In this document: positions 1-6,492 of the stretch, piece by piece | Layout of the letters: each line of letters starts with the position of its first letter | Numbering within the stretch: position 1 is the stretch's first letter | Virus record (IMG/VR): IMGVR_UViG_2537561930_000009 | Reading direction: 5' to 3' (one strand) | DNA: 6,492 nucleotides | Source of the DNA: a virus | Lineage: Duplodnaviria; Heunggongvirae; Uroviricota; Caudoviricetes | The notes under the pieces: generated by a model | Databases searched by the model: none | Seen by the model: the letters and a program-made list of their open reading frames with translations, nothing else | Told to the model about the DNA's origin: nothing | Program-made: the position numbers and the translations under genes

Positions 1-10
1 TTTAGTGTAA

Positions 11-116
11 TGTTCTCAGATTGCGGCTTTAATTCTTGATTTGTGTTCTTTATTATGCTTTTGTCATTAACTTGTTTTTATGTTCTTTATTTGTGTTCTT
101 GGGTTGGTAAGGTTGG
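11..116. repeat. Short direct repeats in AT-rich leader: TGTTCT(T/C) at 11-17, 44-50, 81-87 and 94-100, ATTTGTGTTCTT at 39-50 and 89-100, and GGTTGG at 102-107 and 111-116; function unknown (iteron-like or protein-binding sites possible)
   Basis: Read directly from the sequence; no coding frame covers the region. Functional assignment is speculative. Confidence 0.25.
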
Positions 117-289
117 GAGAATTAATAGAGAAAACGTATCTCATTGATGATTTTTATCATGTTTCCCTAGTTTTACATGATTTCCTTTCTTAAAAAAAGA
201 TGATGAATATCAATTAGTTATTATTATATTGTTGTTCGTTTCATGCATTTCGGGAGGAGAACAAAAGATGATTTGGCTTAAATATTCAC

Positions 290-367
290 CTTTGCGTTTT
301 TCGTTTTGCTTTGCCTTTTTCATGCAAATTTGCTAGAAATAAGCAAAGATTTAATTATTAAGCAAAG
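290..367 (+). promoter_or_regulatory. Putative sopA promoter/operator with repeated CTTTGC/GCAAAG hexamers and a 10-bp palindrome
   Basis: CTTTGC at 290-295 and 309-314, GCAAAG at 343-348 and 362-367, perfect palindrome GCAAATTTGC at 324-333. Candidate -35 TTGCTA (330-335) and -10 TAATTA (353-358) with 17-bp spacing. GGAG at 377-380 sits 8 nt before the sopA ATG. In F plasmid, SopA autorepresses via CTTTGC repeats in its own promoter (established knowledge); exact sites here are inferred. Confidence 0.45.
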
Positions 368-388
368 TTACAAGCTGGAGATGACAGT

Positions 389-1555
389 ATGTCTTTGAAA
401 AAGTTATTGCAAGATTGTGTTACGAGAGGTCAAGAAATGACCAAAGCAATTGCTATCGCTCAATTCGGTGATGATAGTCCTGAAGCTCGGCGTATCACCC
501 GCCGATGGGGTATAACTGAAGTAGCAGATTTAATTGGTGTAACTCCTCAAGCAATTAGAGATGCTGAAAAGAGCGGGCGTTTACCTGCACCTGACTTTGA
601 AATGAGAGGAAGAATTGAACGTCGTGCTGGTTATACCATAGATCAAATCAACAGTATGCGAGCAGTTTTTGGCAACCCAAACCAACGACCACAAGATAAA
701 AACCCTGTTGTGCTTGCCGTTATGTCACACAAAGGCGGCGTTTATAAAACATCGTCTGCGGTGCATCAAGCTCAATGGTTAGCATTACAAGGTCATCGTG
801 TTCTTTTGGTTGAAGGTAACGATCCTCAAGGCACGGCCTCTATGTATCACGGTTATGTTCCTGATTTACATATCCATGCCGAGGATACTTTACTGCCATT
901 TTACTTAGGAGAACGCGATAACGCTGAATATGCTATAAAGCCAACATGTTGGCCTGGGCTAGACATTATCCCTAGCTGCCTAGCTTTACATCGTATAGAA
1001 ACAGATCTCATGCAATATCATGCTCAGGGTAAATTGCCTCATCCTCCACACCTTATGCTACGCGCAGCTATTGAATCAGTTTGGGATAACTACGATGTTA
1101 TCGTTATAGATAGTGCTCCGAACCTCGGTACAGGAACCATTAACGTTGTTTGTGCCGCTGACGTTATTGTTGTTGCTACACCTGCAGAATTATTTGATTA
1201 CGCTTCTGTTCTGCAGTTTTTCACAATGCTTCTCGATCTATTGGAAAGCGTTGACCTAGGTGGATTTGAGCCAACCGTTCGCTTACTTCTGACTAAATAT
1301 AGTCTCACTACAGGGAATCAATCACGATGGATGGAAGAACAAATAAGAAATACATGGGGATCAATGGTATTACGTCAGGTTGTACGCGTTACCGATGAAG
1401 TAGGTAAAGGCCAGATAAAAATGAGAACAGTATTTGAACAAGCAGCAAACCAACGTTCAACATTGAATGCATGGAGAAATGCTGTTTCTATATGGGACCC
1501 TGTTTGCCGAGAAATTTTTGATGATCTAATAAAACCTCGCTGGGAGAACGAATAA
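389..1555 (+). CDS. sopA: Plasmid partition ATPase SopA (ParA family, type Ia)
   Basis: 388-aa ORF with deviant Walker A KGGVYKTS and an N-terminal extension typical of autoregulatory type Ia ParA. Long stretches match the remembered F-plasmid SopA (e.g. EMTKAIAIAQF, LLVEGNDPQGTASMYHG, WPGLDIIPSCLALHRIE, VIDSAPNLG, RMRTVFEQA). SD GGAG lies 8 nt upstream. Confidence 0.95.
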   Translation: MSLKKLLQDCVTRGQEMTKAIAIAQFGDDSPEARRITRRWGITEVADLIGVTPQAIRDAEKSGRLPAPDFEMRGRIERRAGYTIDQINSMRAVFGNPNQRPQDKNPVVLAVMSHKGGVYKTSSAVHQAQWLALQGHRVLLVEGNDPQGTASMYHGYVPDLHIHAEDTLLPFYLGERDNAEYAIKPTCWPGLDIIPSCLALHRIETDLMQYHAQGKLPHPPHLMLRAAIESVWDNYDVIVIDSAPNLGTGTINVVCAADVIVVATPAELFDYASVLQFFTMLLDLLESVDLGGFEPTVRLLLTKYSLTTGNQSRWMEEQIRNTWGSMVLRQVVRVTDEVGKGQIKMRTVFEQAANQRSTLNAWRNAVSIWDPVCREIFDDLIKPRWENE

Positions 1556-2520
1556 TGAAACAGCGCTCTCTTCTGAAAAATGCTCCAGATATTAATCGCA
1601 TTATGAGTAATAATCATCATGCCCCTGAACATCAGCCCGTATCACCTATAGTTGGTGATTTAAAACGTCAACTGAGTTCATTAACCGGTAACAGCATAAC
1701 TTTGCCAGTATGCGGACGTAATGTTAACTTTAAGTTAGAGACAATTCCCGCAGATAAAGTTGAAATGGCAACAATGGTATGGCTAGGTAATGAACGCGAT
1801 CAAGATTTATTAAATGAATCCTCTCTAGCCGATTTAATCCCATCTTTTCTAACGTCTGGACAACAAAATCCAGCTTTCGCCAGAAAAGTATCTGGAATCG
1901 TTGAAGTCGCTGACGGCTCACGTAGAAGAAAAGCAGCGATATTAACAGGATGTGACTATCGCGTCTTAATTGGTGATCTCGACGATGAACAGATGCATTG
2001 GTTATCCCAAATTGGTAACGATTATAGGCCTATTAGTGCATACGAAAGAGGAAAGAGATACTTACGCAAGCTAAATGACTTTGATGGTAACGTTAAAGCA
2101 TTAGCCGAGGCTGAAAATATAGATAGAAATATTATCACTCGCTGTATCAATACAGCTGGTCTACCAAAAGATATATTAGCTATCTTCAATCATCCAGGAG
2201 AACTGTCAGCTCGTGCTGGAGATTCTTTGTTTAAGGTTTACAAAAAAAACATGGCTGCCATGAGCAATGCTGCTCATCATCTTCTGGCAATTAAAAAAAA
2301 CGGCGAGGATTTAGAATCTTCACGGATTATACAAATACTATCTGACTCTGTTCTGGTTGGCGACGAGGAAAAAACAAAAGACGAGAAAAAATATGGGGAA
2401 GGGATTACTGCTAGATATAAAGGTAATTTTGTAACTATAAAAATTGATAGCCGAAAAATATCTAAAGAAATACTAAGCAGAATTGAGTTGTTACTAGAGG
2501 AACAATCTACTGATAATTAA
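1555..2520 (+). CDS. sopB: Plasmid partition centromere-binding protein SopB (ParB family)
   Basis: 321-aa ORF whose start overlaps the sopA stop (TAATG, translational coupling). Matches remembered F SopB motifs (ITLPVCGR, WLGNERDQDLL, LIPSFLTSGQQNPAF, VADGSRRRKAA, DDEQM, GNDYRPISAYERG, ITRCINTA, HPGELSAR). Confidence 0.93.
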   Translation: MKQRSLLKNAPDINRIMSNNHHAPEHQPVSPIVGDLKRQLSSLTGNSITLPVCGRNVNFKLETIPADKVEMATMVWLGNERDQDLLNESSLADLIPSFLTSGQQNPAFARKVSGIVEVADGSRRRKAAILTGCDYRVLIGDLDDEQMHWLSQIGNDYRPISAYERGKRYLRKLNDFDGNVKALAEAENIDRNIITRCINTAGLPKDILAIFNHPGELSARAGDSLFKVYKKNMAAMSNAAHHLLAIKKNGEDLESSRIIQILSDSVLVGDEEKTKDEKKYGEGITARYKGNFVTIKIDSRKISKEILSRIELLLEEQSTDN

Positions 2521-2524
2521 GAAG

Positions 2525-2547
2525 TATCCCCTGCATTGCAGGGGATA
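2525..2547. terminator. Perfect palindrome TATCCCCTGCA-T-TGCAGGGGATA between convergent sopB and the invertase; likely bidirectional intrinsic terminator (alternatively a protein-binding site)
   Basis: 11-bp perfect arms read directly; effective stem about 9 bp with a 5-nt loop; flanked by T-containing tracts on both strands (TTGATTTAT on plus). Sits in the 49-bp gap between two convergent stop codons. Confidence 0.4.
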
Positions 2548-2569
2548 TTGATTTATGGTTGTACTCCAG

Positions 2570-3124
2570 TCAATGATTCCCAGCCGGAAACCTGCGGTAA
2601 AGCGTGGATAAAGCAACATCGAAGATAATCGCTATCTGTTTACGTGAAACACCATTCACAATAAGCCTTCCGACCTGTTCCCATTGCTCGGGTGCCAGTT
2701 TTGAGCGGCGCCCCCCTATCCTACCGTTAGCCCTTGCCACCGCTAATCCTGCACGCGTTCTTTCAATAATATTTTCCCGCTCCATCTCTGCGACCGCACT
2801 CAGCATTGTGTAGGCAAAGCGGCCAATTGATGTGCTAATTTTTATTCCTTCTGTAACAGAAATAAATTCAATGTTGTTTGATAAAAAATAGTTAAGCAAT
2901 TCAACAAGATGAATCAGAGAACGCCCCATTCTGTCCAGCTTCCAGACAATAACCGTATCACCCGGTCGTAACGCTTTTATCAGCTTATCCAGTCCTGGTC
3001 GTTTTGACTTCGCGCCAGATATTTTATCTTCAAAAATCCGGTCACATCCTGAACTCCTGAGCGCTTCCAGTTGTAACTCCAAATTCTGGTCAAAAGTTGA
3101 CACTCTCGCATAGCCGTATTGCAT
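2570..3124 (-). CDS. Serine recombinase, DNA invertase of the Gin/Cin/Pin/Hin family
   Basis: 184-aa ORF. N-terminal catalytic motif GYARVSTFDQ with the putative active-site serine at residue 9, then IFEDKISG, VWKLDRMGRS, AEMEREN.IERT, GRIGGRR and a C-terminal HTH (GVSRKQIAIIFDVALSTLYRRF). Lies adjacent to an inverted-repeat-bounded segment. By eye roughly half of residues match remembered Gin/Cin/Pin. Confidence 0.93.
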   Translation of the reverse strand: MQYGYARVSTFDQNLELQLEALRSSGCDRIFEDKISGAKSKRPGLDKLIKALRPGDTVIVWKLDRMGRSLIHLVELLNYFLSNNIEFISVTEGIKISTSIGRFAYTMLSAVAEMERENIIERTRAGLAVARANGRIGGRRSKLAPEQWEQVGRLIVNGVSRKQIAIIFDVALSTLYRRFPAGNH

Positions 3125-3188
3125 ACTTTCTAACCTGCAATTGTTGCTGAAAGCGGGAAAAAATATCGTTCAGACGACACGGAGGCAA

Positions 3189-3214
3189 TTCTCAAAAACC
3201 TCGGTTTACAGGAA
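3189..3214. repeat. Left crossover site (gix/cix-like), TTCTCAAAAACCTCGGTTTACAGGAA, predicted central dinucleotide at 3201-3202
   Basis: Near-identical to the remembered Mu gix site (TTATCCAAAACCTCGGTTTACAGGAA). Its reverse complement recurs at the right window edge; the perfect inverted repeat spans 3194-3222 versus 6464-6492 (29 bp). Confidence 0.85.
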
Positions 3215-4363
3215 ACGGTAAATCAGGCTTCTGGCGCATTACAGAAAAACCAGAACGGCGCAGATATTCCCGATAAAAAACTATTCCTGCGTAATATCGG
3301 CACAACAAATTCAACAACCATGTCTTTTAGTGGTGGTACAGGATGGTTCAGGCTGGCAACTGTAACCATGCCCCAGGCCAGTTCCGTGGTTTACATAAGC
3401 CTGATTGGTGGTGCAGGGTATAACGTTGGCTCCCCGCATCAAGCAGGCATCTCTGAGCTGGTTCTTCGTGCGGGAAATGGGAATCCAAAAGGTCTTACCG
3501 GTGCGTTATGGCGACGGACATCGGTTGGACTTACTAATTTTGCATGGGTGAATACATCCGGTGATACCTATGATGTTTATGTTGAAATAGGTAATTACGC
3601 CACACGTGTTAATATTCAGTGGGATTATACCAGTAACGCCAGCGTAACGATTCATACATCACCATCTTATACAGCGAATAAACCAACAGGCCTGACAGAT
3701 GGAACTGTATATGTAATTTACAGTTCGCACATTAAACCGACTGCTGCTGAGGTTGGGGCGTTGTCATTATCTGGCGGTCAATTGAATGGTGCACTGGGCA
3801 TCGGAACATCCAGTGCTCTTGGCGGTAACTCGATTGTTTTGGGTGATAATGACACCGGATTCAAACAGAATGGTGATGGTATTCTGGATGTTTACGCTAA
3901 TAGTCAGCGAGTATTCCGCTTTAAGAATGATGCAGCTTTTTCTTTAAAAAAATTGCTGATCGGAGATAGTAAAACTTTTTCATTATCAAGTTCAAACACA
4001 TCCACTAAGAACGTAATCTTTAATCTATGGGGTACCTCTACTCGTCCTGTTGTAGCTGAATTAGGTGATGATTCAGGATGGCATTTCTATAGCCAGCGAA
4101 ATACAGATAACTCGGTAATATTTTCTGTTAACGGTCAGATACAGCCCAGCAACTGGGGGAATTTTGATTCACGCTATGTAAAAGATGTTCGCCTGGGTAC
4201 ACGTGTTGTTCAGACTATGCAAAAAGGTGTGATGTATGAAAAATCAGGTCATGTAATTACAGGGCTTGGCATTATTGGCGCTGTTGATGGTGATGACCCA
4301 GCAGTATTCAGACCAATACAAAAATACATCAATGGCACATGGTATAACGTCGCACAGGTGTAA
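3194..4363 (+). CDS. Tail-fibre C-terminal variable region, arm 1 (Sv-like); 5'-partial exon that needs fusion to the constant part by inversion
   Basis: The frame is open from 3134 and runs through the crossover site (encoding KNLGLQETVN) in frame into the 347-aa ORF listed at 3320..4363; a stop at 3131-3133 closes the frame upstream. Ends ...RPIQKYINGTWYNVAQV, resembling remembered side-tail-fibre C-termini. No plausible independent start, consistent with Mu S / P1 S organisation. Confidence 0.85.
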   Translation, partial: KNLGLQETVNQASGALQKNQNGADIPDKKLFLRNIGTTNSTTMSFSGGTGWFRLATVTMPQASSVVYISLIGGAGYNVGSPHQAGISELVLRAGNGNPKGLTGALWRRTSVGLTNFAWVNTSGDTYDVYVEIGNYATRVNIQWDYTSNASVTIHTSPSYTANKPTGLTDGTVYVIYSSHIKPTAAEVGALSLSGGQLNGALGIGTSSALGGNSIVLGDNDTGFKQNGDGILDVYANSQRVFRFKNDAAFSLKKLLIGDSKTFSLSSSNTSTKNVIFNLWGTSTRPVVAELGDDSGWHFYSQRNTDNSVIFSVNGQIQPSNWGNFDSRYVKDVRLGTRVVQTMQKGVMYEKSGHVITGLGIIGAVDGDDPAVFRPIQKYINGTWYNVAQV

Positions 4364-4894
4364 GTGATGCAGCATTTAAAAAACATCAGATCTGGAAATC
4401 CAAAAACAAAAGAACAATATCAGCTAACAAAGAATTTTGATGTTATCTGGTTATGGTCCGAAGACGATAAAAACTGGTATGAGGAAGTGAAAAACTTTCA
4501 ACCAGACACAATAAAGATTGTTTACGATGAAAATAATATTATTGTCGCCATCACCAAAGATGCATCCACGCTTAACCCTGAAGGTTTTAGCGTCGTTGAG
4601 GTTCCCGATATTACAGCCAACCGACGTGCTGATGACTCCGGGAAGTGGATGTTTAAGGATGGAGCTGTGGTTAAACGGATTTATACGGCAGACGAACAGC
4701 AACAACAGGCCGAATCACAAAAGGCCGCATTGCTTTCCGAAGCTGAATCAGTCATCCAGCCGCTGGAACGCGCTGTCAGGCTGAATATGGCAACAGACGA
4801 GGAGCGCACACGACTGGAAGCATGGGAACGCTACAGTGTTCTGGTCAGCCGTGTGGATACGGCAAATCCTGAATGGCCACAAAAGCCTGAATAA
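4364..4894 (+). CDS. Tail-fibre assembly protein (U/Tfa family), arm 1
   Basis: 176-aa ORF immediately after Sv (GTG at 4364, ATG at 4367). Resembles remembered Tfa chaperones ([28 protein letters not shown]...[22 protein letters not shown]). N-terminal and central parts are shared with the U' remnant on the other arm. Confidence 0.9.
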
Positions 4895-4899
4895 AAATT

Positions 4900-4919
4900 A
4901 AGGCCCGATAGCGGGCCTT
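4900..4919. terminator. Bidirectional intrinsic terminator hairpin between convergent U and U' (AAGGCCCG-ATAG-CGGGCCTT)
   Basis: 8-bp GC-rich stem with 4-nt loop; A-run upstream (TTTTT on the minus strand after the hairpin) and GTTTCATT downstream on plus; sits between the two convergent stop codons. Confidence 0.5.
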
Positions 4920-4922
4920 GTT

Positions 4923-5273
4923 TCATTCTGGTTGTTCTGGAAACGTTACTGGCAGGCTGGAGGTGTCTGTAGATTCGACTTTCTGCGCATAGAGCATCCA
5001 CTCGGTTAATTTTTGTTTATTCTCGTCGGAAATGATACCCAGCCGTAGCTGTGAGTCCCATAGCTGTGTTTTATCCCTGACGAGCTGTAGCAGGCTTTGC
5101 TTTTCATTTTCCGCTTGTTGCCTCTGCTCTTCCTCGGTATAAGTTCGCTTTATCACTACGCCATCTTTGAACATCCATTTACCCGAAATATCAGCCCGGC
5201 GATTTGCTGTAATATCAGGAACCTCAACGACACTTTTTCCCTCCGGGCAAATTGCAGTCACATCCTTTTGCAC
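4923..5273 (-). CDS. Tail-fibre assembly protein (U'/Tfa family), arm 2; N-terminally disrupted, probable pseudogene as sequenced
   Basis: 116-aa ORF from GTG, aligning with U residues 61-176. The homologous start (ATGATG at 5457..5452, 3 nt after the Sv' stop) encodes [21 protein letters not shown], then a TAA at 5394..5392. Relative to U there is one extra base near the T-run at 5396-5398, and the downstream frame continues ...TKNSGVVWLWTEDGKNWYEE. Confidence 0.6.
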   Translation of the reverse strand: MQKDVTAICPEGKSVVEVPDITANRRADISGKWMFKDGVVIKRTYTEEEQRQQAENEKQSLLQLVRDKTQLWDSQLRLGIISDENKQKLTEWMLYAQKVESTDTSSLPVTFPEQPE

Positions 5274-5459
5274 GTCGCATATAACATTATTTTCATCATA
5301 TGCAATTTTTATAGTGTCGTCCTGAAAGTTCTTTTGTTCCTCATACCAGTTCTTACCATCTTCGGTCCATAACCAGACGACGCCTGAGTTTTTAGTTTAA
5401 AAGATATTGTTCTTTGGTTTTTGGATTGCCTGGCTTTATGTTTTTTAAATGCATCATAA

Positions 5460-6221
5460 TCAAATACTCGATACGTTATACCATGTGCCATTAATATTTT
5501 TTTGAATTGGTCTGTAATAAACACCACCAATATTATCGGCAGAGTGTGAGCCTGTATCCTGAACAATTATTCCGGTATATGCGCAACCAGATGGAGCCTG
5601 ATGTGTCCATGTTGTGCCATTATTTGCTGGTTTGTATGATGATGCGCCACCAAGTCGGATATCACGTACATAACGGGAGTCAAAATTACCATAATTGCCG
5701 GGAATAATTTGCGAGCCGCAAAGCCAATTCCCGTTATTATCCATGTACGCCTGACCATCGGTGCCATTGTCTGTCCTTGAGTTATTAATCATGTAGATGC
5801 CAAATTGCCTATTCCCCAGTCCACCAATCATAAATTTGCGGTCAGCATGGTCCTGACGTAGCAATGCCTGGGCGCTATCAGTTTTAACTATATTTCTCCC
5901 AAAGATAGCGTTGTTATCGCGCATCTGAATCCACATACCATTACTGCTGTTAATAGCAAAACGGTTTGCAAATATATCCCCTGTAACATCAAGACCATGC
6001 CCCATGCTTATCCGACCAGTTCTAAGATTAAGCGTAAAGGGGCGTAGTGGCCCTATATCACCATTTTCTCCCTCGTTCTCTCGTGTAGGGATGATATGCA
6101 GGCATTCTTCAGAACGGCGAAAAATGGCACCAAAAGATGAATTAAATATCCTCAGTGCATTGACTGTCGATATTTTTACTTCACTGCTAGAAAAGGGCTT
6201 TAACAAGGACAGACAAAGCAT
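5460..6221 (-). CDS. Tail-fibre C-terminal variable region, arm 2 (Sv'-like), C-terminal portion; out of frame with the crossover-site frame
   Basis: 253-aa ORF ending ...YYRPIQKNINGTWYNVSSI and sharing GNFDSRYVRDIRLG with arm 1. Its frame is open only from 6233 and is +1 relative to the frame entering from the right crossover site. Confidence 0.7.
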   Translation of the reverse strand: MLCLSLLKPFSSSEVKISTVNALRIFNSSFGAIFRRSEECLHIIPTRENEGENGDIGPLRPFTLNLRTGRISMGHGLDVTGDIFANRFAINSSNGMWIQMRDNNAIFGRNIVKTDSAQALLRQDHADRKFMIGGLGNRQFGIYMINNSRTDNGTDGQAYMDNNGNWLCGSQIIPGNYGNFDSRYVRDIRLGGASSYKPANNGTTWTHQAPSGCAYTGIIVQDTGSHSADNIGGVYYRPIQKNINGTWYNVSSI

Positions 6222-6492
6222 CCCATTTAAGAGTCATCAGGTCTTTTGTTGTGGTGCTCTGGCGGCTTCTCCATTTGAAATATTCATTGCCGTTGTCGCC
6301 TGTTTCAAACCACATGAATGAATCAGTGTCGCTGTCGGCATTATTTTTAAAACCAATCTTTGCCCAGTCAGTATTTCTAACCCAGGCAAGGATTGAGTCG
6401 TTTTCAAAAGTAAGCCCACCGGACAAGGTATCGCCATTCTTTTGCACGGCGTTCCTGGCCCTGTTTACCGTTTCCTGTAAACCGAGGTTTTT
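6187..6492 (-). CDS. 3' end of the tail-fibre gene as currently joined (constant part beyond the window, reading through the right crossover site); terminates at TAG 6189..6187
   Basis: Minus-strand frame is open from the window edge: KNLGLQETVNRARNAVQKNGDTLSGGLTFENDSILAWVRNTDWAKIGFKNN...FMWFETGDNGNEYFKWRSRQSTTTKDLMTLKWDALSVLVKALF*. These motifs resemble remembered side-tail-fibre proteins. 5'-partial at the window end. Confidence 0.75.
   Translation of the reverse strand, partial: KNLGLQETVNRARNAVQKNGDTLSGGLTFENDSILAWVRNTDWAKIGFKNNADSDTDSFMWFETGDNGNEYFKWRSRQSTTTKDLMTLKWDALSVLVKALF
6472..6492. repeat. Right crossover site (gix/cix-like), TTCCTGTAAACCGAGGTTTTT..., truncated by the window end; predicted central dinucleotide at 6484-6485
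   Basis: Reverse complement of the left site; matches the remembered gix sequence TTCCTGTAAACCGAGGTTTTGGATAA over the visible 21 bp. Confidence 0.85.

Follow-up and report, generated by a model that had tools for sequence, protein, structure and literature searches.

The lack of a sopC-like centromere array behind sopB in the 6,492-nt stretch of viral DNA analysed here (referred to as the window) is the normal, published and already known organisation of the N15 family. The window covers the telomere-side end of an N15-like linear phage-plasmid. A joint explanation, in which an N15-like phage-plasmid has its SopB-binding boxes dispersed outside the window and a transcription terminator in the short gap behind sopB, is very probably correct. 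The absence of the array beside sopB is expected for this family and is no sign of a broken or novel partition system, and the significance of the result beyond correct annotation is slight.

The gene sopA (389-1555, plus strand) encodes a type Ia ParA ATPase with an N-terminal HTH, which matched the ParA-type ATPase families AAA_31/CbiA in Pfam; residues 42-68 gave a weak MerR-type HTH match (E 5.5e-4) of 20.1 bits, below the Pfam cutoff of 28.2 bits. The gene sopB (1555-2520, stop codon included, plus strand) encodes a centromere-binding ParB-family protein with a match to Pfam SoPB_HTH (E 7e-25), and the sopA stop and the sopB start overlap at 1555 in the ORF list. Over their full length, SopA and SopB were 93% and 73% identical to gp28 and gp27 of N15, of which they are the orthologues, while the identity of SopB to F SopB was 49%. 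Upstream, the sopAB promoter/operator (290-367, plus strand) contained three direct SopA-binding hexamers with a 19-bp pitch (CTTTGC at 290-295 and 309-314, ATTTGC at 328-333) and two inverted GCAAAG hexamers (343-348 and 362-367), each 28 bp from its partner. This is the full hexamer layout of the F and N15 ParA operators, and it fits the three-ParA-dimer model described for them (PMC8465637). The window therefore shares with F sopABC the type Ia architecture, in which a single operon encodes first a Walker ParA ATPase carrying an N-terminal HTH and then a SopB of the SoPB_HTH type. Homologous SopA and SopB proteins and the CTTTGC operator arrangement, with its 19-bp pitch and inverted partners 28 bp off, are likewise common to both.

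Type Ia centromeres usually lie directly downstream of sopB. In the window, sopB is followed by a gap of exactly 49 bp (2521-2569) that separates it from a convergent invertase gene and contains no SopB box; the ORF coordinates (sopB stop at 2520, invertase 3' end at 2570) confirmed the gap size given in the initial annotation. A search with TRF at a minimum score of 30 yielded two trivial rows of 19-23 bp in the window, none near sopB, and a search allowing up to three mismatches gave no match to the F box TGGGACCACGGTCCCA or to the N15 box GTGCGACCACGGTCGCAC anywhere in the whole 6.5-kb window. When plasmid F was searched with the same kind of pattern as a positive control, nine boxes at an exact 43-bp spacing were recovered from about 133 bp past sopB. 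This also confirmed the F box sequence given in the initial annotation, whose claims that no sopC-like array follows sopB and that the gap holds a single palindrome unlike the F SopB box both held, with no box within three mismatches and one copy of the palindrome in the related replicon pZ1323HEC0355-3. The tandem 43-bp repeats with TGGGACCACGGTCCCA that follow sopB in F at a distance of about 133 bp are what distinguishes F sopABC from the window, in which such an array directly downstream of sopB was not present. Accordingly, the proteins and the operator are of the F type but the adjacent tandem array is missing, whereas both the proteins and the residence of the locus are those of N15.

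The N15-type residence was evident from the relatives of the window. Searches of the phage, plasmid and E. coli collections gave no record covering at least 80% of the window, but its sop half (25-2565) was 98% identical to many E. coli and E. albertii "plasmids" of 46-48 kb. The nearest complete replicon, pZ1323HEC0355-3, was 97.8% identical over window positions 25-3197, invertase junction included. It carries genes for a protelomerase, a 1331-aa CyRepA1 RepA of the N15 type, cI/Cro/Q, a RelE/ParE toxin-antitoxin and lysis together with lambda-like head and tail genes, and its gene order matches that of N15. All ten contigs with the exact SopB of the window had the invertase directly downstream, and those extending the other way carried a TelK-family protelomerase and a 1331-aa RepA. 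Window positions 1-24 aligned about 50 bp from the telomere palindrome CCATTATACGCGCGTATAATGG of pZ1323HEC0355-3, pAH01-1 and PhiR46_1, placing sop beside the telomere of a protelomerase-type linear phage-plasmid. The locus therefore resembles N15 Sop in its orthologous SopA and SopB, in the position of the operon by a telomere and a protelomerase gene, and in the layout of the SopA operator hexamers.

Several minor features of the telomeric side were also observed. The window lacks about 23 bp that pZ1323HEC0355-3 has after position 24. Four TGTTCT repeats (at 11, 44, 81 and 94) are located between the telomere and sopA, similar to the (A/G)TGTTC(T/C) repeats that flank telRL in N15. The window looks like a whole contig, one end of which was produced by a break at a hairpin telomere and the other by a break at the inversion repeat. 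A 20-kb contig with an identical SopB contained a self-inverted duplication (L005, 5126-11668) centred at about 8400 with a local alignment score of 3195, because the assembler had evidently read round a covalently closed hairpin telomere; this inversion gives independent support for a linear, hairpin-ended replicon. It also explains the second copy of the gap palindrome in this contig, which was rejected as a true extra copy.

The relatives whose SopB is identical to that of the window or differs by one residue carry TGCGACCNNGGTCGCA as four to six single copies located 8-20 kb from sopB, at places equivalent to those in N15. N15 itself has one box inside repA (33480), one after Q (35931) and two more at 41125 and 45562, and these four are the published IR1-IR4, as determined by checking the sequences in Table 4 of PMC7205306 against the N15 record. 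The dispersed IR1-IR4 sites of N15 Sop were described by Ravin & Lane (1999) and Grigoriev & Lobocka (2001), as cited in PMC7205306. In pZ1323HEC0355-3, exactly four TGCGACCACGGTCGCA boxes were present, at 11211 (repA), 13654 (after Q), 18033 and 21073, where 0.27 would be expected by chance; the flanks of the first two were homologous to those of IR1 and IR2, which makes them orthologous sites in the two replicons. Five perfect boxes and one degenerate box were found in pAH01-1 and five boxes in PhiR46_1, all of them on the replication/late arm, so that the relatives have four to six boxes compared to four in N15. The repA box equivalent to IR1 was present in five out of five contigs that carry the exact SopB of the window and reach repA. 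Compared to the F box, the box type of the relatives has C for G at position 3 of the 16-bp box, mirrored in the other half-site (position 3 as written here is position 4/4' in the numbering of PMC2910045).

Whole-replicon box searches of pZ1323HEC0355-3, pAH01-1 and PhiR46_1 detected dispersed single sites on the other arm and none beside sopB. The initial annotation had proposed that the centromere is elsewhere, possibly dispersed as in N15, and had suggested searching the whole replicon for 16-bp inverted repeats and comparing synteny; when this check was run in the relatives, the boxes were located at places equivalent to IR1-IR4, and the proposal is well supported to the extent that close relatives with the same SopB represent the window. 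By the same comparison, the replicon of the window itself probably carries N15-type boxes outside the window.

The residues with which SopB would recognise such boxes were also compared. Arg190, Arg195 and Arg219 of F SopB contact bases (PMC2910045), and their counterparts in the window are Arg191, Arg196 and Arg220. The neighbours of Arg191 are Asp190 and Asn192 as in N15, in contrast to Ser and Lys in F. Each half-site of the N15 box differs from that of the F box at a single position, with the specificity mapping to the HTH (PMC2910045); the IR sites are used by N15 SopB, whereas F SopB is non-functional with them (PMC7205306, PMC2910045). Compared to N15, the HTH of the window has four changes (G188N, V194I, N195T and M198I), three of them F-like, and the C-terminus of SopB is 21 residues shorter. 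Since the HTH differs from that of N15 at four positions, the specificity assigned to the SopB of the window rests on its co-occurrence with the boxes in pZ1323HEC0355-3, the SopB of which differs from that of the window by one residue, I32M, outside the HTH. Binding of this SopB to N15-type boxes is accordingly a prediction.

In the arrangement that we propose, SopB would load on single 16-bp boxes of the form TGCGACC-NN-GGTCGCA, one base per half-site off the F box, and these boxes would be spread along the opposite genome arm, with sites within repA, behind Q, behind the gene-51 homologue and close to the lysis/DUF4406 genes. From the telomere inwards, the order is a SopA-autoregulated promoter, sopA, sopB, the hairpin, and a variable tail-fibre module with the invertase and an invertible segment. 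As a bidirectional rho-independent terminator, the hairpin would end transcription of sopAB as well as of the convergent invertase gene, and it would mark the edge of the exchangeable tail-fibre module.

The module beyond the gap begins with a gene for a 184-aa serine DNA invertase of the Gin/Cin/Hin type (2570-3124, minus strand), which matched Pfam Resolvase and HTH_7 and is named hin or recombinase in the relatives. The invertible tail-fibre segment is bounded by a left crossover site (3194-3222, plus strand) and a right crossover site (6464-6492, minus strand) that form a perfect 29-nt inverted repeat, the right one lying exactly at the end of the window. This differs from N15, in which genes 25/26 are the downstream neighbours of sop. 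The junction between the sop module, which includes the hairpin and TTATGGTTG, and the invertase/tail-fibre cassette was placed at 2561-2565, where the match ends: most plasmid matches end at 2565, and the cassette matches of other phages begin at 2563. The sopB gene of pAH01-1 is followed, at a distance of 32 bp, by the end of a tail-fibre assembly gene whose last codons are TTATGGTTG; this sequence is retained in the window at 2553-2561. The retention of TTATGGTTG past the hairpin indicates that the tail-fibre module was swapped, with the joint just past the hairpin. The same cassette adjoins an unrelated repA in the 48.5-kb phage-plasmid of ATCC 25922. As a side observation, the cassette was about 90% identical to those of unrelated phage-plasmids and phages, including ATCC 25922 (L017, 4001-4562), Yersinia vB_YpM and Mu/P1/D108-type segments, while the sop side of the joint belongs to the N15 lineage, which makes 2561-2565 a sharp mosaic joint.

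The palindrome in the gap, TATCCCCTGCA-T-TGCAGGGGATA at 2525-2547, has perfect 11-nt arms and a 1-nt centre and forms the core of a hairpin at 2523-2549. It is the longest perfect palindrome of the window, and 11-nt arms occurred in only two of 200 mononucleotide shuffles. Most likely it acts as an intrinsic terminator in both directions, for sopAB (plus strand) and for the invertase gene (minus strand), as predicted by the terminator scan and the RNA fold. The terminator scan flagged it on both strands: the plus-strand hairpin has 12 pairs (six GC), a loop of 3 nt and the tail GATTTATGGT, and the minus-strand one has 10 pairs followed by CTTCTTAATT as its tail. The sopB-sense RNA had a minimum free energy of -21.2 kcal/mol (z = -3.86), and the fold of the minus strand was modest (z = -2.08; 7/200 shuffles). 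The elements of an intrinsic terminator were all present: a GC-rich stem of at least 5 bp, a loop of 3-8 nt and a T-rich tail directly 3'. The U-tract past the hairpin is broken up (UAUUGAUUUAU), so the efficiency of termination is uncertain. In Rfam at E <= 1, the sole match was a chance-level one to IS009 far from the gap, and no known RNA family covered the hairpin.

Like the window, N15 has no array after sopB and a hairpin between sopB and a convergent gene. The N15 stem-loop AAAAAGCCCCACATACGTGGGGCTTTT (22085-22113) lies between gene 26 and sopB and is annotated in the N15 record as a 'putative rho-independent transcription terminator'. The two hairpins have a like position after the sopB stop, between convergent genes, and share a GC-rich stem and A-rich/T-rich flanks, with fold z-scores that are strong on both strands; their sequences are unrelated, and the T-run of the window is weaker and interrupted. 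In PhiR46_1, the GC-rich hairpin GACCCCATCAGTTATAGATGGGGTC followed by a T-run occupies the same position. Three unrelated hairpins at one conserved position, together with the same N15-type box in all, fit a terminator and not a SopB site. We suggest that the locus be annotated as an N15-type Sop locus, whose TGCGACCNNGGTCGCA boxes should be looked for within repA, past Q and in the late region, and the gap palindrome as a putative bidirectional terminator.

That the palindrome is mainly something else, either a site for another protein or a recombination joint for tail-fibre exchange with termination only incidental, is unlikely. Its distance of about 15 bp from the module junction at 2561/2562 and its imperfect U-tract would favour such a role, but the N15 record describes the equivalent stem-loop as a putative terminator, neither a further copy nor a partner site turned up in pZ1323HEC0355-3 beyond the one copy after sopB, and a second hairpin with a T-run is present in the window at 4899-4920, between two convergent tail-fibre assembly genes. 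A hairpin with a T-run is a generic arrangement between convergent genes.

A broader proposal, for which we hold out little probability, is that modular exchange in N15-like phage-plasmids also makes use of the scattered SopB boxes, and of the hairpin next to sopB, as joints. The idea arises from the box number of four to six, the position of the hairpin about 15 bp from the module joint, and boxes in pAH01-1 that share flanks. If it were true, centromere sites would help shape the accessory gene content besides their part in segregation. The boxes concerned include those at 30697, 32481 and 32701 in pAH01-1 and those at 17794 and 18014 in PhiR46_1. Two of the pAH01-1 boxes have identical 15-nt right flanks, cgctcctgaatacat, and bracket a segment of about 1.8 kb with accessory ORFs; the degenerate box AGCGACCACGATCGCA adjoins one of these flank-sharing boxes.

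It is highly improbable that the palindrome at 2525-2547 is the centromere or one of several, that is, a novel single SopB site where F has sopC. It does lie directly downstream of sopB in the usual place of a type Ia centromere, and the perfect 11+11 palindrome travels with the sop module and is conserved in many relatives. However, the palindrome resembles neither the F nor the N15 box and occurs in a single copy per replicon, whereas replicons with the same SopB carry four to six canonical N15 boxes elsewhere. N15 and PhiR46_1 have kept N15-type boxes while their hairpins at this position are unrelated, and the base-contacting residues of SopB are the ones used to read sites of the GGGACC/GCGACC type. 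The terminator reading of the palindrome is preferred on these grounds.

The initial annotation also suggested that the recombination module had come to lie between sopB and its centromere. This reading, in which a sopC-like array once adjoined sopB, was rejected and has hardly any probability left: the homology break at 2561-2565 and the occurrence of the cassette in unrelated phages show that the region after sopB was clearly swapped, but pAH01-1, PhiR46_1 and N15 (gene 26), which are free of the invertase and have other modules after sopB, likewise lack a box or array there, the next gene coming straight after sopB, and the box searches of pZ1323HEC0355-3, pAH01-1 and PhiR46_1 yielded dispersed single sites on the other arm only. 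Relatives with or without the invertase have no array by sopB, and since none has a box or array between sopB and the tail-fibre genes, the swap exchanged tail-fibre modules and separated nothing from sopB.

Within the invertible segment, the plus-strand tail-fibre set (3194-4363 and 4364-4894) was intact. The minus strand carries an alternative tail-fibre C-terminus (from about 6463 to 5460) and an assembly gene (5457 to 4923), each of which needs a frameshift to be read; these frameshifts could reflect gene decay or sequencing error. In the assembled orientation, it is the damaged minus-strand set that faces the constant part of the fibre gene beyond 6492.

Follow-up and report, generated by a model that had tools for sequence, protein, structure and literature searches.

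A predicted Mu/P1-type tail-fibre inversion module beside the partition genes of an N15-like phage-plasmid

Described inversion systems and the present locus

In the G segment of phage Mu, the constant part of the fibre gene is followed by a gix site, the cassettes Sv-U and U'-Sv', a second gix site, and then the invertase gene gin, reading outward. The locus described here, in a window of 6,492 nucleotides (the whole stretch of DNA analysed), follows the same order; the sites match at 24 of 26 positions, the inner half-sites and the first codons of both fibre tips are identical, the chaperones share 87–95% identity with those of Mu, and one tip shares 70% with Mu S. The differences lie in the invertase, with only 55% identity to Gin; in the fibre, which appears to be of the lambda Stf type and to belong to a siphovirus, rather than the S fibre of a myovirus; and in the host element, apparently a linear plasmid prophage rather than a transposing phage. 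The C segment of P1 with its invertase Cin (and likewise P7, D6, and Min of p15B) is similar in another respect, as an invertible fibre-tip segment on a prophage kept as a plasmid. The U-type chaperone is 99.4% identical to that of P1. In P1, as for Gin and Hin, the recombinational enhancer is within the 5' region of the invertase gene, and the candidate stretch here is placed correspondingly. However, cin, although on the same side of its segment, reads towards it; the cix sites have a TT centre and other half-sites; P1, a myovirus, is maintained as a circular plasmid with ParAB; and p15B has six sites, against the two present here.

Two further groups share parts of this arrangement. The lambda-like e14, Rac, and Qin prophages of E. 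coli K-12 (Pin, PinR, and PinQ; stf/tfa) have a Pin-type invertase that inverts the segment coding for the C-terminal part of the side tail fibre, along with tfa; e14 Pin, at 60% identity, is the nearest classic invertase to the one in the window. These prophages are defective and chromosomal, whereas the present locus belongs with apparently complete, extrachromosomal linear phage genomes. N15 (with phiKO2 and PY54) has a SopB of 74.5% identity, its sop and telN genes diverge around a telO palindrome, and its replication, immunity, and lambda-like tail genes are held in common, as judged through relatives of the window. N15 is without an invertase, though; its gene 25 (fibre) and a umuD-like gene adjoin sopB, and most E. 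coli N15-like plasmids carry stf, a macro-domain gene, and tfa in that place. The E. coli ATCC 25922 plasmid and Yersinia phage vB_YpM_44 have an invertase of the clade found here (94% protein identity) along with the same sites, but that setting is a circular RepA plasmid with a contractile tail and a baseplate-attached fibre.

We interpret the locus as an ordinary DNA-inversion switch of the Mu/P1 type, predicted to exchange the tail-fibre tip and unusual only in its place, adjoining N15-like partition genes; such a switch in that position does not seem to have been described. A literature search yielded no account of telomere phages with such an invertase switch. The words "invertase", "inversion", and "recombinase" are absent from a 2025 survey of telomere phages, and "inversion" occurs once only in PMC9600943, in the title of a reference on the P1 C segment. 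The preliminary description had recognized a Gin/Cin/Pin-type switch, and the Mu gene order, the invertase domains, and the gix match bear it out. The features of the window are as follows.

389–1555, plus strand: sopA, ParA-type partition ATPase (NCBIfam SopA equivalog NF010259; Pfam AAA_31 and CbiA)
1555–2520, plus strand: sopB, ParB-type centromere-binding partner (NCBIfam PRK13698, Pfam SoPB_HTH)
2523–2549: G+C-rich hairpin (inverted repeat) between the convergent sopB and invertase genes, terminator-like on both strands
2563–2565: mosaic joint between sequence homologous to invertase-free N15-like plasmids and sequence homologous to the invertase block that myovirus phage-plasmids carry
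2570–3124, minus strand: serine DNA invertase of the Gin/Cin/Pin/Hin group, 184 aa (Pfam Resolvase and HTH_7; PHROG 125, DNA invertase)
3035–3106, minus strand: candidate Fis-bound enhancer within the invertase gene, equivalent by 5'-end alignment to the annotated P1 Cin enhancer (cin bases 19–90)
3189–3214: invertase-side gix-like site, TTCTCAAAAACC-TC-GGTTTACAGGAA, matching Mu gixL/gixR at 24/26; crossover dinucleotide 3201–3202
3194–4363, plus strand: fibre-tip cassette Sv, an open frame of 389 codons from the site onward (PHROG tail fibre families)
4364–4894, plus strand: U-type tail fibre assembly chaperone of the plus cassette (Pfam Caudo_TAP)
4899–4920: hairpin between the convergent chaperone genes, terminator-like on both strands
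4923–5457, minus strand: U'-type chaperone of the minus cassette, with a 1-base insertion near 5396 (Caudo_TAP)
5460–6492, minus strand: fibre-tip cassette Sv', occupying the expressed position next to the constant part of the fibre, with a 1-base insertion near 6189
6472–6492: second site, inverted, 21 of 26 bases, cut by the contig end; crossover dinucleotide 6484–6485

The plasmid-prophage setting

The F-type SopAB operon reported earlier is real and of the N15 type. SopA scores 734.6 bits against an equivalog cut-off of 725 (NCBIfam NF010259) and SopB 404.6 bits against 274 (NCBIfam PRK13698); the 74.5% identity of SopB is to N15 gp27 (gene 27), and the operon diverges from telN in relatives. 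The module had been placed 50 bp past sopB, in agreement with the end of sopB at 2520, 49 nt ahead of the end of the invertase ORF. The hairpin in this interval is likely, from its sequence, to be a two-way terminator. As a plasmid maintenance operon, sopAB adjoins the switch.

Relatives with 99.7–100% identity to positions 1–3227 of the window are plasmid-sized contigs of 43–46 kb that encode a protelomerase and, as repA, a replication gene of the CyRepA1 type. They also have a telO palindrome and tail genes resembling those of lambda (U, G, T, tape measure, L, J, lom, and stf), with cB, cro, and Q among their plasmid-prophage genes. The protelomerase, repA, and tail genes are known from these relatives and lie outside the window itself; the centre of the telO palindrome, as seen in relatives, would fall about 57 nt from the window start. 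The telO centre is the starting point of one relative contig and the fold point of another. Because the relatives are near-identical and possess protelomerase, telO, repA, and J/lom/stf, the element is predicted to be a linear N15-like telomere phage-plasmid of E. coli, not a P1-like one. The relatives thereby uphold the earlier proposal of a prophage maintained as a plasmid and make it more exact, as linear and N15-like; phage structural and replication genes, which the same proposal would have sought in the flanks, are present in those relatives as the tail genes and the CyRepA1-type replication gene.

The contrary possibility, also raised at the outset, was that of a cryptic prophage in the chromosome whose match to sopAB is spurious. 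We found no support for it and rule it out, leaving it a negligible probability: SopA and SopB lie above curated equivalog cut-offs, the stretch from sopB to the invertase has all 48 of its 48 matching places in 5,426 complete E. coli genomes on plasmids and none on a chromosome, and the relatives are 43–46 kb contigs with protelomerase and telO.

Invertase, crossover sites, and inversion

The invertase gives Pfam matches to Resolvase (2.9e-45) and HTH_7 (1e-13), and its alignment with the known structures of Mu Gin (3UJ3 and 4M6F; E = 2e-62) is ungapped. It has the resolvase catalytic domain with Ser nucleophile and Arg/Asp, the C-terminal HTH, and the approximate length (~185–195 aa) that define the subgroup, and residues R7, S9, D64, R65, and R68 are the same as in Gin, Cin, and Pin; the catalytic residues, whose loss, together with a lack of read or PCR evidence of inversion, had been named beforehand as evidence against a switch, are thus intact. 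The divergence from Gin, Cin, and Pin that had been remarked on is evident, with identities of 55, 57, and 60%, respectively, against 75–82% among those three. The enzyme falls short of a kinship as close as that among the classic members, but this measures degree only and not membership of the subgroup, and we place the invertase, on sequence, as a separate clade within the Gin/Cin/Pin/Hin subgroup, an outgroup to Gin, Cin, and Pin. Its gene begins about 65 bp from the crossover site and, like gin in Mu, points out of the invertible segment; a simple scan for its promoter gave no sigma-70-like match. By eye, 3035–3106 retains two G-N13-C stretches with a spacing of about 49 bp. Since this stretch is coding sequence, its similarity to the P1 enhancer proves nothing, conservation there being inseparable from coding constraint. 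Dependence of the switch on Fis and an enhancer is presumed.

Of the two inverted 26-bp gix-like sites of the preliminary description, both are present and the first stands as described, at 24/26 to Mu gix, while the second has only 21 of its 26 bases in the window. In the first, the inner half and the following 13 bases have no differences from Mu. The second is complete in relatives, as TTATCGAATACC-TC-GGTTTACAGGAA, and at this full length the two form an inverted pair of 26-bp sites, both with a TC centre. In the window they coincide with the arms of a perfect 29-nt inverted repeat (3194–3222 and 6464–6492), and the 19-nt core AAACCTCGGTTTACAGGAA occurs in exactly two copies, inverted, against none expected (200 shuffles). 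The outermost bases of the second site, AAAAACC, are those of the invertase-side half-site; the fibre-gene side of every relative has GAATACC. It had also been claimed that the site is translated as KNLGLQETVN within the fibre ORF. Both junctions do read K-N-L-G-L-Q-E-T-V-N, in frame with the fibre tips, but the expressed junction in relatives is ...IEYLGLQETVN, and KNLGLQETVN belongs to the junction on the invertase side, which has no promoter.

In the proposed mechanism, the invertase would bind the two inverted 26-bp sites, 3.3 kb apart, swap strands at the central TC, and flip the intervening DNA. Because one site lies within the fibre gene, inversion would fuse the constant N-terminal part (to the right of the window, on the minus strand) to either of the alternative tips, each with an assembly chaperone gene of its own behind it. 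Two virion types of different adsorption specificity would then be present in a lysogen culture and in the phages that it releases, and the two orientations would presumably differ in actual host range.

Inversion in this lineage is supported by comparison with near-identical elements from other samples, since the same segment is found in both orientations among them. Relative L011 is 99.97% identical to the window over 1–3227, while 3198–6492 is inverted at 99.45% identity; a fold-back contig from one sample (L010) has the segment oppositely oriented on its two arms; and another cassette pair has one orientation in L012 and the opposite one in L013 and L017. All inversion breakpoints fall within the repeat. 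It could be argued that both orientations are assembly artefacts of the inverted repeat rather than biological inversion, given that many draft contigs, the window among them, end at or near a site (L014, L015, and L016 also do so) and that L010, with its fold-back structure and numerous small indels, is an unusual assembly. But the repeat is 25–29 nt, below a typical assembly word size and far below read length; opposite orientations occur in independent samples and in two cassette pairs, with breakpoints always exactly in the site; and the module is homologous to the experimentally proven switches Mu G and P1 C. We consider such an artefact highly improbable. The copy in the window presumably still inverts.

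Fibre-tip cassettes and the origin of the block

The two alternative cassettes of fibre tip plus chaperone reported earlier are present and convergent, as a plus-strand pair at 3194–4894 and a minus-strand pair at 6492–4923. The last 89 aa of the Sv cassette have 67% identity to the P1 S C-terminus, and the U-type chaperone, besides its near-identity to P1 U, is 94.9% identical to Mu U. Sv has neither a promoter nor a start of its own in the window orientation and is therefore silent there; in L011 it is fused to the constant fibre part. The hairpin between the chaperone genes is, like the first, a likely two-way terminator judging by its structure. Once repaired, the U'-type chaperone has 177 aa and 87% identity to Mu U', and Sv' has 343 codons, with 99% identity to the C-terminus of the 1011-aa fused fibre protein (Stf) of L010 and 70% to Mu S. 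In relatives the constant part belongs to a protein of 989–1057 aa that is encoded after J and lom and bears the N-terminal domain of lambda Stf (PF08400), and the fibre is probably a lambda-type side tail fibre (Stf). With the constant part seen in relatives, the arrangement is that of an invertible tail fibre: a site within the fibre gene, a constant part and alternative tips, and a chaperone for each. The word "complete", applied to the switch beforehand, claims too much: the constant N-terminal part and the promoter of the fibre gene lie outside the window, so that the module is incomplete within it, the second site has 21/26 bases, and the minus cassette is frameshifted.

These frameshifts bear on what the window copy could do. 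By tblastn, the frame of Sv' shifts between LVKALF and SSEVK, with an extra base near 6189, and that of U' between 5404 and 5396, where the window has AGTTTAAAAG and relatives have AGTTAAAAG, with an extra base near 5396; both extra bases are missing in L010 and L011. The insertions may be sequencing errors or real decay. If they are real, only the plus cassette could give a working side fibre, and the window copy would toggle between a working fibre and none. The switch would then be half dead, inversion serving to turn the side fibre on and off, or, without invertase expression, a decaying remnant. Side tail fibres are dispensable in lambda-like phages, and the stf of laboratory lambda carries a frameshift, which suits such a reading; so do the placing of both insertions in the 1.6-kb minus cassette, against none in the other ~4.3 kb of coding sequence, and the nature of the insertion at 6189, which is other than a change of homopolymer length. 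Yet the frameshifted ORFs are peculiar to this one assembly, relatives at 99.5% identity lack both insertions and are intact, the source is a 2013-era draft assembly, L010 itself has obvious 1-base errors, and two indels are too few for statistics. We regard a half-dead switch as a possibility, albeit a doubtful one.

Inversion might also serve the lysogen rather than the virion, the flip yielding a protein, derived from the fibre, that denies other phages their receptors. For PinQ, inversion of the e14 P segment is reported to make StfE2, which blocks T2 adsorption (PMC12529663), and the present module is of the same family and sits on a stably kept plasmid prophage. This reading is improbable in our estimation: in intact genomes of phage size the fibre gene is the last of a complete late tail operon (J, lom, stf), and a scan upstream of the silent cassette gave no promoter-like site. 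By analogy, the flip could be used in the lysogen in addition, free tip protein masking receptors, or, with one cassette inactivated, as a reversible side-fibre toggle; either use seems quite unlikely.

The reading we prefer, and hold to be very probable from sequence comparison, is that of an N15-like telomere phage whose Stf tip was made switchable by a 4.45-kb block acquired through recombination. The window would be one end of the linear plasmid-prophage, with the block gained beside sopAB. Matches to invertase-free N15-like plasmids end at 2565, and those to the ATCC 25922 plasmid and vB_YpM_44 begin at 2563. The block, from the invertase stop codon to ~0.5 kb within the fibre gene, is common to unrelated 48-kb myovirus phage-plasmids at 92–94% DNA identity. 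It is much more likely than use by the lysogen or a toggle, we suggest, that this clade of invertases and the 4.45-kb block of fibre tips that goes with it are a module traded specifically between unrelated phage-plasmid families. If that is so, telomere phages would gain a programmable host range, so far undescribed in them.

Layout of the fibre switch and its crossover sites

The window constitutes an entire 6,492-bp draft contig (AQFH01000052.1, assembly GCA_000356745.2), and no record covering at least 80% of it was found among PLSDB plasmids, INPHARED phages, or complete E. coli genomes. A preliminary description, made from the sequence alone, had proposed a Gin/Cin/Pin-type fibre switch adjoining F-type SopAB genes. 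Its inventory of an invertase, inverted sites, and two convergent cassettes of fibre tip and chaperone is correct, as judged from protein domains, the match to gix (the crossover site of Mu Gin), Caudo_TAP assignments, and tip homologies. The window yielded no Rfam hits at gathering thresholds.

Features of the window (minus strand where stated)
389-1555, sopA
1555-2520, sopB
2523-2549, G+C-rich hairpin
2570-3124, minus strand, serine recombinase gene (184 aa)
3189-3214, 26-bp crossover site
3194-4363, promoterless fibre-tip reading frame
4364-4894, chaperone of the 3194-4363 tip
4899-4920, second hairpin
5457-4923, minus strand, second chaperone
6492-5460, minus strand, second fibre tip
Right end of the window, inverted crossover-site copy, running off the contig end

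The description of this switch as complete requires adjustment. The invertase, the left site, and both cassettes are present; the promoter and the constant part of the fibre—the N-terminal part of stf—lie beyond 6492. Of the two 26-bp inverted sites reported, the one at 3189-3214 is whole and the right-hand copy has only 21 of its 26 bases in the window. The inverted repeat itself is perfect over 29 nt (3194-3222 and 6464-6492); two oppositely oriented copies of its 19-nt core are present, and no others, where 200 shuffles gave an expectation of 0. The full site, TTCTCAAAAACC-TC-GGTTTACAGGAA, agrees with Mu gix in 24 of its 26 positions, and the inner half-site and the next 13 bases are the same as in Mu. 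No extra crossover sites of the Min/p15B multi-site type were found within the segment.

The recombinase contains Resolvase and HTH_7 domains, aligns without a gap over 180 residues to the Gin crystal-structure sequences, and keeps R7, S9, D64, R65, and R68. Its identity to Gin, Cin, and Pin (55%, 57%, and 60%, respectively) is well below the 75-82% that those three share with one another, in line with the divergence noted earlier. Sequence comparison places it as a separate clade inside the DNA invertase subgroup, with sites nearly identical to gix. No convincing invertase promoter emerged from a promoter scan, which called 3 sites across the window where 16.8 were expected. Bases 19-90 of the invertase gene match the position of the annotated P1 Cin enhancer and keep, by eye, two G-N13-C stretches about 49 bp apart; because this candidate enhancer is coding sequence, we infer Fis dependence from the invertase family only.

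The genes are arranged as in the Mu G segment: the constant fibre part would run on across one site into a tip, followed by that tip's chaperone, and the other tip and chaperone, arranged convergently, would be silent. Transcribed outward from the segment, the invertase gene begins about 65 bp past the far site. Its product would bind the two sites, break the DNA at the central TC, and rotate, so that the constant part is fused to the other tip. By analogy with Mu and P1, the two states may differ in host range.

Both chaperones are Caudo_TAP proteins; one shares 99.4% identity with P1 U, and the other, once its frameshift is repaired, shares 87% with Mu U′. Identity to the variable part of Mu S is 70% for one tip, and the second tip is P1 S-like in its last 89 residues only. 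The pairing is mosaic: the tip resembling Mu S throughout its length precedes the U′-type chaperone, and the U-type chaperone (4364-4894) comes after the tip with the short P1 S-like end. Two 1-base insertions, one near 6189 and the other near 5396, shift the frame of the minus-strand cassette. Both are absent in relatives at 99.5% identity, and the frameshifted ORFs occur in the GCA_000356745.2 assembly alone, with no independent copies found. The insertions may reflect sequencing error or real decay.

Inversion among relatives

An exact-protein look-up with SopB recovered eight contigs with the same sopB–invertase junction, several of which hold the segment in alternative orientations. One (L011) is 99.97% identical to the window over 1-3227 and carries 3198-6492 reversed, at 99.45%. 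Another, L010 (WUUG01000004.1, 1-19997), is a 20-kb fold-back palindromic contig; the flanks of its two arms are mirror images, as expected of a fold-back, but the 3.3-kb segment is direct between arms, and the arms therefore hold it in opposite states. Further, contig L012 has a different cassette pair, inverted relative to that of L013 and L017 between identical flanks. A table of all junctions in the window and its relatives recovers two kinds of outer half-site: TTCTCAAAAACC, which adjoins the invertase, and TTATCGAATACC, which sits in the fibre gene and is translated ...IEYLGLQETVN. Both kinds are found joined to either tip.

Window positions 6486-6492 read AAAAACC on the minus strand, the invertase-side outer half-site, where all relatives have GAATACC on the fibre-gene side. 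The difference comprises two discriminating bases only; its simplest reading would be that flipped molecules in the sequenced culture supplied the last few bases of the contig. At this end, the stretch extending past the repeat has a length that fits an assembly word of about 30-31.

Draft assemblies of these elements break at the crossover site and the telomere, and most copies therefore lie on short contigs: the longest contig carrying this SopB is only 2-5 kb in 43 of the 60 index blocks listing it, and contigs L014, L015, and L016 are among many that end at or near the site. The same breaks leave the lineage nearly absent from finished genomes, with the sopB–invertase junction in only one of 5,426 complete E. 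coli genomes.

Relative to L010, 27 of the window's 32 substitutions cluster at 3338-4034, the N-terminal two thirds of the silent plus-strand cassette, and the rest of the 6.5 kb is nearly identical. This cluster looks like a recombination patch inside the fibre tip.

An N15-like backbone

The preliminary description had also suggested a prophage maintained as a plasmid, with a spurious sopAB match as a caveat. The match is genuine: SopA scores above the curated SopA equivalog cut-off and SopB above that of PRK13698. SopB is 74.5% identical to N15 gp27 and only 27% to P1 ParB, and relatives carry a protelomerase, leading us to reject a P1-like plasmid prophage. A chromosomal cryptic prophage is likewise rejected, given that the SopAB proteins pass their cut-offs and all 48 places matching window 2300-2800 (in 43 of the 5,426 complete E. 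coli genomes) are on plasmids, with none chromosomal. Plasmid maintenance is thus upheld by the N15-type SopAB here and by the protelomerase, telO, replication, and tail genes of relatives.

The closest finished relative, plasmid pZ1323HEC0355-3 (97.8% over window 25-3197), has a protelomerase gene divergent from sopA, a CyRepA1-type replication gene with cB/cro/Q-type regulators, and a full operon of lambda-like tail genes whose last members are J, lom, a 945-aa fibre protein (annotated "prophage tail fiber N-terminal domain"), and a convergent pair of chaperone genes. Relatives also contain, between telN and sopA, a 42-bp palindrome (ACATAATTCCCCATTATACGC followed by GCGTATAATGGGGAATTATGT) with the N15 telO core inside; from its position in relatives, the window starts about 57 nt right of the palindrome centre. 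One relative's contig begins at that centre, and L010 is symmetric about telO at ~8399; together these form the pattern that covalently closed hairpin ends would be expected to produce. The element thus belongs to the N15-like telomere phages, and its lambda-type side tail fibre is the one that can be switched. Both window ends look like assembly breaks of structural origin, the left one near a hairpin telomere with flanking repeats and the right one inside the crossover site of an invertible segment. L010 runs outward over both strands of the linear plasmid and contains many 1-base indels, including one that disrupts sopA at window position 804.

Between the telomere region and sopA, the direct repeat TTCTT(G/T)ATTTGTGTTCTT occurs at 33-50 and 83-100, 50 bp apart; it is kept in relatives, and further TGTTCT-like motifs lie nearby. 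The repeat might serve as a binding site that flanks the telomere or is linked to partition. Two relatives have ~21-23 nt (…GACTTTTTCATTTAACATT…) that are missing from the window between 24 and 25, and most database matches consequently begin at 25-28. Four CTTTGC motifs (two direct, two inverted) at 290-367 form a palindrome at 309-348, immediately before the start of sopA; the whole window has 9 against 4.3 expected. CTTTGC is the hexamer bound by SopA in the F sop promoter, and this cluster is therefore probably the sop operator. The F sopC-type centromere (TGGGACCNNGGTCCCA, up to 3 mismatches) was not found in the window.

Exchange of the block and its significance

Homology to N15-like plasmids without an invertase, in which stf, a macro-domain gene, and tfa lie next to sopB, ends at 2565, and homology to 48-kb myovirus phage-plasmids (an E. 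coli ATCC 25922 plasmid and Yersinia phage vB_YpM_44) begins at 2563. In L010 the replaced block (11008-15458, ~4.45 kb), which takes in the invertase, the two sites, the two cassettes, and the final half-kilobase of stf, is 92-94% identical to those phage-plasmids. Sequence comparison thus indicates that the whole block moves between unrelated phage-plasmid backbones. Among complete E. coli genomes, the invertase allele (>90% DNA identity) occurs on plasmids only, mostly the 48-kb myovirus phage-plasmids. Invertase-free N15-like E. coli plasmids (pAH01-1, 6117-10986) carry the macro-domain protein gene adjoining sopB, flanked by the gene for the side tail fibre and that for the fibre's chaperone; it is an unusual passenger for a fibre operon.

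The nearest functional analogues are Mu G/Gin, which shares the layout and sites; P1 C/Cin, likewise carried by a plasmid prophage; and e14/Rac/Qin with Pin, where the fibre is likewise a lambda-type side fibre. N15 itself lacks an invertase. Literature searches, which took in a 2025 survey of telomere phages, turned up no account of an invertase switch in them; this is an absence of evidence only, as subscription journals fell mostly outside the coverage. The feature is real, was correctly interpreted in the preliminary description, and is of a well-understood kind that would not surprise a specialist; the understanding of how such switches work is unchanged. It is of modest interest because it occurs in a telomere phage, its invertase clade is divergent, the whole block is exchanged between unrelated phage-plasmids, and inversion and hairpin ends leave footprints in assemblies. 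The classic Gin/Cin/Pin host-range switch is here extended to telomere phages (N15-like linear phage-plasmids), and to the lambda-type side tail fibre of an apparently intact phage.

Follow-up and report, generated by a model that had tools for sequence, protein, structure and literature searches.

The window analysed here, a stretch of 6,492 bp that is the entire draft contig AQFH01000052.1 (assembly GCA_000356745.2), carries an ordinary DNA-inversion switch of the Mu type that swaps the tip of a tail fibre. A gene for a Gin-family invertase adjoins two convergent cassettes, each consisting of a fibre C-terminal part that is open across a crossover site and a Caudo_TAP chaperone, and one of the two cassettes contains two +1 insertions. 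On balance, we favour as the probable reading a host-range switch of the Mu G-segment type, carried by an N15-like telomere phage-plasmid and with one arm frameshifted twice. All sequence elements that the sequence-only reading had described were confirmed, and the features concerned are listed below in order of position.

2570-3124, minus strand: DNA invertase of 184 amino acids, a Gin/Pin family serine recombinase (Pfam, PHROG and structure matches)
3131-3133, plus strand: TAA closing the Sv frame, 20 codons outside the left site (reading-frame check)
3189-3214: left gix-type site, complete at 26 bp, TTCTCAAAAACC TC GGTTTACAGGAA (a unique 26-mer, 0 expected by chance)
3194-3222: left repeat arm, 29 nt, 100% complementary to the right arm
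3197-4363, plus strand: Sv, intact variable C-terminal fibre part (homology to the arm of Mu-like prophage L009 and to P1 S; PHROG)
4367-4894, plus strand: U, intact tail-fibre assembly chaperone of Sv (Pfam Caudo_TAP, 1.1e-37; PHROG 136, 2e-81, full length)
4899-4920: G+C-rich hairpin between the convergent U and U', terminator-like on both strands
4923-5457, minus strand: U', chaperone gene in which a +1 insertion leads to an early TAA (5394-5392) after only 21 codons
5460-6492, minus strand: Sv', variable fibre part, open in frame from the right site and interrupted by a +1 insertion (extra T at 6189)
6464-6492: right repeat arm, 29 nt, 100% complementary to the left arm
6472-6492: right gix-type site, 21 of 26 nt visible, inside the right repeat arm and cut by the contig end

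Invertase, crossover sites and backbone

The invertase gene, with its ATG at 3124-3122 on the minus strand, matched the Pfam domains Resolvase (2.9e-45) and HTH_7 (1e-13) and the PHROG family 'DNA invertase' (6e-79). Its product aligned over residues 2-181 with the Gin structures 3uj3 and 4m6f (E 1.8e-62), with the catalytic Ser9 in the motif YARVST. Both size and domain content fit the Gin/Cin/Pin/Hin class (∼180-195 amino acids, a resolvase domain with its serine and a C-terminal HTH), and the gene looks intact from its sequence. The 5' 135 nt showed 80% mean column identity to the enhancer-annotated stretch of P1 cin and three invertase genes; this stretch is coding sequence, and its conservation is therefore uninformative on Fis sites.

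A 29-nt match such as that between the repeat arms is expected by chance about 1e-10 times in 6.5 kb (our own arithmetic). The crossover dinucleotides lie at 3201-3202 and 6484-6485 with a TC/GA centre at both sites, and the core AAACCNNGGTTT is present only twice within the window (3196-3207 and 6479-6490). Two inverted sites with identical central dinucleotides are as expected for an inversion switch of the Gin/Cin/Pin/Hin type. Compared with TTATCCAAAACCTCGGTTTACAGGAA of the Mu-like prophages L005 and L009, the left site is identical at 24 of 26 positions, with both differences in the outer half. Assignment to the cix type of P1 was rejected and that to the gix (Mu) type preferred, since cix, unlike the window, combines a TT centre with the inner half GGTTTAAGAGAA. 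A multi-site system of the Min or shufflon kind was likewise rejected, since only the two terminal sites were found (26-mer with at most three mismatches; AAACCNNGGTTT with at most one). The right site is truncated, as the sequence-only reading had stated, with 21 of its 26 nt visible; the truncation, however, is no arbitrary cut, as position 6492 is the end of the draft contig.

By its sopAB genes, the backbone is that of an N15-like telomere phage-plasmid, whose protelomerase, telomere site and lambda-like head and tail genes would lie outside the window. SopA and SopB are homologous to the products of N15 genes 28 and 27 and matched a ParA-type ATPase and SoPB_HTH in Pfam, and the DNA of sopAB was 73% identical to N15 genes 27-28 and 89% identical to phage PhiR46_1. 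The single close backbone relative, pZ1323HEC0355-3 (97.8% over window positions 25-3197), has a protelomerase gene adjoining sopA, together with L, K, I, J, lom and a Stf of 945 amino acids with a lambda-Stf-like N-terminus. The combination of a Gin-type fibre switch with an N15-like backbone (sopAB, protelomerase-type) is rare, the junction of sopB with the invertase gene being found in only one of 5,426 complete E. coli genomes. RepA-type P2-like phage-plasmids have an invertase cassette 92% identical to that of the window, as if a module had been exchanged between two families of phage-plasmids.

No record in the phage, plasmid and complete E. coli collections spanned at least 80% of the region, and exact-protein matching with Sv and the 253-aa fragment of Sv' recovered only AQFH01000052.1 itself. 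Literature searches found no paper on accession AQFH00000000 and none joining protelomerase, DNA invertase and tail fiber; inversion goes unmentioned in one telomere-phage survey.

The intact and the frameshifted arm

Sv is collinear and gap-free with the corresponding arm of L009 (92% amino-acid identity), and matches PHROG tail fiber families; its C-terminal end resembles S of Mu and P1 and is homologous to P1 S. The frame that crosses the left site into Sv holds no ATG, GTG or TTG before 3320, and it is closed upstream by the TAA at 3131-3133. Because of this stop, the absent start codon and the directly adjoining invertase gene, no constant part lies to the left of the segment, in agreement with the sequence-only reading. 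No promoter-like site was found on the plus strand between 2500 and 6492. The earlier proposal that the intact Sv-U arm is silent as assembled thus stood, as the arm has neither a start codon nor a promoter-like site upstream and as relatives keep the constant part away from the invertase.

On the minus strand, the frame starting at 6492 reads KNLGLQETVN... and, as had been proposed, is open through the right site to the window edge, ending after 101 codons with a TAG (6189-6187). These 101 amino acids matched the Pfam family Gp34_trimer. Alignment with three intact relatives (L004, L005 and L006) identified an extra T at 6189 on the minus strand, and alignment of U' with two intact relatives (L007 and L008, 97-99% identical) identified an AA>AAA insertion at 5396-5398, again on the minus strand. 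Deletion of one base at each insertion yields a full-length Sv' of 343 amino acids, 86% identical to an intact fibre C-terminal part, and a full-length U' of 177 amino acids, of which 174 are identical to Tfa of pTD225C4_47. Programmed +1 frameshifting at either insertion was rejected from the sequence; at CTT TTC TAG there was no tRNA-Phe slippery match and no upstream Shine-Dalgarno-like stimulator.

The extra T at 6189 was absent from all 428 E. coli records holding the Sv' stretch (the best match, at 99.1%, aligned 110 record bases with 111 query bases, a one-nucleotide gap), and the AA>AAA change was absent from all seven holding the U' stretch. Since the complete E. coli genomes searched all lack both insertions, each is, judged from these alignments, either a private mutation or a consensus error. 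It is accordingly doubtful that the Sv'-U' arm deserves the label 'defective' given to it by the sequence-only reading, since two private one-nucleotide insertions could be errors of the consensus.

If both were such errors, the two arms would be truly intact and the element a fully functional two-state host-range switch. Besides the absence of both insertions from the 428 and seven homologous stretches, this is favoured by the lack of further decay in the arm (the repaired U' and Sv' described above) and by a T4 run of the minus strand that immediately adjoins each insertion. The T at 6189, however, extends no homopolymer (its context is C-T-A), and the remaining ∼4.2 kb of coding sequence is without a frameshift despite longer homopolymers. 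Furthermore, sopA, sopB and the invertase gene together showed one gap in 3,174 nt against the 97.8% identical relative, which argues against a consensus that is generally indel-ridden, and similar frameshifted arms occur in finished genomes and other assemblies (L005; P0002, P0011). By our own arithmetic, two events among ∼5.8 kb of coding sequence would by chance both fall in this 1.57-kb arm with a probability of ∼0.07; such clustering is suggestive, short of decisive. We regard two intact arms as rather unlikely, yet deserving of weight.

The two inactivating mutations within 1.6 kb could also mark the whole element as a decaying, non-inducible plasmid prophage, in which a fossil switch had collected random frameshifts and the state of the arms would have no functional consequence. 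E. coli prophages commonly contain pseudogenised fibre arms and invertases, examples being the frameshifted recombinase of L009 and the split fibre and frameshifted baseplate gene of L005. Against this, sopA, sopB, the invertase gene, Sv and U are all intact within the 6.5-kb window of the element, and we consider such general decay improbable.

The constant fibre part and the assembled orientation

The eight relatives fetched, which are N15-like, P2-like, Mu-like or P1-like, all have the constant part at the end of the segment opposite the invertase; the arm on the invertase side, where annotated, is marked 'missing N-terminus'. The LGLQETVN frame crosses the site in the seven relatives with gix-type sites; P1 has its own cix sites. 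Both arms of the window carry the common frame ..NLGLQETVN.. over the crossover, and inversion would therefore fuse either arm in frame. By analogy with these relatives, we infer a constant part beyond 6492 on the minus strand, which is not visible because the contig ends there, on the last base of the right repeat arm. The earlier claim that the constant part is joined to the frameshifted arm is borne out in its topology, which matches eight of eight relatives, but the 'orientation as sequenced' on which it relied is one assembler path.

An N-terminal baseplate-attachment domain, which had been expected of the constant part, is probably wrong: the sole close backbone relative has a lambda Stf-type side fibre and a lambda-like tail, and the constant part is by analogy probably of the lambda Stf type. 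A protein search with the 101-aa N-terminal fragment of Sv' returned only 16 short partial proteins. The last 154 amino acids of the constant part of pZ1323HEC0355-3 had 725 protein matches, and 'KN' before LGLQETVN was found in none of the best 120 of the 725 (all short, mostly partial, sub-kb contigs).

The contig end itself bears on the orientation. In its outer half, the right site shows seven bases, AAAAACC, which equal the invertase-side half-site and differ from GAATACC, the constant-part-side half-site in four phage-plasmid relatives; the terminal 68-mer of the contig occurs in complete genomes at invertase-side junctions only. Since contig and repeat end on the same base and the outer half is that of the invertase-side half-site, there may have been mixed orientations or a fold-back at assembly. 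The orientation of the contig could then be biologically uninformative, either because the culture contained both orientations or because of ambiguity in the assembly graph at the repeat. The assembler would have threaded one junction and halted at the other, and the join of constant part and frameshifted arm would represent a subset of molecules. That the window is a complete contig ending on the last repeat base, that its end carries invertase-side sequence, that none of 135 fetched fibre proteins had a constant part ending in KN before LGLQ, and that the invertase looks intact are all in keeping with this account. On the other hand, the assembly passes through the left junction (invertase flank, site, intact Sv), and reads that contain it must therefore exist. 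With a GAATACC half-site a strict branch stop would, moreover, be expected at 6488 rather than at 6492 as found, and a break at 6492 better fits a constant-part flank that matches the invertase flank to that base. Taken together, an uninformative orientation is quite possible, if a little short of probable.

In the favoured reading of a Mu-type host-range switch, the invertase would recombine the two inverted 26-bp sites at their central TC and thereby flip a segment of ∼3.3 kb that holds the convergent Sv-U and Sv'-U' with the hairpin between them, terminator-like on either strand. The constant N-terminal part past the contig end would read on the minus strand via ..LGLQETVN.. into whichever arm faces it. 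On the assembler's path, Sv-U would face the invertase and be silent, while the constant part would face Sv' (101 codons) and U' (21 codons). Both the occurrence of inversion and a biological origin of the insertions are inferred here; if the insertions are real, virions of the assembled state would be without a functional side fibre and inversion would restore one. The host-range toggle would thereby be an on/off toggle for an accessory fibre.

A reversible on/off switch of an accessory side fibre on a telomere phage, or else a fibre product made by the lysogen that interferes with the adsorption of other phages, is in our view very improbable as the function of the element. One state would give a stub (the constant part plus 101 amino acids) and no chaperone, the other a complete fibre; in the lysogen variant, a truncated or alternative fibre product would interfere with adsorption by analogy with PinQ and StfE2 (PMC12529663).

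Relation to known inversion systems

The closest likeness is to the G segment of Mu and its invertase Gin. The inner half GGTTTACAGGAA, the central TC and the 24 of 26 nt shared with the site of Mu-like prophages are of this type; the segment likewise holds two convergent Sv-U cassettes, and the invertase gene begins beside a site and, like gin, points away from the segment. In contrast to Mu, a transposable myovirus, the window has an N15-like sopAB plasmid-prophage backbone, a constant part that by analogy with pZ1323HEC0355-3 is probably of the lambda Stf type, and one arm that is twice frameshifted. The arms themselves are mosaics of sequences from P2-like, Mu-like and P1-like elements.

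The C segment of P1 also combines a constant part and two alternative Sv/U cassettes with a serine invertase, Cin, and the U/U' and Sv C-terminal regions of P1 and the window are 87% identical in DNA. However, cin of P1 is directed towards the segment, overlapping cixL with its 3' end, and the C segment measures 4.2 kb compared with ∼3.3 kb here. The p15B Min system and the shufflons also use a serine invertase to rearrange the C-terminal parts of fibres or pili, but with at least six crossover sites, whereas the window has two.

In the e14 P segment with Pin, and with PinQ, both of E. coli K-12 cryptic prophages, an invertible stf-type segment similarly has partly defective fibre genes, and invertases of this family are able to act in trans. 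Inversion in the PinQ system creates a chimeric StfE2 that blocks T2 adsorption (PMC12529663). The backbone here is, in contrast, that of a plasmid-prophage, and expression of the arms in the lysogen or a role for them in defence is without support.

Side-fibre loss of the kind expected here has a precedent in lambda PaPa, in which a single-base frameshift in stf, reportedly described by Hendrix and Duda in 1992, removes the side tail fibre and the phage survives. A similar loss is a likely consequence in the present element if its constant part is Stf-like; unlike the fixed defect of lambda PaPa, it could be undone by inversion to the intact arm.

The importance of the element beyond annotation is small. 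In draft assemblies, fibre-arm 'pseudogenes' and calls of orientation need care, and where a contig ends precisely on an inversion site, the cause may be a culture with both orientations instead of one fixed state. Real frameshifts would make the element a natural example of inversion rescuing a broken accessory fibre.

Layout, sites and enzyme of the switch

Exact-protein look-ups identified the window as the whole of contig AQFH01000052.1 from draft assembly GCA_000356745.2, so that base 6492 is the end of a contig and not an arbitrary cut. The contig has a stated occurrence in three samples. The features are as follows:

Features of contig AQFH01000052.1
389-1555, plus strand: sopA/parA
1555-2520, plus strand: sopB/parB
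2523-2549: hairpin, distal to sopB
2570-3124, minus strand: serine invertase, 184 aa
3197-4363, plus strand: Sv, fibre part of the intact plus arm, aligning gap-free to a Mu-like prophage arm
4367-4894, plus strand: U, full-length Caudo_TAP chaperone
4899-4920: G+C-rich hairpin between the convergent cassettes, terminator-like on both strands

Positions 3194-3222 and 6464-6492 form a perfect 29-bp inverted repeat. The left site inside it (3189-3214) is a 26-bp element of 12-2-12 structure, TTCTCAAAAACC TC GGTTTACAGGAA, and the right mirror site (6472-6492) is cut short by the contig end, with its final five bases missing. The site in the Mu-like prophages fetched, TTATCCAAAACC TC GGTTTACAGGAA, equals the window site at 24 of 26 nucleotides, and by sequence comparison the window sites are assigned to the Mu gix type; P1 cix, in contrast, is centred on TT and differs in its inner half. 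Neither the site nor its core has a third copy in the 6492-base window, which excludes a multi-site Min or shufflon system. Residues 2-181 of the invertase align with Gin (PDB 3uj3/4m6f, E 1.8e-62), with the catalytic serine kept. As in Mu, the gene begins beside the site and is transcribed away from the segment, whereas P1 cin points towards it. When the coding sequence was aligned with cin, the 5′ part (where a Fis enhancer would be expected) was conserved at the coding level only. Two-cassette anatomy, sites and enzyme match the defining Gin/Pin-type features within reach of the window sequence, and the region is predicted to be a standard Gin/Pin-type invertible tail-fibre segment.

Both arms (3189-4919 and 4923-6492) are mosaic, as is typical of fibre-module shuffling. 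The expressed arm of strain C311 plasmid p2 matches 3189-3902 at 93% identity, and the fibre of a P1-like plasmid matches 3311-3744 at 91%. P2-like phage-plasmids match 4305-5681 at 92-93%, and still different arms match 5650-6492 at 89-92%.

The constant part and the orientation as sequenced

The sequence-only reading had placed the constant part beyond 6492, citing a stop and an adjacent invertase on the left, and both were borne out: a TAA at 3131-3133 closes the frame running through the left site into Sv, and the ATG of the invertase lies at 3124. Upstream of 3320 this frame lacks any start codon. As had been claimed, the plus arm is intact, with Sv collinear with a Mu-like prophage arm (92% amino-acid identity, zero gaps) and similar to P1 S at its end, followed by the complete chaperone. 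The invertase-side flank (3134-3193) stays open in phase with Sv (PAIVAESGKKYRSDDTEAIL followed by KNLGLQETVN), and both the N15-like relative and the three P2-like phage-plasmids conserve it (..SGKKYRSDDTEAIRKNLGLQ). It may be the remnant of an ancestral constant part's end, or just the promoter/leader region of the invertase.

The order constant part, invertible segment, invertase is common to all eight relatives fetched, namely P1, a P1-like plasmid, an N15-like plasmid, two Mu-like prophages and three P2-like phage-plasmids; their annotated invertase-side arms are labelled 'missing N-terminus'. The frame across the site (..LGLQETVN..) is the same in both window arms and in all seven relatives with gix-type sites. 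By this topology, the intact arm beside the invertase would be the silent one and the contig-end arm would face the constant part. The minus-strand frame is indeed open to the edge, starting at 6492 and reading KNLGLQETVNRARNAVQKNGDTLSGG... for 101 codons.

The contig breaks off at the final base of the 29-bp repeat, an assembly break induced by the repeat or by inversion. Of the right site's outer half, seven bases can be seen; they read AAAAACC, as in the invertase-side half-site, whereas all four phage-plasmid relatives have GAATACC in the half-site on the constant-part side. Across 5,426 complete genomes the contig-terminal 68-mer has just three occurrences, all of them at invertase-side junctions. 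Either the constant-part flank is by coincidence identical to the invertase flank as far as base 6492, with assembly halting where the two diverge, or the last bases derive from molecules in the flipped orientation; under both readings the inversion system causes the break, and the contig is one path through it. The claim that the constant part is joined to the defective arm thus agrees with the topology of the eight relatives, but the contig displays only a single assembly path.

A baseplate-attachment N-terminus had been expected. The relative pZ1323HEC0355-3 carries a 945-aa fibre, named in its record a 'prophage tail fiber N-terminal domain' protein, whose constant part ends ...AAVIEY before LGLQETVN and whose N-terminus we take to resemble lambda Stf. 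Given this Stf-like fibre and the lambda-like L, K, I, J and lom genes of the same relative, the constant part most likely belongs to a siphovirus side tail fibre rather than a baseplate fibre. None of the fibre proteins fetched had a constant part ending in KN before LGLQ. The 3′ end of the constant part forms separate sub-kb contigs in many draft genomes (proteins P0017-P0135; contigs of ∼450-790 nt, single protein clusters standing for up to 285 sequences), which shows the region to be a repeat that breaks Enterobacteriaceae draft assemblies time and again.

Two insertions in the minus arm

Compared with three relatives, Sv′ carries an additional minus-strand T at 6189, turning ...CTT TTC AGC AGT... 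into ...CTT TTC TAG, and U′ has AAA for AA at 5396-5398 compared with two relatives 97-99% identical, which brings in a TAA 21 codons into the gene. When a single base is removed at each insertion, both full-length frames return: a 343-aa Sv′ with 86% identity to an intact fibre's C-terminal part, and a 177-aa U′ that is 174/177 identical to an intact chaperone. The extra T was absent from all 428 complete-E. coli-genome records containing the surrounding 111-nt stretch, and the extra A near 5397 from all seven containing that stretch; the defects are therefore either private to the contig and very young, or consensus errors of the draft. A generally poor consensus is argued against by the single gap in 3174 nt of sopA-sopB-invertase relative to a 97.8% identical relative, and by every other gene in the window being open. 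Yet each insertion adjoins a minus-strand T4 run, and the chance probability of two events both falling in the 1.57-kb arm is only ∼0.07, which counsels caution. The minus arm is thus defective as sequenced, with two +1 insertions and early stops, but these may be consensus errors.

Frameshifted arms are common in prophage fibre segments of this kind, and other assemblies carry such versions of this arm type. In the Mu-like prophage of E. coli elppa5 (L005, ∼6118-6205) the fibre loses its reading frame immediately inside the site, with an A8 run where relatives have AAAAGAA and two CDSs annotated; two other fibre sequences (P0002 and P0011) lose the frame further in. Since lambda can do without its side fibres (the PaPa stf frameshift), a broken arm would not necessarily be lethal.

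Backbone and possible module exchange

The sopAB genes share 73% identity with N15 genes 27-28 and 89% with those of phage PhiR46_1. Upstream of sopA lie two 18-bp direct repeats 50 bp apart (33-50 and 83-100; TTCTTGATTTGTGTTCTT / TTCTTTATTTGTGTTCTT) and a 24-bp imperfect palindrome (309-348), which may be partition operator or centromere-like sites.

Inversion of the e14 fibre segment is reported to yield a protein active against T2 (PMC12529663). By analogy there is a small chance of a lysogen-level function here; nothing in the window points to one.

The only close relative with the sopB-invertase junction is pZ1323HEC0355-3, in which a protelomerase adjoins sopA; it is 97.8% identical over window 25-3197, and homology stops at the left site. 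The junction occurs in one of 5,426 complete E. coli genomes. Homology to many sopAB-type N15-like plasmids ends at ∼2565, just past the sopB-distal hairpin, and most sopAB relatives have a fibre-assembly gene in place of the invertase cassette. From 2563, the invertase cassette and flank are ∼92% identical to RepA-type P2-like phage-plasmids (∼48 kb; an example is found in ATCC 25922). The backbone is the only mildly unusual aspect of this switch, and from these junctions the invertase-plus-fibre cassette looks to have been exchanged between two phage-plasmid families.

Follow-up and report, generated by a model that had tools for sequence, protein, structure and literature searches.

The invertible segments of phages Mu, P1, and P7 and the side tail fibre gene of phage lambda PaPa are the closest described counterparts of the locus presented here. 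The G segment of Mu, which carries U and U′ (PDB 5YVQ), resembles it in having two convergent Sv-plus-U arms, inverted crossover sites, and an adjoining serine invertase, whereas it differs from it in that our U′ is frameshifted after codon 20; moreover, Mu is a transposable myovirus, while the present DNA appears to come from an N15-like linear plasmid prophage whose tail resembles that of lambda (J, Lom, and an Stf-type fibre in its relatives). The C segment of P1, served by Cin, is similar in sequence, as the DNA from U to U′ is 86-87% identical to P1 records and is accompanied by a Cin-type invertase and cix-like repeats; it differs in the backbone and in the position of the segment, since our invertase gene abuts parB close to a putative hairpin telomere. 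In P7 (AF503408), in which a Fis-dependent enhancer is annotated inside cin, the U gene (3275-3808) contains a stop in frame at codon 94 (ISGK*MFKDG), which divides it into Ua and Ub. Lastly, in lambda PaPa, a single-base frameshift in stf, reportedly described by Hendrix and Duda in 1992, is said to abolish the side tail fibres and to leave a phage that is viable on its J tip fibre.

The window, i.e. the whole stretch of 6,492 nt analysed here, is the complete contig AQFH01000052.1, read in the reversed direction, of assembly GCA_000356745.2 (a 2013 draft), whose proteins are labelled in GenBank as Escherichia coli 201600.1. Its features are the following:

389-1555: SopA/ParA.
1555-2520: ParB.
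2570-3124, minus strand: serine DNA invertase of the cin/gin type, 184 aa (Pfam Resolvase 154 bits, HTH_7 51.6 bits).
3194-3222: left crossover site (gix/cix-like), in perfect inverted repeat over 29 nt with 6464-6492.
3194-4363, plus strand: Sv, the alternative C-terminus of the fibre, its frame uninterrupted between the crossover site and the stop, with a 347-aa ORF from the ATG at 3320.
4367-4894, plus strand: U, the intact 175-aa chaperone of the other arm (Pfam Caudo_TAP, 129.6 bits, a score that refers to the 176-aa form of U starting at GTG, 4364-4891).
4899-4920: hairpin resembling a bidirectional terminator, located where U and U′ converge.
4923-5395, minus strand: the rest of U′ in a shifted frame, corresponding to codons 21-177 of the intact protein and ending at TGA 4925-4923.
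5392-5457, minus strand: 5′ stub of U′, with an ATGATG start, 21 codons, and a premature TAA at 5394-5392, identical to codons 1-20 of intact U′.
5396-5398: T run (AAA on the coding strand) with one extra base; two bases in all relatives.
5460-6492, minus strand: Sv′, variable C-terminus of the side tail fibre, whose frame, open from the crossover site, is cut at TAG 6189-6187.
6464-6492: right crossover site (gix/cix-like), in perfect inverted repeat over 29 nt with 3194-3222 and also the end of the contig.

The invertase gene adjoins an invertible segment of 3.3 kb that consists of two convergent arms, Sv-U on the plus strand and Sv′-U′ on the minus strand, both of which open from the crossover repeat, inside the fibre reading frame. 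In the window, the partition genes sopA and parB are the only members of the N15-type set that were recovered by profile matching. The relatives that are identical over positions 1-3196 carry a TelK-type protelomerase and a perfect 42-bp palindrome whose centre lies 49-50 bp to the left of window position 1; further leftward, identical or near-identical relatives have the TelK-type protelomerase gene and the gene of a large replication protein, annotated as CyRepA1 in the closely related plasmid L006, and rightward of the window they have a 1000-aa Stf-type side tail fibre, Lom, J, and I. Because the flanks of the relatives hold the protelomerase, the replication gene, and the Stf, Lom, J, and I genes, the element is assigned, from gene content, as an N15-like linear plasmid prophage with an invertible fibre segment of the Mu/P1 type.

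The palindrome (ACATAATTCCCCATTATACGC/GCGTATAATGGGGAATTATGT) is located in the relatives between the protelomerase gene and sopA, at 8377-8418 in L008 and within 8250-8550 in L007, and looks like a telomere resolution site of the N15 type. In contig L007 it is read through into an inverted copy of window positions 1-3227, as a hairpin telomere predicts, and thus the window would represent the terminal 6.5 kb of the linear plasmid prophage. Just inside the telomere, two direct copies of TTCTT(G/T)ATTTGTGTTCTT are found at 33-50 and 83-100, 50 bp apart, and similar motifs are repeated around the palindrome in L007; these copies could be putative protein-binding sites. An imperfect 40-bp palindrome (CTTTGCCTTTTTCATGCAAATTTGCTAGAAATAAGCAAAG) at 309-348, about 40 bp 5′ of the sopA start and also present in L008, looks like a putative operator.

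The disruption of U′ is apparent from its reading frame. Specifically, the gene begins on the minus strand with ATGATG at 5457, with two bases between the Sv′ stop (TGA 5462-5460) and this start, so that, as the initial annotation had stated, the start lies 3 nt past the last base of the Sv′ stop (5460); the frame runs for 21 codons and meets TAA 5394-5392 at codon 22. The homology resumes in another frame (TKNSGVVWLWTEDGKNWYEE...) and extends for 156 codons to TGA 4925-4923. U′ was aligned with the window's own U, with three plasmid copies that are 95-98% identical, and with the 99.5%-identical L007 and L008, and in all alignments the same column holds the extra base, an A on the coding strand within minus-strand TTTTAA[A]CTAA, that is, within the plus-strand T run 5396-5398. 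The claim that one extra base in this run breaks U′ near its 5′ end is therefore borne out, and the nucleotide alignment that had been proposed for placing the indel returns a single inserted base. Removal of one T from 5396-5398 gives a 177-aa ORF that is 100% identical to U′ of L007 and L008, so the resemblance is not a matter of chance. Some details of the first reading need correction: the N-terminal residues of U′ were said to match those of U in full over 20 positions, of which 16 are identical; the stub was described as 20 residues before the stop and is 21 residues long; and the full length, put at about 175 aa, was nearly right, the intact protein having 177. In the shifted frame, the only canonical start is GTG 5273, from which the annotated 116-aa fragment is derived (GenBank ENA11299.1).

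The rebuilt 177-aa protein matches the Pfam family PF02413 (Caudo_TAP) with 123.9 bits (curated cut-off 22.1; 109.3 bits for the 116-aa fragment), and aligns over residues 1-177 with chain positions 1-175 of phage Mu protein U (PDB 5YVQ_B, E 1.5e-64), a full-length match that extends the likeness to the Mu G segment to the protein itself. In addition, the gene lies directly downstream of the Sv′ fibre gene. On this homology and position, U′ can be identified as the tail fibre assembly chaperone (Mu U, P1 U′, and lambda Tfa family) of the Sv′-U′ arm and, lacking as recorded an uninterrupted ORF of about 175 aa, it is a disrupted member of the tail fibre assembly family.

The same arm carries a companion lesion. 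The intact 925-aa fibre of plasmid NZ_CP076307.1 matches Sv′ in two frames by tblastn, and DNA alignment locates one extra base at 6189 (minus strand TTTTC[T]AGC), which creates TAG 6189-6187; deletion of 6189 reopens the frame, and the rest of Sv′ is found in another frame as a 253-aa ORF (6221-5460). Both disruptions are +1 insertions, and the comparison with the fibre and with the DNA upholds the earlier reading of a second, independent single-base insertion in the U′ arm. The statement that the other arm is clean holds for the reading frames of Sv and U, which are open, but not at 3530, where Sv has a private F>L change although the site is otherwise invariant. Within Sv, the N-terminal region (3319-3841) is a mosaic that follows the variant of L031 and L032 to the left of about 3530 and that of L024 and L028 to the right, which suggests that this patch may be a recombinant between sampled variants. 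Moreover, the protein encoded by Sv 3278-3796 shares about 85% identity with residues 262-434 of the long fibres of P1-like plasmids, residues that lie in those fibres well upstream of the part aligning with the window's crossover site (about 583 onwards); by these alignments, fibre modules appear to be shuffled between elements.

According to the Mu/P1 paradigm, the invertase would swap the DNA between the crossover sites and join the constant fibre part, located beyond the right contig end, to Sv or to Sv′, each with its own chaperone gene behind it. Both orientations of the segment are present among near-identical elements, and hence the switch is active in nature: L007 and L023 are colinear with the window, while in L008, L024, L025, L026, and L028 this segment has the opposite orientation with respect to cin and parB, with the change of orientation in near-identical relatives occurring at the left crossover site 3194-3222. 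The 1011-aa fibre of L007 is the intact version of the recorded orientation, with the Sv′-U′ arm at the expressed position. As its end falls within a crossover site, the assembled contig does not fix the orientation that the segment has in the cells.

As recorded, U′ is a null allele: the extra A after codon 20 shifts the frame, translation would stop after 21 residues, and the remaining 156 codons have neither a start codon nor a promoter of their own. In the recorded orientation, with Sv′-U′ beside the constant S part as in L007, the fibre is predicted to be cut 101 residues past the crossover site and to be left devoid of its chaperone, while a flip by Cin would restore an intact set of Sv and U. 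The switch would thereby be left with only one working state.

The distribution of the lesions was assessed among the relatives. The exact 175-aa U protein of the window occurs in 11 contigs; in nine other contigs with identical U, from about eight samples (two may derive from one metagenome), U′ has 177 aa and Sv′ is open in nine of nine. The changes private to the window are four:

5396-5398: an extra T, absent in all relatives; U′ frameshift.
6189: an extra A, absent in all relatives; TAG in Sv′.
6381: C, with T in all relatives, near and distant, P7 included; I>V in Sv′.
3530: C, with T in all relatives, near and distant; F>L in Sv.

From 3842 to the contig end no further private differences from the relatives are found; the other variable sites of this part (4017, 4034, 5540, 6317) split the relatives, some of which share the window allele, and the remaining differences are confined to the Sv patch 3319-3841. 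All four private changes fall inside the invertible segment and none in 1-3196, and the 3.2-kb backbone is 100% identical to that of L013. A scan of viral, genome, and metagenome collections for the pattern of both alleles recovered no inserted U′ allele and four more intact sites; BLAST of the U′ region against complete E. coli genomes and plasmids likewise gave no copy with the insertion, and exact look-up of the truncated U′ and Sv′ products yielded no other assembly with the same lesion. The 116-aa fragment has one other match, L018 (Logan SRR33714886, 93% identical), in which the same called fragment results from a 20-bp deletion in U′ at about 1090-1100. The cluster member P0035, considered as a closer relative, is only 90% identical and was set aside. 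Single-base deletions are present in other records, namely in GCA_013363225.1 (L007, L025), in parA at the window equivalent of 804 and in Sv at 3821, and in the sparsely annotated CP042632.1 (L003), in U′ at column 53 of the alignment. Records of this element family commonly show indel errors or lesions. Since the U′ lesion is in no relative and the arm otherwise matches intact copies, the lesion is private and very young.

The reading that we prefer by a narrow margin, to which we assign an even chance, is that the U′ frameshift arose very recently as a true mutation and is private to the strain E. coli 201600.1. The lesion would then sit on an allele otherwise identical to a working one, beside an equally young single-base insertion in Sv′. 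In favour of real mutation are the private A:T>G:C substitutions at 3530 and 6381, both at sites invariant in every relative. A second, diverged copy mixed into the assembly was considered as the source of the private changes and rejected, as every relative has T at both 3530 and 6381; because such mixing cannot explain these two sites, a genuine branch private to this lineage is probable. A real event is also favoured by the coherent spectrum of the changes, of which two are A:T>G:C transitions and two are +1 A:T insertions, and by the real-looking independent lesions of the same type of gene, i.e. the 20-bp deletion of L018 and the nonsense codon of P7 U. Other properties weigh against a real mutation. 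Spontaneous mutation in E. coli yields indels and substitutions at a ratio of about 1:10, from which two insertions against two substitutions are far removed; the Sv′ insertion duplicates no neighbouring base, which is unusual for real slippage; and, the 3.2-kb backbone being 100% identical to L013, four private changes in 3.3 kb look locally excessive. Furthermore, both insertions follow a CTTTT run on the same strand by at most 3 nt, and about 12% of the arm positions are that close to a homopolymer of at least four bases, resulting in a joint chance of about 0.015, judged after the fact.

The initial annotation had left room for a shared homopolymer error mode, and rightly so, because this common context fits a shared mode of error as well as one of mutation. 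If the error were in the consensus or in the sequencing, U′ and Sv′ would both be intact in the strain and both bases would stem from one context-dependent error; we rate this reading as a serious one that falls somewhat short of an even chance. It is in agreement with the observation that, over 3531-6492, nothing but the two insertions and one substitution separates the window from intact copies, with both lesions being +1 and placed at most 3 nt after CTTTT on one strand, and with their occurrence in no other assembly examined. Flow-based sequencing is expected to produce an extra call downstream of a homopolymer, and the T inserted after TTTTC in Sv′ resembles such a call. The records CP042632 and GCA_013363225.1 visibly carry errors of this kind, and the source is a 2013 draft, the one assembly of the strain that was available. 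Conversely, high-coverage Illumina data would be very unlikely to give two consensus insertions in a space of 800 bases, the remaining 4.9 kb of the contig, with five intact genes, contain no indel, and consensus errors hardly account for the two private substitutions, which lie at sites that are otherwise invariant. A search of the literature for the sequencing method of the source gave no paper or statement, and whether the lesions are in the DNA or in the assembly is decidable only from the reads.

All four private changes could be real as the outcome of a mutator-type burst, or of selection that silences the arm in the expressed position, which we regard as improbable; in that case, a two-state host-range switch of a linear plasmid prophage would have become an on/off switch for the side tail fibre. 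More doubtful still is a long-standing decay of a disused Sv′-U′ arm into an old pseudogene, for which two disabling lesions within one arm would speak and which the first reading had favoured as real decay of the arm. Neither lesion is common to any relative, and the arm matches, one base aside, copies that look functional in about eight other samples; with the two insertions and the I>V change at 6381 set aside, it is base for base as in these intact copies, so that old-pseudogene decay is unsupported.

The weakest reading, that U′ still works through programmed +1 frameshifting at TTA-AAC-TAA or as a truncated chaperone from GTG 5273, is scarcely credible even though the shifted frame is open from 5395 down, the stop codon comes just past the shift site, and the 116-aa fragment retains its Caudo_TAP score, because all relatives encode U′ in one frame and none has the extra base, so that the shift site is not a conserved recoding signal, the codons on direct reading give no tRNA re-pairing in the +1 frame and are not slippery, no Shine-Dalgarno-like motif precedes GTG 5273, a scan of 4850-5500 found no promoter-like site, and the product from GTG 5273 would be devoid of the first 61 of 177 residues, which align with the Mu U structure. 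Programmed frameshifting and re-initiation at GTG 5273 were thus rejected, the site being unconserved and having no slippery codons, ribosome-binding motif, or promoter.

If the lesion is a real, private mutation, as we prefer, the element would be able to produce functional side tail fibres in one switch state and not in the other. Were it an artefact, it would only be a warning that the database entries from this contig for a 116-aa "tail fibre assembly protein" and for 248/253-aa "phage tail proteins" are fragments of ordinary genes. Either way, the finding has little significance beyond annotation. A real lesion would amount to a small natural loss of host range, comparable with the stf frameshift of lambda PaPa and the split U of P7. 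The lambda case is similar in that a single-base frameshift hits the side-tail-fibre function of a lambdoid siphovirus, and it differs in that it affects the fibre gene, at a non-invertible locus, and was shown experimentally, whereas the present lesion is known from sequence alone. P7 is closer, in that one arm of its invertible C segment has an interrupted chaperone gene and the last 83 residues of its U are identical to those of our U′; it differs in that the interruption is a nonsense codon in the middle of the gene, whereas that of U′ is a one-base insertion near the 5′ end. The U′ disruption is thus an ordinary single-base frameshift in a well-known type of gene, seen in one draft assembly, and adds nothing new to a family in which P7 already has a nonsense-split U.

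Follow-up and report, generated by a model that had tools for sequence, protein, structure and literature searches.

The window analyzed here, which is the entire 6,492-bp draft contig AQFH01000052.1 from the 2013 draft assembly GCA_000356745.2 of Escherichia coli 201600.1, carries an invertible side-tail-fiber segment with two alternative arms, one of which is interrupted. We consider it probable that this arm, referred to below as arm B, is a recently inactivated cassette of a Cin/Gin-type invertible segment lodged in an N15-like prophage. The arm is broken by a single inserted base, the plus-strand A at 6189, which creates a premature TAG (6189-6187, minus strand) together with a frameshift, and its cognate tail-fiber assembly chaperone gene, U', is frameshifted by a second inserted base. 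Both insertions, at exactly these positions, are absent from all relatives examined, in which the same genes occur in an uninterrupted architecture; that they are present in the DNA of the strain, beyond the assembly alone, is what we infer.

The backbone of the element is represented in the window by a SopA/ParA gene (389-1555, plus strand) and a SopB/ParB gene (1555-2520, plus strand), both supported by the ORF listing and the Pfam scan. Contigs encoding exactly the same ParB protein carry a TelK-type protelomerase and a 1,331-aa RepA upstream of parA and, past the invertible segment, a fiber gene of ~990-1,011 aa (with phage_tail_N and Phage_fiber_2 domains) followed by lom, J, and I. Based on this gene content of the relatives, we assign the element to the N15-like linear plasmid prophages; its tail is of the lambda type, and the C-terminus of its side fiber is switched by a Cin/Gin-type invertase. 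The Sop-type genes thus lie inside the window, and the protelomerase and a telRL-like palindrome are known from relatives. The palindrome (ATAATTCCCCATTATACGCGCGTATAATGGGGAATTAT) is found in the metagenome scaffold L088 at 8380-8417, with its center 48-49 nt beyond window position 1, and a second relative, L087, is palindromic at 8350-8448 of its contig about the same telRL-like point, which fits read-through of a hairpin telomere. As the right end of the contig (6492) falls within a crossover site, the contig is predicted to span from near the physical end of the linear plasmid prophage to the inversion breakpoint. An 18-nt direct repeat occurs twice between the telomere and parA, at 33-50 and 83-100, 50 nt apart (TTCTTGATTTGTGTTCTT and TTCTTTATTTGTGTTCTT); these copies could be candidate partition or telomere-proximal binding sites. 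Literature searches returned no papers on N15-like phages with invertible fibers and none on strain E. coli 201600.1 or its WGS accession. The database entry for the contig lists three samples, which are probably the GenBank and RefSeq copies of one assembly and were not counted as replication.

The invertible segment is 3.3 kb long and is bounded by a 29-nt perfect inverted repeat (100% complementary), whose two arms form the left crossover site (3194-3222), adjoining the invertase gene, and the right crossover site (6464-6492). The invertase itself (2570-3124, minus strand) is an intact serine recombinase of the Cin/Gin/Pin type, with Pfam matches to Resolvase (E = 2.9e-45) and HTH_7, and exactly the same protein is encoded on 74 contigs. 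Within the segment lie two convergent cassettes, each combining a fiber C-terminus with a chaperone. On the plus strand are arm A, the intact alternative fiber C-terminus (3191-4363), and its intact chaperone U (4367-4894; identified by Pfam, with the exact protein on 7 contigs); arm A faces the invertase in the assembled orientation and would thus be silent. On the minus strand are arm B, running from 6492 down to 5460 and amounting to a 343-residue variable arm once one base is removed, and the frameshifted U', running from 5457 down to 4923. Between the convergent U and U' genes, at 4900-4919, is a GC-rich hairpin (AAGGCCCG ATAG CGGGCCTT) that looks like a two-way terminator.

That the segment inverts is directly evidenced by L088, in which positions 11640-14941 correspond to window 3189-6492: the backbone is 100% identical and the segment is reversed, while L087 has it in the same orientation as the window. 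Several family contigs (L091-L093) stop just beyond the invertase gene, near the left crossover site, which would fit a break in the assembly where both orientations of the segment coexist. In the ParB-exact relatives, in Yersinia phage vB_YpM_44, and in the ATCC 25922 plasmid group, the constant part of the fiber (Sc) is encoded outside the segment, past its invertase-distal end. In L087, the intact 1,011-aa fiber comprises a 668-aa Sc and a 343-aa arm B in a single frame, and its U' encodes 177 aa. The window itself stops inside the right crossover site, and the constant part lies outside it. Given the position of Sc in the relatives, arm B would be the arm joined to Sc in the assembled orientation. 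The same consideration applies to the original prediction, which had labeled arm B as currently expressed: because the contig ends inside the crossover site, with the constant part of the fiber beyond it, the label is best read as presumptive. The name Sv' given to the arm there is likewise positional only; by homology, arm B is of the Mu S (G+) type.

The closest relatives allow the differences private to the window to be placed precisely. L088 is identical to the window over 1-3222, and over 3531-6492 it differs only at 6381, where there is a substitution, and at 6189 and 5396, where the window has the two 1-base insertions. Neither insertion is present in L086, which is 99.15% identical over window 6300-3821, or in L087, which is 99.4% identical over window 1-6491; a viral contig, L078 (97.5% identical), also lacks the insertion at 6189. 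Arm B as a whole differs from its nearest relatives by only one to three substitutions, and once base 6189 is removed, its protein differs from that of L088 by one residue. The substitution at 6381, a coding-strand G where all 81 related sequences compared have A, changes Ile to Val and is private to the window; outside a patch in arm A, it is the sole substitution that separates the window from L088. L087 (GCA_013363225.1, WUUG01000004.1) has a 1-base parA deletion of its own at the equivalent of window 807 and a noisy inverted duplicate with many indels, and it is unsuitable as a lone reference. The patch in question covers the N-terminal part of arm A (3319-3530), which has 15 substitutions relative to L088 within 212 nt, many of them also differing from L087, unlike the remaining ~6.3 kb, which is almost identical to L088. 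It resembles a tract acquired by recombination within the silent arm, in which case parts of the segment would have their own recombination history.

At the arm B lesion, the frame entering from the right crossover site, translated on the minus strand from 6492, provides 101 sense codons in the Sc frame (6190-6492), ending in ...KWDALSVLVKALF, before it stops at the TAG. The 3' part (5460-6188, minus strand) comprises 242 codons and a stop and corresponds to approximately residues 269-503 of the Mu tail fiber S, including the receptor-binding tip; it is in the +1 frame, which is open from 6233 down to its stop codon (5462-5460). The interruption, the continuation of the fiber homology in the +1 frame, and the AAAA at plus-strand 6191-6194 are as the original prediction had described them, and we agree with its conclusion that the fiber in this orientation would be without its tip. 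It had further proposed that the conceptual fused protein be compared with homologs: with 6189 removed, the alignment to Mu S covers the full length of the arm (5yvq_A residues 168-503; E = 2.3e-150), and it is only after this removal that the homology is continuous in a single frame, the deposited arm breaking at about Mu S residue 268. The break falls inside a single Pfam Gp34_trimer match (arm residues 43-153). The two halves of arm B are parts of one gene, with a split of the homology far beyond chance. The tip itself (5460-5670, residues ~274-340) has a different affinity, in that its last ~70 residues are closer to the short tail fiber chain 9cuy_c (E = 1.9e-19) than to Mu S, and the DNA identity of arm B to L078 ends at approximately window 5662; the receptor-binding tip is likely to be mosaic.

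The proposed cause of the interruption, a change in the length of the 4-nt run, did not survive comparison with relatives. The run at 6191-6194 is TTTT on the coding strand in every relative examined, namely Mu, SfMu, two E. coli elements, L078, L086, L087, and L088. Instead, at the junction the relatives have GCCCTTTTC-AGCAGT where the window has GCCCTTTTCTAGCAGT. As it is flanked by C and A, the position of the extra base is unambiguous: it is the plus-strand A at 6189, which supplies the T in the TAG. Shortening the run, as had been suggested, would produce KALSSSEVK, as opposed to the KALFSSEVK of the intact junction (...VKALFSSEVK..., VLVKALFSSEVKIST). A true homopolymer frameshift near the crossover site is seen in a different element, the Mu-like prophage of the E. 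coli elppa5 chromosome (L001, ~1546-1589), where an A8 run gives CAAAAAAAATGG against the C-AAAAGAATGG of the others; its fiber gene is annotated as two overlapping CDSs, and the same assembly also has a frameshifted baseplate J gene.

The second insertion, absent from the original prediction, lies in U' and bears on the choice between a pseudogene and an error. The 5' part of the gene (5395-5457, minus strand) has an extra base in the TTT run at 5396-5398 (on the coding strand, AA to AAA), its frame ending at TAA 5394-5392, and the 3' part (4923-5394, minus strand), which retains the Pfam Caudo_TAP match, is in the shifted frame. Here the window has CTTTTAAACTAAAAAC and L061, L086, L087, and L088 have CTTTTAACTAAAAAC, the plus-strand TTT of the window being TT in them. 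Unlike the insertion at 6189, this one lengthens a short run; the resulting frameshift falls after codon 21. With one base removed, U' encodes a 177-aa Caudo_TAP protein letter-identical to the protein on 40 other contigs, as well as to the U' of L087 and L088. An identical 116-aa U' fragment was also encountered in the Logan contig L085 (SRR33714886, an unrelated sample), and this was considered as an independent replication of the lesion and rejected, since L085 lacks the extra A and has instead a 20-nt deletion at the equivalent of window 5343-5362 that leaves the same C-terminal fragment. L085 thus appears to be an independent disruption of the same chaperone type.

The 6189 lesion is seen in only one draft contig, AQFH01000052.1. 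When a 101-nt stretch spanning the site was used as the query, 428 records from 418 complete E. coli genomes matched, and the two-ORF arrangement is found in 0 of these 428; the best matches are 99.0% identical (101 versus 100 nt), and no 100% match tops the ranking. The viral and metagenome collections contain no match to a 30-mer covering the lesion; the corresponding intact 29-mer has 74 matches among viral contigs. In 78 intact 29-mer occurrences, all of which carry TTTT by construction of the search pattern, the lesion is likewise absent (0/78), as it is from the closest relatives (L086, L087, and L088); most of the 78 read on for 209-265 codons, and a few relatives (L055 and L026) are broken by a change of frame elsewhere. 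A 20-mer of the lesion had one match (L005) in 185,579 species-representative genomes, where about one such match is expected by chance, and it was dismissed because these 20 bases are all that is shared with an unrelated MAG.

Several explanations can be weighed against this evidence. The original prediction had listed a pseudogene, a sequencing error, and a programmed frameshift, and these are indeed the right options, although the homopolymer invoked for the error is of normal length and 14 longer runs in the window are correct. A programmed +1 ribosomal frameshift at CUU UUC UAG C would yield the full-length fiber, as a +1 shift restores the frame, and the site, with a stop codon in the A-site position and CUU two codons upstream, loosely resembles that of prfB, which reads CUU UGA C. 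However, tRNA-Phe on UUC cannot re-pair on UCU, leaving the site without a slippery P-site codon, and the upstream GUUAAAGCC, as read from the sequence, has no Shine-Dalgarno-like element. U' has its own, unrelated frameshift, and the arrangement is missing from the 428 records, the 78 intact occurrences, the nearest relatives, and the viral and metagenome collections. Since it is not conserved, a conserved programmed frameshift is set aside as effectively refuted, and we regard recoding at this site as extremely improbable. We accord an equally negligible chance to a two-piece fiber, in which the downstream 253-residue ORF would be translated separately and attach non-covalently to the truncated shaft. 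Gene callers, including RefSeq, do give that ORF an entry of its own, a phage tail protein of 248-253 aa; but the split lies inside one Pfam trimerization domain (residues 43-153), in the middle of the continuous Mu S alignment, and occurs in no relative, the ATG at 6221 has, as read by eye, no well-spaced ribosome-binding site, and the chaperone needed for folding of the tip is itself frameshifted.

Of greater weight is the possibility that the strain has intact copies of arm B and U' and that the two extra bases, perhaps with the substitution at 6381, are local, non-homopolymer errors of assembly or consensus. We hold this to be possible but not probable. The lesions are unique to one assembly; the repaired U' is identical to the protein on 40 contigs and the repaired arm B is one residue away from that of L088; and two indels and one substitution, the only differences from L088 outside the arm A patch, all fall within 1.2 kb, as in a locally poor consensus. 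Moreover, fiber cassettes recur in several prophages per genome (873 of 5,426 genomes match, none at more than 4 places), a complication for assembly from short reads. Against this, there are zero differences from L088 across the 3,222 nt of the backbone, and four other proteins have letter-identical counterparts in independent assemblies (ParA on 251 contigs, ParB on 29, the invertase on 74, and U on 7). No gap relative to L088 occurs in any of the window's 14 runs of at least 6 A/T or at least 5 G/C, among them two A8 runs in parB, a C6 run in the invertase gene, and, in the arm B module, runs of T7 and T6. That all of these are correct argues against a homopolymer artifact, and the usual signature of 454, Ion, or nanopore data is absent. 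Were errors evenly spread, both indels would fall in the 1.57-kb module with a probability of only ~0.06, and the flanks of each insertion match the same relatives on both sides, with no chimeric junction.

The recent decay of the arm B cassette, which we favor, draws on the same distribution. The arm B module makes up 1,570 of the ~6,280 comparable nucleotides and holds all three private changes (0.25^3 = 0.016), and such clustering fits a module with its own history. Loss of either the fiber arm or the chaperone would leave the remaining gene free to decay. In addition, the extra base at 6189 is outside a homopolymer, and disrupted arms recur in relatives: besides the frame changes in L055 and L026 and the 20-nt U' deletion in L085, the P7 record annotates a split U gene (Ua/Ub). 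Counting against decay, the 6189 lesion has no independent replicate; two indels to one substitution is an unusual mutation spectrum relative to so close a relative; and a +1 insertion that does not duplicate a neighboring base is an uncommon spontaneous event. A more elaborate version, in which both insertions are real and selected, such that the invertase toggles the display of the side fiber (tip or no tip) and not host ranges, as a form of bet-hedging phase variation, strikes us as unlikely.

Under recent decay, a single T inserted between the C and the A of ...CTT TTC AGC... would have generated the TAG and shifted the frame after residue 101 of the 343 of the arm, and a further insertion (AA to AAA) would have frameshifted the cognate U' after its 21st codon. 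Joined to the constant part of ~668 residues, as it would be in the assembled orientation, arm B would give a product that stops at about residue 769 of 1,011 and has neither the distal shaft nor the receptor-binding tip. Were the intact invertase to flip the segment, the intact arm A and U would again provide a complete fiber. By analogy to lambda, the phage may tolerate the loss through its reliance on J for essential receptor binding.

The switch itself is a standard system of the Mu G/P1 C type in an N15-like backbone. Like the G segment of Mu and the C segment of P1 and P7, it has an adjoining serine invertase, short inverted crossover sites, and two convergent cassettes of tip and chaperone; the DNA of arm B is 85-91% identical to the S genes of Mu, SfMu, and P1, its protein aligning with Mu S residues 168-503, and the split U of P7 offers a parallel to the broken U'. 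In contrast to those elements, here the segment sits in a lambda-tailed linear plasmid prophage of the N15 type (protelomerase, RepA, SopAB, J, and Lom) rather than a myovirus of the Mu/P1 type, and one arm is disabled. Among cryptic prophages, e14 (with its Pin segment), Rac, and Qin have frameshifted or truncated stf/tfa genes adjoining a Pin-type invertase. However, these are defective chromosomal remnants, unlike the window, which has intact parA, parB, invertase, arm A, and U genes and whose near-identical relatives look complete. The closest precedent for the arm B lesion is the stf frameshift of laboratory lambda: a 1-base frameshift in lambda PaPa, as compared with Ur-lambda, splits the lambdoid side-tail-fiber gene into two ORFs, and this removes the side fibers while viability is kept, as the essential receptor is bound by J (PMC12617516, citing Hendrix and Duda 1992). 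The relatives of the window element similarly carry lom and J beside the fiber gene. The two cases differ in that here the fiber C-terminus is one of two invertible alternatives, so that inversion can bypass the lesion, and in that the chaperone gene is also hit and the lesion is known from one draft contig. The break in arm B is either a commonplace pseudogene or a slip of assembly; frameshifted fiber cassettes are familiar, and no new mechanism is called for.

These observations bear on how such segments are annotated and interpreted. The 248-253-aa "phage tail protein" is a fragment of one 1,011-aa fiber gene and the 116-aa "tail fiber assembly protein" is a fragment of one 177-aa chaperone gene, and each of the two fragmented genes is one base from an allele that is common elsewhere. 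More generally, a nearby homopolymer should not be blamed for a frameshift without alignment to intact relatives. Should the lesions prove real, arm A alone ought to be considered when the host range of this prophage is predicted.
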